Below are positions 1 through 64,000 of a stretch of 64,000 nucleotides of DNA, piece after piece. Made by a program: the position numbers and the translations under genes. Numbering within the stretch: the stretch's first letter is position 1; each line of letters begins with the position of its first letter. Below the pieces are notes generated by a model. The model was not told the DNA's origin. It saw only the letters and a program-made list of their open reading frames with translations, and ran no database searches. The stretch comes from Planctomycetota bacterium (GTDB lineage: Bacteria; Planctomycetota; UBA8108; SXIK01), in assembly GCA_965223265.1 (NCBI GenBank), contig OZ244999.1:4832001-4896000 (forward strand), written 5' to 3'.

Positions 1-1032
1 GCCGGTCGTCTGACGTCGAAGTTCCCGGGTGACCTGAGTGTCGTTATGTTCGCCTGCACTGGCAGCGAGGCGAACGAACTGGCCGTGCGCATCGCGAAGA
101 GTGCCAGCGGAGGCGACGGTTTCATCGTCACGGAGCACGCCTACCACGGCAACACGAACGCGATCTCGGAGCTGTCGACGACGCATGCCTACGTGCAGCG
201 TGGGCCTGAGATCAAGACGGTCCCCGCGCCGAACGCCTATCGTGGACCCTACCGCTCCGCCGCCAGCGACGACGACGTCGACATCGGAAGTCGTTACGCC
301 GACCACGTCCACCGCGCAGTCGATGCGATGCGCCGAGAGGACATCAAGCCGGCCGCAATGCTCGTCGACACCATCTTCAGCACAGACGGGATTCACCGGG
401 CGCTCCCTGGCTACCTCCAGGCTACAGCGGAAGAGGTGCGCGCGGCCGGCGGCGTGTTGATCGCCGATGAAGTGCAGGCCGGATTCGGGCGCACAGGTGA
501 TCATCTGTGGGGCTTCGAGCATCACGCCGTCATCCCGGACATCGTCACCCTCGGAAAGCCGATGGGAAACGGGCACCCAATCGCAGCTGTCGTGACGACA
601 CCGCAGCTGGCGGCGAAGTTCGCCGAAAGCGCGCATTACTTCAACACCTTCGGCGGCAATCCTGTCGCGTGCGCCGCCGCCAGCGCGGTCCTCGACGTCC
701 TTGAAGGTGAAAACCTGCAGGAAAACGCTCGCAGCATTGGCGCCTATCTACGCGACAGGATCGACGAGCTGCGCTCGTCCCACGATCTCATCGGTGACGT
801 GCGCGGTTCCGGACTCTATATCGGTGTCGAGCTCGTCCGAGATCACGACACGCTCGAACCGGCAAGCGCCGAAACCGCCGCCGTCGTCAACGGCCTGCGC
901 GATCGCGGCGTGCTGATCTCGTCGACGGGGAAGGAAAACAACGTCCTCAAGATCCGCCCGCCACTGGTCTTTTCGCGCCAGCACGCGGACCAACTGGTCA
1001 CCGCGCTCGACACGACGCTACGAGCGATCTAA
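1..1032 (+). CDS. Class III PLP-dependent aminotransferase, 5' truncated by window edge
   Basis: Frame is open from base 1; motifs [56 protein letters not shown]. Confidence 0.9.
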
Positions 1033-1052
1033 CGGCAAGTCGCTTGGCGGCT

Positions 1053-1640
1053 CTACGAATCCACTGCGGTTTCAGTCGCCGGCACACGAACGGGCGTCTG
1101 CCCTGCGCCGCGAAGAAACGGCGGCGCCGCAGAGCCGTGAACCAGGTGACACGTGCTGCAAGCGTCAGCCTCCTTCGCTCCTTCACTCACGGCCGCTCTC
1201 GAGGTCGCACTCGCCGCCACTGTCGGACAGGTCAAGAGCGATGCGTGACAACCGCTGCAAAGACGCGTCTGCGGCGCCGAGAGAAGCGACTCATAACGGG
1301 AACTGTGAGGGCGGTGGCAGAGAAGGCAGTCCCCCAGAGCGACAGGCCCGTGCGCGAACTTGACGCGGGCGAGGTCTTGGTGACAGTCTCCGCTGCTGCA
1401 GTTGTTGGCGCCAGAGCGGCTGGCCGGGATGCCACCGCGGACCTCGCCGTGACACTGCCGGCAATCGCCTGGGTGAGCAAAGAGAGGCATCGCCCTCCTC
1501 GCAGTCCGTGGCTCCCGCTCCGACGCACAGCTGACGACGAGCACGAGCAATGTGAATCCAACGATTCCGATCACCAATGCGCCCGTCGTAGTGCGGGAAC
1601 CGTTCGTCGCAGCTGAGTGGGGAATCTCTACTTGTGGCAC
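1053..1640 (-). CDS. Small multiheme cytochrome c lipoprotein (doubled-CXXCH type; 4 CxxCH + 1 CX4CH)
   Basis: CRQCH, CSSGDCH, CLLCH, CSGCH, CSTCH; HGPV and PH motifs; hydrophobic stretch ending LVVSC; probable GTG start at 1640 overlapping the upstream stop (start inferred). Confidence 0.8.
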   Translation of the reverse strand: MPQVEIPHSAATNGSRTTTGALVIGIVGFTLLVLVVSCASEREPRTARRAMPLFAHPGDCRQCHGEVRGGIPASRSGANNCSSGDCHQDLARVKFAHGPVALGDCLLCHRPHSSRYESLLSAPQTRLCSGCHASLLTCPTVAASATSRAAVSEGAKEADACSTCHLVHGSAAPPFLRGAGQTPVRVPATETAVDS

Positions 1641-2629
1641 AGTGTACAGTCCGACCCGTTGTCTGCGTGCGGCGGTCTCAGGTGACAACGACGGCAATCC
1701 GACGTCGCCGGTTGATGAGGCGGCGGCGGAATCGGCGTCGCCAGCTGATGACTCAGTGTCGATGCGTGACAGACGCGGCAGCCGGTCGACTCGAGCGGTT
1801 CGTGGCACGAGAGACAATGCCGTGATTGAGCCCCGCCGAATCCACCGACATGGCTCCGCGGCTCGACCTCCTGGTGGCAGCGGACGCAGAAGTTTTCCTG
1901 ATGACAAGGCGTGCACTGCGTTCGATTCAAACCGGCCTCCAGACCGTGCCCCCGACCGCGAAAGAACTCCGTGTGACTCTGCGGTTTCATGATTTGGTGA
2001 CATGCGTCGCAAGAGCTCTGAGCATGACAGATGCCACATCCTTCCTGGTGGCCACGCGAGCGTGCGATCTCGATGTCACGGCCGTGAGTGCGCAAAAAGA
2101 TATCAGAATGGTGAGATGGAGGTTTTGTGGTCGTACGGATCTCGAGATGGCAGACCGAACAGTCGGCGGCAACATCGTGCTGCCGATGGCAATCCTGGCA
2201 TGCCTCAGGACGGTTGTCTTTCAGATGCCAACGCGTCGAGTCGGCAAGCAAAGCGCCGTGGCACGCTGCGCATGGAACGTCGCGTGCGCTGTGCACTGCA
2301 TGTGAGAATTTGAGATCTGTCGACACCACCCGAGGAAGGAACGTCTGACTTGGATCTTGTTTCTGGATCTCCGTTTCGTATGGATAAGGCGCGCGCGATT
2401 CATCTTCTCCGTGACACGCGAGACAATGCCGAAACGTCGGCATTTCGGCGGTAGCGTCCGTCACACCTCCTTCATGGCATGCCCCACATGCGATCTTCTG
2501 TTCTTCATGCATGCGATGGCTGAAGCGGGCAGGACGGCTCTCGAGCAAGAGCGAACAGCCAATGAGGCCGATGACAACGCAGCACGCCGCGCCGAGCATC
2601 TTTCGTGCGCTCTCCGTGATCAAAACCAT
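1628..2629 (-). CDS. 13-heme cytochrome c (c3/c7-like repeats), probable lipoprotein
   Basis: 13 CxxCH motifs from CGACH to CTLCH; FSH motifs precede the first hemes; signal ending LIGC. Confidence 0.9.
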   Translation of the reverse strand: MVLITESARKMLGAACCVVIGLIGCSLLLESRPARFSHRMHEEQKIACGACHEGGVTDATAEMPTFRHCLACHGEDESRAPYPYETEIQKQDPSQTFLPRVVSTDLKFSHAVHSARDVPCAACHGALLADSTRWHLKDNRPEACQDCHRQHDVAADCSVCHLEIRTTTKPPSHHSDIFLRTHGRDIEIARSRGHQEGCGICHAQSSCDACHQIMKPQSHTEFFRGRGHGLEAGLNRTQCTPCHQENFCVRCHQEVEPRSHVGGFGGAQSRHCLSCHEPLESTGCRVCHASTLSHQLATPIPPPPHQPATSDCRRCHLRPPHADNGSDCTLCHK

Positions 2630-4008
2630 ACCCTGAACCCTGAAGTGACGACGTGGTACTCGCTGTGCGAATCTTTTTCATACCGGTACTGGCTGTCGAG
2701 ATGAAGCCAGTCGGTCGCTTTCCACAGCACCTTCACATAGTAAAGTCGGTCACGGTCGCGCTCGGTGCCCGTGAATTCATCGAACCTGTAGAGAGAATAG
2801 TCCGTGCCGATGCGGATGCGCCAGGCTTTCGCGAAGCGCTGTTCAGCCTCAACGCCGGCCGCGTAGATCTCGTCATTGTCAGAGTTGAAGAGGTCCCCAC
2901 GCAGAGAGATCCTCCCGCCACGCCACACATCGCGCGCGTCGAATGACAAGTAAACGTTCTGGTATTCGTGATTGAAGAGCCCCTCGTCCGACGAATCCTC
3001 GAGCTCGCGGACGCTGACACCCGTCCCGACGCCAAAGTGCTCGGCGATGGGCTGGTGAGCATCGATCTGGTACTGAAAGAACGGCGCGTAACTCCCCTGA
3101 ACGAGCTGGAAGGCCGAAAGCTCACTTGAGAGGAAATCAACGATGCCGTTCTGTCGCAGCACCCTGCCGTACACCGAAGACCCCCAGTTCTTTGAGACGT
3201 AGCGCAGGTCGATCAGCTGGCGCCGGTCTCGCTCTTCAACCCACGACGCCGAGACGTTCGTCGACCACTCGTCCGTGATCCTATAATCAGCGTGAATGGC
3301 GTACAGGTCGTCGTTGGCATCGGGCGCGGAATCTCTTCGATCGCGGATGAAGAAGTAGTCCGCACCGAGGCTCAAACCGTCGAGAGGCGTCGATTCGACG
3401 CCAACTCCGGTGAGCAAATCACCGGAGGGAGAGCTTTCGTAGAGATGCGCCGGCACGCCGGCGTAGAGATCGGCGGACAGTGTTTTCCACACTTTCGACT
3501 TAGCGTGCGCGCCGTCGAAGAGAATCCCCTCCTCGCGATGAATACGCTGTCGGCCAAATCGCAAATGCTCAAGCACAGAGAAATCAGCCACCTCCGCGTA
3601 GGCCGAGTGCAAGAAGGCGTGAAATCGGTCTCCAAACGTGTTCGAGACATCCGTGAAGGGTACGAAGCCGCGACTGTCGCTCGCGCTGCGAAACCCATCG
3701 ATATCGAGATCATAGCTGCCCTGAAAGTGAAAACCGACCTCGCCATAGGGTCGCTCATGCCGCGCTTCGGGATGCGGGTAGGCCATATCGAGCGTGAGAA
3801 AGCCGTAGACGTCTTGGTCCCTGGCGTCGTCGACCGATGAAGACCGAAACCTGTAACGTTGACTGAGGTTGCCGGAGATTTCCGCAGGCGCCGCTTTTTC
3901 GCTCTCGTCTTCCTGCGCTCCCAGATGTGGCGCGCAAAGTGGAGGGCAGAGCGCCGTGCAGGCAGCCGCAGCACAAACGACGGAAAGAAGGCGGTCCCGA
4001 GTCGCCAT
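2620..4008 (-). CDS. Outer-membrane beta-barrel, probable porin of a porin-cytochrome complex
   Basis: Signal peptide; alternating aromatic/hydrophobic beta-strand pattern; C-terminal SGFRVWF ending in Phe; lies between multiheme cytochrome genes. Confidence 0.75.
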   Translation of the reverse strand: MATRDRLLSVVCAAAACTALCPPLCAPHLGAQEDESEKAAPAEISGNLSQRYRFRSSSVDDARDQDVYGFLTLDMAYPHPEARHERPYGEVGFHFQGSYDLDIDGFRSASDSRGFVPFTDVSNTFGDRFHAFLHSAYAEVADFSVLEHLRFGRQRIHREEGILFDGAHAKSKVWKTLSADLYAGVPAHLYESSPSGDLLTGVGVESTPLDGLSLGADYFFIRDRRDSAPDANDDLYAIHADYRITDEWSTNVSASWVEERDRRQLIDLRYVSKNWGSSVYGRVLRQNGIVDFLSSELSAFQLVQGSYAPFFQYQIDAHQPIAEHFGVGTGVSVRELEDSSDEGLFNHEYQNVYLSFDARDVWRGGRISLRGDLFNSDNDEIYAAGVEAEQRFAKAWRIRIGTDYSLYRFDEFTGTERDRDRLYYVKVLWKATDWLHLDSQYRYEKDSHSEYHVVTSGFRVWF

Positions 4009-4014
4009 AAGCTG

Positions 4015-6144
4015 CTACGGCTCCTCGGTGAATCGATAGTCGGGCCACGACCCGAACGCCACGCCGCGATGACAGGCGACACACGAGTTGAGTACGGCGG
4101 GAGAACCGTCGAGGTGCATCTCTTCGCTGACTTTCGGTGAAATCGCACCAAAGGTGTGTGAGGAGATATCGCCGCGGACGACGAAACCGTCGAGGTCGCG
4201 AACCCACTCGGCGCTCCGCGCGGTGCGCGGCATGTGGCACAGCGTGCAGCGTCCGAGTCCCTGTTCGGATCCCGGATCGCCGTACGGTGCCGGCCCGATG
4301 TTCATCGCCACGCCGATCTGATCGAACGTGCGGAGCAGAACGTGAGAGTTGAGCGCTTGTCGTACCGCTGCGGGAAACTGGCCAGCACCCGGATCGGCAA
4401 CTGCGCTCGGTTCAACCGCGTCGAAATCGCCGCGCCCAGAGTGGCAATCAAAGCAGAGGACGTTGTTGTCGGCCGGGGCGACAAGTTGCGCAGCGAACGT
4501 GCGGTCGTGAGCGTCGTGACAATCAAAACAGACGACGATCTGACGCTCGTTCAACGCGTGCGCCGACCTGACATGATCAAAGTAGTGCTGCCTTTGCTGC
4601 TTGGAGTGGTCAAAGTCGCTTCCGAACGGCCGGTCGCGCCACGAGGCGCTGTCGTCCACCGCGAGATCAACGGTGTCGAGGAAGCCGCCACTGGTTCCGA
4701 AGTGCGGCAGAATGTCGCGCCCACTCGGCGTGCCGAAGAACTCGGCCGGACTCTGACCAGGTGTGAAAAACTCCACTGCGCCGCTCAACGCATCGTTCCG
4801 CGCGGGGTAGTCTCCACCACCGTCACCATCGATGAGGGCGTTTCCACGACCGCGGATGTGGCACTGGCCGCAAAGCATCTGCGCCCGCCCAGGGGACAAG
4901 TACTGCGGCTGCACGATGGATCCGCCGCGGTCTTGGGCGTGCTGGGAGCCTGGGCCATGACAGCGCTCACAACCGACGTTCATCTCGTCGAGGTTGCCGT
5001 CGCCATCGTAGTCAAACGGCCCACCCGGATCGGCCACGGCGTGGGCCTGGAAGAGACCGTCGCCGCTGCGCGTTAGTGACATCCCGGTGAAGTGACAGCC
5101 GGCGCAGCGGTTGTCGAAAGAGTCTCGCGGCTCCGGGACACGCAGCGGCCGGTCCCCATCGACCGCTGGCGGCTCCCAGTGCTCGGCGTCGTAATCCGTC
5201 CAGGCGGGCACCGTGACCTCGCCACGCCCGACGTCGCCACGAGTCTCGGAGAACTGCGCCGGCAGGACCTGATAGGTACCGAGCGTTGCGTCCGCCGTGT
5301 GGCGCCCCTGCGCGCTGAGGCGCGTGACGTACAGCTGCTTGAATAGTCCTTCGCCACCGTACGAGAACTCGACGTAAAGTGGCTCGGAGACGCGCGCCTG
5401 GTCGTCACTTTCGACAGCCTGAAAAAATCCCGCTGCATCCCTGCCCAGAAGGATGCTGTACCCCTCGTTGCTGTCGACGCGATACCCGAAACCATCACCC
5501 CCGCCTGTGTTGTCATGGGGGTTCCCGTCCGCGAAGTAGGCTAGGCCCGCGTCGACGACCGGGAACTGTGAGAGATCTTGAAGCGAGGATGGTTCGGAAC
5601 CGGCGGCCGTCACGCGGCGCAGTCCGATCGAATGCAGCGTTCTCATATGTCCTGATGCGTCGGCGTGGCATTCGAGGCATCGGGAAGACCCCACATAGGC
5701 AGCGTCCTCAGGTGGTCGATCCGAAAGTTCGACCGTCAAATCGGTCAGAGCCTCGCCACTGTCGACCACCAACGCGGATCGCGATACGCTCCCGCCAGGC
5801 AAGTATCCCGAAATTGCCGCGCGCGCGAAGAGGAAATAACGCCCAGGGGGAAGCGAAACCGAGAACCGGCCGTCGGCGTCCGTCGACGCGGACGTTGTCG
5901 CGCTGCTCGTGCAATCCTCGAGGGGTTGGAGCGACATCGAAGCGGCGACTTCAGCCGCTGGGATCAAAAAGACCGTGGCGTTGATGCCGGCTCCATTACC
6001 GACGACGCGGCCACTGACGCTTCCGTCGGCAGGCGGAGCCGAGGAGTCTGAGCTACAGCCGAGAGAGAGAGCGCAGACGAGATAGCCGAAGAGTCGAACG
6101 AGTCGAACGAGTCGAGTGCCAAACAGGCAGCGCGCTGAATCCAT
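4015..6144 (-). CDS. Octaheme cytochrome c lipoprotein with N-terminal carboxypeptidase-regulatory-like beta-sandwich
   Basis: LSLGC lipobox; VSGRV...TDADGRF...LPPGRY; YVGSSRCLECH, CAGCH, CERCHGPG, CGQCH, CFDCH x2, CTLCHMP, CVACH. Confidence 0.85.
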   Translation of the reverse strand: MDSARCLFGTRLVRLVRLFGYLVCALSLGCSSDSSAPPADGSVSGRVVGNGAGINATVFLIPAAEVAASMSLQPLEDCTSSATTSASTDADGRFSVSLPPGRYFLFARAAISGYLPGGSVSRSALVVDSGEALTDLTVELSDRPPEDAAYVGSSRCLECHADASGHMRTLHSIGLRRVTAAGSEPSSLQDLSQFPVVDAGLAYFADGNPHDNTGGGDGFGYRVDSNEGYSILLGRDAAGFFQAVESDDQARVSEPLYVEFSYGGEGLFKQLYVTRLSAQGRHTADATLGTYQVLPAQFSETRGDVGRGEVTVPAWTDYDAEHWEPPAVDGDRPLRVPEPRDSFDNRCAGCHFTGMSLTRSGDGLFQAHAVADPGGPFDYDGDGNLDEMNVGCERCHGPGSQHAQDRGGSIVQPQYLSPGRAQMLCGQCHIRGRGNALIDGDGGGDYPARNDALSGAVEFFTPGQSPAEFFGTPSGRDILPHFGTSGGFLDTVDLAVDDSASWRDRPFGSDFDHSKQQRQHYFDHVRSAHALNERQIVVCFDCHDAHDRTFAAQLVAPADNNVLCFDCHSGRGDFDAVEPSAVADPGAGQFPAAVRQALNSHVLLRTFDQIGVAMNIGPAPYGDPGSEQGLGRCTLCHMPRTARSAEWVRDLDGFVVRGDISSHTFGAISPKVSEEMHLDGSPAVLNSCVACHRGVAFGSWPDYRFTEEP

Positions 6145-6185
6145 GGTGAAGAATCATCAGGTGGTGCTGGATCGACCGAGCGCAC

Positions 6186-6217
6186 CGTTGATTCTACCGC
6201 CATGATACGAATCAACG
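6186..6217. promoter_or_regulatory. Perfect 9-bp inverted repeat (CGTTGATTC-N14-GAATCAACG) between the two divergent cytochrome operons; candidate operator
   Basis: Arms seen at 6186-6194 and 6209-6217; function is inferred. Confidence 0.35.
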
Positions 6218-6312
6218 TCGCAAGAAATCGTTCTGTCTCATTGCCCGTGTGTTTGCTACAGTTTGAGCGCAAGGCAAGAAGGCCTCCGATCATCCGACAT
6301 GGCGGAACCAAA

Positions 6313-7452
6313 ATGGCTTCCAAGCTCCGCACCCGCCACCATCGCATCGCAACTCTGCTCGTCGCGTTCGGACTTGTGGCAGGCGTGGCGATTGTGCCGT
6401 CCCTCTCGCAGGAACGACGCCCGACGACACGTCGGAGCACATCCGCGAAGGACAAAACGCGTCGCGACTTCAATGCCAATTGCCTCAGCTCGGGCTGTCA
6501 CGCTCAGCTCAAGGAGCACGAGCAAGTCCACGGCCCTGTCTCCATCGGCGCTTGCCAAGTTTGTCACGCCGCCGCCGGAGCGCAAGAGGACCACAAGTTC
6601 AAGCCGACACGGTCGCCGGCGGAGCAGTGCTCGTTTTGCCACCAGCCCGCCAGCAAGGGTGAGTCGATTCACAAGGTCTTCGCCGATCGCGACTGTCTTG
6701 CATGTCACGATCCGCACGGCGGATCCACCCGTGCCCTCCTCGTCACGACCGACCAATCAGCGCTCTGTAAGAAGTGTCACGAACCTAAAGCTCCCGGCAC
6801 CACCGAGGCCTCTCCTCAAGCGGCGACGGTCGAACAGACTTTTGAAAATCTGCACTATCAAGCAGGCGGGAAAGCGTGCCTCGACTGCCACCGCGCCCAT
6901 CAGTCAGAATTCGCCAGGCTTCTACACCAACGTGAAGATACGGCATGTTTCAGCTGTCACGATCGTTCCATCGCAAGGGCAAACCTGCCAAACGTCCGTG
7001 ACGTCAAGTCAGAGGTCGCGACCGCGAAGCACGTCCACAAGCCGATCGTAGAGGGCAAGTGCGCCGGCTGCCACGCCTCCCATTCCGTCGACAGCGCCCA
7101 CCTGTTGAAATCGACCTACACTTCAGAATTCTACATGCCGTTCTCAGACAGCGCTTATCGCCTCTGCTTTGAGTGCCATGACAAGTCGCTGGCGACGGAT
7201 GACCAAAGAAGCGCGACGTCATTTCGAGACGGCGCGCGAAATCTGCATGCCGTCCATGTCAACCGCGACAAGGGGAGGACCTGCGCAGTCTGCCACGACG
7301 CACATGCAAGTGCGCTACCGGGGTTGATCCGCCAGAGTGTTCCCTTCGGACCAGGCGGATGGCAACTCCCGATCGGTTTTGAAAAAACAACAACAGGTGG
7401 AACCTGCGCTTCTGGATGTCACAAAAAGATGAGTTACGACAACAGTAAGTAG
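6313..7452 (+). CDS. Periplasmic multiheme cytochrome c, doubled-CXXCH family (9 CxxCH + CX4CH + CX3CH)
   Basis: Signal/TM after MASK; CLSSGCH, CQVCH, CSFCH, CLACHDPH, CKKCH, CLDCH, CFSCH, CAGCH, CFECH, CAVCHDAH, CASGCH; FRDG..NLH motif. Confidence 0.9.
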   Translation: MASKLRTRHHRIATLLVAFGLVAGVAIVPSLSQERRPTTRRSTSAKDKTRRDFNANCLSSGCHAQLKEHEQVHGPVSIGACQVCHAAAGAQEDHKFKPTRSPAEQCSFCHQPASKGESIHKVFADRDCLACHDPHGGSTRALLVTTDQSALCKKCHEPKAPGTTEASPQAATVEQTFENLHYQAGGKACLDCHRAHQSEFARLLHQREDTACFSCHDRSIARANLPNVRDVKSEVATAKHVHKPIVEGKCAGCHASHSVDSAHLLKSTYTSEFYMPFSDSAYRLCFECHDKSLATDDQRSATSFRDGARNLHAVHVNRDKGRTCAVCHDAHASALPGLIRQSVPFGPGGWQLPIGFEKTTTGGTCASGCHKKMSYDNSK

Positions 7453-7492
7453 CCGGTCTCGATTTCTCTCCGCGGCGACGACACTAGAAGCG

Positions 7493-9310
7493 ATGAGAAC
7501 ACCATTCCTCAGACGTTTTCTCCATCCGCTGGGCATCTTCGGTCTTCTATTCGTAGCGATAGGGTTCGGAGGTAGCGTTGTCGGGCTGGTCGTCGACCTT
7601 GTCACCGCCGAGGAACCGCGGCCCTATGAGGGCCTTCTGACCTTCTGCCTGTACCCGTGTGTCATGTTTTTTGGCATCGCGCTTCTGCTGCTGACCTTGT
7701 GGCTCGAGCGCCGGCGAGCCCGCAAACTCGAAGCGAAGCAGATCGATTGGCGGCCGCGGCTCGACCCACGCGTCAAGCGGCACCGGCGGCTCATTGCAGG
7801 GCTCGTCTTCACTGCATTGATGTTCCTTTCCTTGAGCATCGTCGGTGCGATCGGCGCGCTTCGATTCATGGAGTCGAATCGCTTCTGCGGGGAGATGTGC
7901 CACGCACCGATGGAGCCCCAACACGTCGCGCATCAGTTTTCTCCCCATGCGAACGTCGACTGTGTCCAATGTCACGTCGGTCCGGGAGCCGCGGCGTACG
8001 TCGAAGCCAAAGTCTCTGGTCTTCGCCAACTTTCCCAGATGCTAACGGACAGTTACCCACGTCCGATCCGTGCCCACCCCATGGACGTACCGAGTGCAGA
8101 CGCCACATGTATCGGCTGCCACTGGCGCGAGCGCTACCATGGAGAGCAGCTCAGTCAATACGTGCGATACGGATTCGACCTGAAGAACACGCGTCGCGCT
8201 GTACGACTCGTTCTGAACGTCGGCGGTGGAAATTCGACGTTCGGAGCGCGGCAAGGGATCCACTGGCATGCCAATCCTGAGAACCGTGTTTGGTTCCGGT
8301 CGACGGATCCTTTCCACCAGGAGATTCCATGGGTCAAGGTCGAACGCGCCGACGGAACAGTGGCTGTCTACAAGCGTCAGGATGCGAGCGCCGATGACGA
8401 TCCCGATGGCAGCGATGAGGCGATCCATTTGATGAGCTGTCGCGATTGCCACAACCGCCCGGCACATCGTTTCATGCTTCCGGACGACGCGGTCGACCTG
8501 GCGCTGGAGAGCGGTGGCATCGACCGTTCAATCCCGTCGATCAAGACCGTCGCGGTCAGCGCCCTCGGAAAGACCTACGCGACCGTCGACGAGGCGCTTT
8601 CTGGGATTCGCTCCGCCGTGGAGCAGTTCTATAGCGACACGCTTCCGTCCGTCCTCGCCACCCGGCGCGAGGAGATCGAACGTTCGATCGCTGCGCTTCA
8701 TGACATCTATCGAAGGAATGCTTTTCCCGAGATGAACGTGAACGGCTACACGTTTCCTGACAACTCTGGGCATCTCACATTTCCGGGTTGTCTTCGATGC
8801 CACGACGGCAAGCACACGTCCGACGACGGCACGGTTCTCTCCGGCGACTGCCAGCTCTGCCACCGCTTCGTGACGCGTTCACCTGAAGACGGCACGCTCC
8901 GCGAAGTGCCGACCGCGAGCGCCGTACTCCACCCGTTCAAACCAGAGCACCACGAGCAGATTGACTGCTGGACGTGCCACTCGGGTAGCACGACTCCCTA
9001 CGCCAGCTGTATGGAATGCCATCCCAACGCCACAAACGGACACGCGATGGCTTTTCAGTGCTCGATCTGTCACAAACCCGAGTCAACGGATCACGCCGCA
9101 TCGACCTGCGGTCCGTGCCATCCTCTGAGCGGATCGCCTCTGCACCAACACGCAGAGCATCGCGACTGCGTGAAATGTCACACTCCCCACGGATGGAATG
9201 CGGAAATTCCCGCAAGCTGCACGCCATGCCATGAAGAATCCCTCGATGCGAACGGATTCAAGGGTGTGGAGTCGACGTTCTACGGCTTGCCATCAAGAAC
9301 GCGTGGGTAA
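7493..9310 (+). CDS. Inner-membrane NapC/NirT-family multiheme cytochrome c (ImcH-like) with C-terminal heme extension; 12 heme motifs
   Basis: Three N-terminal TM segments; FCGEMCHAPM, SPHANVDCVQCH..AKVSGLRQ, CIGCH, GIHWH, CRDCHNRPAH, GCLRCHD, then 7 more CxxCH. Confidence 0.88.
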   Translation: MRTPFLRRFLHPLGIFGLLFVAIGFGGSVVGLVVDLVTAEEPRPYEGLLTFCLYPCVMFFGIALLLLTLWLERRRARKLEAKQIDWRPRLDPRVKRHRRLIAGLVFTALMFLSLSIVGAIGALRFMESNRFCGEMCHAPMEPQHVAHQFSPHANVDCVQCHVGPGAAAYVEAKVSGLRQLSQMLTDSYPRPIRAHPMDVPSADATCIGCHWRERYHGEQLSQYVRYGFDLKNTRRAVRLVLNVGGGNSTFGARQGIHWHANPENRVWFRSTDPFHQEIPWVKVERADGTVAVYKRQDASADDDPDGSDEAIHLMSCRDCHNRPAHRFMLPDDAVDLALESGGIDRSIPSIKTVAVSALGKTYATVDEALSGIRSAVEQFYSDTLPSVLATRREEIERSIAALHDIYRRNAFPEMNVNGYTFPDNSGHLTFPGCLRCHDGKHTSDDGTVLSGDCQLCHRFVTRSPEDGTLREVPTASAVLHPFKPEHHEQIDCWTCHSGSTTPYASCMECHPNATNGHAMAFQCSICHKPESTDHAASTCGPCHPLSGSPLHQHAEHRDCVKCHTPHGWNAEIPASCTPCHEESLDANGFKGVESTFYGLPSRTRG

Positions 9311-9437
9311 TTTGAGCGCTGCCTTGACCTCACAACCGCCGCGCTCCTACCATCGAAGGTAGACCGTCGAAAGGTTCGGAGCCCCCGGGATGGGGCAACC
9401 CCTCGGCTAATTGAGGCGAGAATGCGAGCAAAGAGAC

Positions 9438-11582
9438 ATGCCCGAACAGAGCCTTCATCGAACGATCTTTGCGCCGCGAGACGACGCGCGCGAGAGACGA
9501 ACTTCATGGTCGAAGAACTCATGGACGACTCGGTGCGCAGCTCTCTTGACACTCACGGTGGCGATTGGCTGCAGCGAGGACACGGAGAGGATCACGAACG
9601 TCACCGTCGAGTCGGATGCATCGCTTGGCGCTGGCCTGGAGATGACCATCCATTCGGTCGAGATCAGTAGCAACCCTGGTGTCGTCGTCGAGTTCAGCCT
9701 TGCGAGCGACGAGGGTCCGCTCTCCCTGTCCGATCTCGATTCCAACCCGCGCTTCGTTTTGGCCTACATCGACGTCGATCCCGTCTCGGGTCTGTCGCGT
9801 TACCAAGCTTATACGGTCGCCGATGTCGCAGGGGAAGAGTTCGTCTTCGAAGGCGAGGTCCGACAACCAGCTCTCGAGGAAGCCCCGCAGGTCGTGTCGG
9901 ACTCAGGAGGGGTGTTCGAAGAGCTCGGCGACGGCAACTTGCGCTACACCTTCGGTACGGAGTTGCCGAACGATTTCGATCGCAGCGCCACGCACACACT
10001 GGCTGCTTGGGTTTCGCGGCAGAATCGACAACTGGTGTCAAATCCAGTTTTCTCGTTTGTCCCCGGCGGTGGGCCCGTGACACTGACGCGTGAGATCGCG
10101 CCCACGGCGGCGTGCAATTCATGCCACGATCCGCTGGCGATCCATGGTGGCACCCGACGCGCGATGGGACTTTGCGTGGTCTGTCATACCGACCAGACCG
10201 TTGACCCCGAAACAGGTGAGAATCTGGAACTTTCGCAGCTGGTCCACAAGATTCATCGCGGCGGGCAGCTTGCCGTCAAACCGTACTTCGTCGTCGGTTT
10301 TCGTCAGAGCGTCCACGATTACTCGGATCTCGGCTACCCACAAGACAGCCGCAACTGCACAACTTGCCATCAAGAAGACGGGGCCGACGCCGATCACTGG
10401 CGGCTGCACCCCTCACGTGCAGCGTGTGGATCGTGCCATGATGAGATCGACTTCGAGACGGGCGAGAACCATCTCGGCATCCAACAATTCGACGACATCT
10501 TCTGCACCAACTGTCACCGCGGCGAACAGGTTGTCGAGTTTGACAACAGCGTGCCGGGAGCACACGTCGTGCCCTACTTCAGCTCAGCGAATCCAGATCT
10601 GACGCTGGCGATCACTGATGTGATGAACATGACGCCGGGGAACCAGCCAAGCGTGCGTTTCACGATCACGGACGTCTCCGGCCCTGTGGACATCGCGAGC
10701 CTCAGCAGCATCTCGATGCTGTTTGCCGGTCCGACAACAGACTACAGTCAAATCATTGGGGACCATCGCTTTTCCATCAGCGGCACGGGCTTGATGGAGA
10801 ACGCTGTCGGCGACTACACTTTCGCACCGGACGGGTATCTTCTCCCGATCGATGCCAACGGCACTTGGAGCATCGGCATGGAGGCGCGCACAAACGCAAT
10901 TGCAGTAGGCGCACCAGGCGACACTGAGGACATCCGTTTCGGCGCGAACAACCCGGTCGTCCACATCGACGTTGCCGATGGAACCCTCGGGGGTGGCTCT
11001 CCGCTGGCGCGGCGAGCGATTGTCGACGAGGCCGCCTGTCAACGCTGCCATGAGAATATTCTGGAGCACGGCAATCTTCGGACCGACCTCGAGTATTGTC
11101 TCCTGTGCCACAACCTCTGGGCGACCGACGAGAGCCGGCGCCCCGGTGTCGACGCGATCTCAAACCCACCGGAGAGTGTCGACTTCAAGCTCATGATTCA
11201 CCGCATCCACACCGGCGAGGAACTCGAGAACCCTTATGTCGTTTTCGGCTTCGGCGGGACGGAGCACTCCTACAACGACGTTCGATATCCAGGCGATCGA
11301 CGCAACTGTGAGGCCTGTCACACCGCATCGACGGAGTCCTTGCCGCTGCCGGCGACCACTGGGCCGACCGTGGTTCACATAGGCGGCGTGCCGCTCGATC
11401 TCCCGACCGCGATCCGCACGCCGGCAACGAGCGCATGCACGGGTTGCCACGACGGCGAGGCCGCGTTCACCCACGCGCGTCTCAATTCGATCGTCGTCGA
11501 CGAGACAGACGCTTCGGAGAGCTGTAGCGTCTGCCATGGGAGTGGGCGATCTGAAGCGGTCGACGATGTGCATGCCCGATGA
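9438..11582 (+). CDS. OmcA/MtrC-family decaheme cytochrome c lipoprotein
   Basis: VAIGC lipobox; 2x5 heme layout (CNSCH..HGG.R, CVVCH, HKIH, CTTCH, CGSCH, CTNCH / CQRCH, CLLCH, HRIH, CEACH, CTGCH, CSVCH) separated by beta-rich domains; start uncertain. Confidence 0.88.
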   Translation: MPEQSLHRTIFAPRDDARERRTSWSKNSWTTRCAALLTLTVAIGCSEDTERITNVTVESDASLGAGLEMTIHSVEISSNPGVVVEFSLASDEGPLSLSDLDSNPRFVLAYIDVDPVSGLSRYQAYTVADVAGEEFVFEGEVRQPALEEAPQVVSDSGGVFEELGDGNLRYTFGTELPNDFDRSATHTLAAWVSRQNRQLVSNPVFSFVPGGGPVTLTREIAPTAACNSCHDPLAIHGGTRRAMGLCVVCHTDQTVDPETGENLELSQLVHKIHRGGQLAVKPYFVVGFRQSVHDYSDLGYPQDSRNCTTCHQEDGADADHWRLHPSRAACGSCHDEIDFETGENHLGIQQFDDIFCTNCHRGEQVVEFDNSVPGAHVVPYFSSANPDLTLAITDVMNMTPGNQPSVRFTITDVSGPVDIASLSSISMLFAGPTTDYSQIIGDHRFSISGTGLMENAVGDYTFAPDGYLLPIDANGTWSIGMEARTNAIAVGAPGDTEDIRFGANNPVVHIDVADGTLGGGSPLARRAIVDEAACQRCHENILEHGNLRTDLEYCLLCHNLWATDESRRPGVDAISNPPESVDFKLMIHRIHTGEELENPYVVFGFGGTEHSYNDVRYPGDRRNCEACHTASTESLPLPATTGPTVVHIGGVPLDLPTAIRTPATSACTGCHDGEAAFTHARLNSIVVDETDASESCSVCHGSGRSEAVDDVHAR

Positions 11583-11620
11583 AACGATTTTTTTGCTAAC
11601 GCCAACGAACAGGGGAATTG

Positions 11621-11995
11621 ATGAGTGAATCGACCAGTCTCTATGCGCGTCTCGGTGGCTACGACGCCATCGCAGCCGTCACCGAAAACCTGCTGCAACG
11701 TCTCATGTCGGATCAGCTTCTCGGTCGCTTTTGGGCTCATCGTGGCGCTGACGGTCTGCGACGCGAGAAGCAGCTGCTGATCGATTTTCTCTGCGCGTCC
11801 GCAGGCGGCCCCCTCCTCTACACCGGCCGCGACATGAAGGTGTCCCACGAAGGCATGCGCATCAGCGAGGCCGATTGGTCGGCCTTCATAGGCCACGTCG
11901 AGGCCACGCTCGATCATTTCGAGGTCCCATCGACCGAGCGCGGCGAGGTACTCGCGTTCGTCGACAGCACGAAGGCCGACATCGTCGAGGTGTGA
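11621..11995 (+). CDS. Group 1 truncated hemoglobin
   Basis: SLYARLGG, FLCASAGGP..YTGRDM..SH.GM.I; RBS AGGGGA upstream. Confidence 0.9.
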   Translation: MSESTSLYARLGGYDAIAAVTENLLQRLMSDQLLGRFWAHRGADGLRREKQLLIDFLCASAGGPLLYTGRDMKVSHEGMRISEADWSAFIGHVEATLDHFEVPSTERGEVLAFVDSTKADIVEV

Positions 11996-12067
11996 GGGCA
12001 GGGCGAGCTGCGTTAGCGTTCAGCTTGTGCTCAGCACCTGACGCCAATCCGTGCGCCGAAGGTCAAG

Positions 12068-14803
12068 TCAGCGGCAAGAACTAAAGGTGCTACAAGCCAG
12101 GCCATCAGGTGTCGTGTCGAGCCCGCAGTGATCGAATGGCGCCGCCGGCACCGGGCCGGATTGAAAGAGGTAAGACAAGAGCGCGAGTGCGTCGTCAAAA
12201 TTGATCGCACCGTTGTCGTCGACGTCGACCGCTCGCGCGCAGGCAAATCCCTCCCCGGCGAAGAGCACTCGCAGGATGCGAATCGGGTCCGCGATGTTGT
12301 GGCGACCATCATCGTTCGCGTCGCCGCGCTGAAACGCACCTTCCTGACAGCGGTCAAGCGTGCCGTCGGCATCGCTGTCGAGACTGAGCGGTGACGATAA
12401 GAACCTCAGAACGGAGAGACTGCTCCCGGCCGCCACCATGACCGCGCCGGTGCCGGCTCCATCGAGCCCCAAGGAATCGACCCAAAGCGGAAAATCACCA
12501 ACGACACGAGACTTCGATTCAGTGAGAGCGCCGGTACCGTCATTGACCAGAACGACGAGCTCGCTCCCCAAGACTTGAACGTCATAGTCGAACCGCTCGG
12601 TGCTAGCCCGTGCCACGTCGATGTCACCGTCGGAATCGAAGTCACCGATAGCGATCGAACTTGCCACGAACGGATCCTCATACACAGCGCCTTCCACGAA
12701 CTCATAACCCTCGCGCTGAAACAGCACGGACGTCGCGCCGATGGTTGTATTGTCGCGAGAAAAAGAACGATCGAGAACGACGTCGTCTTTGCCGTCATGG
12801 TCGAAGTCGCCGACTCTCAGATCTCTCAAAGACCCTCCTACGGGCGAAGAGTCAACTGCCAACGCGACCTCCCGTCCATCATTGCGTAGGAACGCGAGTT
12901 TCGCCCCGCCAACGACGAGGTCGAGGAATCGATCGCCGTCGAGCTGGATCTTCTCGACGAAGAGGGGATGAAAACTGAAGTCGGCGGCGTACAGCTCTTC
13001 GAACTCCCCTTGGCCTCGATGCGTGAGAACGACGAGCGACGAATCGCGGGCGTCAGGCCTGATGACAAAGTCATCGCGGCCGTCCAGATTGAGGTCTAAC
13101 ACGTGAAGCATCCAACCAGGAAGCGTAAAAGATTGCTGCTGAGAATACTCGAATCGCCCGGTGGAAACGAACGCGATCATATCGCGAGAAGACGACTGGA
13201 CGATCAGGTCGGCACGCCCGTCGGCGTCGAGGTCTCCGGTCCGAGCAGTCGCGATCTCGACTGCCGATTCCCCATCGAAAACGCGCTCAAGCCCAGCGGC
13301 GCCGCGATTCTCGTAGACCTGAAGGCGCTGGCGATCTGGCACAACGAAAGCGTCTCTGTCGCCGTCGGCGTCGAGATCTCCAGCCATCGCCGCCACGGGC
13401 CAGTACTGCGGCGTTTCGGTGTCGAGGAAATGGGGGTAAACGTCCCGCCCGAACGCCGCCGATCTCGGACTCCCCATGAGAAACGCAACGGTTCCGGCTT
13501 TCGGGAGGGTGACGGCGAGGTCGACGAGTCCGTCCCCGTTGAGGTCGCATGCATCGAGGTCGGAAGGTACTTCAGTCGCAACGTTCAGCCTCTGGAGCAG
13601 CGTGAAACGGGCAGCGCCGTCGTTCGCCCAAATCGTCACGAAGGTATCACGAATGAGGATGGCATCTTCAGTCCCATCACCATTGACGTCCCCTAGAGCA
13701 ACCGAACTACTGTTCGATTCCATGGGAAAACGGCCCAGCATGAGCCCGGGTCGCAAATGGTCTACGTTTGTGTAGGTGCTCTCGCCAGTGCGCAGGAAGA
13801 CGAGTCCGTCACCGGTCACCACGTCGAGCCAAGAGTCGCCGTTGAGATCTGCGATTTCGACGCCATATCCGATCACGAGGTCCAGTTCACCCGCCGGTGC
13901 AAAGTCGAAGCCAACACGATTCGCGAAGACGGTGCCAAAGCCGTGCTCGATAGCAATCAAATCAGGCAGTTGATCGTTGTCCATGTCAGCAGCGGTGAGC
14001 CAACCCCCGTGCGCAGCAGCACGTTGAGGCGACAGGAATCGCCCCCCTCCAGCGCCTGGCAGGATCCACAATGCACCGCGAGCGCCGACGGCGAGATCGA
14101 CGACTGTGTCCTCGTTGAAATCAGCCGCGACCGCCGAGATCGCCCGAAACGTCAATTGAATTTCAACGACCTTCTCGAACGTGCGCGCGGCGGACTGTCG
14201 CATCAGGATCGCGCGCGTCGTGCGCACGGCCGGCTGAAAAAGGATCAGATCCTGTCGGTCATCGCCATCGAAGTCGACGGTCACAGAAAAACGGCTGACG
14301 ACGGGAATGCGTGTCGTCGAACCGAATCGGCCCTCGGAGTGCCCCCAGAAAACGACCATTCCCGAACGTGTGCTCGCGATGAGATCCGCTTCACCGTCGC
14401 CGTTGAGGTCGTCGACCGTTGAGATGTCGACTCCGTCGACGTCCACGCTCTCCGATTCGAAGGCGCGGAACCGCGGCGTGGATTCACACTCATCCGGAAA
14501 TCGATCGTCGTTGCAGTCAGCCGCCGTTCCGGCGGCGATCTCACAGGCGTCGACGCGGCCGTCGTTGTTACAATCGGCAACGGAGAGCTCACACTCGTCG
14601 AGGACGCCGTTCAGGTCGCAGTCGACGCTTGAGTCCTCTACAATCTCGCAGGCGTCAAGTATCCGGTTGTGATTGCAATCGTCCGCGACCGATGGCGCCG
14701 CCCCCATGCTGCAGTCGGCACCGAGTACGACGCCTGCCGGGCGCATCCCGATGAGGACAGGGTTTGCGATGGCAACGATCGTCAGAGTCAGTGCGACGCG
14801 CAT
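12068..14803 (-). CDS. Secreted FG-GAP/VCBS beta-propeller protein with DCNxNGxxDxCE repeats and C-terminal dockerin-like domain
   Basis: Signal peptide; four N-terminal DCxxxxxxDxCE repeats; many DxDxDGxxD repeats; FQRGDANDDG..NIADP...DVDDNG.INFDDA..LLSYLF. Confidence 0.85.
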   Translation of the reverse strand: MRVALTLTIVAIANPVLIGMRPAGVVLGADCSMGAAPSVADDCNHNRILDACEIVEDSSVDCDLNGVLDECELSVADCNNDGRVDACEIAAGTAADCNDDRFPDECESTPRFRAFESESVDVDGVDISTVDDLNGDGEADLIASTRSGMVVFWGHSEGRFGSTTRIPVVSRFSVTVDFDGDDRQDLILFQPAVRTTRAILMRQSAARTFEKVVEIQLTFRAISAVAADFNEDTVVDLAVGARGALWILPGAGGGRFLSPQRAAAHGGWLTAADMDNDQLPDLIAIEHGFGTVFANRVGFDFAPAGELDLVIGYGVEIADLNGDSWLDVVTGDGLVFLRTGESTYTNVDHLRPGLMLGRFPMESNSSSVALGDVNGDGTEDAILIRDTFVTIWANDGAARFTLLQRLNVATEVPSDLDACDLNGDGLVDLAVTLPKAGTVAFLMGSPRSAAFGRDVYPHFLDTETPQYWPVAAMAGDLDADGDRDAFVVPDRQRLQVYENRGAAGLERVFDGESAVEIATARTGDLDADGRADLIVQSSSRDMIAFVSTGRFEYSQQQSFTLPGWMLHVLDLNLDGRDDFVIRPDARDSSLVVLTHRGQGEFEELYAADFSFHPLFVEKIQLDGDRFLDLVVGGAKLAFLRNDGREVALAVDSSPVGGSLRDLRVGDFDHDGKDDVVLDRSFSRDNTTIGATSVLFQREGYEFVEGAVYEDPFVASSIAIGDFDSDGDIDVARASTERFDYDVQVLGSELVVLVNDGTGALTESKSRVVGDFPLWVDSLGLDGAGTGAVMVAAGSSLSVLRFLSSPLSLDSDADGTLDRCQEGAFQRGDANDDGRHNIADPIRILRVLFAGEGFACARAVDVDDNGAINFDDALALLSYLFQSGPVPAAPFDHCGLDTTPDGLACSTFSSCR

Positions 14804-14959
14804 GGTTGGGTTCCTCGCGTCCCAGGGGAACTACCCGGTGCCCACGGCCAAACCGGCCACAAAAGACTTCTTCTCGCGAGCTTGATGCCTCCAGGCTCTT
14901 TCCTCTACGATAAACCCGAGTCCAAACTTTTCATCCCAGTTTCTCGTGAGTACAGCACC

Positions 14960-16288
<1,329 letters not shown>

Positions 16289-16393
16289 GTGTCGGACAGA
16301 GTGGATTGTCGGCGGAGATCGTGTGCGACTCGGTCCATGGGCCGAGTCGCGTGCGATCAAAGAACGCCCCATTTCTGCTCCCGAGATGGTGAT

Positions 16394-16527
16394 CGTTCGA
16401 CCAGCTCCTCGACCGTCACCGCGCCTTCATGGCAGGCTGGAGGTCGATCCTCGTCGAGGACGGACGCCCCGTGCGCCTCGACGCCGTGCCCGCGGACTGG
16501 CAGTCGCCCGTCGAGCTGCCGAACCAA
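16394..16527. repeat. 134-bp perfect inverted copy of 18081-18214 (3' coding segment of the 18030-19166 gene)
   Basis: CGTTCGACCAGCTCC...GCTGCCGAACCAA equals the reverse complement of 18081-18214 by manual alignment. Confidence 0.92.
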
Positions 16528-16725
16528 CGGAGCTGGCAGCAACTCGCTCGAATCGAAGCCATCCAGCCGGATACGGATGATAGTTGCTTACGCCCTGCTG
16601 AAGCGGTGAAATCATTGAGCCTGGATATCGCAAAAGGGGAACACGGCAAGAAAACCTGCCGCGTTCGGCGTCAAGATCACACCGCGCAGAGCGAACAGAT
16701 CGTGAAACGTTGACGCAGTTCGTTC

Positions 16726-17862
16726 ATGACGGCTCCTTTCCTGACAATGGTTGAGCCATCATCGGAAGACATTCTACACCTCCCCATAGTCAGAGTCGCG
16801 GAAGCTCGCAGCTGGGTAACGCCCTTGGTACAATCTTCTGCGTCAAGGCGGAGGGTGACCCTCGACGTGAAGTTCTGGCGCGTCGTGCAAACGCGCACTC
16901 ATCTCGACGAGGTGTTGGCGAGCGGCAGGCATTTGACGCGCACGACGAACAGACCGTATCGCGGTTTCCCTGACTACCAACGGATGCGCTTGTTGCTACA
17001 GGAGACATTCGCCGTCTCCGGTCCTGCGGTTCTCATGACGGTCGGAGACTTGGAATACTGGCGTTGTCAATATGGCGACCCGGCAGTCGCCATGCAGACA
17101 TGCCAACTGTGGGAAAGCGACAACGCAGAACTCGTCGGATTCGCCTGGCCCGAAATTGCCCCGGATGGGTCAGCAGTCGTCGACCTATGTGTTGGTACGC
17201 CCTTCAATGACTTGTTCGGTCACATAATAGCGTGGTCCGAATCCAGCCTTCGACACCAGATGCCGTCCGGCTTGGACAAACTGGACGTTACGACAACGTG
17301 CCTCGAGCGGGACACGGATTGGGCGGCGCTCTTAGTAGACCGTGGATGGACACGCACGAACGAGTTTTTCCATTGGTACCGGGTACGGTCCCTACACACT
17401 CCTCTACCCAACTGCGTCTGCCCTGCCGGTTACAGCCTACGTGCGGTAGAGCTCGAGACCGACGTGCACCAAGTAGTCGCGGTCAACAATCGTTCGCGCG
17501 CAGGGCCTTCTCTGACCGATGCGACGTTCCGAGCGATGGTGGACTCTCCGATGTACCGGCGAGAGCTGAATCTCGTCGCGTTGGCGGCCGATTCCACTGT
17601 CGCTGCGTTCTGCACGGTGTGGTACGACGACCGCAACCGATTCGGCCTGTTCGAACCGGTTGGTTGCGAACCTCACCATCGCCGTCGCGGTGTCACGCAA
17701 GCGTTAATGACGGAAGCAATGCGACGCTTACAGCGTCTGGGCGCGACTTACGCCTTAGTGGCCAGCGCGGCGACTAACGAAGCAGCCAACCGACTGTATG
17801 ACTCGCTGGGTCTCGAACCCCGCAACCAGAAGTGGACGTGGAGGAAGACTCTCTATCGATGA
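16726..17862 (+). CDS. GNAT-family N-acetyltransferase (two-domain type); true start probably near 16933
   Basis: VGDLEY, AAFCTVWYD, FEPVGCEPHHRRRGVTQALM, NEAANRLYDSLG acetyl-CoA motifs. Confidence 0.85.
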   Translation: MTAPFLTMVEPSSEDILHLPIVRVAEARSWVTPLVQSSASRRRVTLDVKFWRVVQTRTHLDEVLASGRHLTRTTNRPYRGFPDYQRMRLLLQETFAVSGPAVLMTVGDLEYWRCQYGDPAVAMQTCQLWESDNAELVGFAWPEIAPDGSAVVDLCVGTPFNDLFGHIIAWSESSLRHQMPSGLDKLDVTTTCLERDTDWAALLVDRGWTRTNEFFHWYRVRSLHTPLPNCVCPAGYSLRAVELETDVHQVVAVNNRSRAGPSLTDATFRAMVDSPMYRRELNLVALAADSTVAAFCTVWYDDRNRFGLFEPVGCEPHHRRRGVTQALMTEAMRRLQRLGATYALVASAATNEAANRLYDSLGLEPRNQKWTWRKTLYR

Positions 17863-18029
17863 CAAGCTCGCTCACAAAATGGCTTCGGTCGGTCTTCCTT
17901 TCGCGCACAGACTCAGTCGATAGCCGAGACGAAACGGTCGGGCGCGTTTCTCAGGAATCGATTCGACCTATGGAGCCCAGATGGAACCCGCCTGACGCTA
18001 CTCTTCTCCGCGCTCCTTCTGCCCCACCG

Positions 18030-19166
18030 TCACGCCTCGCCGAAGCGCTTGCGAAACAGCTTCACGGTCGGATCACTCGCTTGGTTCGGCAGCTCGACGG
18101 GCGACTGCCAGTCCGCGGGCACGGCGTCGAGGCGCACGGGGCGTCCGTCCTCGACGAGGATCGACCTCCAGCCTGCCATGAAGGCGCGGTGACGGTCGAG
18201 GAGCTGGTCGAACGTCTGCGCCATCTCGCCGTGGCGCGCCATGCGCTGAAAGGCCCAAACCGTCGGCGCCCAAAGCTCCGTCTTGCTGTAAGGCTCCTCC
18301 GATCCGATGCGGATGTGAAAGCCTTCGCCGCGCTGGTCACCGGGGGTGAAGACCCGGAGTGTTCCGAGCGACGTCGCCGCCTGATGGAGCGTGCCGAAGA
18401 ACGGCCGCCCCGATGCATCGCGGTGCTCGAACGTCATCACGCCTGGCCCCTTGTGCCACTTCTCCGCGCGGAATGCGACCGACTCGACCGGGTTGCCGGC
18501 TTCGACGATGGCGCGGTAGATCATGTAGAGCCCATGGATGCCATGCGTTGGATAGTCGTCGAAGGAATTGGTTGCGTTGTAGCAAAGGACCTTCTTGTCG
18601 CGCACCCACGCTTTCGCGGCAGACATGGTGCTGTTGTGTTCGAACGCCGACGGCGTCAGAATCGTCGCCCCGTGCTTTTTCGCCACGGCGACCATCTCTT
18701 CAGCCTTGGCGATGGAGTTCGACAGTGGTCGATTGATCAGGTTCGGGAGCCCGGCCTCGAGGTACGGGCGGTGCAGGATGTGGTTCCAGGGATGGTTGTA
18801 ATAACCACCCGAGATCACGCCGTCGACCTTGCCGAGCATGTCGTCGAAGTTCTTCACCGCTTCACAGCCGAACGTGTTCGCGAATCCCTTCGCCTTCTCA
18901 TGATCGATCTCCCAGCAATGGGTGATGCGCATGTCCGTGAGACGGATCTCCTTCTGGTCGGGACGCGGATTGATCACGGGGCCCCAAAGCCCGGCGAGAT
19001 GCGAGTACGTCGTGACGTTCAAGCAGCCGACGCGAAAAACCTCACCGGTTTCTGAGCGTCCCGCAGCGAGGGCTCTTGAACCTGCGTGCGCGGCAGCGAG
19101 GCCGGCGCCGAGAAGCGAGGACTTCTTGAGAAACGCGCGCCGCCCGAAAAGATCTGCTGGGTTCAT
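18030..19166 (-). CDS. Tat-exported divergent Gfo/Idh/MocA-like oxidoreductase
   Basis: GRRAFLKK Tat motif; ITHCW, FDDMLGKVDGVI, RPYLEAGLPNLINRPL, YPTHGIH. Confidence 0.7.
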   Translation of the reverse strand: MNPADLFGRRAFLKKSSLLGAGLAAAHAGSRALAAGRSETGEVFRVGCLNVTTYSHLAGLWGPVINPRPDQKEIRLTDMRITHCWEIDHEKAKGFANTFGCEAVKNFDDMLGKVDGVISGGYYNHPWNHILHRPYLEAGLPNLINRPLSNSIAKAEEMVAVAKKHGATILTPSAFEHNSTMSAAKAWVRDKKVLCYNATNSFDDYPTHGIHGLYMIYRAIVEAGNPVESVAFRAEKWHKGPGVMTFEHRDASGRPFFGTLHQAATSLGTLRVFTPGDQRGEGFHIRIGSEEPYSKTELWAPTVWAFQRMARHGEMAQTFDQLLDRHRAFMAGWRSILVEDGRPVRLDAVPADWQSPVELPNQASDPTVKLFRKRFGEA

Positions 19167-19285
19167 GACGCTAGCTCTTTCTTGTATTCCGAACTTCGTT
19201 TTCTTCGCTCTCTCTTGTTCCACATGTTCCTGCGTCGGCAACCAGAGGTGCGCTCGGCTTCGACGCAAGCGTCAACGCGCGGCCC

Positions 19286-20323
19286 CTACTTCATGTGCTC
19301 ATCGATAAACGATAGCATGCGTTCGTACGCCTTCTCGACTAGCTTTGGATCGCCGCCGCCGAATCCATGCTCGCCGTTCGCAATCGTCACGAGCTCATGC
19401 TCGACGCCGTGCATCTTGAATTCCGCCGCCATGTCGACAGAGTTCTCATACGGAACGTCAGTGTCACTGGTGCCGTGAACGAGAAGCGTCGGCGGATATT
19501 CCTTGGTGACGTTTTTGACCGGCATGTATGGGAAGAACTTCTCGGCCTCGGTGCGCGGATCCCATGTCGAGACTTGCTGCGGCCAAATGCCACGCTGACG
19601 GCAGTACTGGTAGAACGCGCCGCCATTGCCTCGGCGTAGACGGGAGTCGGAAATTGGCGCACCTTTCACCTGTTTGAGCGCATCTGCCGTCGACATCTTG
19701 ATGCGATGGTGACGCGAGTGCGGACTCGGAGTGCTGTACCAATCGCCGATCAGATCGCCGTAGCCGTAAATCGACACGAGTACCGTCGGCCTCGGCTTCA
19801 CCCGATGACCCGTGACGAGGGTCAAGTAACCACCGGCGGAGGCACCGATCACCGCGATCTTCGAAGTGTCTGCATGAAATCGCGCCGCACCTTCAGCGCG
19901 CAGCCAATCGAATGCGTCTTCGACGTCGGCGATGATCTCCGGCAACTTGGTTTCAGGCGCCAGGCGGTAATCGATCGACGCGACGGCATACCCGGCACGC
20001 AGCGCCGGCTTGAGTACGCGACCGTCGATCGACTCGCGGTGGCCGACCATGAGAGCCCCGCCGTGGATCCAGACGAGAAGCGGTCGCTGCTTGGTGTCAT
20101 CCGCCCGGTGAACGTCGAGCTTGATCTCTACCTTGCCGGCCTTCTTGTACGTGAACGTCGACACCTTCACTGGCGCGTTTTTCCTTTCGTCTTCCTCACC
20201 GCGCTTGGCCGCGAATGCGGCGGAAGGCGCCAGACCTGCGCTACTCACTGCGGCGGAAGCTGCCGCCGCAGTGAGCGCCAGAAACTCGCGCCGCGGCAAC
20301 TGATCGTTTCTGTCAAGCTGCAT
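19286..20323 (-). CDS. Tat-exported alpha/beta hydrolase (HSL-like esterase)
   Basis: PRREFL Tat motif; HGGAL, DYRLAPE, GASAGG nucleophile elbow, HGTSDTDVP, EHGF. Confidence 0.9.
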   Translation of the reverse strand: MQLDRNDQLPRREFLALTAAAASAAVSSAGLAPSAAFAAKRGEEDERKNAPVKVSTFTYKKAGKVEIKLDVHRADDTKQRPLLVWIHGGALMVGHRESIDGRVLKPALRAGYAVASIDYRLAPETKLPEIIADVEDAFDWLRAEGAARFHADTSKIAVIGASAGGYLTLVTGHRVKPRPTVLVSIYGYGDLIGDWYSTPSPHSRHHRIKMSTADALKQVKGAPISDSRLRRGNGGAFYQYCRQRGIWPQQVSTWDPRTEAEKFFPYMPVKNVTKEYPPTLLVHGTSDTDVPYENSVDMAAEFKMHGVEHELVTIANGEHGFGGGDPKLVEKAYERMLSFIDEHMK

Positions 20324-20687
20324 GAGTATTCCCTTCTGCTAAGGGCTGCGTTCAAACGTGTGCTCGTAGGCGCATTCTCGACGAAGGCCTCGAACGGCAC
20401 AAGCGACTGTTCGCGCCGCGACCGCTTTCGCCGCTTCGGGAGATGCCCGAATCCAGGATCGTTCGACCGAATGGGCCGCTCGTTCGGTCCGTGGTGCGAC
20501 GGCAACACTCCCGAGTGGAGGCAATCGAGAGTCGCGACTTTCACGGGCAGCGGTGCCGCTGGGAGGACGTCGCTGAGAATCGAAAACGGTCGCCTTCAAG
20601 CCGCGTTGCGTGTTAGGCTGAGCGCACGATCGGGCCGTGATCAAGACATGCAACGGCAACGTGCTCTATAGTTAAGGAGACGATCCC

Positions 20688-22031
20688 GTGACGCAGAAAA
20701 ACACCCATCCCGGTGCCAGTGAGCGTTCGACACGCAAAGTGGGTCGACGCACCTTCCTGACGACATCCGCCCGCACAACAGCCGGGATCGCCGCTGCAGT
20801 CGCAGCTCCGTCGATCTTGGGTGCCGCCAGCCCGAACGAGACGATCCGCATCGCCGCAGTCGGCGTTCGTGGGCGCGGAAGGAGCCACGCCACGGGTTTC
20901 CCGGACATCAAAGGCGTCGAAACCGCGGCGGTCTGCGACGTCGACACCGAGGTCAGAAATCGCATTGCGGGTATGGTCGAAGAAAAGCAAGGCAAAGCCC
21001 CGCTCAAAGTCGAAGACTTCCGCACCCTCCTCGACGACAAGAGCATCGACGCACTGGTCATCGCAACGCCTGATCATTGGCACGGTCCCGCAACGATCTG
21101 GGGCTGCCAAGCCGGAAAGGATGTCTACGTCGAAAAACCTTGCTCGCACAACTTCCGCGAGGCGCGCCTCATGGTCGAAGCGGCGCGCAAGTACGACCGC
21201 GTCGTCCAACACGGCACGCAGAGCCGCAGCGCCATGCACGTTCAAGATGCGATCGAGTTTCTGCGTTCAGGAAAACTTGGCCGCATCCTGCAGGCGAAGG
21301 CGATCAACTCTCAGCGCCGCAGCAATATCGGTCACAAGACCGATGCCCCGGTGCCCAAGGGGGTCAACTACGATCTCTGGCTCGGACCCGCGGCGTCGCG
21401 TCCGTTCAACCCAAACCGCTTCCACTACAATTGGCACTGGTTTTGGGACTACGGCACGGGCGACATGGGAAACGACGGTGTGCATCAGATCGATATCGCC
21501 AGCTGGGCTCTGGGCGATCCGGATCTGCCGACGTCGATCAGCTGCGGTGGTGGCAAGTTTTACTTCGATGACGATCAGCAGACACCGGACACTCAAAACG
21601 TGTTCTTCAACTACGGCGACGTTTCCCTCGTCTACGAGATGCGCATCTGGACGCCGTACCCCGAGCATGGCGTCGACAACGGCAATGTCTTCTACGGCGA
21701 GAACGGCTACATGGTGCTGCACCGCTCGCGACAGTGGCAGGTCTACTTCAAGGACGGCAAGAAGGGACCCTCCAGCCAGCCGAAAAACAATCGCGGCGTC
21801 GACCACCGCCAAAACTTCATCGACTGCATGCGCTCACGGCAGCGCCCGGTGGCCGACATCGAGATCGGTTTCCGCTCGAGTGCACTGGCGCACTTCGGCA
21901 ACATCGCCTATCGTGTGAAGCGACAGCTCCACTTCGACAAGAGCTCGATGTCCTTCACGGGCGACCCCGAAGCGACGCAGCTTCTCGGCCGTGAGTATCG
22001 CAAAGAGTTCGAAGTTGTTGACGCCGTCTGA
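20688..22031 (+). CDS. Tat-exported Gfo/Idh/MocA oxidoreductase
   Basis: GRRTFL; GVRGRG, ATPDHWH, DVYVEKP, GTQSRS, YDLWLGPA, GDMGNDGVHQID; AAGGAG RBS before GTG. Confidence 0.93.
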   Translation: MTQKNTHPGASERSTRKVGRRTFLTTSARTTAGIAAAVAAPSILGAASPNETIRIAAVGVRGRGRSHATGFPDIKGVETAAVCDVDTEVRNRIAGMVEEKQGKAPLKVEDFRTLLDDKSIDALVIATPDHWHGPATIWGCQAGKDVYVEKPCSHNFREARLMVEAARKYDRVVQHGTQSRSAMHVQDAIEFLRSGKLGRILQAKAINSQRRSNIGHKTDAPVPKGVNYDLWLGPAASRPFNPNRFHYNWHWFWDYGTGDMGNDGVHQIDIASWALGDPDLPTSISCGGGKFYFDDDQQTPDTQNVFFNYGDVSLVYEMRIWTPYPEHGVDNGNVFYGENGYMVLHRSRQWQVYFKDGKKGPSSQPKNNRGVDHRQNFIDCMRSRQRPVADIEIGFRSSALAHFGNIAYRVKRQLHFDKSSMSFTGDPEATQLLGREYRKEFEVVDAV

Positions 22032-22069
22032 CGCGTAGCACTTAGAGTTCTCTAACGACGATCAACGAT

Positions 22070-22114
22070 CGAGGCGACTCTCTTGGAACGTGGGGAGTCG
22101 CCTCGCCTTTTTTT
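22070..22114 (+). terminator. Rho-independent terminator
   Basis: CGAGGCGACTC...GAGTCGCCTCG stem followed by a T7 run, ~40 bp after the stop. Confidence 0.8.
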
Positions 22115-22248
22115 CATGAGCAGTCGTCCCGCGCCGCCGAGTCCCTAGAGACAACTGCACCTGAGGGAAGAATGGCAGCGGAGGACAGACTCACGGTTCA
22201 GCACTTGGACGCTGCGCCAAGGCGTCGAGCGCGGAGGAGCGAGGAGCC

Positions 22249-23022
22249 ATGAACAATGCGCAGCACCGCGGCGACGACCTGCGCGGCCGTGTCGCGCTCG
22301 TCACCGGCGGCTCACGCGGCATCGGACGCGCGTGCTGCCTGCGCTTGGCACGAGCGGGGGCGAGCGTTGCAGTCAACTTCGCACGCCAAGACGTCGCAGC
22401 CGCTGACGTCGTCGACGCGATCCGTTCGGAGGGCGGCACTGCCGCCGCCTTCCAAGCAGACGTCACGTCGGAGAACGCGGTCAAAACTATGGTTGCGGAC
22501 GTCGAACGCGCGCTTGGTCCAATCGACCTCCTCGTCAACAACGCCGGCATCTTTGAGCGCGCATCGCACACTGAGACCACGCCTGAGCTTTGGCGACGCA
22601 CCATTGACACCAACCTCACAGGCGTCTACACGGTCACTTGGGCGGTGAAAGACGGAATGGTGGCGCGCCGGTTTGGCAGCATCGTCAACCTGACATCGGT
22701 CTCGGCGCTGCGTGCGCGTCCAATGTCGATCGCGTACGCTGCAAGCAAGGCCGGAGTCGTGGCACTGACGAAGAGTCTCGCCGAAGCCGTGGCTGGGGAC
22801 GGAGTCCGCGTCAACGCCGTGGCTCCTGGACTGATCGACACTGAGATCCTCGAAGGCGTCGATCAAGGTGTCCTTGACGGCCTCGTCGAGACAACGCCGA
22901 TGAAGCGCATCGGAACTCCGGAAGAGATCGCCGACGTGGTGCATTTTCTCCTCTCGGACGCTTCGCGCTTCATGACCGGGCAGACACTCGTCGCCAGCGG
23001 CGGCCGCGTCATGTTGCCGTGA
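22249..23022 (+). CDS. SDR-family oxidoreductase (FabG-like)
   Basis: TGGSRGIG, NNAG, YAASK, VNAVAPG. Confidence 0.92.
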   Translation: MNNAQHRGDDLRGRVALVTGGSRGIGRACCLRLARAGASVAVNFARQDVAAADVVDAIRSEGGTAAAFQADVTSENAVKTMVADVERALGPIDLLVNNAGIFERASHTETTPELWRRTIDTNLTGVYTVTWAVKDGMVARRFGSIVNLTSVSALRARPMSIAYAASKAGVVALTKSLAEAVAGDGVRVNAVAPGLIDTEILEGVDQGVLDGLVETTPMKRIGTPEEIADVVHFLLSDASRFMTGQTLVASGGRVMLP

Positions 23023-23205
23023 CGGGTCGTGGCTGACAGAGACGCGCCCGCAAATCGCCAATCAAACCGGGACTGACATCGAGAGCGATGAAACGCATGT
23101 GAAGCCTGCGAAGAAAAGGTGAGTCAAGAGCCCGCCGCGTCCGGACGGCGGTACATCACCCCCCGACGCCGCGCGGAGAGCTTGTCAAGAGCGCGAAGCG
23201 CAGAG

Positions 23206-23451
23206 CACGCCCTCGCACACGCCCTCGCCCTCGCCCTCGCCCTCGCCCTCGCCCTCGCCCTCGCCCTCGCCCTCGCACACGCCCTCGCACACGCCCTCGC
23301 ACACGCCCTCGCACACGCCCTCGCACACGCCCTCGCACACGCCCTCGCACACGCCCTCGCCCTCGCACACGCCCTCGCACACGCCCTCGCACACGCCCTC
23401 GCACACGCCCTCGCACACGCCCTCGCACACGCTCACGCACACGCTCACACA
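23206..23451. repeat. Low-complexity tract of (CACGCCCTCGCA)n and (CTCGCC)n leading into the REP array
   Basis: Direct reading of the sequence. Confidence 0.95.
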
Positions 23452-24075
23452 CAAGACCGGACGGCACACGGGAGTGTGCCTGCTACTTTCAGCACACGCA
23501 CACGCACACGCTCACGCCCACGCTCACGCCCACGCTCACGCCCACGCTCACACACAAGACCGGACGGCACACGGGAGTGTGCCTGCTACTTTCAGCACAC
23601 GCACACGCACACGCCCTCGCACACGCCCTCGCACACGCTCACGCACACGCTCACACACAAGACCGGACGGCACACGGGAGTGTGCCTGCTACTTTCAGCA
23701 CACGCACACGCACACGCTCACGCTCACGCTCACGCTCACACACAAGACCGGACGGCACACGGGAGTGTGCCTGCTACTTTCAGCACACGCACACGCACAC
23801 GCACACGCACACGCACACGCACACGCACAAGACCGGACGGCACACGGGAGTGTGCCTGCTACTTTCAGCACACGCACACGTACACGCTCACGCACACGCT
23901 CACGCTCACACACAAGACCGGACGGCACACGGGAGTGTGCCTGCTACTTTCAGCACACGCACACGCACACGCACACGCACACGCACACGCACACGCTCAC
24001 GCCCACACACAAGACCGGACGGCACACGGGAGTGTGCCTGCTACTTTCAGCACACGCACACGCACACGCACACGC
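23452..24075. repeat. Array of 7 identical ~41-bp GTAG-REP units separated by variable hexamer tracts (CACACG/CTCACG/CCCACG)
   Basis: CAAGACCGGACGGCACACGGGAGTGTGCCTGCTACTTTCAG starts at 23452, 23555, 23658, 23743, 23828, 23913, 24010; minus strand reads GTAG-CA-GGCACAC-TCCC-GTGTGCC. Confidence 0.93.
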
Positions 24076-24146
24076 GATCCCGCGCGCGTCTCTCTTGCAA
24101 CAACGGGGCGCGAGTCAAGATGCAAGCGCGACGGTGCTCCCGTCCG

Positions 24147-25184
24147 TCAGAACGATTGGCACCACGCGGCGATGAGCTCGTCCACACTACCGGGCGGCTG
24201 TTCCATCAGCCTGACGACCGCGTCTCGCTGTCGTGCGCGCTCCGTCGCGTCCAAATACTCAAGCGGTGATCTGCCTTCCACCCGAGCCAGAAGGCAAGCG
24301 AGCGTGTGGTGCACCGCACGCTGTTCAAATCCTTCCTGCCACTTCACTTCTCCCAGCGCGATGAGGTACGCCTGCCAGTAACTGCGCGTTGCGGCTGCGA
24401 ACGCGCCCCGGTGTGCGGGCAAGTGATGCGCCTTGCTGAGAAAGTGCGTCATCGAGAAGCCCAGATCAAACGCCGGCTCTCCGAAATGAATCACCTCATG
24501 GTCGAGAAGGACGATTTGGCCCGCGTGGATGAGAACGTTCTTGGGGCTGTAGTCGCCATGCACAAGCGCGTCGCTCCGCGCCCGAGTTTCCTTCATGAGG
24601 CGGCGAAGAAACGGCGCCGCATCGGCAACCTGCTCGGCGGCGTAGCCGTAGTAGGGCTCGAGTCGCAGGGACTCGAAGTACGACCGATCGGCGAAATCGG
24701 CGGCGAGATCGTCGTGGAGGTCAGGATCGGCGCCGTGGATGCGTCCAAGGAGGCGACCGAACTGCTCGACGTAATCGGAGTTGATGTTCCCCGCCAGGAG
24801 GAGCGTCTTCCAATTGTCGTGAGGCTCCGGAACGGCCTCCATGGCGACGATATGGTGCTCCTCGTCGTAGAAGATGAGCGGTGTGATGGCGCCATGCGGC
24901 GCCAGGCGAGCCAGCCAGCGCAGGCCTTCGGCTTCGCGCTCGGCCCGTCCCGGGTCGCTGAACCAATCAACGTCGACTCGGAGCTTTTCCAGAGCCTGTT
25001 TCACGACCCACACCTCCCCCGTCTCCCGCGTCACCTTGAGGGTCCGATTGGAGACGCCACCGTCGAGGCGTTCGACCTGAACGCGTTCGTCCACGCCGAG
25101 GTGCCGCGTCTGCCGCAAGTAGCGCTCGAGCGCTCCGGGTTGTTCGATGTCGTCGACAGCTCTCAACTGACTCCACTCCTCCAT
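24147..25184 (-). CDS. Aminoglycoside phosphotransferase / methylthioribose kinase-like kinase
   Basis: [37 protein letters not shown]; start uncertain. Confidence 0.85.
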
Positions 25185-25325
25185 CGTGTGGCAAAACTCG
25201 TGGTTCGTAGCGCCACATGATGCGCCATCGACGGCGCCGACGGAAGAGTTTGATGCGAGGAGAATGCGCCCAGCTGACAAGGCGTGTGGCTCTTGTCCGA
25301 TCGGAGTCGGACGCGGCAGCACGCT

Positions 25326-26471
25326 TCAGCGCTCGTCAACGGGTAGCCACTTGCATCCAGAGGCACCCACATATCTTGACAAGGGCCGAATGAGTTCATC
25401 CGCCGCTACCTGCTCATAGCAGTGTGCGGTCCAGCCAGCGACCCGAGCGACGGCAAAGGTCGGAGTGAAGAGGCCGGGATCGAACCCGAGTCCGTGAAGA
25501 AGAAGCGCGGTGTAGAACTCAACGTTAGTGTCGAGGCCGCGACCCGGTTTGTACTCCGCCAGCAGGCGTACGGCAGTGCCTTCACAATCCTTCGCCAGCT
25601 CGTAGAGTCCAACGTCGCCGTCGCGCGCATAGAGCCTCTCGGCAGCGGCGGCGAGCACGTCGGCGCGAGGATCGCGGACCTTGTAGACGCGATGGCCGAA
25701 TCCCATGAGGCGTTCGCCGCGCTCGAGCTTGGCGCGCAAATACGGTTCTGCGTTCTCCGCGTTTCCGATTTCGAACACCATATCGAGCGCCGGACCCGGT
25801 GCGCCGCCGTGCCGCGGTCCTTTGAGCGCGCCGACGGCTCCGCAAATCGCCGAGACAAAGTCGGAGTCCGTAGCGGTGATGACTCGCGCGGTGAAGGTCG
25901 ACGCATTGAAACCATGGTCAGAGACCGTATTGAGATACGTCTCGAGAGCGCGCGTCCGGGCGGCACTCGGCACGTCGCCGGAGAGCATGAACAGATAGTT
26001 CGCAGCATGCCCGAGATCCGGGTTGGGCGTGATCGGTTCGTGACCGCGTCGCAAGCGGTCGTACGCGGCGACGACGGTGGGCAGCCGCGCGACGAGCCGC
26101 TTGGCGAGTTCATCAGCCTCGCGATCGGCGGGCGCAACGTCGATGTCAAGAGCACCGACGGCGAGCCGCAGCGCGTCGATCGGAGGCGTTTGGGCAGTAG
26201 GGGCCTGACGGAGCGAGTGCGTGACAACCGCCGGCAGAGCGCGTCGGTCGCGAAGCTCGTCAGCAAACCTCGCCAGCTCGTCACGTCGAGGCAACTCCTC
26301 GTTCCAAAGGAGCCAAACCATCTCTTCGAACGAAGCTCGCGGCGCGACTTCCTCGACGTCGAAGCCGCGGAGCGTGAGGCGCCCCTTCTCGCCGTCGATG
26401 TGGCTGACACGCGTCTCAGCGGCGACAACGCCTCGCAGGCCCGGGCGATAGACGATCGATGCGGAGCTCAT
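25326..26471 (-). CDS. Citrate/2-methylcitrate synthase
   Basis: GLRGV, DHGFNASTF, KGPRHGGA, MGFGHRVYKVRDPRA, NVEFY. Confidence 0.92.
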   Translation of the reverse strand: MSSASIVYRPGLRGVVAAETRVSHIDGEKGRLTLRGFDVEEVAPRASFEEMVWLLWNEELPRRDELARFADELRDRRALPAVVTHSLRQAPTAQTPPIDALRLAVGALDIDVAPADREADELAKRLVARLPTVVAAYDRLRRGHEPITPNPDLGHAANYLFMLSGDVPSAARTRALETYLNTVSDHGFNASTFTARVITATDSDFVSAICGAVGALKGPRHGGAPGPALDMVFEIGNAENAEPYLRAKLERGERLMGFGHRVYKVRDPRADVLAAAAERLYARDGDVGLYELAKDCEGTAVRLLAEYKPGRGLDTNVEFYTALLLHGLGFDPGLFTPTFAVARVAGWTAHCYEQVAADELIRPLSRYVGASGCKWLPVDER

Positions 26472-26523
26472 AAGTCCTCCTGGTCCAAAAAAGGGGCTTG
26501 ATCTGGCCTCCAGAATAGAAGAG

Positions 26524-26565
26524 CATTATATGTTGTCTATATTGATTTTTTCATCCAGTATGACT
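26524..26565. promoter_or_regulatory. AT-rich divergent promoter/operator segment between the two citrate synthase-family genes
   Basis: ATTATATGTTGTCTATATTGATTTTTTCATCCAGTATGA in a GC-rich background. Confidence 0.5.
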
Positions 26566-26642
26566 AGTCGACGGTGAAAACTGCCACCGCCGCGCCCTTT
26601 TGACAAAGGGCTTCGATAAAGACTTCCGAATGAAGACTTCCG

Positions 26643-27899
26643 ATGAAGACAGAGTCGACGAAACAGTATCTCACGGCTGCCCAGGCGTCGGCGGAACTGG
26701 GCATCGCGCGCGAGACACTGTATGCCTACGTCAGTCGCGGCTGGATCCGCTCCGAGGCGACCGCGGGGCCGTCGCGCGCTCGCCGCTACCGTGCCTCGGA
26801 CGTGGCGGCGCTCAAGCGGCGCAAGACACTCAGACGTCACCCCGAAGAGGCAGCACGCGCGGCGCTGCACTTCGGTGACTCGGTTCTCGACTCCGGCATC
26901 ACGCTCATTGACTCGGGCAACCTCTACTATCGCGGCGAAGACGCCATTGTCCTTGCCACAACGTATGACTTCGAAGACGTCGCCGCTCTTCTTTGGAACG
27001 TCCCGAACACCGATGGCCAGCTCTTCGACGGCGCCGACGATAACAGTGAGGACGATACCATTGAGCGGCATCTTCAAGCCGTGCGGTCGGCAGCCGACGT
27101 CGGGCATTCCGAGCTGTCGCCGCTCGAGGTCCTGCAGCTTCTTCTGCCACTCGACGCCGCCAGCCATCTGCCGGCCTACAACCTGACGCGCGACGCCGTG
27201 GCTCGCACCGGCGTCCGACTCCTTCACTGCATGTGCACAGCAGCCACGGGCGCGTGGCCGCGCTACAGCATCGCGGAGTCACTCCAACGCGCTTGGCTTC
27301 CAGACGCTGTCGACGCGACTCGCATCTTCAATAGCGTCTTGATTCTCTGCGCCGATCATGAACTGAACGTATCGACGTTCGCGGCACGCTGCGTCGCTTC
27401 GGCAGGGGCCCCGCCTCACGCTGCGGTGCAGGCAGGCGTCGCGGCAATGCAAGGGCCACGCCATGGCGGTGCCTCTCGCCGGGTCGAAGCTTTCTTCGAC
27501 GAAGCCAGAGACGACCCCGAGCGAGTCGTCCACGACAGACTGCGACGCGGCGAGACGCTGCCGGGCTTCGCGCATCCACTTTACCCGGGCGGCGACCCGC
27601 GCGGCGCCTGCGTCATGGAGCTGGTCGCCAAAACTCTCGCCGAACACGCCGCGGCGCAGAGAGCTCTCAAAATCGCGGCGATCGTCGAAGCCAGCGTCGG
27701 CCTGCGCCCCAACATCGACTTCGGCCTGGTAACGGTTGCCGAGGCGCTCGAGCTGCCGCGCGGCACGGCGCTCACGCTCTTCTCCCTCGGTCGCATCGCC
27801 GGCTGGGTCGCGCACATCATGGAACAGTACGACGCCGGCAGAATGATTCGGCCACGGGCCCGCTATATCGGTCCGAGTCCCGCCGTCAGCAGCTCATGA
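26643..27899 (+). CDS. Citrate synthase-like protein with N-terminal HTH (probable regulator)
   Basis: YLTAAQASAELGIARETLYAYVSRG HTH; ADHELNVSTF, GPRHGGA, PGFAHPLY, NIDF. Confidence 0.88.
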   Translation: MKTESTKQYLTAAQASAELGIARETLYAYVSRGWIRSEATAGPSRARRYRASDVAALKRRKTLRRHPEEAARAALHFGDSVLDSGITLIDSGNLYYRGEDAIVLATTYDFEDVAALLWNVPNTDGQLFDGADDNSEDDTIERHLQAVRSAADVGHSELSPLEVLQLLLPLDAASHLPAYNLTRDAVARTGVRLLHCMCTAATGAWPRYSIAESLQRAWLPDAVDATRIFNSVLILCADHELNVSTFAARCVASAGAPPHAAVQAGVAAMQGPRHGGASRRVEAFFDEARDDPERVVHDRLRRGETLPGFAHPLYPGGDPRGACVMELVAKTLAEHAAAQRALKIAAIVEASVGLRPNIDFGLVTVAEALELPRGTALTLFSLGRIAGWVAHIMEQYDAGRMIRPRARYIGPSPAVSSS

Positions 27900-27924
27900 C
27901 GGCTGACGGGGGAACACTCCACCG

Positions 27925-28278
27925 TCACGACCACTGGCGAAAGATCACGCACACGGTGGTCTGATCGAGGACCGCAAACTCTTTCGCGCCCCACGGCTTC
28001 TCACTCACCTGACGGGAGTTGGGATGGAGCATCTCAGGTCGCTTGGAGGCGACCTCCGCGTAGATCGCCTCGATGTCATCCGTCTCGATCGCGATCTCCG
28101 GGCGGTCTTTGGCAGCGAACTGCGCATCCTCAACGAGGTAGGCCTTGGCTCCGTCCCTTTCGACGACCGCGAGGTTCCCGTCGCGATGGACCACCGTGAA
28201 ACCGAGACAATCGACGAACAGGTCGAAGGCATCGTCCATCTTGTCGAAAAAGAGCTTTGGAATCAGTTTGGTCAACAT
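27925..28278 (-). CDS. VOC/glyoxalase family protein
   Basis: FVDCLGF, IAIETDDIEAIY, KPWGAKEFAVLD. Confidence 0.85.
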   Translation of the reverse strand: MLTKLIPKLFFDKMDDAFDLFVDCLGFTVVHRDGNLAVVERDGAKAYLVEDAQFAAKDRPEIAIETDDIEAIYAEVASKRPEMLHPNSRQVSEKPWGAKEFAVLDQTTVCVIFRQWS

Positions 28279-28552
28279 GGCTCACTTCGCCTTTGCGATC
28301 GACGGGATTCTAGCTCGAGTTTGGCCATTTCGCACCGACCTGGCCGGACGAGTTTGCGGGGATTCGAAGGCCTTTTGGACTTTTTTCTACCCTGAGAATC
28401 CTTGTGCCTGTTGAAAAACTCCTGTCCGGGCCTTCGAGGAACGCAAGGAGCGCCAATGCCCGCGACCGTCCTCCGCCACAATCGAGGCAGGATTGCGTTG
28501 TCGTCGCTCCTTGGCCTCGACGCGAAACGGCCAAACGCCAGTATAGAGAGGG

Positions 28553-28912
28553 TCATCCACTCCGCCCAAATGCCGTTTGGATCAACTCAACCTCTTGGGC
28601 ATCCATGAAGATCTGCCAGTGGACTGGCTGCTGCTGAGGTGATCCGTCTGACCGCGGATTCACCAGTCGTGTTCTGATGACACCCTTGACCAAAATCCGA
28701 GCTCCGGGCTCGCAACTCTGGACGGCTTCTCCGGACAAGTTGAAAGCCCCTGTCGCCCCATCGAGATCGAGCACAAACGGGAAGACAGATTTTCCGCCAG
28801 GCTGTCGAATGGTTCCTGAAAGTGTCTGAAGTTCGTCAGTCGTCGTCGGGCTTTTGGCGGAGCACGAAAGTGCCGCGAGTCCGAAGAGCATCACCAGTAT
28901 AGACTTGTTCAT
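28553..28912 (-). CDS. Hypothetical lipoprotein
   Basis: MNKSILVMLFGLAALSC lipobox; GGAGG RBS. Confidence 0.65.
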   Translation of the reverse strand: MNKSILVMLFGLAALSCSAKSPTTTDELQTLSGTIRQPGGKSVFPFVLDLDGATGAFNLSGEAVQSCEPGARILVKGVIRTRLVNPRSDGSPQQQPVHWQIFMDAQEVELIQTAFGRSG

Positions 28913-29023
28913 GTATGCCTCCGTCGTGCCGAAAAACCACAGAATAGCCTCAGCAAAAGTTCATGTCACACATCCAATTCGCAGGGCTGTTGCCCGTCAC
29001 CGGCGCAGAAGCTCGTCGAAGCG

Positions 29024-30697
29024 TCACCACCGCAGAAGCTCGCCGAGCGAGAACTTCTCGAAGACGACGTCGGCGCGGCTGCCCTCGTAGACGAGGCCAA
29101 CGTGCTGCTCATCGACTCGCGTGATGCTTGGGTAGCCACGCCCGCGCCCGACGTCGAGGAGCAAGCGATACTTCTCGGGCCAAGTCTTGCCTTCGTCGAA
29201 GCTGACCTGAATCGTGTGATGATGGCGGCCATCCTTGGCTTGCGGGTTTGCGAAGAGGAGCACCGACTTGGCAGAACCGCCCTCCTCGTAGTCGAAGCGG
29301 TAGAGGCTGCCGTTACAGCCTGGCTCGATCAGCGTGTTGAGATGCGTGGCGTGCGGCTTCCACGTCGCACCGCAGTTGGCGGTCACGTAGACACCTCGAT
29401 ATCCCGACTTGGTGTCCGTGCGCATGTTGAGCATCAGCGAGCCATCTTTGAGCTCCACGGCTTGGCACTCGTTTCCATCGCTAAAGGCCGGCGCCGACAC
29501 GGTCCAAGACACCCCATGATCGCTGCTATACATGATGTTCGCGAACGGTCGTCCCGTCGCGTCGCGCCCCTCGGTCGGCATGACGAGCGTTCCATCGCTG
29601 AGCGCAATGCCTTGGCTTGGCGACGGTGCGAAGAGCCACCATTCGGGCTTTTTGAGCTTGCGCGTCAGATTCTCGGGCGGCGACCACGTCAGGCCGTCGT
29701 CGCTCGACCTGACCATGAGGAACTGTGCCGACTTGCCGATTTCGAAGCCAGGCTCCGAACCGTCGCCTACCCACTGATGCTTGCCGGGCTTGCCCCACAT
29801 CCACACTGCGAAGCAGAAGATTTCTCCAGTCGCTGGGTCGACGACGATGCCCGGATCGCTGCAACCGTTCTGTTCTTCGGGCAGCTTCCCCCACGTGCCC
29901 ATGTCCATGATGACCCGCGGTGCCTCCCACGTCTGACCGCCGTCAACGCTGCGGCTAAGGCCAATGTCAATATCCTCCTGGAGGTCGCGCGACTTGCGCC
30001 GTCGCATGTCGTAGACCGCAAGCAGGCTTCCTTTCTTGGTCGTGGTGAGCGCCGGAATACGGTAGGTGTGCACGCCGTCGTCGTAGTGACGCCGTAGCGC
30101 CACCCCGATGCGCTTGCGCACTCCCGGTGTCGAATCCTTCGCGCTGAGCTCTCCGGACGTCGTCACGAACGAAGTACACTCCGCGTCCACCTTGTGCGTC
30201 AGGTTCGCCGTCGGCTTCAAGCGACACGAGAGCCAAAAGGCGTGACGTCCCGGTCGTAGCTCGTAGCTGGTTTGAAACGTAATGCTCCGGGCCGGCGGCT
30301 GCGGCTCGCCGAGTCGCCTCTGCGTCGAGAATCCCTCCTCGTTGCCGGTCGCAAACAGCGTCAAGGCATCGACGTCGCCGAGGTCATCCGTCCCGTCGAG
30401 CGAAAACGTCAGCGAAGTCACACGCAGTCCGAGCCGCCTCGCACCGATCTCGCAGGTGAGTCGAAGGAGCGGATTGTGCGCATTTCGGATGAGGACTGGA
30501 TGAACACGCTGCGACGACGTGAGCTGGCCCGGGTCTTCAGCGCCAAACGCCGGGTGCAGCGGTGCCAGGAGCACCGTTAGACCGATCAGGACTCGCCACG
30601 CGCACCACCGCGACCGATTCGTCCGCCGGACGCTGCTCGAACCCATCCAATACTCGCCGCCGCCCCACCCGCTCGCCCTTTCGCTCAAGTTTCTCAT
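29024..30697 (-). CDS. GH33 exo-alpha-sialidase with N-terminal accessory domain
   Basis: YRIP motif; Asp-boxes SVDGGQTW, SSDDGLTW, SSDHGVSW, SFDEGKTW; GNECQAVEL; GYPS. Confidence 0.9.
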   Translation of the reverse strand: MRNLSERASGWGGGEYWMGSSSVRRTNRSRWCAWRVLIGLTVLLAPLHPAFGAEDPGQLTSSQRVHPVLIRNAHNPLLRLTCEIGARRLGLRVTSLTFSLDGTDDLGDVDALTLFATGNEEGFSTQRRLGEPQPPARSITFQTSYELRPGRHAFWLSCRLKPTANLTHKVDAECTSFVTTSGELSAKDSTPGVRKRIGVALRRHYDDGVHTYRIPALTTTKKGSLLAVYDMRRRKSRDLQEDIDIGLSRSVDGGQTWEAPRVIMDMGTWGKLPEEQNGCSDPGIVVDPATGEIFCFAVWMWGKPGKHQWVGDGSEPGFEIGKSAQFLMVRSSDDGLTWSPPENLTRKLKKPEWWLFAPSPSQGIALSDGTLVMPTEGRDATGRPFANIMYSSDHGVSWTVSAPAFSDGNECQAVELKDGSLMLNMRTDTKSGYRGVYVTANCGATWKPHATHLNTLIEPGCNGSLYRFDYEEGGSAKSVLLFANPQAKDGRHHHTIQVSFDEGKTWPEKYRLLLDVGRGRGYPSITRVDEQHVGLVYEGSRADVVFEKFSLGELLRW

Positions 30698-30910
30698 GTG
30701 CCCTTCCTGTCCTCTCGATGAGCCAGGGAGAGCTCAACGCGGGACACAACGCAACGCGTCCCGCTTTGTTCGCGTCGATGCACGCAACTCCGCCTGCCTC
30801 CAGCCGCGTTCAGTGTGAACAGGAAGCTGAGGAGAAGCAACCCTACCGCCGCCGGTTTCATGGGCTCGTCCGCCATATCCCCTGGCACCGATCACCGGCG
30901 GCAGCAGGGA

Positions 30911-31468
30911 TCACTGTGTCGTCTCGCGGGCGTTTAGGTATTCCTTCGCCCGCGCTTCATACGCCGGCAGCTTGAGTCCGACGGTCTTCGCCTCGGCCAG
31001 TGCATCCTCGTACGCCAATCCATCGTCGGCAACGCGGTGCACTAGCCAGACCGCGCCGACACGGTTGGCTGATGCGCAGTGCAGAAGGACAGGCTTTTTG
31101 TCCGGATCGTTGAGGAGCGCTCGCGCCCGATCGAACACCTCCGGCGTCAGTTCAGAGGGGGACTTGAACGGCAGGCTGTGGTACTCGAGGCCGAGATCGC
31201 GCACGACCTTCTCTTCGTCCCAGTCGAGTTCTTCTGGCTTGCGAAGATTGATCACCGTTTTGATGCCGCCCTCCTTGGCCTGCGCAAAGTCCGCCGCCTG
31301 TGGCTGACTCGCGAGGAATATTCCGCCCTGCGTGTGAAGTTTCTGCACCTGACCGCACTCATACGGCTCCAATTCATCGGAGACAAAGGCGCGGTGCCCC
31401 GAACCGGAGCACGAACCGAGCAGAGCCGCCGCAGCGAAAACACTCACAACCGTCAAGAAACTTCGCAT
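30911..31468 (-). CDS. Lipoprotein of the tyrosine-phosphatase-like / DUF442 family
   Basis: LLGSC lipobox; ASQP, KTVINLR, HCASANR CX5R loop; GGAGG RBS. Confidence 0.82.
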   Translation of the reverse strand: MRSFLTVVSVFAAAALLGSCSGSGHRAFVSDELEPYECGQVQKLHTQGGIFLASQPQAADFAQAKEGGIKTVINLRKPEELDWDEEKVVRDLGLEYHSLPFKSPSELTPEVFDRARALLNDPDKKPVLLHCASANRVGAVWLVHRVADDGLAYEDALAEAKTVGLKLPAYEARAKEYLNARETTQ

Positions 31469-31485
31469 CGTCGATCCTCCGATAG

Positions 31486-31664
31486 CAGCCCGCCTGAAAA
31501 AGTCATTCGGCTGAGAAACCGGCCTCTTCACGCCCAGATCAGCCGCGGCGAGCCTCGCCGTGTAGATCTTATAGAAGAGGGCTCGGAGATTACCTGCGTT
31601 CGCCGCGGCCGATCTGGACGCGAAGCGGCCAGTTTTCAGCTCGAAGCACTTTTTCAACGGGCTG
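31486..31664. repeat. ~180-bp long imperfect palindrome (MITE-like element or structured RNA)
   Basis: Ends CAGCCCGCCTGAAAAAGT / ACTTTTTCAACGGGCTG; inner arms ~31510-31553 and ~31596-31640 are complementary. Confidence 0.75.
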
Positions 31665-31836
31665 GGTCTCTCATCATCCAGAAGGGTTGCACCTTCTGGT
31701 CTTGGTCGCGAACCGTTGTCCACCGACGCACGGTGCGCACGCGCCCGCCGACCACGTCCATCGCGGCCACCACCGTAAAAGCAAATCACGTACCACTTCC
31801 GACGCAGACGATCCTCGAATTCCAAGGCGCAAGGAA

Positions 31837-33468
31837 TCAAATCGGGCAGACGAGATTGCCGAGCTTCTCGGTGAGCTTCATGTTCTCCGAGTAGTCCACC
31901 GGGCAATCGATGATGACCACGGTGTCATCGGCGATCGCCTGCCGCAAGGTCGGGACCAAGTCGGCAGCACGTTCCACCCGGTAGCCCTTGGCGCCAAAGC
32001 TCTCGGCGTACTTGACGAAGTCAGGGTTCGTGAAGTCGATGTGGCTCGGGCGATTGAAGTGACGCATCTGGTGCCAGCGGATGAGACCATACTCACTGTC
32101 AGTCCAAATGAGAACGACGATCGGCGTGCCGATGCGCAGCGCCGTCTCGATCTCTTGCGAGTTCATCATGAAGCCGGCGTCACCCGTGACGGTGAGTGCG
32201 GTGCGGTCCGGGTACGTCAGCTTGGCGGCAATGGCACCGGGCACGCCGATTCCCATGGAGGCGAAACCGTTGGAGATGATGCAGGTATTCGGTGCTTCGG
32301 CTTGGTACATGCGCGCCATCCACATCTTGTGGGCACCGACATCGCTGATGACGATGTCTTCGGCGTTCAGCACCTCGCGTAGATCCCAGATGATCTTCTG
32401 CGGCTTGAGCGGGAAGGCCGTACTCTCCTTGTGCTCCGTTAACTGCTCAGCGATCGCACGACGTATTCCCTCAGCGAGAAACTTCTCGCGCGGCGTTGCG
32501 ACAGCCGCGATCTGGTTGAGCGCCTCCGTGATGCAGCCGACGACTCCGACCTCCAAAATGTAGTGTTCATCGACCTCTGCCGGCTGCGAGTCGACATGGA
32601 TGATCTTGCGGTTTTTCTCTTTGTGCCACAGGTACGGGTGGTACTCGACCATGTCGTAGCCGACGCAAATAATAACGTCGGCTCGGTCGAACCCACAGGC
32701 AACGTAGTCGTGCGCCTGCAGACCCACGGTACCGAGGCTGTGCGAGTGCGTCGACGGCAGCGCCCCCTTGGCCATGAACGTCGTCGCTACCGGAATGTTG
32801 AGTCGCTCAGCGAACGCCGCCAGTGCGGCTGTCGCGCCGTGACGTACAACTCCGTTTCCCGCCATGACGATCGGATAGCGAGCCGTAGAGATCACGTCGG
32901 CGGCTTGCTGCACCTTGTCGGCAGGTGGCGCTGGCGTGCGAGCGGTCTGCACCTTCAGCGGTGTCTTGTCGACGTCCATTTTAGCGACGTTTTCCGGCAG
33001 CTCGATGAAGCTCGCGCCGGGCTTTTCGAGCTCGGCTTGCTTGAAGGCTTTGCGGATCACTTCTGGGATGATGTCCGCTTCAATGGCCGATGCGCTGTAC
33101 TTGGTAATCGTCTGAAAGAGCTGCGTCAGATCGTAGTACTGATGGCTCTCCTTATGCATGCGCGTCGTCGCAGCCTGGCCGGCGATAGCGACGACGGGAG
33201 CGCGATCCATGTTCGCATCCGAAACTCCGGTGACAAGGTTCGTCGCACCCGGCCCGAGCGTCGCGAGACAGACGCCAGCGCGACCTGTGAGCCGACCGTA
33301 CACGTCCGCCATGAACGCCGCCCCCTGTTCATGGCGGGTGGTGATAAAACGGATGTCGCTGTCGAGGAGAGCATCCATCATGTCGATATTCTCTTCCCCC
33401 GGGATACCGAAGATCGCCTTGACGCCTTCGTTCTCGAGGCAACGCACGAAAAGTTCAGCTGCTTTCAT
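31837..33468 (-). CDS. Acetolactate synthase large subunit-like ThDP enzyme
   Basis: FGIPGEEN, TRHEQGAAFMAD, TLGPGATN, SDVGAH, GDAGFMMN; no small subunit adjacent. Confidence 0.92.
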   Translation of the reverse strand: MKAAELFVRCLENEGVKAIFGIPGEENIDMMDALLDSDIRFITTRHEQGAAFMADVYGRLTGRAGVCLATLGPGATNLVTGVSDANMDRAPVVAIAGQAATTRMHKESHQYYDLTQLFQTITKYSASAIEADIIPEVIRKAFKQAELEKPGASFIELPENVAKMDVDKTPLKVQTARTPAPPADKVQQAADVISTARYPIVMAGNGVVRHGATAALAAFAERLNIPVATTFMAKGALPSTHSHSLGTVGLQAHDYVACGFDRADVIICVGYDMVEYHPYLWHKEKNRKIIHVDSQPAEVDEHYILEVGVVGCITEALNQIAAVATPREKFLAEGIRRAIAEQLTEHKESTAFPLKPQKIIWDLREVLNAEDIVISDVGAHKMWMARMYQAEAPNTCIISNGFASMGIGVPGAIAAKLTYPDRTALTVTGDAGFMMNSQEIETALRIGTPIVVLIWTDSEYGLIRWHQMRHFNRPSHIDFTNPDFVKYAESFGAKGYRVERAADLVPTLRQAIADDTVVIIDCPVDYSENMKLTEKLGNLVCPI

Positions 33469-33509
33469 AGAATCCTCCAGCGCCAAATCTTTGGCGCGAT
33501 CACGCTTCG

Positions 33510-34874
<1,365 letters not shown>

Positions 34875-34958
34875 CTATCACTGGTCGTCGTTTGCGTACA
34901 TAAGCTCAGCTCCGCATGACTCCGCAGGCTGCGACTGCGACGAAACACCGCTAGCACT

Positions 34959-36476
34959 TCACCTCGTCCAGCGCAGCCACTTGCCCATGAGAGATTTCAC
35001 CGTCGGGGTGAGCCGCGTGCGGTTGTATTGATCCCCGACCTTGCGGATCGCCTCCGCCTGCGTCGGGTAAGGGTGAATCGTTGACGCGATCTTTTTCAGC
35101 CCGAGCCCGTGGGTCATCGCCAGTGTGATCTCCGAGATCATGTCGCCGGCGTTGTGGGCCACGATCGTCGCACCGACGATTTGGTCGGTTCCCTTCTTGA
35201 CGTGCACGCGCACCATGCCTTCATCCGCACCTTCGAGAATGGCGCGATCGACGTCGGCGAACTCCTGCGTGAACGTGTCGACTTCGATGCCCTCTTTTTC
35301 AGCTTCACTCTCGTAGAGCCCGACGTGGGCGATCTCAGGCGTTGTGTAGGTACACCATGGAATGGTGAGCGCACTCGCCTTGGCACGTCCCATGAAGAGT
35401 GCGTTTTGGATCACGATCCGCGCCATAAAGTCCGCACTGTGAGTGAACTGATAGCGCGAGCACACGTCGCCGGCCGCGAAGATGCGTGAATTCGAGGTTC
35501 GCAGTTGGTCGTCCACCTGCACTCCCTGCTTCGTGTACTCCACGCCCACCGCCTCGAGGTTAAGGCTCTCGACGTTGGGGGCACGCCCGACGGCGACAAG
35601 AAGCTGATCCACCGGCTGGTCGTAGGCCTCGCCGTGCGACTCCAGCGTCATGCGGATCGCACCGTCGCCCTTCTTGAGCTCAGTGTTGCGCCCACAGCAA
35701 AGGAGCTTGACGCCATCGCTCAGCATCTGCTTCTCGACGATTTCAGCGGCGGTCGGATCCTCGCGCGGCAGGATGCCATGTGTCGCCTCAACGAGATAGA
35801 CCTCAGAGCCGAGGTTGGCGAACGTTTGCGCCATCTCACAGCCGATCGGGCCGGCGCCGATGATCCCAAAACGGCGCGGCCGCTCCGTGAGCGAGAAGAC
35901 CGTCTCGTTCGTCAGGTACTCGACGTCATCGAGTCCAGCGATCGGCGGCGCAGCCGCGCGCGCACCGGTCGCGATCACCGCACGCTTGAACTTGAGTTCC
36001 GTCCCGTCCACATCGATCGTCTCCGCATCGACGAATCGACCGGAGCCAATGTAAACGTCAACACCGAGGTCACGAAAACGGGCCGCCGAATCGTTCGGGC
36101 TGATGCGCGCGCGTAGTTTTCTCATCCGCGCCATGACAGCCGCAAAGTCCACTTCGGTGCCACTTGGCACGTTGATCCCGAACTCTCCGGCGTAGCGAAC
36201 GGCGGCGGCAGAACGCGCAGCGCTGATCACACCCTTCGACGGCACGCAGCCGACGTTGAGACAGTCACCACCGAGGAGCTCGCGCTCAATCAGCGCCACC
36301 CTGGCGCCGAGGCCGGCCGCGCCCGCCGCCGACACCAACCCGGCGGTGCCGCCGCCAATCACGACAAGGTTGTAACGCCCGCTGGGTTTTGGGTTCTGCC
36401 AATCTGGGGGGTGGACGTGACGCTCCAGCTCCAGGTTGTGCTCATCCCTTGGTTCGAGTTGGACAAATTCCGTCAT
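34959..36476 (-). CDS. Pyridine nucleotide-disulfide oxidoreductase (mercuric reductase/Lpd-like)
   Basis: GGGTAG, GGDCLNVGCVPSK, GAGPIG, IHPYPTQAE; lacks the MerA C-terminal Cys pair. Confidence 0.9.
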   Translation of the reverse strand: MTEFVQLEPRDEHNLELERHVHPPDWQNPKPSGRYNLVVIGGGTAGLVSAAGAAGLGARVALIERELLGGDCLNVGCVPSKGVISAARSAAAVRYAGEFGINVPSGTEVDFAAVMARMRKLRARISPNDSAARFRDLGVDVYIGSGRFVDAETIDVDGTELKFKRAVIATGARAAAPPIAGLDDVEYLTNETVFSLTERPRRFGIIGAGPIGCEMAQTFANLGSEVYLVEATHGILPREDPTAAEIVEKQMLSDGVKLLCCGRNTELKKGDGAIRMTLESHGEAYDQPVDQLLVAVGRAPNVESLNLEAVGVEYTKQGVQVDDQLRTSNSRIFAAGDVCSRYQFTHSADFMARIVIQNALFMGRAKASALTIPWCTYTTPEIAHVGLYESEAEKEGIEVDTFTQEFADVDRAILEGADEGMVRVHVKKGTDQIVGATIVAHNAGDMISEITLAMTHGLGLKKIASTIHPYPTQAEAIRKVGDQYNRTRLTPTVKSLMGKWLRWTR

Positions 36477-36570
36477 GTATAGTCCTCCAGAGTTACGCCG
36501 CACGAGAGCCTCACTCAAGGTGAGTCGCCGCCCTCACGCGCCGCGTTGATCGTCAAACGCAAGAGATGCG

Positions 36571-37380
36571 TCAGCTACGCTCCGGTTGATCCGCTGCGGA
36601 GTCGCTAGCAGCTTCTGGCACGCTTGGTGCTGAAGTCGACGCGCCCTCACCTACGGTCGCCGGACGAAAACGCGCAAAGAGTTTCTTCACGACGAAGGGA
36701 AAAATCCCCAGGATCACGAATGCGATGATCACGTTCGGCGTCAGGATCCCAGACAAGCCCTTTTCCTGAAGCGTGGCAAGGTCGGGAAAATTCGCGCCAG
36801 CAAAAACGAACACGCAAGTCCCCGCGAGCATGCCGACTTGACTCACCCACCAAAACGTCCGCGTCGGGATCGGCGTCAAACCCATGACGACGTTGATCAC
36901 AAAGAATGGCACGGCGGGAATCAAGCGCAGAGTGAAGAGATAGAACGAGCCCTCGCGCTCAAGCGCGCGATTGAACGTCGCCAAGCGGTCGCCGAAACGC
37001 TGCTGGATCCAGTCGCGAAACAGATAGCGGCTGAGGAGAAAAGCGATGGTCGCGCCGGCCGTCGACGCAAAGCTGACCAAAATCACCCCGGGCACAAAGC
37101 CCAAAAACCAGCCGTAGAGTAGCGTCAGCGGTGCAGCACCTGGTAAGGACAACCCCGTCACGACCACGTAGAGCAGAAAAGCTCCGCCGTAGACAAGCAC
37201 CGGATGGGTCTCCTTGTAGCCGCTCACTGAGTCGAACGAAGCGGCCAAAGCGTCAAGCGTAAGCTTGTCGCGAAACAGTAGATAACCGCCGATGATCACA
37301 ACCGCAACGACTGCGAGAACAATCAACTTCAGTCGCGACTTCGGTTGCGCGCTCGTCGGCGACGAGTGTTCGCTTTCCAT
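36571..37380 (-). CDS. TVP38/TMEM64 (DedA/VTT) membrane protein
   Basis: LSLPGA, ASTAGATIAFLLSRYL, LRLIPAVPFFVIN, SQVGML. Confidence 0.9.
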   Translation of the reverse strand: MESEHSSPTSAQPKSRLKLIVLAVVAVVIIGGYLLFRDKLTLDALAASFDSVSGYKETHPVLVYGGAFLLYVVVTGLSLPGAAPLTLLYGWFLGFVPGVILVSFASTAGATIAFLLSRYLFRDWIQQRFGDRLATFNRALEREGSFYLFTLRLIPAVPFFVINVVMGLTPIPTRTFWWVSQVGMLAGTCVFVFAGANFPDLATLQEKGLSGILTPNVIIAFVILGIFPFVVKKLFARFRPATVGEGASTSAPSVPEAASDSAADQPERS

Positions 37381-37438
37381 GATGACACACCTCGATCCAG
37401 GGTTGGTCTTAGACTCAGAGACTGCCCTCGCAGCACGC

Positions 37439-38248
37439 CTACGGCTTGAGTTTGCTCTTAAACTGCAGCCGGAATTTCTCCAGCTTCGGTCGAATCACCG
37501 CTCGGCAGTAGGGCTGGTTGCCGTTGCGTGCGAAGAAGTCCTGATGCGACTCCTCAGCGCGGTAAAACTCGCTGAAGGCAGCGATCTGCGTCACGATCGG
37601 GTCGCCGAACTCGCCCGACGCGTCGAGCTTCGCTTTCACTTCCTCGGCGAGACGCTTTTGCTCCTCGTCATGATAGAGAATCACCGAGCGGTACTGCGTA
37701 CCAACGTCGGCACCCTGGCGGTTGAGAGTCGTTGGGTCGTGGCTATGCCAGAAAACGTCGAGCAGCTCACGATAGGAAATGACGCCAGGGTCATACGTCA
37801 CCTGGATCACTTCCGCGTGCCCTGTTTCACCACTCACAACGCTCTTGTACGTGGGATTGGGGACGGTGCCGCCGCTGTATCCACTCACCGCAGAGTGAAC
37901 GCCGCGAAGCTCGCTGAAAACCGCTTCGGTACACCAAAAGCACCCGGAGCCGAACGTCGCGGTGGCAAGTTCGGTGGCAGCAGTATCCGTCGATGCGGCT
38001 GCCGTCTCAGCCACCGCCGGGTCGCGGGGCGATGCCGTACGCGCCGTATTCTTGACGCTCGTCGACGCGGTACTGAAAGTCGACGACGCGGAGCCTTCGA
38101 CAGTCCCTGTCTTGGTCTGTTGGTCCTGCGTCCTGCGACATGCCGCGCCAGAGAGAATGAACGTCGCCGCGACAACCACAGCGACGTCAAGAGTCACAAA
38201 TCGGTTACAGAGTGCCCCCCGCCTTGTTTTTAGTCGATCCATCTGCAT
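37439..38248 (-). CDS. msrA: Peptide methionine sulfoxide reductase A with lipoprotein-like N-terminal extension
   Basis: GCFWCTE, GYSGG, TGHAE, HDPTTLNRQGADVGTQYRS, AEESHQ; ILSGAAC lipobox-like. Confidence 0.92.
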   Translation of the reverse strand: MQMDRLKTRRGALCNRFVTLDVAVVVAATFILSGAACRRTQDQQTKTGTVEGSASSTFSTASTSVKNTARTASPRDPAVAETAAASTDTAATELATATFGSGCFWCTEAVFSELRGVHSAVSGYSGGTVPNPTYKSVVSGETGHAEVIQVTYDPGVISYRELLDVFWHSHDPTTLNRQGADVGTQYRSVILYHDEEQKRLAEEVKAKLDASGEFGDPIVTQIAAFSEFYRAEESHQDFFARNGNQPYCRAVIRPKLEKFRLQFKSKLKP

Positions 38249-38563
38249 GTCCTGTTGTCTCCGACTTTTTCAAGCACCCCCGTGCTGCATCCCTAACGGC
38301 TCGCCGCCAGCGCCAGTTCCATGAAATTGATGCAACCGGAGCTGGCCCGCTGCTGCTCAGGGAATGTCAACTCGAGCGAACCACCGATCCTTCACGGACA
38401 GTGCCAGGTTATGGGCGCCAGCGCAAGAGCGCCGGCACGAGTTCTGCAGCTGAGGTGGTCGTCCCACGCGCCGCCGGCTCGCGCCAGCCCGTCTCGTCGA
38501 TTCGTATCCACGGGCGCGCTCGAGTCGGAAAGCTTCGCGCCCACGCCTCGACGGATACCCCGG

Positions 38564-39123
38564 CTACGCCAAAAGGTCGACGACGCGGATTGTGGTCAAT
38601 CGCAGCTGCGTAGGTGCAATCGCTGCCTCACCAACCACACGCGTCACGTCGACGTAACCGCGACCCGCGGGACCTGTGAAGATCTCGATACCATCGTGGA
38701 CCAGATCAACCAGCCAACCTCGGGAATCCTGATACGGCAGTAGGCCGGAATCTTGACCTCGCGGTCGTACTGCAGCGAGGTGTCGGCAACCTCGGCGACG
38801 AGAAGCACCTCCGCGGCGGTCGGCAGCTCTCGGGAGTAGTCATCTTCCTTTGGAGCCAAGGGCGTGCTGTCAGGCTGCGGCTGCGACTCGCTCGTCAGAT
38901 TGACGGGATTCTGAACGCTCAGCAGCGCGCGGTCCGCAAGCTGGCCCGAGAGCCAGCGAGTGACGCGGTTGACACAGGCGACGTGTCGCGGGCTGATCGG
39001 AGTCATCTGCACAACTTGCCCATCCCACAACTCGACTCGATCGACGTCCGAGAGAATCCCCGACTCGGCCATGCGCTGAAAGTCAGCGACCGAGAACCGA
39101 TGCTTCAACAGCGGGTCGGCCAT
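38564..39123 (-). pseudogene. Uma2-family endonuclease with frameshift near 38716
   Basis: RFSVADF, RVELWDG, SQPQPD, VAEVADTSLQYDREVK; the expected WLVDL...DLLA* tail lies in another frame ending at 38564. Confidence 0.75.
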
Positions 39124-39266
39124 AGAGAGCTCCACGGATCGACGCACAAGACGAGCCACTCGAAACGTGCGAGACGCACGCCCCGAGTTTAGATTCTAAC
39201 GCTGCCATCTCGCCCCAGCCGCAGGAACTGTCGCTCGCGAGCTCCTCTTTGCGTTGAGGCACTGTC

Positions 39267-39704
39267 TCACACCGCCGTGCTCGCAGACGGTTTCTCGTGT
39301 TCAAGCAGCCCGCCGATCCCAGTCAGCTCTTCAGACAGGAGTCGGAGAATGTCATCGAGTGTCACGACGCCGACAAGTGCTCCTTTGCGATCGACCACGG
39401 GCAAACGCCGAAACGCGCCGCTTCGCATGAGGGAGATGGCGTCCTCCAGCGGTGTTTCCTCCTGAATCGTCGTTAGGGGTTGGCTCATGACTTCTCGGAT
39501 TGGTGTCGCCCCGGGATCGCGACCCGTGGCGATGACGCGCAGCACCAGGTCTCTATCGGTAATGAGACCGACCGGCTCCTTCTTGGTGTTGAGTATGACC
39601 AAACTCCCGACGCGCCGCTGATGCATACGCTCAGCAGCGGCACGGACTTTCTCGTCCGCGTCAGCAAGATCGACTTCTCTTTGGCATATCCTTCCGATGG
39701 TCAC
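39267..39704 (-). CDS. CBS-domain pair protein
   Basis: VGSLVI, GLITDRD, RRLPVVD, GVVTLDD; AAGGAG RBS. Confidence 0.9.
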   Translation of the reverse strand: MTIGRICQREVDLADADEKVRAAAERMHQRRVGSLVILNTKKEPVGLITDRDLVLRVIATGRDPGATPIREVMSQPLTTIQEETPLEDAISLMRSGAFRRLPVVDRKGALVGVVTLDDILRLLSEELTGIGGLLEHEKPSASTAV

Positions 39705-39740
39705 CGCTCGCTCCTTTTTTTTCGTTGCGTTAGCGTTGAG

Positions 39741-40952
39741 TTAATACACCCCATAACGTCCTCGCATCAGCTCCAAACAAAAGTTCGCCATGTCGCTGAA
39801 CTGAGATTCGATGATGGCGACGATCGAACTATGGACGTCCGCAAGTGTCGCGCCCGGCTGCAATCGGACTTCCGCGGCAGCCACCACGGGGCAGGTCACG
39901 GGTCTCCCGATCTCACTCGAAAGCCACACCGTCGCCGCCTCTACCTCTTCGAGGCTCTCATACAGTCGTTCCGCGAGTACGTGAGCAAGAACGCTGTAGA
40001 TCTTGCCGACGTGACTGACCGGATTCTTGCCGGCCGCCGCTTCGGATTGTCCCGGACGATTGAGCGCGATCACCCCGTTGACTTGATTGCCACGTCCAAC
40101 CTGGCCGGAATCCGCATCCTCCGCTGAGGTGCCGAGAACGCTCAAGTAGAGCCCCCTGAGGCCAGCTCCCTTCGCGTCCAAGACGTTGAGCCGGACGGTC
40201 AGCTCATGAATCGACTCGGTACGCTCGCCGACGTACCTCAAAATGGCCTGTTCAACAGTAGTCTTCTTTTCGAAGTAGTCGTCGACGCTGCCGACGTAGC
40301 GATCAAGAAGCGGCATCGCGACCGTCAGTTGGAGATGGCGCTGCCGTCGAACTCCCATCACCTTGACGTCTTCACCGGTCTCCGGGAATCGCGTTTTGAA
40401 CTCGCTCGAGTTCACGTACAGCTCAGTATCCAGAACGAGCTGTTCGGTTTCGCTCAGCGGTGCGTAGCCGACGGCAGCCGAGGTGTCATTGGCGCCGAGG
40501 GTCGCGGACGAAGCTCGGCGAAAAATTCCGGTCAGCTGTTCCGATCCCGGCTTGAGTTCGTTCTGATAGCGAATGTGCTTCTCCGGGTCGAAATCTCGCA
40601 GGCAGTACGAAAGGTAGCGGTCCGCCGCTTCGACCACCACCCCGTCGATGTCAATCCTTTGATCGTCAACGACGAACGTCGCGCGATCGCCGATGATGAG
40701 CCGCATCGGCTCAGTCACTCGACCGCCGCCAAAGCGCCGCTCAACTTCGCCTGCGACTAAAAGCGCTTTGTCACAGTTGTAGTGGGCCGGACCTCCAAGA
40801 CGTCTTTGATACTCGGCAGCAAGCGCGCAGGAAATCGCCTCCATGACGCCGTCGCAGATCGTATCGGGATGCCCCTTCCCTTTGCGCTCAACGATTTCGA
40901 CTGCGCCGCTCTCAACACTTGCTCCATGCGCCTCTTGAAGAACTACGTCCAT
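39741..40952 (-). CDS. mat: Archaeal-type methionine adenosyltransferase
   Basis: EIVERKGKGHPDTICD, ANDTS, GEDVKVMG, GTSAEDADSGQVGRGN, EAAAGKNPVSHVGKIY. Confidence 0.9.
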   Translation of the reverse strand: MDVVLQEAHGASVESGAVEIVERKGKGHPDTICDGVMEAISCALAAEYQRRLGGPAHYNCDKALLVAGEVERRFGGGRVTEPMRLIIGDRATFVVDDQRIDIDGVVVEAADRYLSYCLRDFDPEKHIRYQNELKPGSEQLTGIFRRASSATLGANDTSAAVGYAPLSETEQLVLDTELYVNSSEFKTRFPETGEDVKVMGVRRQRHLQLTVAMPLLDRYVGSVDDYFEKKTTVEQAILRYVGERTESIHELTVRLNVLDAKGAGLRGLYLSVLGTSAEDADSGQVGRGNQVNGVIALNRPGQSEAAAGKNPVSHVGKIYSVLAHVLAERLYESLEEVEAATVWLSSEIGRPVTCPVVAAAEVRLQPGATLADVHSSIVAIIESQFSDMANFCLELMRGRYGVY

Positions 40953-40978
40953 CGAAAACTCACATCCCCCACTCGCCT

Positions 40979-42148
40979 TCACTCGATGATCGGACAACCA
41001 TTGAACGCAGCAAGGCACTCGTCGGGATCTTGAAATAGATCGTCACAATCATCACCCTCACATGTGCATCCCGAGACGTCGCGACACCGAGTTCCATCCC
41101 AGGCATAACCGAAGGACTGGTCGCAAGGTCCTACACCGGTCGCGTCCATACCTGCTGCACAGCAGAGCTGAACGATTGTAGCGAACGAAGTCACATCCCC
41201 TGACACTGTCGAAACGGCGATATAGTGGTACGGCTGGGTTTCGACATCCGGCGTACCGCAATCGACAGAAGGCTCAACTTCCGTATAGAAGAGGTCAAGT
41301 CCGCCGGTACGAGCCGCGAGACTGTCGATCTTGACGTAATAGCCACCGGAGGTGAATTGACGGAGAACGGCGATCACCATCTCGCTCTCAAAGTCAACCG
41401 TGGGTCTCTCGGGGCGCGGCGTAAAGATGGAGCCGTGCGTCTCCCAAAAGAGCTCCCACGAGTCTTGATCGCGAATCACTGTCGTCTGCTCTGACGCACC
41501 GGAGAAGGTGCCGCGATCGAGCGTGCGGAAGGCGAGAGGCGCGCACGGGCCGTCATGGTCTTTCGGAACTCGTGCGAAGATGCGAAAACAGTCGTTCGCA
41601 TAGGTGACGCCGTCACAACCGCAAACCGGCGAGAAGATCTCGGGACAAGCGTCGGTGACCGGCACGCAAGTGCCGAGCGGGTCCGTCTGACCACCGCAGA
41701 GGCCGGCGAAGATGTCGCAAAATTGCTCAGAGGCGCAGGAAAACCCCCCAATGCCACCACACTGACATGGGGCGTAGCCGTCACAGCCGAGGTCGTCGGG
41801 CGTGGGGTCTCGGTCGCAGGTCTCGGTTCCCGGATGGGGGATTGGAGGCGCCTCGAGAAAGAGGGCGTTGAGCGTGAAGATCGGGTCGCTGATATCCGCC
41901 ACGCCGTCGTCGTTGCTGTCGGCGGCATCGAGGCAAGTCGGCTGCTCCCCACCTTCAAACAGCCAAGAAAGCGTGCTGATGGCGTCGCTGACGTCCACAT
42001 CTCCATCTGCATTCGCGTCGGCACGCCGAAAACTCAGCGGGTCAAAGCTCATGGGACCCGCCATCAGCGCCGTGGCAAGCGCCAGAAAGCAACACGACGT
42101 GGTCCACAGCACCAGCCGCATAGTGTATCGAACGGCAGTCGATTTCAT
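40979..42148 (-). CDS. Secreted protein: dockerin-like + Kazal-type inhibitor + PrcB C-terminal-like domain + Cys-rich tail
   Basis: FRRADANADG..DVSD...DSNDDG..DISD; CPEIFSPVCGCDGVTYANDC..HDGPC; VDFESEMVIAV..SGGY..TQPYH. Confidence 0.8.
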   Translation of the reverse strand: MKSTAVRYTMRLVLWTTSCCFLALATALMAGPMSFDPLSFRRADANADGDVDVSDAISTLSWLFEGGEQPTCLDAADSNDDGVADISDPIFTLNALFLEAPPIPHPGTETCDRDPTPDDLGCDGYAPCQCGGIGGFSCASEQFCDIFAGLCGGQTDPLGTCVPVTDACPEIFSPVCGCDGVTYANDCFRIFARVPKDHDGPCAPLAFRTLDRGTFSGASEQTTVIRDQDSWELFWETHGSIFTPRPERPTVDFESEMVIAVLRQFTSGGYYVKIDSLAARTGGLDLFYTEVEPSVDCGTPDVETQPYHYIAVSTVSGDVTSFATIVQLCCAAGMDATGVGPCDQSFGYAWDGTRCRDVSGCTCEGDDCDDLFQDPDECLAAFNGCPIIE

Positions 42149-42287
42149 GGGACACCTCCAGAAGCTCTCGTTTGAACCTAATGAGGAGCAAATACGGGGC
42201 CATCGCGCTCGCGAGCATCTTGAGGGTCGCCGCCATGTCCCGACACAGCCGCGTAGCTCGCCGCTGCCCCGGCGCTGGCGAGCGTGT

Positions 42288-45200
42288 ATGATGGGCGCGG
42301 CGACTCAAGACGCACCTTCACCATCATGGGTTCTTCCGATACTGCAACACGCCGTGACTTCGATCACTCTCACGCTGTCGATTCTGTGCGCGACTTCGCT
42401 CGCAGCTGACTCTTATCTCAACTTCGAATCCGGCCACGTGCGGCCACTCGCTCTGTCACCTGCGAAGGACCTCCTCTTTGCGGTCAACACCCCGGACAAC
42501 CGTCTGGAAGTGCTGCGCGTCACGGATGGGGGTCTCGAGCGCGCTGGCGAAGTGCGCGTCGGTCTCGAACCAGTCGCCGTCGCCGCGCAGTCGCAGTCGC
42601 AGGTCTACGTCGTCAACCACCTCTCCGACAGCGTCTCCTGCGTCGACGTCAGTGACCCGGCGGAGCCACGCGTCACGGCGACCCTCCTGGTCGGCGACGA
42701 ACCACGCGACGTCGTTGTCGCGGGCACCGGCAAGGATCGCCTCTACGTCACCACGGCCCACCGCGGGCAAAACCACCCACTCGACCCGCAGTTTTTCACA
42801 CCGGGCGTAGGCCGTGCCGACGTCTGGGTTTTCGATACGAGCGACCTCTCGAAGGCGCCGGAGATCGTCACGCTCTTTTGCGACACGCCGCGGGCTCTGG
42901 CTGTGAGCCCAAGCGGCGACCGCGTCTACGCTGCGGCGTTTCACTCCGGCAATCAAACGACAACGCTCAACAGCCTGGCGACGTTTCCGCAGTTCGACAG
43001 CTTCGTGGGGGATGGTTTCAGCGGGCTCGGGATGCCGGAGCCCACCGCGAACATCGAAGGCACCCCAGCTCCTGAGACCGGCCTCGTCGTACGCTTCGAC
43101 GGCGAGAAGTGGCGCGACGGTGCAGGTCGCGACTGGTCGCCTCGCATCCGCTTCAACCTCCCCGACCGCGACGTCTTCGTCCTCGACGCTACGCAGGATC
43201 CACCAGTGGAGGTCGCTTCGATTGCTCATGTCGGCACGATCATCTTCAACCTCGCCGTCCACCCCCTGAGCGGTGACATCTACGCCTCGAACATCGACTC
43301 ACAAAACCACGTGCGCTTCGAGCCGGAGATCAACGGCCACGTCGCCGAAAACCGTGTGACGATCATCCAAGGGACGAGCGCGTCGCCGGTTCACCTCAAC
43401 CCGCACATCGACTACAGCCAAACGTCCGGGTCAGCGGAGGAGATCGATGCCAGCCTCGCCTTCCCGCTCGGCATGGAATTCTCAGCCGACGGCGAGACAC
43501 TCTTCGTCGCCGCGTTCGGCTCCGGCGCTGTCGGCGTTCTGGACGCAGCTGCGACGGTCCAGGAACGCATTCAAGTCGGTGGCGGCCCGAGCGGACTGGC
43601 GCTGGACGAGGCGCGCGACCGCCTCTACGTCATGAATCGCTTCGACCACACGATCTCTATCGTCGACCTCACCTCACGCATCCAAACACAAGTCGTGCCG
43701 CTCGCTTACACCCCAGAGCCGCAGGTCGTGCTCGCCGGCCGACCGCTCCTCTACGACGCGCGCAACTCCGGCCACGGCGACTCGGCCTGCGCCAGCTGTC
43801 ACATCTTTGGCGATTTCGACAGCCTCACATGGGACTTAGGCGATCCCAATGGTCTCGTCGAGCCCAACCCACTCGAGATGATCGTGACGATCGCGCGCGA
43901 CTTTCACCCGATGAAGGGCCCGATGGCGACGCAGAGCCTGCGCGGCATCGCCGACACCGGACCGATGCACTGGCGCGGCGACCGTAACGCCGTCAGTTCG
44001 GGCGCGGGCCTCAATGTGTTCGACGAAAAGCTCGCGTTCATGGCGTTCCGCCCGGCGTTTCAGACGCTCCTCGGGAAGAGTACGGAGCTGTCCTCAACCG
44101 ACATGGAACGCTTCAGCGATTTTGCACTGACGATCGTCTACCCGCCGAACCCGATCGCCGCCTTCAATGACGTGCTGAGTGCCGACGAGGCTGCCGGCAA
44201 GCAAGTCTTCGATTCGGACGGCGACCGGAGCGGCACGGGCGGTGACGGCATACCCTGCGCGGGCTGCCACGAGCTACCGTTCGGCACCGACGGGCGCGCC
44301 ACGAACGACGCCGAGACGCAGGACTTCAAGGTCGCACACCTGCGCAACATGTACCAAAAAGTCGGCATGTTCGGCTATGCCGTGCCGAGTGTCATCAGCG
44401 ATTCGCCGCTGACGTTCGAGTCGACGCCAGTGCCCCATTTTGGCGATCAGGTGCGCGGCACGGGATATCTCCACGATGGATCGATCCCGACGCTGCTCAA
44501 TTTCTTCCGCACGTCTCTGCCGCAGATCCAACCGTTCACGTTTCGCGACGAGCCAGGACGCACCGGCGAGCAGAAGGTGCGCGAGCTGTCGACGTTCATG
44601 CTGGCGTTCGACACTGGGCTGGCGCCGGTCGTCGGGCAGCAGATCACGCTCGACTCCGCGAGTAACGCCGCCGCGCTGGATCGTTGGGCGCTCTTCGAAG
44701 ACCGCGCCGACGCCGGACGCTGCGATCTCATCGCACACGGCCGTGTCGGTGGCGAGGCGCGAAGCTATCTCTATCAGGGCAGCGGTTCGTATCAGTCCGA
44801 TCGCCGTGACGAAGTCATCACGAGTACCGCCTTGCAAAACGGACTCGCGTCGGGAAACCGCCTGACGTTCACGGCCGTCTATCTCGGCGGCGGCACGCGC
44901 ATGGGCCTCGACCGCGATGAGGATGGCTGGTTTGACGGCGATGAAATCGCGGCCGGAACAAGTCCGACGGATCCGAGCGAGTTCCCGCGTCCCGCACCGC
45001 CGACCGGACTGGAAGCGACTCCAGATATCGGTCGCGTCGAGCTCTCCTGGTCAGCCGCTGGGGCATCCGTTCCTGCGGTCACCGGCTACAACGTCTATCG
45101 CTCGACGACCTCCGGCGAGCAGGGCGAACAGCTCAACAGCGAAGTCATCTCCGTGACGGAATTCGTCGACACGGGCGTACCAACGGGAGAGTACCACTAC

Positions 45201-45539
45201 AGCGTCACTAGCACCGGTGAAGGCGGTGAGAGCGAGCCGACGCCGCAGGTCACCGTGTTCGTACCACACTTCGACGAGACGTTCCTGCGGGCGAACTGTA
45301 ACGGTGACGCGTCACTCGACATCGCCGACCCGGTATTCTCGCTCAACTTCCTGTTTGCCGACGAACGTGCACCACCGTGCGCGCCGGCGTGTGACAGCAA
45401 CAGCGATGGCAGCCACGACGTCTCGGATGCAGTGTTCACCCTGCTGTTTCTCTTCGCTGAGGGCGAGCCGCCACTCGGCTGGCCCGAATGCGAGACGATC
45501 GATTTCCCGTGCGAAGACGTTTTATGTACCAGCGGCTGA
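42288..45539 (+). CDS. Secreted YncE/YVTN beta-propeller + diheme cytochrome c + FN3 + dockerin-like protein
   Basis: NFESGHVRPLALSP, VGLEPVAV; CASCH..KGPMATQSLRG..HWRGDR; CAGCH..LHDGS; PPTGL..LSW..GYNVYRS; FLRANCNGD..DIADP; start uncertain. Confidence 0.82.
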   Translation: MMGAATQDAPSPSWVLPILQHAVTSITLTLSILCATSLAADSYLNFESGHVRPLALSPAKDLLFAVNTPDNRLEVLRVTDGGLERAGEVRVGLEPVAVAAQSQSQVYVVNHLSDSVSCVDVSDPAEPRVTATLLVGDEPRDVVVAGTGKDRLYVTTAHRGQNHPLDPQFFTPGVGRADVWVFDTSDLSKAPEIVTLFCDTPRALAVSPSGDRVYAAAFHSGNQTTTLNSLATFPQFDSFVGDGFSGLGMPEPTANIEGTPAPETGLVVRFDGEKWRDGAGRDWSPRIRFNLPDRDVFVLDATQDPPVEVASIAHVGTIIFNLAVHPLSGDIYASNIDSQNHVRFEPEINGHVAENRVTIIQGTSASPVHLNPHIDYSQTSGSAEEIDASLAFPLGMEFSADGETLFVAAFGSGAVGVLDAAATVQERIQVGGGPSGLALDEARDRLYVMNRFDHTISIVDLTSRIQTQVVPLAYTPEPQVVLAGRPLLYDARNSGHGDSACASCHIFGDFDSLTWDLGDPNGLVEPNPLEMIVTIARDFHPMKGPMATQSLRGIADTGPMHWRGDRNAVSSGAGLNVFDEKLAFMAFRPAFQTLLGKSTELSSTDMERFSDFALTIVYPPNPIAAFNDVLSADEAAGKQVFDSDGDRSGTGGDGIPCAGCHELPFGTDGRATNDAETQDFKVAHLRNMYQKVGMFGYAVPSVISDSPLTFESTPVPHFGDQVRGTGYLHDGSIPTLLNFFRTSLPQIQPFTFRDEPGRTGEQKVRELSTFMLAFDTGLAPVVGQQITLDSASNAAALDRWALFEDRADAGRCDLIAHGRVGGEARSYLYQGSGSYQSDRRDEVITSTALQNGLASGNRLTFTAVYLGGGTRMGLDRDEDGWFDGDEIAAGTSPTDPSEFPRPAPPTGLEATPDIGRVELSWSAAGASVPAVTGYNVYRSTTSGEQGEQLNSEVISVTEFVDTGVPTGEYHYSVTSTGEGGESEPTPQVTVFVPHFDETFLRANCNGDASLDIADPVFSLNFLFADERAPPCAPACDSNSDGSHDVSDAVFTLLFLFAEGEPPLGWPECETIDFPCEDVLCTSG

Positions 45540-45992
45540 TCGCTCAGCTGCCAATCGCCGCGCACGCCGCCAGCACACCGCTCCCGCAGCGATGGCCAAC
45601 AGGCAGGCGCCCACGAGCGGGAAGCGATAGCCGCTGAGATAGTCATACTTGAACGCTGCGCCGGTCGCGCCGGCGGTGACGACGGGAAACGCGATGAGCA
45701 GCAAGTGACCGCGGCGCGGCTCGGTGCTCAACGCCGCCGCGATCAAAAAGGCGAACGCTGCGTGGAAGATGACGAAGCCGGGAAGGCTCTTCTCCAGCGC
45801 ATAGGAAAGTGAGAGATCGAAACGCCAAAGCCAGACGAGCGCCACGTGCACCGTCACGACGCTGGCAAGCGCTGGCGTCAACCATCTGAATGGCCGCCGC
45901 GCCAAATGGAGGATCACGTCGAGGCAGAGAAAAACGTATCCGGCAAAGGCGAGCCCAAACGTAATGAGGTCCTGAAGCGGCGTTGTTTTCAT
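45522..45992 (-). CDS. Hypothetical membrane protein
   Basis: About five hydrophobic segments after MKTTPLQD. Confidence 0.6.
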   Translation of the reverse strand: MKTTPLQDLITFGLAFAGYVFLCLDVILHLARRPFRWLTPALASVVTVHVALVWLWRFDLSLSYALEKSLPGFVIFHAAFAFLIAAALSTEPRRGHLLLIAFPVVTAGATGAAFKYDYLSGYRFPLVGACLLAIAAGAVCWRRARRLAAERSAAGT

Positions 45993-46124
45993 GCTGCTGT
46001 CTACATCTTCTGGATGCCCCAGATCAAGAGTTGCATTGGCTGATTTCCCTCTGCGACGGCACCGGCGCCGCAACGACTCGCCTGGCGCCCATGAGCCCGA
46101 ATCGGCTTTGGATCGATGCGACGA

Positions 46125-46383
46125 GAGTAGCAGGCACTCGCGGTGTTCCATAGTCTGAAGACAAAAGCAACGGCACACGACGTGTGCCTGCTACTTTGGA
46201 GATCGAGTTGGTGCCGGCTGCTTCTCTCTCTGACCTTCGTTTGCTTCGTTCGCTTCTGTTCAAGAGATCAGAAGAAACGTTGAACAAGAGGAAACCAAGT
46301 CAACGAAGGGCGACCGTCCAAAGTGGTAGGCACACGCCGTGTGCCGTACGGCCGTGGACCGTGACTGGGACTGGGACCGTGAG
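46125..46383. repeat. GTAG-REP copies: inverted pair 46127-46197 and single copy 46321-46347 followed by a short hexamer tail
   Basis: GTAGCAGGCACTCGCGGTGTTCC; CGGCACACGACGTGTGCCTGCTACTTT; AAGTGGTAGGCACACGCCGTGTGCCGT then CGTGAC TGGGAC TGGGAC CGTGAG. Confidence 0.8.
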
Positions 46384-46503
46384 TTGCGACGTCACGTTTT
46401 GAAAGCTTACAGCCTCTCCATATGCCGTCGCCAAGAAAGACCGGCCGAGCACAATCTTCAAAAGGGTCCAGGAGCGGATGCGCCCTTGCCCTCGAGGTGG
46501 CGC

Positions 46504-47439
46504 TCACTCGCTACAAGGCGTGATGCAGAGCGCCTCCGCAGCTCCGCACTCGGCGATTGGCTCTGGCGGCGGTGGGCCACCGAGGAAGTTGAAGTTGAGA
46601 AGATAGGTCACGTCGGCGAGGTCGACCCCGGCATCGCCGTTGATGTCGGTCGCGGGCGGACAGCTGCTCGCCGGACCGTCAAGAAGCAGTTCGGCGACGA
46701 TCCAGATGGCGTCGGCGATGTCGATGCGATCGTCGCCGTTACTGTCGCCGCGGCGGTAGAGGGAATGTAACACGACGTCGAGGGCGACGTCGGGGTTGTT
46801 GCACAAGTCAATGCTCTCACCGGCAACGCTGTAGACTGTTCGGACTGGCTGCGCATCGCGGAACCCGTCGGTCAATCGAATGCTGCCGTTCGGTTCACCG
46901 GTGAGATCGAAGCCAATGTCGACCCGCAGCAGCGTCTCCGTCGTATCAAGTGGCAATACGTTCGGGCAGCCGAAGCAGAGTATGACTGCGGATGAGGCTT
47001 CGCAGCGCGAGCCGGCGAAACAACCAGCTAGGGACGTCTTGTTGAATCCCCCGTTGAAGAACCCTCGCGCTGGGTCAGCCGCGGTCCCCTCAGTTCCGAT
47101 CGCGTCCAAGACCGCGTATCCCGTGCTCTCAATGATGATCGACCAACCTTCGACTCCGACCTCTACTTGGTTCGAAACGGCGTTGCCGTAGAGCGAAAAG
47201 TCTCCCGACACCTCCAGCGCACCACCACCAACAAACGGCTCGCCGAGAAGCCGCTCGTCCCACACCTCGCCGCCAACGATCGGCTCGAGCGACCAGCCGA
47301 AGGAGTAGGTGCCGGGGTCGCTGCAGGGCTGCGCATGAACCGGCCAGTGGCTAGCGCTTATAAGAACCATGCAGACGCTGATCACAAGCACAAAACGATC
47401 GCCCATTGAAGGCAGTGGCTCGCGGTTGTCTCTCGTCAT
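46504..47439 (-). CDS. Secreted protein: 1 cohesin-like module + dockerin-like domain
   Basis: Signal peptide; PCSDPGTYSFGWSLEP..WDERL..GVEGWS..GTAADP..GGFNKT..LCFGCP; YRRGDSNGD..DINGD. Confidence 0.75.
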   Translation of the reverse strand: MTRDNREPLPSMGDRFVLVISVCMVLISASHWPVHAQPCSDPGTYSFGWSLEPIVGGEVWDERLLGEPFVGGGALEVSGDFSLYGNAVSNQVEVGVEGWSIIIESTGYAVLDAIGTEGTAADPARGFFNGGFNKTSLAGCFAGSRCEASSAVILCFGCPNVLPLDTTETLLRVDIGFDLTGEPNGSIRLTDGFRDAQPVRTVYSVAGESIDLCNNPDVALDVVLHSLYRRGDSNGDDRIDIADAIWIVAELLLDGPASSCPPATDINGDAGVDLADVTYLLNFNFLGGPPPPEPIAECGAAEALCITPCSE

Positions 47440-47443
47440 CGAT

Positions 47444-49516
47444 TCACCTGCTGCAACTGGTGGCGCAATCCTCGAACGTTTCTCCACACTCTACAAACGG
47501 CTCTGGCGGTGGCGGGCCGCCGACGAAGTTGAAGTTGAGAAGATACGTCACGTCAGCGAGATCGACCGTGACGTCGCCGTTGGCATCCGCTGCCGGCGGA
47601 CACGGACTCGGCGCGCCATCGAGAAAGAGTTCTGCGATCGTCCAGATCGCATCGGCGATGTCAACGTCGCCATCCCCATTGCTATCACCGCGGCGAAAGA
47701 TGGGCAGCGGCGCCAAGCTGAGAATCGCCTCACGCCAGTTGCATGGCCGAACGCTCTTACCCGCGATCGTATAGGCGATCCTGACGTCCTGATCGCAGCA
47801 AAAAAACCCCTCAGCCAGCTCGATGCGACCCTCAGTCACACCCAAATCGAGATCCAAGGAAACGTCGATCCTCAGTAGCGACCAGGTGCCATCAAGTCCC
47901 AGTGTCACCGGGCAGCCGAAGCAGAGAACGACAGAGCTCGTCGCAGCTGTTCGCCCCGCAAGCTCATCGAAGGCGAGAAACGTCTTGTCGAATCCTCCCA
48001 TATGAAATCCCTGCTCTGGATCCGCCGCCGTTCCTTGCGTTGTCACCTCAGTGATCTGGGCGTAGCCGCTGCTTCTTACTCCCAGGGACCAACCCTGGAT
48101 GCCCACCTCGACTTGATGCGACACCGTGTTAGCGTAGACCGAGGTGGACGTCGGAACACGCGCAGCCCCGGCGCCGGTGAACGGTTCACCGATCAGTCGC
48201 TCGTCCCACGCCTCGCCATCTAAGATCGGCTCGAGCGACCACCCAAACGAATGAGTTCCCAGATCGTGGCAGTTCTGATCCTGCGGAATCAATTCCAGAT
48301 CGACGTCTCTGCGGTTGCATGCCACGACACTCTTGCCGAAAACCGTGAACACGTTCTTAGTCGCCTGTCCGCCAACAAGTCCGTCGACCAGCATGACGCG
48401 ATCCTCCATCGCATCGGCGCCAGTCAGCACACCGTCGATTCGTAGGAGGGATTCTGTCGTATCGAGAGGCAACGTGAGCGGACATCCGAAACAGAGCACC
48501 ACCGCGGACGTCACCGAATTTCGTCCAAAGCCATCCCAGAGAAATGTCTTGTTGAAACCGCCGTTGAAGAACCCTAGCGCCGGATCCGCCGCCGTGCTGT
48601 CAGTCGAAACACCGACGAAGTCAACGTTGCCCGTAGCCTCCACAGCGATCGACCAGCCCTGAATCCCTTCCTCGGCCTGCTTCGACACCGCGTTGGCGTA
48701 GAGCGAGAAAAACTCAGGCACTTGGACTTTCCCTCTGCCGATGAATGGCTCGCCGATGAGCCGCTCGTCCCACACCTCGCCGCCGTGAATCGGCTCGAGC
48801 GACCAGCCGAACGCGTAGTTGTCCGGATCGCGGCAGGGCTCGTGGATGAGATCAAGGACCGCGACATCTTTGTTGCACGGCGCGACGCTTTCGCCCGCCA
48901 CGGCATAGGTGTTCGTGATCGGCGGATCGACCCCTTCGAAATCCTCCGTGAAGAAGACACGCCCCTCGTCCCCGTGCCTCCCCCCGACGGAGACGCCGAC
49001 CTGCAGTAGCGTCTCCGTGTTGCTCACCGGCAGCGTCGCCGGGCAATCGAAGCAAAGTATGACGGTTGACCACACGGCGCAGCGCGCGCTGCGAAAGCAA
49101 TCTGTTCTTCCAGTTCTGCGGAACCCACGGTCGAAAAACCCCGCGGCGGGGTCCGCTGCAGTACCATCGGTGCTGAAGCTCCGAATGCGAGCGATTCCGG
49201 TCACTTCGACGCCGATCGACCATCCCTGGATCCCTTGCTCCACCTGGTTCGAGACGGCATTGACGTACAGCGAAAAGGTCTTCGACACCACCAGCGAATC
49301 ACCATCGACGAACGGCTCGCCCAGCAGACGTTCGTCCCACACCTCACCGCCCAGGATCGGCTCGAGAGACCAGCCAAGCATGTACGTGCCCGGTTCGCTG
49401 CAGGGCTGCGCTTGCAAAATGGCGTTCGTCTTGGTGCAAAAAAGCGCCGACAAGGCAACGAACCGCACGATGCGCCCTGGCTCGAAAGTCGCGGATGGAC
49501 GATCGCCTCGCCTCAT
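47444..49516 (-). CDS. Secreted protein: 3 cohesin-like modules + dockerin-like domain
   Basis: Three GWSLEP..WDERL..GIQGWS..LCFxCP repeats; FRRGDSNGDG..DANGD; ATGA overlap with the upstream stop. Confidence 0.78.
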   Translation of the reverse strand: MRRGDRPSATFEPGRIVRFVALSALFCTKTNAILQAQPCSEPGTYMLGWSLEPILGGEVWDERLLGEPFVDGDSLVVSKTFSLYVNAVSNQVEQGIQGWSIGVEVTGIARIRSFSTDGTAADPAAGFFDRGFRRTGRTDCFRSARCAVWSTVILCFDCPATLPVSNTETLLQVGVSVGGRHGDEGRVFFTEDFEGVDPPITNTYAVAGESVAPCNKDVAVLDLIHEPCRDPDNYAFGWSLEPIHGGEVWDERLIGEPFIGRGKVQVPEFFSLYANAVSKQAEEGIQGWSIAVEATGNVDFVGVSTDSTAADPALGFFNGGFNKTFLWDGFGRNSVTSAVVLCFGCPLTLPLDTTESLLRIDGVLTGADAMEDRVMLVDGLVGGQATKNVFTVFGKSVVACNRRDVDLELIPQDQNCHDLGTHSFGWSLEPILDGEAWDERLIGEPFTGAGAARVPTSTSVYANTVSHQVEVGIQGWSLGVRSSGYAQITEVTTQGTAADPEQGFHMGGFDKTFLAFDELAGRTAATSSVVLCFGCPVTLGLDGTWSLLRIDVSLDLDLGVTEGRIELAEGFFCCDQDVRIAYTIAGKSVRPCNWREAILSLAPLPIFRRGDSNGDGDVDIADAIWTIAELFLDGAPSPCPPAADANGDVTVDLADVTYLLNFNFVGGPPPPEPFVECGETFEDCATSCSR

Positions 49517-51081
49517 CTGCTCTCCTCCTCGATCGTCAGCAGATCGGACCCACCTGTTCCGCCTTGGCAGTTCAAGAAACGCGATAAGCACACCTCGGAC
49601 GTCGGGCCACACTCGAAGAACGGCGGTGGCGGTGGCGGGCCGCCCGTAAAATTATAATTCAGCAGGTACACGGCATCGGCCAGATCGACCCCGGCGTCAT
49701 CGTTCGCATCCAACGCCGGCGGGCAGACGCTCACTGGGCCGTTCAAGAGCAGCTCGGAGACGATCCAGATCGCATCGCCGATGTCGACTCGGTCGTCGCC
49801 GTTACTGTCGCCGCGGCGGTAGAGGGGCCACGGCGCCAAGCGGAGAATCGCCTCACGCCAGTTGCACGGCCGAACGCTTCTACCGGCAACCGTATAGGAA
49901 ATCCTGACGCCCTGATCGCAGCAAAGGAATCCTTCATCCAGCTCGATGCCACCCTCAGTCACACCGGAATCGAAATCCAAGGAAACGTCGACTCTCAGTA
50001 GCGACCAAGTGCCGTCAAGTCCCAGTGTCACCGGACAGCCGAAGCAGAGCACGACAGAACTCGTCGCAGCTGTTCGCCCAGCAAGCTCGTCGAAGGCGAG
50101 AAACGTCTTGTCGAATCCTCCCATATGAAATCCCTGCTCTGGATCCGCCGCCGTTCCTTGCGTTGTCACCTCAGTGATCTGGGCGTAGCCGCTACTTCTC
50201 ACTCCCAGGGACCAACCCTGGATGCCCACTTCGACTTGATGCGACACCGCGTTGGCGTAGACCGAGGTGGAGGTCGGAACACGTACACCCCCGGCGCCGA
50301 CAAACGGCTCACCGATCAGGCGCTCGTCCCACGCCTCACCGCCCAGAATCGGCTCGAGCGACCAGCCGAAGGAGTGGGTCCCAGGGTCGCTGCAGGGTCG
50401 TTCTTCATGAAACAACTTTAGAACGACGTTGGACCTGTTGCACGGCACAACGCTTTTGCCAGCGACCGTGAAGACGTTTGCCGTCAATGAATCGTCGCCG
50501 GGCAACCCCGAGCGTAAGACCACCCTGCCGTCGGTCGCATCTCCTTTGCGATTCAGAACGCCGTCAATGCGCAGGAGCGACTCGGTGGTGTCAGGAGGCA
50601 AAGCGAGTGGGCACCCGAAGCAAAGAACCACTGAAGAGGTCGCCCCAGACTGCCCACTAAGGAGCGCGGGGGACAGCAAGAAGGTCTTGACGAATCCGCC
50701 GTTGACGAAACCGTTCGCTGGATCCGCCGCCGTGCCGGCGGTGGAAAGATCCGTGAATTCGACGAGTCCCTCACCCACAACCGACACCCCCCACCCCTGA
50801 ATCCCGACCTCGACCTGGTTCGACACCGCATTGGCGTAAAGCGAAAAGATGTCAGGCACCGCAACCCTCCCGCCACCGACGAACGGCGCACCGATCAGCC
50901 GTTCGTCCCACACGTCACCGCCCAGAATCGGCTCGAGCGACCAGCCGAAGGAGTAGGTCCCAGGGGTGCTGCAGAGCTGCGCGTCGAGAGGACCGTTCAC
51001 CAGACCGGCGATTGCGCCGCACACTCCTACGATCCAGACGCCTTTGACGCCGCACGCATGCCCGGCTGCGCTTTGCCTCAT
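49513..51081 (-). CDS. Secreted protein: 2 cohesin-like modules + dockerin-like domain
   Basis: Two repeats of the same module; YRRGDSNGD..DANDD; GGAGG RBS. Confidence 0.78.
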   Translation of the reverse strand: MRQSAAGHACGVKGVWIVGVCGAIAGLVNGPLDAQLCSTPGTYSFGWSLEPILGGDVWDERLIGAPFVGGGRVAVPDIFSLYANAVSNQVEVGIQGWGVSVVGEGLVEFTDLSTAGTAADPANGFVNGGFVKTFLLSPALLSGQSGATSSVVLCFGCPLALPPDTTESLLRIDGVLNRKGDATDGRVVLRSGLPGDDSLTANVFTVAGKSVVPCNRSNVVLKLFHEERPCSDPGTHSFGWSLEPILGGEAWDERLIGEPFVGAGGVRVPTSTSVYANAVSHQVEVGIQGWSLGVRSSGYAQITEVTTQGTAADPEQGFHMGGFDKTFLAFDELAGRTAATSSVVLCFGCPVTLGLDGTWSLLRVDVSLDFDSGVTEGGIELDEGFLCCDQGVRISYTVAGRSVRPCNWREAILRLAPWPLYRRGDSNGDDRVDIGDAIWIVSELLLNGPVSVCPPALDANDDAGVDLADAVYLLNYNFTGGPPPPPPFFECGPTSEVCLSRFLNCQGGTGGSDLLTIEEESR

Positions 51082-51177
51082 CGCTTCTGCCCTCCCCGGT
51101 GGATGGACCAGGTCTCACAACACGCGTGACATCCTAGCGCGGAGCGCCGGGAAAGCTACGAAAAATGCTCGTCGCCA

Positions 51178-51421
51178 AAGTAGGAGGCACACTCCTGTGT
51201 GCCGTGCCGGCTCGCAGGCGACGGCACGCGGAGCGTGCCTGCTACTTGACACACGTAGCGCCGACTACTCGATCTTCAACGTAGAAGGCACACTCCTGTG
51301 TGCCGTGCCGACTCTCAGGCGACGGCACGCGGAGCGTGCCTGCCCCTATCTATCGACAATCACCGCTGCCAACTCGATCTTCACAGAACACTAAGCACAC
51401 TCCAAAGCGTGCCGACTACTT
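51178..51421. repeat. REPIN-like cluster of GTAG-REPs (two inverted doublets plus a fifth copy)
   Basis: GTAGGAGGCACACTCCTGTGTGCCGT...ACGGCACGCGGAGCGTGCCTGCTAC (51180-51245), repeated at 51281-51344; GCACACTCCAAAGCGTGCCGACTAC ~51395-51419. Confidence 0.85.
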
Positions 51422-54349
51422 GGTTCGCGCGAAACTTAACTCGACACGCTCGAGCACCGCGAAACGATCGCCGTTGTCCGAGTGAAACGTGGCGCGATAC
51501 TGCACGTAGCGCGCCGTCACGTCGAGCTTGAAAGCACCTACGTCGTCCACCGCACGCCAGTCCGCGTGCGCAAGCGCCTTGCTCGTCGCTGCCGCGCGCA
51601 CGTGAAACTCGAGACGATACCCCTCGCCCTCCGCTGCCTGCCAGCTCAGTGTGCCGCCACCGCTGACTCCCGGGAGTTGATGCACCGACGAGATGTAGCG
51701 CTGCTCCCACTTGCGGTCATCGATCCGCCCCATGTCCTGCTGCCACATCCAGTGCGTTCCGTGCGTCGGCAGGCGAACAACGCGCGGCGCGCGAAAACGT
51801 TCGCCGTCGTTGTAGTAGATCAACGAATCGGTGTAGTGGTTGCCGTCGCGGCTATGGCACGAGACCGCAAGATCGAGACGTCCGTCGCGATCGAAGTCCG
51901 CCGCCAGAGCATCGTGCGCCGAATCGCTGCTCAGTGCGGTTTTTCGTCGCGGGTGGAAACCATCCGGACCGCCCCAATAGAGGTACGAGGCGAGCGACTC
52001 ACGCATACGCTCGGCAACGTAGTGCGGCGAGAAGATGTCTAAGTGACCATCGCCGTCGAAATCGGCGACACAGATCCCGACCGGCGCCCACGCCGGAAGT
52101 CGCTGTGCGTCGAAGTGCTGAAAGCCATCGGGGCGACCCCAAAGAATCAAGAGCCCCATGTCGTGGGCGTGCGTCACGGGATCGCGATAACTGCCGACGA
52201 TGAGGTCGAGGTGGCCATCGGCGTTGAGGTCTGCCGTCTCTATCGCGATTGGCGACGGCACCGCGACCGTAAGCTGCCGCTCAGCGTCGAATCCGCTTCC
52301 ACCACCCCAAAAAACGCGCACGCGATGTTCGTACATACTCGTCACGGCGATGTCGAGCCAACTGTCGCGGTTGAAGTCGGCAATCACCGAACCGATCGAT
52401 CGGCCAGGCGATGGAATCGCGACGCGGCGCTCTGGCCCGAATCCATCTTCGCCGCCGTAGTAGATGAGCAGCGGCGTCGGCGCGTCCGAAGTGGCGGCAT
52501 CGAAGACACCGAGGACGAGATCAAGATAGCCGTCGCGGTTTAGATCTGCCGTGTTGCTCGTCCCCAGCAGCCGCTCGCGCAGCACGCTGCGGCGCGAGCC
52601 AAAATCAAAGCCGCCGGCACCGCCCCAAAAGATGTTGGCTCCACCGTGCGGATCGTCGAGGGCGCCGCCGTGCTGCGAGTTGATCGCCACGAGATCGACA
52701 AACCCATCGCGGTCGAGGTCGGCGCTCGTCGCCTCATAGCCGCTGCGAAACGGAATCTCAGTGCGACGTTCAGGGCGAAAACCTTCCGCGCTTCCCCAGT
52801 AGAGGTGGAGCGGCACGATCTCGTCGACCGCGCCGCCGAGGCTGTTCGCGAACACGACGCGAGCAGGCAGTCCCGCGGGGGCGTCAACTGCTGGTGCGAT
52901 GGCGACATCGGTCGCGCCTTCGCTTCGCATGCCTTCAACGCCTCGCCGCAGCGTCCGTGTGCCGTCTCCGAAGTAAACCCGCGAGTCAGTCGCGAATGTC
53001 TTCTCGCCTTGATGCACGGCGACGACGAGGTCGGTCTCACCGTCACCATCGACGTCGCCGATCGCGGCTGCGGCTGCGGCAGGGATCGAGAGACGCAGCG
53101 CCGCCGAGCGCGCGAACCCCTCAGCGCTCCCCCACACCACGCGCACTTCGCCGCGCTCGCCTTCGGCGCCCGCCGCTTCACCACCCGCGGCGCGTGCTGA
53201 TGTGAAATCGGTGAGCACAACGTCGCTCCAACCGTCTCCGTCCAAATCACCGGTGGCGATTCGAGTCGCAGGAAACGCGTCGTAGGAGCGCATCGGCCGG
53301 GAGTTTCGATCCTTGTCAACGGCGACGACGTCAAGCGCCGAGCGCGCTGCTGTTGTCCCGACCAAGAGTTCGACCTTGCCGTCCCCTTCCAGATCTGCTG
53401 CCTCCATGCACGTCGCGTCGCGCCCCGGGAGTGACGCCTCAGAAATCTTAAAAGGTGCGGCGGTGCCTGATTTCCGAGCTGCCACGTCAGTCTTAGTGTC
53501 CGGTGCATTAGGCGCGGCAGTCGCCCAAAAGAAATGGATGCCATCGGGCTGCAGCACCGCCAGATCGCGCTGACCGTCAGCGTCAAAGTCGCCCGCCGCC
53601 AGATCGACCGCCGCTTCAACAGCCGCGTCATAGCGATTCAAGACAGCAAACCCGGTCGGTGCGCCCCAGTAGATCCGTACGATTCTTCCACGCGGCTGGG
53701 AAGGCAGCCACGGCGCACCGCAGAGGATCGCGACGTCCGGCCAGCCGTCCGCATTGAGGTCACAGACGTTGACATCGGCGGCGTCGTGAACCGGCAGCAT
53801 GCCACTGCTGCGACGGGCCGACCAACCGTCCACCCCGCCCCAAAGAATCGTCAGGAGGCGCCGCGGATGCTGAAGCCCACTGTAGTTCGGGCAAAAGACG
53901 GCGTCGAGGTGGCCGTCGAGATTCAGGTCATGCAGCATCACGCGCGTGCTGCCTTCGACAGCGAGCGGCGTCGACGTGATGCGCCGGGCGTCGCTCCCTG
54001 AGGCACGCTCGACCGTCGCCTGCGTCGCGGGGACGAAGAACACAAGGTCGTGAGTGCTGTTGAAAATCAGGTCCAGGTGGCCGTCTTGATTGAGGTCAAA
54101 ACGATGGATCGTGCGCACGGCGCCGTCGCGACTGACGTAGAGGTTCTGCCCTGCACCGTCGAGTGTACCGTCAGCGAAGTCCTCGAAGGTCGCCTCCGTC
54201 CACGTCCAGCTATCGGCTCCCGCCCCTCGCGAGATGCAGACGGCGAGCGCGCCAGCGACGGTGAGCGCCATCGTTCTTCCCATGCACGCCGACGACGTCG
54301 CCGGTCGTTGCTTCTTTGCAGAGTCGATTCTTTCGATCGATCGGTTCAT
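51416..54349 (-). CDS. Secreted FG-GAP/VCBS repeat protein
   Basis: Many DLNxDGxLD repeats each followed by I(Y/L)WG. Confidence 0.88.
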   Translation of the reverse strand: MNRSIERIDSAKKQRPATSSACMGRTMALTVAGALAVCISRGAGADSWTWTEATFEDFADGTLDGAGQNLYVSRDGAVRTIHRFDLNQDGHLDLIFNSTHDLVFFVPATQATVERASGSDARRITSTPLAVEGSTRVMLHDLNLDGHLDAVFCPNYSGLQHPRRLLTILWGGVDGWSARRSSGMLPVHDAADVNVCDLNADGWPDVAILCGAPWLPSQPRGRIVRIYWGAPTGFAVLNRYDAAVEAAVDLAAGDFDADGQRDLAVLQPDGIHFFWATAAPNAPDTKTDVAARKSGTAAPFKISEASLPGRDATCMEAADLEGDGKVELLVGTTAARSALDVVAVDKDRNSRPMRSYDAFPATRIATGDLDGDGWSDVVLTDFTSARAAGGEAAGAEGERGEVRVVWGSAEGFARSAALRLSIPAAAAAAIGDVDGDGETDLVVAVHQGEKTFATDSRVYFGDGTRTLRRGVEGMRSEGATDVAIAPAVDAPAGLPARVVFANSLGGAVDEIVPLHLYWGSAEGFRPERRTEIPFRSGYEATSADLDRDGFVDLVAINSQHGGALDDPHGGANIFWGGAGGFDFGSRRSVLRERLLGTSNTADLNRDGYLDLVLGVFDAATSDAPTPLLIYYGGEDGFGPERRVAIPSPGRSIGSVIADFNRDSWLDIAVTSMYEHRVRVFWGGGSGFDAERQLTVAVPSPIAIETADLNADGHLDLIVGSYRDPVTHAHDMGLLILWGRPDGFQHFDAQRLPAWAPVGICVADFDGDGHLDIFSPHYVAERMRESLASYLYWGGPDGFHPRRKTALSSDSAHDALAADFDRDGRLDLAVSCHSRDGNHYTDSLIYYNDGERFRAPRVVRLPTHGTHWMWQQDMGRIDDRKWEQRYISSVHQLPGVSGGGTLSWQAAEGEGYRLEFHVRAAATSKALAHADWRAVDDVGAFKLDVTARYVQYRATFHSDNGDRFAVLERVELSFARTK

Positions 54350-54618
54350 GTTCGCTGCGCCAACGTCTTCATAGTCCAGCCCACCGGCGCCGCGGGTACG
54401 CCGTCGTGACCCGCGGCCGCTTTCACTGCAGCACGGTTTCTTGCATGCGGCCAGAGGCTACGGTGGACATTGTATGAATCGGCGATGCGGGGACGCAACC
54501 AACTCGAGAGCAGCGGGCTGGGCCTCTTCGCAGGTGTACCTTTGACATCGCGGCGCCTGGCCGCGAAGATTCAACTCTCATTCGTCATCGAGCAGCACTT
54601 TAGTCAGCGTATGCGAAC

Positions 54619-55335
54619 ATGGAGAGTCGTGAACCCGTGAACTGCACGAGACCAATCTTGGCTCTGGTGCTACTCGCCGCGAGTGGCTGCACGAGCGCGC
54701 GCGAGACCGACTCGGAATTCTTCGGGCCCGAGGGCGACTCCGCCGTCTGGCGGCTCGATCGCATAGACACACTCGGCGGCTTGCCCGCCACCGTGCTCGG
54801 CGCACCTCAGCTCATCGAGACTCCCGACGGTGCGGCGGTCGCGTTCGACGGTGTGGACGATGCACTTCTCCTCGACACCCACCCGCTGATCGGGCTTAAA
54901 GAGTTCACCGTCGAGGTCGTGTTTCGTCCTGACGTTGACGGCGCCAAAGAGCAGCGTTTTTTCCACATGCAGTCCGCAACAAACGACGACCGCATCCTCT
55001 TCGAGACGCGTCTTACCGGTGACGGCCACTGGTTTCTCGACACGTTCATTCGCTCGGGTGATCAGTCGCTCACGCTTTACGCCGAGGATTTCATTCATCC
55101 CACCGGTCGCTGGTACCACGCTGCGATCACCGTCGACGACGCCCACTTCCGACACTTCGTCGACGGCAAACTCGAGTTGGAAACGCCGATCACCTACACG
55201 CCACAGCCCGCGGGTCGCCTGTCTCTCGGAGTCCGCATCAACCGCGTCCATTGGTTCAAGGGCGCGGTGCGTGCCATCCGCTTCACGCCGCGTGCGCTCT
55301 CCATCCAAGAAGTCGCCAAGCTGTCACCACCGTGA
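54619..55335 (+). CDS. LamG-like jellyroll lipoprotein
   Basis: AASGC lipobox; FDGVDD, FTVE, WYHAAIT, FVDGK, FKG. Confidence 0.85.
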   Translation: MESREPVNCTRPILALVLLAASGCTSARETDSEFFGPEGDSAVWRLDRIDTLGGLPATVLGAPQLIETPDGAAVAFDGVDDALLLDTHPLIGLKEFTVEVVFRPDVDGAKEQRFFHMQSATNDDRILFETRLTGDGHWFLDTFIRSGDQSLTLYAEDFIHPTGRWYHAAITVDDAHFRHFVDGKLELETPITYTPQPAGRLSLGVRINRVHWFKGAVRAIRFTPRALSIQEVAKLSPP

Positions 55336-55434
55336 AGCTTTCTTCGCCTCGGCTGGCCGCGCATCGCAAACGGTGTAGCTTCCACTCGCCCCCTCTGTGG
55401 CTCGACCGACGGATCGCGCTGCGGTCTCAAGGCT

Positions 55435-55986
55435 TTACGATCGCTCGCGCGGCGCCTCTCCACCCCACGGCTCCACCTCAACGAGGCACTCGTCTTCGCA
55501 CAGGTCGCAGTGTTCAGGGCTCGGACAGACGACCTCGAACCCCTTCAAACGCTCTCGGAGCGCCTGGGCGTCCGCATCATCGGACTGCAAAAGGTCGACC
55601 AGAAGAAGCAGATGACGTGAAGTCTCGGGACTTAGCAAGTGCTCGATTTTGCAAGCATCGGCCTCGGCAAGCTCGGCCGGAAGAGCCAACACATCGCGAA
55701 GAAATGTGATGAAAATCGATCGGTTTCGGAGCACCTCGAGCGCCGCTTGCTCGCCCATTTCGGTCAGCTCAAGATGTCGCTTCTCATCCTCGGAGATGAA
55801 CCCCTTCTCGCGCAGCTGCTTGATCTGCCCCGACACCGAACCCTTTTGGACGTCGAGCTCCTCGGCGACATCCGACACCCGCGCGTAGCCACGCTCCTCA
55901 CGCAGGTTGTGAATCGTCGTCAGATAGTGCGCCGCGCTGTGCGACAGCTTGTGGGCGGCAAAGGATTTCCAGACGTCGTTGATCAT
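55435..55986 (-). CDS. DtxR/MntR-family metal-dependent regulator with Cys-rich tail
   Basis: AHYLTTI, ARVSDVAEEL..KGSVS, LTEMG, FLRDVL, DACKIEHLLS; tail CPSPEHCDLCEDEC. Confidence 0.88.
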   Translation of the reverse strand: MINDVWKSFAAHKLSHSAAHYLTTIHNLREERGYARVSDVAEELDVQKGSVSGQIKQLREKGFISEDEKRHLELTEMGEQAALEVLRNRSIFITFLRDVLALPAELAEADACKIEHLLSPETSRHLLLLVDLLQSDDADAQALRERLKGFEVVCPSPEHCDLCEDECLVEVEPWGGEAPRERS

Positions 55987-56133
55987 GTTCTGCGGTGCTC
56001 TGACCGACTCGACTAAGCCCCTTAGATTGTGAGTAGTATACTCTAAGATGTGGGTCGCCAAAAGCACCGAGGGAACCCCGGCGCGGCCCCTTGTCGACGA
56101 GCACGACCGTCGCCACAATAGCTGCTGGCGTCG

Positions 56134-57450
56134 GTGTTTGACGCGGTGGTAACGCCACGCTCAAGTGGATGTGCACCGGCTATGACGCCGACACGTTCCA
56201 GAGAAACACCAAAAGAGAGCCGAACTACGGTGAAGTCGCAGCAACCAAGACCGCCCAGGAGCCAGAATCGACGCACTCTCACCGTCCTGTTGGTGTCGCT
56301 CCCGATGCTGTGCACACGACCGGCAGCCGCCGCGCCCGAAGACCCCGCAGTCGTAGCCGACTCGGCCCGCACGACCTCGCGGTCAGGCAAAAACAAGAGA
56401 CCAGCGCCCTTACCACCCGGCCTCAGCCCACTGCGCGTTGCCATCGAACAGATTCTCGTGCGCCACTCTCGCTCATTCGAGCCAAGCGCGAAGCCGCGAA
56501 CGATCGAAGACGCCCGCAAGATCGCGGCGCGAGCCCGCGAGCTCGTGGTGGCGGGTGAATTGACGTTTCACCGCGCCTGCGAGAAGTACTCTGACGATGC
56601 CGTGTCGCGGCGCCGTGGCGGCTTCATCGGCACGTTCGGTCGCTTCGAGCTGTCGTACGACATGCGTGCGGCGGATGCCGCCATCTTCACCCTAAAGCCA
56701 GGGGAGGTCTCCCACCCGGTGGAGACCCCGCTTGGGATCCACCTCTTTCGACGCATCGCCATCCGCGAGTGGGCTGGCGCGCACATCTTGGTTCAGTATG
56801 CTGGTGCCGAAAGGGCGCCGCCAACAGAGAAGAGAACGCGTGAAGATGCACAGCGCATCGCCGCGACGATTGCAGAAGCGGCACGCGGCGAGACAGACGC
56901 GGTGGGCAAGCGTCGCGCCATGGACAAGACAAGCTTCGCGCGCCTTGCCGCAGAAAAGTCGGAGTCCCCGGATGCGGCGACCGGCGGCGCACTCGGCACC
57001 TTCGGCCCCTACGAGATCCTACCAGCGTTGGAAAGCGCCATCTCGAAGCTGCGCATCGGAGAAGTCGGCGGCCCGGTCGAGTCACGCTTAGGTTGGCACG
57101 TCGTCCGTCGCGAGCCGGTGGGTTGGCTGCACGCAGCTCACATTCTGGTGCGCTACAAGGGTTGCCGCGACGACGACGGCGCGTCGCGATCACGCACCGA
57201 AGCTCTCAAGCACAGTCGCAAGATCCTCGAACTCGTGCGCGCACCAAGTGCCGATTTCTTTCAGCTCGCGCAGACGCACTCTGAGGACGGTGCCAGCGCG
57301 TCGCGCGGCGGTTCAGTCGGTGTCTTCGGCCCCGGTCGGATGGCACCGAAATTTGAAGCCGCGACGCGTGCGCTGAAGCTTGGCGGCGCCTCCGATGTGG
57401 TCGAAACCGATTTCGGATTTCACATCATCAAGCGCCTGCCGATCGAGTGA
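56134..57450 (+). CDS. Three-domain parvulin-type peptidyl-prolyl isomerase
   Basis: Three (Q/H)ILV..F..S.(D/S)..GG..G..(ET|ES)..G.H repeats; start uncertain. Confidence 0.85.
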   Translation: MFDAVVTPRSSGCAPAMTPTRSRETPKESRTTVKSQQPRPPRSQNRRTLTVLLVSLPMLCTRPAAAAPEDPAVVADSARTTSRSGKNKRPAPLPPGLSPLRVAIEQILVRHSRSFEPSAKPRTIEDARKIAARARELVVAGELTFHRACEKYSDDAVSRRRGGFIGTFGRFELSYDMRAADAAIFTLKPGEVSHPVETPLGIHLFRRIAIREWAGAHILVQYAGAERAPPTEKRTREDAQRIAATIAEAARGETDAVGKRRAMDKTSFARLAAEKSESPDAATGGALGTFGPYEILPALESAISKLRIGEVGGPVESRLGWHVVRREPVGWLHAAHILVRYKGCRDDDGASRSRTEALKHSRKILELVRAPSADFFQLAQTHSEDGASASRGGSVGVFGPGRMAPKFEAATRALKLGGASDVVETDFGFHIIKRLPIE

Positions 57451-57519
57451 CTCGCGACGCCGCGAGCCGCTCGGGACCCGTGGACGTCGGCGTCGGCTCA
57501 AGCCGCACGCAGGCTGGGC

Positions 57520-57652
57520 AGCCCGTCCGGTGTGTGGGTGTGGGCATGGCGTCCGCCGTGGAGGTGTCTCCGTATCTGAACCCGTATCCGAACTCTGTCT
57601 CCGTATCTGAACCCGTCCAACCCGTACCCGAATCCGAATCCGTATCCGACCC
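57520..57652. repeat. Degenerate hexamer tract (CCGTAT/CTGAAC/CCGAAT) between convergent genes
   Basis: CCGTATCTGAACCCGTATCCGAAC...CCGTACCCGAATCCGAATCCGTATCCGACC. Confidence 0.7.
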
Positions 57653-57682
57653 CTGCGTCCGACTCCCTGGCCTGACACAAAG

Positions 57683-57991
57683 TCACGGACGCCGACAACG
57701 GATCAGGAGCGAGTCGGTGATCGCCGCTTCGCGCAGTGGACGGACGGCCTCGAAATCTGGATCGTGAACAAAGGCTTGAAACGCCTCCCAACTCGGCCAC
57801 TCGACGACGAACAGGAGATCAGCGTCGAACGTTCCGATCAGACTCTCCTCCGGCACGTACGATTCGAGCTTTCGGCCGCCGTGTCGCTTCAGAAGCGGGG
57901 CAGCGGTGCGAAGATATTCTCGGTACTTCGTGGCACCACCGTCGGGCTTGAACCACAGCGCGTTGAGCATAAAGATCGGAGTTTTCTCCAT
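57683..57991 (-). CDS. DUF1330-like protein
   Basis: PIFMLNALWF, YREY, HGG, VVEWPS.EAF, REAA. Confidence 0.78.
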   Translation of the reverse strand: MEKTPIFMLNALWFKPDGGATKYREYLRTAAPLLKRHGGRKLESYVPEESLIGTFDADLLFVVEWPSWEAFQAFVHDPDFEAVRPLREAAITDSLLIRCRRP

Positions 57992-58152
57992 TGTCCCTCG
58001 GTACACGTCGAGCACTCAATGGTCGAGACGTTCGAATCCGGCCGGAACCTGGCCACTGTGCGCATCAAAGCGAATGCCGCATCGTAGCGTGCGGGGAAGA
58101 AACAACCAACGCCGCGACGAGCTGAGCGGCGCTTGCACCGCGCGAGGAATGC

Positions 58153-58779
58153 GTGATGATGGCCTCCATGAATGAACTCGCCTCCACGTTCGGCTCGATC
58201 GACATTTACCTCTTCGATCAACTGCTGCGCGGCAGAATCGCGCCAGGCATGCGCATACTCGACGCCGGCTGCGGCGGCGGTCGCAATCTTTCCTATCTGC
58301 TGCAGGCTGGATATGACGTCTCGGGAGCTGACGACAACCCTGCCGCGATTGAATCCGTTCGACGTCTCGCAAGGCGCCTCGCACCAACAATACCTGCCGA
58401 CAACTTTCGCGTCGAGGTGATCGAGTCGATGTCGTTTCCCGAGGCACACTTCGACGTCGTGATCAGTAACGCCGTGCTACACTTCGCGCGGACAGACGAG
58501 CACTTCGCTGCGATGCTGCGAAGTAGCTGGCGGACGCTGGTGCCAGGAGGAGTTTTTTTCTGCCGTCTAGCTTCGACCATCGGCATGGAGACACGGATGC
58601 GCCGCATCGAAGGCCGCCGCTTTCGGGTGCCCGACGGCTCCGAGCGCTACCTTGTTGATGAGAAGATGCTCCTCGACTGGACCGACGCGCTCGGCGGCCA
58701 GCTCCTCGACCCGATCAAGACGACGATCGTTCAGGATCAACGCTGCATGACGACGTGGGTTCTACGCAAGCTTGGGTGA
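58153..58779 (+). CDS. Class I SAM-dependent methyltransferase
   Basis: ILDAGCGGGRN, FDVVISNAVLHF, LVPGG. Confidence 0.9.
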   Translation: MMMASMNELASTFGSIDIYLFDQLLRGRIAPGMRILDAGCGGGRNLSYLLQAGYDVSGADDNPAAIESVRRLARRLAPTIPADNFRVEVIESMSFPEAHFDVVISNAVLHFARTDEHFAAMLRSSWRTLVPGGVFFCRLASTIGMETRMRRIEGRRFRVPDGSERYLVDEKMLLDWTDALGGQLLDPIKTTIVQDQRCMTTWVLRKLG

Positions 58780-58817
58780 CGGCGTCGTCAGCTTGCAGTA
58801 CATCAGGGCCATCTGCG

Positions 58818-59876
58818 TCAGAGAGAATCCGCGTCGGCGAGCTCAAGGAGTACCTTTTCGAGCCCATGAACGACGCGGGCCAGCCGCTCGAAGTCGATTT
58901 TATCGACGGTGTCAGTCGCTTCGTGGTAGTGCGGGTACCGAAACGGTGCCGTGTCGGTCACCATGAGCGCCGGGTATCCCTGCTCGTAGAAAGACCAGTG
59001 ATCCGACCAGCCGACTCCCGGAATCATGTCGACAATCGCTGCGCCCTCGGAAGGAAACTGCGCGTGAGATCGAAACGATCCGATGACTCGGCGCACCCAA
59101 CGGCGCGAGCCGGCGTTGCCGACGAAGCCAATGAAGTTCCCCCGGGATGGATAGAACAGGCTGAAGGGGAACGGGTATTGTTGGCTGCCGTCGCTGTCGT
59201 CGTAAAACCCCATGGTCTCGAGACTGATCATGCCAACAATGGGATCATCGTGTTCGCTACATCTCTTGGCATAGACCAAGCTCCCCATCGCCTCCGTCTG
59301 AAAGTAGGGCGGCTCTTCGTTGACGAACGCGACGAAGCGCAGCGTACGCTTCAAACGATGCCCTGCTAGCCGCTCGGCAAGGACCAGCGTTGCCGCCGCG
59401 CCGGTGCCGTTGTCGTTGGCACCGACGGTACCGTAGGCGGAGTCGTAGTGCCCCCCGACGACAAGGATCTCTTCATTCGAGTTGCCGTCGCCGTCCGGGA
59501 CTCCTGTGCCTTTGAGCTCGGCGATGAGGTTGTGGACGGACTCTTCCCCGATGGCATAGCCGTGACGCTCCACTTCATAGCCGGCGCGACGAAAGCCCGC
59601 CTCGATGAGCGCCGCAGCAGCCTCGAGCGAACCAGGATGCGAGAGGTTCCGCTCGCCAATCCCCTCCGTGAGCTCGGTGACGTAGCGTTCAAGCTCGGCA
59701 GCAAGAGCGGTTTCGCTACTTGAGAGCTGTGGCAACTCGCCGTGATAACTTTCCCCGGGCATGGAGATCATACAGCTCAATCCGAGCGCGCAGAGACGGA
59801 CGAGGAGTGTCGACCGGATGACTGCACGGCGTGTGATCATAGGGATCCGAATCGGCTGTCTCCGAGAACGGATCAC
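58818..59876 (-). CDS. M28 family peptidase
   Basis: GGHYDS, GANDNGTG, FVNEEPP, SLETMG, SDH, YH..TD; start uncertain. Confidence 0.9.
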   Translation of the reverse strand: MIRSRRQPIRIPMITRRAVIRSTLLVRLCALGLSCMISMPGESYHGELPQLSSSETALAAELERYVTELTEGIGERNLSHPGSLEAAAALIEAGFRRAGYEVERHGYAIGEESVHNLIAELKGTGVPDGDGNSNEEILVVGGHYDSAYGTVGANDNGTGAAATLVLAERLAGHRLKRTLRFVAFVNEEPPYFQTEAMGSLVYAKRCSEHDDPIVGMISLETMGFYDDSDGSQQYPFPFSLFYPSRGNFIGFVGNAGSRRWVRRVIGSFRSHAQFPSEGAAIVDMIPGVGWSDHWSFYEQGYPALMVTDTAPFRYPHYHEATDTVDKIDFERLARVVHGLEKVLLELADADSL

Positions 59877-60188
59877 GCTTTCTCACCGTCGAGGTCATCC
59901 CAAATTGCCATGGAGCCGCACCACATTACGGTATGATACCCGTGCTAGAGCACACAGCAAGTCAGCAGGACTGCGAGCGCCAACGGCGGCGCCCATAGCC
60001 TCGCGCCTATTCATGGAACATACGGAGCTCTCCACGCGTTGTGGATTCTGGTTCGGGCTGCTCGACGTCATCAGCTCAATTCGGAAGGAGTCCACAGCAA
60101 TGCGTCTTGCAGGGTCGCATATTAGGTACTTAGGTCATAGAGCTCACCTCCGCCGCCGAGGCGAGGATTTCTCACGGAGGTCAATGAA

Positions 60189-60611
60189 ATGGGCTGCTAC
60201 AACTCCACTGTCGTCAACGCCCCCATAGAGGCCGTTTGGAAAACTCTGAGCAACTTCCATGATCTCTCTTGGGCGCAGGGCGTCATCGAGTCGACGGAAA
60301 AGGTCGGCGATGCGCCGGCGAATCAGATCGGTGCTCGCCGCATCCTCAATGGCGTCTTTCATGAAACGCTCTTGGCACTGAACGAAACCGACCACTTCTT
60401 CGCCTACAGCATCGACGACGGCCCGGAGCCGGTCTCCAAGGACTGCGTCAGCGGCTATATCGGCGCTGTGCGGCTCTTCCCAGTGACTGACTCCAACGAC
60501 ACGTTCGTCGAATGGAGCTCGCGATGGGAATCGAGCCAGGGTGGTGTGGCGGAATTCTGCAATCCGATCTACACAGCGCTTCTTGACGCGCTCAAAAAAC
60601 ACTTCAACTAA
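60189..60611 (+). CDS. SRPBCC/polyketide cyclase family protein
   Basis: VNAPIEAVW..L.NF, IGARR, ETL, FAYSI, TFVEW; GGAGG RBS. Confidence 0.85.
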   Translation: MGCYNSTVVNAPIEAVWKTLSNFHDLSWAQGVIESTEKVGDAPANQIGARRILNGVFHETLLALNETDHFFAYSIDDGPEPVSKDCVSGYIGAVRLFPVTDSNDTFVEWSSRWESSQGGVAEFCNPIYTALLDALKKHFN

Positions 60612-60685
60612 CCTAACGCCAAGGCCAAATTCCCCGCAACACCGCACGGGAGGCCAGAGATCGCGGTGCTGCTACGATTGGCGAC

Positions 60686-62083
60686 TCACAGAAGCGACGC
60701 GATCGGACGCCCCCCGGAGAGGATCGGCACTGGACGACCGGCGAAGTTGGTAAACTCGCGATGCGGATCGATGCCAAGGTGGCGATAGACCGTTGCCAGT
60801 AGATCCTGCGGCGTCACCGGATCGCGCGTGGGGTACTCCGACTTGGAGTTCGTCTCACCGATCACCTCGCCCATGCGCAGGCCTCCCCCAGAGATGAGGG
60901 CGCTGAACGCGTTCGGCCAGTGGTCGCGGCCGACGCCCTTTTGGCCGGAGAAATTCCGCGGCGCGTAGGTAACGCGCGGGGTGCGGCCGAACTCACCGCA
61001 GGCGATCACCAGGACCTTCTCATTCAGCCCACGGTCGTAGAGGTCGCGGATCAGCGCGCTGAGGGCCTCGTCCATCTGCGGCAGACGCTCGCGCTGCGCG
61101 TAGTCGAGGTGAAAGGCCCCCGCGTGGTCATCCCAGCTAAAGTGCTTCGTCGTGTTGTTCGGTGCGGTGGCATCGATGTTGATCACCGCGGTGCCGCGCT
61201 CAGCCAATCGACGTGCAAGAAGACAGCTCTGTCCCCAACGGTGGCGACCATAGCGATCACGCACCTTCTCGTCTTCGCGGCTCAGATCGAAAGCCTCGGC
61301 CACCTTCGAATCGGTGAGCATGCGGAACGCAGTGGCACTGAACTCGTCCAGGTCGACGCCATCGCGATCGAGGCCAGAGCGGAAACGATCGAACTGCGAC
61401 AGTAGGTCGCGGCGGTCATGCAGACGACGGTTGTCGACGCCGGTGACGAGTGTCAAATTGCGCGGCGCGAACCCACGCCGCGACGGATCGCCTGTCTCAT
61501 AGGCGCGATGGCTGGCGCCGAGGTAGACCGGACTCGTCATGAACGGCGCGCGTTGTGCGCCAACGTACTGCGGCATGCCATCGGCACGCGGCCCGCGGAC
61601 GCAACTGGCGATCATGCCGAAGTCCGGGTGCTTCGAGCGCGCCTGCGAGAGCGGATCGGGAACAGCCGGCGTCTTGCCGGTGAGCATCTCGATGCTGCCG
61701 TCGTTGTGCGCCGACATGGTGTGATGCAGCGAACGGATGATCGAAAACTTGTCCGCCATCTTCGCCTGCAGCGGCATGTACTCGCAGATACGGATCCCGG
61801 AGACGTTCGTCTGCATCGGCCGCAGCGGCCCGCGGTACTCGCGCGGCGACTCCGGCTTCATGTCATAGGTCTCAAGCTGGCTGGGGCCGCCCCACATCCA
61901 AAAGAGAATCACCGATGTGTCCGGAGCGACTGTGTCCGGAGCGACCACACGTGAGTCAGGCTGCGTCGCGGCGCGAAGCCGCAGAACGTCGGCAAGCGTC
62001 AGCCCGCCGAGTGCCAGCGTACCGACGCGCAAGAACTCACGTCTTTTAAGAGCGATAGGCCCGCGACAAGGAACAGATTGCAC
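60686..62083 (-). CDS. DUF1501-type protein
   Basis: RREFLRVG, WMWGGPSQLETYDMKP, RYG...GQSCLLARRL.E.G, WDDH, GEFGRTP, GRDHWP. Confidence 0.9.
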   Translation of the reverse strand: MQSVPCRGPIALKRREFLRVGTLALGGLTLADVLRLRAATQPDSRVVAPDTVAPDTSVILFWMWGGPSQLETYDMKPESPREYRGPLRPMQTNVSGIRICEYMPLQAKMADKFSIIRSLHHTMSAHNDGSIEMLTGKTPAVPDPLSQARSKHPDFGMIASCVRGPRADGMPQYVGAQRAPFMTSPVYLGASHRAYETGDPSRRGFAPRNLTLVTGVDNRRLHDRRDLLSQFDRFRSGLDRDGVDLDEFSATAFRMLTDSKVAEAFDLSREDEKVRDRYGRHRWGQSCLLARRLAERGTAVINIDATAPNNTTKHFSWDDHAGAFHLDYAQRERLPQMDEALSALIRDLYDRGLNEKVLVIACGEFGRTPRVTYAPRNFSGQKGVGRDHWPNAFSALISGGGLRMGEVIGETNSKSEYPTRDPVTPQDLLATVYRHLGIDPHREFTNFAGRPVPILSGGRPIASLL

Positions 62084-62205
62084 CGAGCTCTCCCGATTCG
62101 TGGTCGCCGTGCAGCAGCTACGGTTGGCTTCACCACCAACGATTCAATAACGATTGAACCCGAAACGCACTTGATCGCGCCAACAAAATACAACTGCGCT
62201 CGGTC

Positions 62206-63450
62206 TCACCTGATCTCGAATGTCCGTGCTGCCGTCTCCAGCTCGAGACGTCGCTCGACGAGGGGGAACAAATCGACCTCGAACGCCCGCGCGATGCTGT
62301 TGCCCGCAAGGTCCTCCAAAGTCTTCTGCGCCACCAGTGTCAAGACGCCACGCTGCCACGGCCGGTGCGGTGTGAACTGCCACGCTCGCTCTGCAGCGAG
62401 GACCGACGCGGTGCCTGCGAGCGCCTCGCCGTTGACGTCGTTCACCCACACCAGGCGCTGCAGCAGCGCGTGGTCAAGCGGCTCGAGAAAGCGAACGGTC
62501 AACGGCTCCATGCTGGCGGCGGCCGGCACCTCCAACTGCCACTTGTCGGGATCGGGTGACGTGTAGTCGGCCGGGCCGACGCGAAATCGTTTGCGATAGG
62601 GTTCACGCAGCGGCAGGCCCGTGGCATCGAGCCAGTCGCTTGAGATCTCCAGAACATACTCTCGTCCCGGCTCCAACACCGGGCCGAGCTCGCGGTTGGG
62701 GACGAGCTCGCGTTTGACGCGGCCCGGATCGAAAAAGAGCGTGAACCGCGTCCCCGTCGCGTCCCACAGCTCATGCTCCAGTTCAAGGAACGGCAGTCGC
62801 ACCGGATGCCCGCTGGCATCGAGAAGACGGACGCTATCGTAGGCGCGACCGCGCCCCATCGGATGGGAGAAGTGAATGTAGAACTTCAGGTGATTCTGCG
62901 GCAGCGTGTGAACGGTCGGATAGATTTGCTGCACAGCGGCCACCGGCCGGCGTGGCAGTGCCGGCACCGTGAACTCTTCAGAGATAGGATCCAGCTCGAC
63001 TGCCATGCCGCAGATTGCCGCGCGCAAGTTCACCAGCGACAGCGTCGCCCGATACCGTACGCCGGGTTCGATGGGATAGCGAGGCACAAACCGAACGGCA
63101 GTATGGTCGACCGCATAATGCCCGAGCATGGGCGGCAGGTCGACCGTACGACCGGCTTCACGCTCCATCGACTGCGGCGCCACGCGGACAGCGAAAACGT
63201 CCTTCCAGTCGACGTCTGAAAGCTGAGCGGAGGCAAGCGCAACGAGCTCAGAAGAAGTGAGGCCGACGACGCGAAACGACCCCGCCGCGTCCGTACGCTC
63301 CATTTCGATCGCCAGTCGGCGAGTTGGATGGTCGGTCGCGAGTCGACAACTCACCGCCATCACGCACATGCTCACCGCTGCGTAGAAGCCACGGCACCTA
63401 CGCCGACTGCGTAACCTTCCCGCGCGACCGATCCGGCAGCGCGGGATCAC
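62206..63450 (-). CDS. Hypothetical exported/lipoprotein (Ig-like segments)
   Basis: 414-aa ORF; GTG overlaps upstream TGA; MAVSC lipobox-like; LKFYIHFS.PM, LEDLAGN. Confidence 0.7.
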   Translation of the reverse strand: MIPRCRIGRAGRLRSRRRCRGFYAAVSMCVMAVSCRLATDHPTRRLAIEMERTDAAGSFRVVGLTSSELVALASAQLSDVDWKDVFAVRVAPQSMEREAGRTVDLPPMLGHYAVDHTAVRFVPRYPIEPGVRYRATLSLVNLRAAICGMAVELDPISEEFTVPALPRRPVAAVQQIYPTVHTLPQNHLKFYIHFSHPMGRGRAYDSVRLLDASGHPVRLPFLELEHELWDATGTRFTLFFDPGRVKRELVPNRELGPVLEPGREYVLEISSDWLDATGLPLREPYRKRFRVGPADYTSPDPDKWQLEVPAAASMEPLTVRFLEPLDHALLQRLVWVNDVNGEALAGTASVLAAERAWQFTPHRPWQRGVLTLVAQKTLEDLAGNSIARAFEVDLFPLVERRLELETAARTFEIR

Positions 63451-64000
63451 GGCAATGCCAACGTCTCAAGGGTTAGGCCGCCGGATTCAGCATCGCGGCG
63501 AACGACGAGCGCCTGACGGTCATCGAAGAGATCGAGCTGGTTGATGCCGCTCCATGTCGAGACCGTCTCGTACGGCACCCCCTTGGTGCCACCACGTTCA
63601 ACACGCTCGGTGATCGCCTCGATGTCGTCAAAGTCATCCGTTGCGAGCTTCATGATGCCGCGACGATCATTGGCGATGAGCAAATAGTCCTTGCCCTCTT
63701 TCTTGTAGACGATCATGTCGAACGGGCGGTTGCGGTTGCCGAGCTCGGCGATCGTCGTACCGCGAACGTGCGTTCCGGGTTTCAAGTCGGTCACCGGAAT
63801 CTTCACCAGCGGGGTGCAGGTGTAGGCAGCGAATACGTAGGTTTGACCCGCGACGCCATAAGGCACAAATGTGCGGACCGGGGAGTGTGTCTCAAACTTG
63901 CCGTGAGCACCGTGGTAGATTTCGATTCCGGTGCCTTCCGCAGCACCCTTGAACGGAAACGGGATCGACCTGAGCGTTGACGCGAATTCCTCGTTCGAGA
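63447..64000 (-). CDS. Hypothetical protein, N-terminus beyond window edge
   Basis: Frame is open to the window end; AAYTCTPLVKIP, ELGNRNRP; stop overlaps the next start. Confidence 0.65.
   Translation of the reverse strand, partial: SNEEFASTLRSIPFPFKGAAEGTGIEIYHGAHGKFETHSPVRTFVPYGVAGQTYVFAAYTCTPLVKIPVTDLKPGTHVRGTTIAELGNRNRPFDMIVYKKEGKDYLLIANDRRGIMKLATDDFDDIEAITERVERGGTKGVPYETVSTWSGINQLDLFDDRQALVVRRDAESGGLTLETLALP

Follow-up and report, generated by a model that had tools for sequence, protein, structure and literature searches.

A putative porin-cytochrome conduit for extracellular electron transfer, encoded by two divergent operons in a probable planctomycete

The 64,000-nucleotide stretch of DNA analysed here (the window) carries, between positions 1053 and 11995, two divergent, close-packed operons that encode six c-type cytochromes, a 462-aa protein and a truncated globin. 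All eight open reading frames of an earlier, first-pass annotation were confirmed at the same coordinates, and its count of 59 haem motifs, four of them non-canonical, was matched exactly, with 5, 13, 8, 11, 12 and 10 motifs in the six cytochromes. The features, in order along the window, are:

1053..1640, minus strand: g1, 5-haem cytochrome (four CXXCH and one CX4CH)
1628..2629, minus strand: g2, 13-haem lipoprotein of 333 aa (13 CXXCH), the proposed wire threading the barrel
2620..4008, minus strand: g3, putative barrel of 462 aa, predicted to be all-beta, with no haem motif
4015..6144, minus strand: g4, 8-haem lipoprotein (eight CXXCH, lipobox LSLGC) with an N-terminal beta-sandwich, a proposed surface partner
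6145..6312, no strand: intergenic region between the divergent operons, presumed to hold the promoters of both, judged from how the genes are oriented and from the ATG at 6313 as the likely start of g5
6313..7452 (alternative start 6202), plus strand: g5, 11-haem cytochrome (nine CXXCH, one CX3CH and one CX4CH)
7493..9310, plus strand: g6, 12-haem cytochrome (11 CXXCH and one CX3CH), the proposed quinol oxidase
9438..11582 (alternative start 9411), plus strand: g7, decahaem lipoprotein (10 CXXCH), a proposed surface reductase
11621..11995 (ORF 11618-11995), plus strand: g8, truncated (bacterial-like) globin, the last gene of its operon

The minus-strand operon reads g4-g3-g2-g1 and the plus-strand operon g5-g6-g7-g8. 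Within the former, g4, g3 and g2 are contiguous in that order: g4 is separated from g3 by 6 bp and, taking the most likely start codons, g3 overlaps g2 and g2 overlaps g1 by approximately 10–13 bp. The g1 frame extends over 1053-2039; its most likely start is a GTG at position 1640, a short way beyond the stop codon of g2. A search of the intergenic region (6145..6312) for a promoter-like site or an inverted repeat found neither. Haem motifs are far denser at the locus than in the genome as a whole: of all stop-to-stop frames across 9.18 Mb, only 23 contain ≥4 CXXCH motifs, and six of these lie inside this 11-kb locus, and the genome holds one copy of each of the conduit genes. The DNA had been called probably planctomycete, an origin supported by the 98 matches to the PSD1 family (PF07587) in this genome, compared with none in 14 control genomes, and by the nearest named homologues, which come from Pirellulaceae or Planctomycetota MAGs. 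For all proteins, localisations were read by eye from signal and lipobox motifs.

No family in Pfam or NCBIfam matched g3, and the case for a barrel comes from structure. The AF2 model (pLDDT 78.2, pTM 0.71) contains 24 strand elements around an empty, plug-less interior, the C-terminal end is ...RVWF with a C-terminal Phe, and the closest structures are the barrels of TonB-dependent receptors (22 strands) and of ushers (24 strands) at Z 17–18 (SusC 18.1, Cir 17.7, PapC 17.5, FimD 17.3). As first suggested for 2620-4008, the product is predicted to be an outer-membrane beta-barrel, of about 22–24 strands. The barrels that head the structural matches normally enclose a plug or pass a polypeptide. 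MtrB ranks thirtieth (Z 13.8), a match that, judged from the model, reflects a shared large-barrel fold only: MtrB_PioB (Pfam) was found in none of 41 members of the g3 family at E ≤ 0.1, and nothing in the PDB, not even MtrB, was matched by the family profile below E 0.4. The family comprises 1082 representative clusters (E ≤ 1e-3); the system is accessory, because the g3-type barrel turned up in just 12 of the 41 related genomes.

The neighbouring cytochrome, g2, belongs to a family in which all 13 haem motifs and the lipobox cysteine, Cys25, are invariant across 46 aligned sequences. Among the structures matched by the family profile, 8k9e (E 2e-24) is ActA, the pentahaem subunit of ACIII (alternative complex III), and 3ov0 (E 5e-21) is GSU1996, a dodecahaem of Geobacter; MtrA (6r2q_A) was absent at E ≤ 0.01 from the matches of this profile of 46 homologues. 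Foldseek aligned g2 to 6r2q_A only at E 8.3, and the protein scored 16.1 bits against the DmsE/MtrA family TIGR03508, whose cut-off is 192.2. Together with the lack of an MtrB family match for g3, these values uphold the original description of the barrel and its 13-haem partner as a pair that, by sequence, is not MtrAB-like. The AF2 model of g2 is poor at residues 177–289 (pLDDT <50); the protein may form a rod that would fit inside the g3 barrel, and a complex prediction, scoring 0.56 against 0.00 for the best control, hints at such an assembly.

Using the barrel as query, we retrieved 44 related loci, nearly all from Planctomycetota MAGs, including an anammox-order MAG (L030) that carries the barrel/13-haem pair. 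The pairing is strictly conserved: at 42 of the 44 the barrel gene is immediately followed, on its own strand, by a g2-like gene, although this count does not equal that number of independent events, given that the barrel served as query and that many of the loci are related to one another. Exceptions are L036, in which the barrel is cut by a contig end and g2 then follows, and L038, in which the barrel is followed by a shorter g2-like ORF with six haems. Exactly 13 CXXCH motifs occur in the g2-like proteins of 36 of the 42 loci. The surface-partner gene varies, being either an OmcA/MtrC-family decahaem or an OcwA-like octahaem, and both occur in this window. The large cytochrome beside the pair exceeded the curated OmcA/MtrC cut-off in 15 of 17 tested neighbours, and a g4-like gene adjoined the pair or lay within a few kb of it, in the same cluster, at eight of 44 loci. 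Strong g6-like proteins were found at six loci and g5-like proteins at three, and at least eight carry a 4Fe-4S and NrfD module near the pair. At L010 and L023 an ImcH-like protein and OmcA/MtrC-like genes adjoin the barrel pair on the same strand, as do an 11-haem protein and OmcA/MtrC-like genes at L026, where the barrel, 13-haem, g4-like, g7-like, 11-haem and 4-haem cytochrome genes form a single row.

The surface families could be assigned through sequence comparison. With 435.6 bits against TIGR03507 (cut-off 209.3; model positions 48–672; the same in a whole-genome search), 171 bits in two stretches against PF22113 (domains II/IV), and matches to MtrF (E 1.2e-30) and OmcA (E 2.3e-22), g7 is by these profiles a true OmcA/MtrC-family decahaem, the identity proposed for it at first reading. 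Its 10 CXXCH motifs split 5 + 5, and a lipobox, AIGC, lies at residue 54. Beyond that residue no Cys was found except in haem motifs, so the domain III CX8-15C disulfide is missing, a feature that the accessible text of one paper states for all outer-membrane multihaem cytochrome clades (PMC4486940). The N-terminal part of g4 gave a sub-cut-off match to Pfam CarboxypepD_reg. As a single sequence g4 reached only E 2e-4 and 1.5e-3; a profile of six homologues matched OcwA (6i5b, E 1.3e-18), its relative 6qvm (E 1.1e-14) and NrfA (2j7a, E 1.3e-6), and on this profile g4 is a member of the OcwA/NrfA superfamily.

At the cytoplasmic membrane, g6 has hydrophobic segments at residues 5–39, 46–73 and 98–127, and its CX3CH motif (CGEMCH, residue 132) comes directly after the third helix. 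Residues 105–211 match the NrfH model (E 1.7e-10), NrfH itself (2j7a_C) matched at E 2.6e-5, and the three transmembrane helices and CX3CH recur in all six strong g6 homologues of the related loci. ImcH, the inner-membrane quinol oxidase of Geobacter sulfurreducens for high-potential acceptors, is described as having three N-terminal transmembrane helices, a CX3CH by the third and NapC/NirT-like similarity there, followed by further CXXCH motifs (PMC6295460). In keeping with the Geobacter-like inner part proposed at first reading, g6 has the ImcH architecture in terms of shared features rather than of direct alignment to ImcH. It differs in its count of 11 CXXCH, outside the range of 5–9 CX2CH motifs given for the family (PMC6295460). 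That 2018 survey, in its accessible text, reports no ImcH homologues in Planctomycetes (PMC6295460). Atlas neighbours of g6, which serve as a lead only, belong to extended NapC/NirT clusters of Myxococcota, Planctomycetota, Thermodesulfobacteriota and Acidobacteriota.

Two further cytochromes are probable periplasmic relays. The N-terminus of g5 is an anchor or a signal; the protein scored 124 bits against Pfam Paired_CXXCH_1 and 65 bits against DmsE-family TIGR03508, below the cut-off of 192, and matched chain A of the Mtr complex 6r2q at E 5.7e-9. In g1 (58 bits against Paired_CXXCH_1) the N-terminus bears a hydrophobic anchor or a possible lipobox (LVVSC); a small ORF with 4–5 haems and 150–350 aa occurs in 25 of the 44 loci. 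The globin noted at this locus is genuine by its Bac_globin match (50.5 bits, cut-off 21, residues 7–122), but it is no part of the conserved system: a g8 homologue was found in none of the 44 related loci, and two paralogues lie elsewhere in the genome. It is a local addition, perhaps one that handles O2 or NO.

We consider it rather probable that the locus encodes a porin-cytochrome conduit for extracellular electron transfer, with every step of the path drawn from protein families and anatomy. The ImcH-like g6 would take electrons from menaquinol at the cytoplasmic membrane, and the anchored periplasmic proteins g5 (11 haems) and g1 (five haems) would pass them onward. The 13-haem lipoprotein g2, lying within the 22–24-strand g3 barrel, would carry them over the outer membrane to the surface lipoproteins g4 (OcwA-like octahaem) and g7 (OmcA/MtrC-type decahaem), from which they would reach an acceptor that is insoluble or large, for example an oxide of Fe(III) or Mn(IV), humic matter or an electrode. 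It is from this arrangement that we infer the function, direction of electron flow and assembly of the conduit, together with its ‘complete’ and ‘membrane-to-surface’ character, as the first-pass annotation had worded it.

The same hardware might instead run inward, drawing electrons from donors outside the cell (Fe(II), Mn(II), reduced humics or a cathode) into the quinone pool or oxidases of a mostly aerobic heterotroph. Mtr-type porin-cytochrome modules are described as working in both directions (MtoAB, PioAB; PMC6295460, PMC8805035), the globin gene in the operon hints at a lifestyle with O2, and a two-gene core without a fixed outer partner resembles the modules ascribed to iron oxidisers (PMC4245776). 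We nevertheless regard inward flow as unlikely: the one role so far attributed to ImcH homologues, as far as the accessible text of the survey goes, is the oxidation of quinol (PMC6295460), and the characterised members of both surface families, OmcA/MtrC and OcwA, are terminal reductases.

A periplasmic or cell-envelope redox enzyme appears distinctly unlikely. On that proposal g4 would reduce a soluble N- or S-oxyanion or detoxify NO or hydroxylamine, with the barrel as substrate porin, the other cytochromes as electron supply and the globin for NO handling. Periplasmic reductases of nitrite, hydroxylamine and sulfite are among the members of the NrfA/OcwA superfamily, and OcwA, which has been characterised as a terminal reductase of the cell surface, is reported also to reduce nitrite and hydroxylamine in vitro (PMC6703420), so g4 could have an enzymatic role in place of mineral reduction; the match of its profile to NrfA (E 1e-6) and the adjoining truncated globin point the same way, and porin-cytochrome clusters can serve non-metal substrates, for example DMSO (PMC13264449). 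However, g4 contains no CXXCK active-site motif, and elsewhere the g4-like octahaem stands as the third, surface cytochrome, in the role otherwise taken by OmcA/MtrC decahaems. The barrel, moreover, is tied to the 13-haem gene (42/44 loci) and not to g4 (8/44), a plug-less barrel of 22–24 strands is far larger than a substrate porin requires, and the globin is missing from every one of the related loci (0/44). That the two operons are functionally separate and only incidentally adjacent, the minus strand encoding a self-contained outer-membrane module and the plus strand another pathway, is very unlikely: strong g6-like proteins at just six and g5-like proteins at three of 44 loci, and the 4Fe-4S and NrfD module found near the pair instead at eight or more, speak for it, but the same-strand rows at L010, L023 (ImcH-like) and L026 (11-haem) speak against it, and an outer-membrane module requires an inner-membrane donor, in a genome with a single copy of each gene.

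On the best reading, the favoured conduit is distinct from MtrAB and does not copy any described system gene for gene. With MtrCAB of Shewanella (porin MtrB, inserted decahaem MtrA, surface decahaem lipoprotein MtrC, plus OmcA) it shares the logic of a large barrel, an adjacent multihaem wire and a surface lipoprotein cytochrome; g7 falls in the OmcA/MtrC family and the g3 model aligns to MtrB (Z 13.8). It differs in the smaller g3 (462 aa and about 22–24 strands, compared with a 649-residue MtrB chain), in having as its wire not an MtrA but a 13-haem lipoprotein composed of ActA/c7-like modules, in a gene order of barrel then cytochrome, and in the absence from g7 of the domain III CX8-15C disulfide. 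Clustered mtrCAB has been reported in three phyla, with no mention of Planctomycetes in the accessible part of that work (Baker et al., 2022).

Porin-cytochrome (Pcc) clusters, as delimited by Shi et al. (2014; PMC4245776), place a porin-like outer-membrane gene next to a gene for a periplasmic multihaem cytochrome and, in most cases, one for an outer-membrane lipoprotein cytochrome, which is the arrangement found here. As in that account, the outer cytochromes vary and do not co-evolve with the pair (PMC4245776). Compared with Geobacter-type Pcc, the wire here is a lipoprotein and the outer partners are of OmcA/MtrC or OcwA type, not OmcB type. Shi et al. also describe, in Ca. Kuenenia stuttgartiensis (kuste4024/4025) and Anaeromyxobacter, two-gene clusters in which a porin-like gene lies beside a periplasmic cytochrome of 338–344 aa with 12–14 haem motifs (PMC4245776); g2 has 333 aa and 13 motifs, and these clusters look like the same type as the g3/g2 pair, by description and not by sequence. 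A search started from the anammox MAG homologue gave ‘Candidatus Brocadiales bacterium’ as the sole organism name.

OcwA of Thermincola potens, a surface nonahaem terminal reductase (NrfA/c554-like), shares with g4 a region bearing a CHGPGS-type motif and, by prediction, a role at the cell surface. By comparison, g4 has eight haems rather than nine, an N-terminal lipobox and a CarboxypepD_reg-like beta-sandwich, and a setting in a diderm beside a porin; the match spans only about 190–260 profile positions.

The first-pass annotation had raised the prospect of an undescribed architecture, which holds only in part. The system is not wholly undescribed: MAG OFTM248 (L040) has the same barrel and 13-haem pair, in a cluster that a metagenome study of 2023 had already named a porin-cytochrome complex (PCC) and assigned to iron reduction (PMC10732223), and the Kuenenia and Anaeromyxobacter clusters of 2014 are similar. 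Likened by description, EET1-4 of peat Acidobacteriota and Verrucomicrobiota combine a sequence-divergent porin with MtrC-, MtrA- or OcwA-like cytochromes (bioRxiv 10.64898/2026.05.27.727921), and porin-associated cytochromes of iron-reducing Limisphaera form a similar type of cluster (PMC13608581). In their accessible text, these two papers do not treat Planctomycetota clusters (bioRxiv 10.64898/2026.05.27.727921; PMC13608581). Hosts of EET1-4 and of the Limisphaera clusters, as described there, belong to non-model phyla, including the sister phylum of Planctomycetota.

The putative electron-transfer cluster comprises two divergent gene sets, delineated by open reading frame listing and translation, and its eight genes are as follows.

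Genes of the cluster, with window coordinates, strand and haem-binding motifs (lipobox assignments for g1, g2, g4, g5 and g7 are by-eye readings)
1053 to about 1640, minus strand: g1, five-haem cytochrome, four CXXCH and one CX4CH
1628–2629, minus strand: g2, 13-haem lipoprotein, 13 CXXCH and no non-canonical motif
2620–4008, minus strand: g3, predicted barrel of 462 aa
4015–6144, minus strand: g4, eight-haem lipoprotein, eight CXXCH and no non-canonical motif
6202 or 6313 to 7452, plus strand: g5, 11-haem cytochrome, nine CXXCH, one CX3CH and one CX4CH
7493–9310, plus strand: g6, ImcH-like 12-haem cytochrome, 11 CXXCH and one CX3CH
9411 or 9438 to 11582, plus strand: g7, OmcA/MtrC-type decahaem cytochrome, ten CXXCH and no non-canonical motif
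11618/11621–11995, plus strand: g8, truncated globin

A motif count over g1, g2 and g4–g7 returned the same totals as the first-pass annotation, namely 59 haem motifs, four of them non-canonical. Spacing is operon-like on the minus strand, with a gap of 6 bp between g4 and g3 and overlaps of g3 with g2 and of g2 with g1 at their likeliest start codons. The genome is closed as a single contig of 9,179,496 bases (9.18 Mb), in which each cluster gene is single-copy and which contains 23 stop-to-stop frames with at least four CXXCH motifs, six of them within the cluster. Genes for an aminotransferase and an FG-GAP/dockerin-type protein flank the cluster, and the remainder of the window encodes ordinary metabolism and no further cytochromes. 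Scans for promoters, terminators and inverted repeats gave counts no higher than the shuffled expectation and left the divergent intergenic region empty.

The genome reads as planctomycete-like, judging from its 98 matches to PSD1 (PF07587)—against none in 14 control genomes—and from the closest named homologues, which belong to Pirellulaceae or to Planctomycetota MAGs. DUF1559 (PF07596), a planctomycete-typical domain, gave no match here, perhaps through a limit in the search's initial stage; because the controls also had none, this null is uninformative.

The barrel protein g3 has no match to any Pfam or NCBIfam family. Of its 17 non-self homologues, 15 were aligned with it for AlphaFold2 modelling (the short sequences P0005 and P0015 were dropped); the model (pLDDT 78.2, pTM 0.71) has a disordered signal region at residues 1–37, followed by 24 beta elements and a C-terminus ending in RVWF. 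Foldseek matched this model to porins and usher barrels (E about 1e-9), while a Foldseek-independent structure search placed 22-strand TonB-dependent receptor barrels and 24-strand usher barrels at the top of its ranking: the SusC protein BT1762 (Z 18.1), the colicin I receptor Cir (Z 17.7) and the ushers PapC (Z 17.5) and FimD (Z 17.3), with MtrB (6r2q_B; Z 13.8) at rank 30. By this ranking, g3 is predicted to be a large barrel, comparable in size to those that usually hold a plug or a polypeptide in transit, in keeping with its initial assignment as a barrel. Of 1.84 billion representative clusters, a profile built from 41 members of the family hit 1082 at E ≤ 1e-3 and 593 at E ≤ 1e-30, which makes this a sizeable family, with neither a name nor a Pfam or NCBIfam model. 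The family profile reached no PDB entry with an E-value under 0.4, and none of the 41 members matches Pfam MtrB_PioB; by sequence, g3 is not a relative of MtrB. One relative's homologue (L012:9922–11169, from G014:C76) carries an in-frame TAG, which may mark a pseudogene or an assembly error, and was left out of alignment A4.

Including its own genome, the barrel is present in 12 of 41 related genomes, and in three of 25 among those of high quality. A scan of species-representative genomes recovered 36 loci, of which 26 are titled Planctomycetota, Planctomycetia, Planctomycetaceae or Pirellulaceae; other titles are an anammox-order MAG, three Deltaproteobacteria, one Nitrospirae and one Spirochaetota, the rest being named only 'bacterium'. 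Adding eight loci from relatives gave a set of 44, in 42 of which the gene directly 3′ of the barrel gene, and in the same orientation, encodes a g2-like cytochrome, with exactly 13 CXXCH motifs in 36 of those 42. In one of the two exceptions (L036) the barrel is cut by the contig start and the 13-haem gene is still next to it; in the other (L038) a shorter g2-like reading frame with six haems follows the barrel. Because the barrel served to find these loci, some of which are mutually related, we treat the adjacency as a strong pattern and not as 42 independent events.

An alignment of g2 with 45 near-full-length sequences from its 74 non-self matches showed all 13 haem motifs, the lipobox cysteine (Cys25) and twelve further histidines to be invariant. 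The resulting profile matched ActA, the pentahaem subunit of alternative complex III (ACIII; 8k9e, E 2e-24; 6lod, E 2e-22), and the Geobacter c7-type dodecahaem cytochrome GSU1996 (3ov0, E 5e-21), and MtrA was absent from its matches at E ≤ 0.01. An AlphaFold2 model of g2 (pLDDT 66.7 overall, below 50 at residues 177–289) is good for the ActA-like N-terminal half only, and the meaningful Foldseek matches fall in that half alone. On these profile matches, the 13-haem wire would derive from ActA/c7-type cytochromes. The locus differs from MtrCAB, given that g3 lacks a match to the MtrB_PioB family and the g2 profile lacks one to MtrA, and the porin module was thus correctly described at first pass as unlike MtrAB.

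Three prediction runs for a g3–g2 complex, using custom alignments, gave ipSAE values of 0.43, 0.61 and 0.56; their median is 0.56, compared with 0.00 for the highest-scoring of three controls. Contact agreement was at least 48% and partner pLDDT at least 63. The tool's verdict was 'weak support': 116 of 157 solved complexes attain its ipSAE mark, as do two of 215 mismatched pairs, and with values of 0.60 or under only 18 of the 157 do so, along with both passing mismatches. Since no interface was given, we do not count this prediction as evidence.

On the surface side, g7 scores 435.6 bits on TIGR03507 (cut-off 209.3) and matches MtrF (E 1.2e-30) and OmcA (E 2.3e-22), upholding the proposed Shewanella-like OmcA/MtrC component. 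None of the 14 control genomes exceeds the TIGR03507 cut-off, so that these controls include no Shewanella or Geobacter reference. Among large ten-haem neighbours of the pair at other loci, 15 of 17 tested score above the curated OmcA/MtrC cut-off; those at L034 (175 bits) and L031 (138 bits) fall below it. After its lipobox, g7 (window 9438–11582) has no cysteine outside the ten haem motifs, and hence no CX8-15C disulfide; PMC4486940 places this disulfide in all clades of these cytochromes and describes the one in domain III as gating flavin binding by oxygen in Shewanella. The globin gene g8 lies directly 3′ of this disulfide-less g7; g8 homologues were found at none of the 44 related loci, and two further truncated-globin paralogues in the genome, 62% and 40% identical to g8, sit close together at G000 C1:5891048–5893644.

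The second candidate surface protein, g4, has counterparts at eight of the 44 loci and represents the other of the two kinds of gene that accompany the pair. A profile of six g4 homologues matched 6i5b (OcwA; E 1.3e-18), 6qvm (E 1.1e-14) and NrfA (E 1e-6). The code 6I5B appears in the OcwA paper, which presents OcwA as the cell-surface terminal reductase of Thermincola that also reduces nitrite and hydroxylamine (PMC6703420). Nearly the whole content of the window cluster recurs in a single row at L026: barrel, 13-haem, g4-like, g7-like, 11-haem and four-haem genes.

Beside the cluster, the flanking FG-GAP repeat protein (911 aa; window 12068–14803, minus strand) has a dockerin-like C-terminal end. 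Proteins resembling that end occur within a few kb of the pair at seven of the 44 loci (L010, L013, L014, L015, L016, L023 and L034), and at L013–L015 the pair's sole large neighbour is haem-less and about 640 aa long. Such neighbours could reflect the chance presence of a common planctomycete domain, or could be a surface partner.

On the inner side, g6 combines three hydrophobic helices with a CGEMCH motif five residues past the third, 11 CXXCH motifs and an NrfH-like stretch at residues 105–211 (E 1.7e-10, under the equivalog cut-off; E 2.6e-5 against NrfH, 2j7a_C). Judged against the published description of ImcH—three transmembrane helices, a CX3CH motif and then five to nine CX2CH motifs, as set out in PMC6295460—g6 appears to have ImcH architecture, which fits the Geobacter-like inner part initially proposed; that 2018 survey records no ImcH in Planctomycetes. 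Strong g6-like proteins occur at six of the 44 loci, all six sharing the three helices and CX3CH, and g5-like proteins at three. Similarity links g5 to the A chain of 6r2q, an Mtr complex entry (E 5.7e-9); we take that chain to be MtrA, the molecule name given in the file being wrong. Small four-haem neighbours at other loci are no more than candidate g1 orthologues, since a jackhmmer search from g1 drifted onto all multihaem proteins and cannot show orthology.

At L040 (12846–17644), L020, L032, L037, L042, L044, L046, L050 and L051, the surroundings of the pair include genes for a 4Fe-4S protein and for a membrane protein of NrfD type, often placed after a small four- to five-haem gene. The L040 row, from MAG OFTM248, reads eight-haem, barrel, 13-haem and five-haem genes, then molybdopterin-subunit, 4Fe-4S and NrfD genes. 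Occurrence of this module at no fewer than eight other loci means that the inner-membrane entry point varies across the family; the window itself contains no such module. Together with the ActA-like half of g2, the NrfD modules suggest an evolutionary link between the pair and ACIII. ACIII-like genes of this genome lie at 1.153–1.160 Mb.

The locus is probably a real, coherent and functional porin–cytochrome conduit. In the path we envisage, g6 would oxidise quinol, g5 and g1 would relay electrons through the periplasm, g2 within g3 would carry them through the outer membrane, and surface lipoproteins g4 and g7 would receive them; beyond the parts list, fold prediction and synteny, we infer this path from characterised relatives. 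A search for records containing the locus listed four, all of them DNA contigs from one study, and no RNA. Its distinctive features are the unnamed barrel family, the apparently ActA/c7-derived 13-haem lipoprotein wire and the OmcA/MtrC-type or OcwA-type surface partner.

The conduit is not categorically new. The window cluster falls within the operational definition of a porin–cytochrome cluster (Pcc) given in PMC4245776, which also describes two-gene clusters in Kuenenia and Anaeromyxobacter that pair a porin with a cytochrome of 338–344 aa and 12–14 haems; going by that description, these are a close parallel to the pair. Seeding a search with the homologue from the anammox MAG yielded 11 proteins, among which 'Candidatus Brocadiales bacterium' was the sole order-level name and no record was named Kuenenia. 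PMC10732223 credits MAG OFTM248 with a porin–cytochrome complex (PCC) that serves iron reduction and lies upstream of a cluster of NrfD type, so, through L040, the pair's family has already been labelled PCC once. The suggestion that the architecture is undescribed therefore stands in part: we found no publication that dissects or tests it in Planctomycetota, though supplements may list such clusters, but the OFTM248 pair has already been called a PCC. Planctomycetota PCCs or novel multihaem clusters are mentioned elsewhere without description (bioRxiv 10.1101/2022.03.26.485925; PMC13264449), and for non-anammox members our literature search found generic PCC labels from MAG surveys and no described conduit. 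Elsewhere, a 2026 preprint describes analogous clusters in Acidobacteriota and Verrucomicrobiota (10.64898/2026.05.27.727921), and it was not until September 2026 that Verrucomicrobiota, the sister phylum, were reported to carry out dissimilatory iron reduction (PMC13608581).

The main interest of the conduit lies in the completeness of its predicted parts, its setting in a closed planctomycete genome and its testability: 11 kb cover the whole predicted pathway, which could be tested directly if the strain were cultured. OmcA/MtrC-type decahaems accompany a non-Mtr porin at many loci, which bears on conduit modularity and so on the evolution and engineering of electroactive cells. A name for the barrel family, which spans about 1,000 representative clusters, would make for better annotation of the potential for iron cycling. 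Tentatively, and with more doubt than conviction, we raise the idea that the pair represents a third major trans-outer-membrane conduit lineage beside Mtr and Geobacter Pcc, centred on Planctomycetota, with an ActA-derived wire and an OmcA/MtrC-type or OcwA-type third component. If so, MtrC-family proteins would be portable terminal modules untied from MtrAB, and many non-anammox planctomycetes could respire extracellular acceptors. These bacteria are plentiful in sediments and soils and on mineral crusts and are usually seen as aerobic polysaccharide degraders; we know of none recognised as a metal or electrode respirer.

Two other multihaem clusters lie outside the window. One (G000 C1:1901905–1913537; L053:4906–16538) encodes a 4Fe-4S flavoprotein, a membrane protein with a weak DUF4405 match, glutamyl-tRNA reductase, cytochromes with 20 (617 aa), ten (315 aa) and 11 haems (952 aa), and an outer-membrane-protein-like product of 571 aa (C-terminus TFRW) with no Pfam match; this last, at 1.906 Mb, was rejected as a barrel paralogue at an hhalign probability of only 15%. 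The other is a second, divergent porin–cytochrome pair at G000 C1:6548137–6550829 (L054:3137–5829, minus strand), in reversed order with the cytochrome before the barrel and adjoined by a SurA-like chaperone gene. Its cytochrome (254 aa, nine haems) is a relative of g2, with 32% identity over 207 aa, and its barrel (657 aa, C-terminus YQYRF) relates to the g3 family as a remote paralogue (hhalign probability 99%, E 2e-18).
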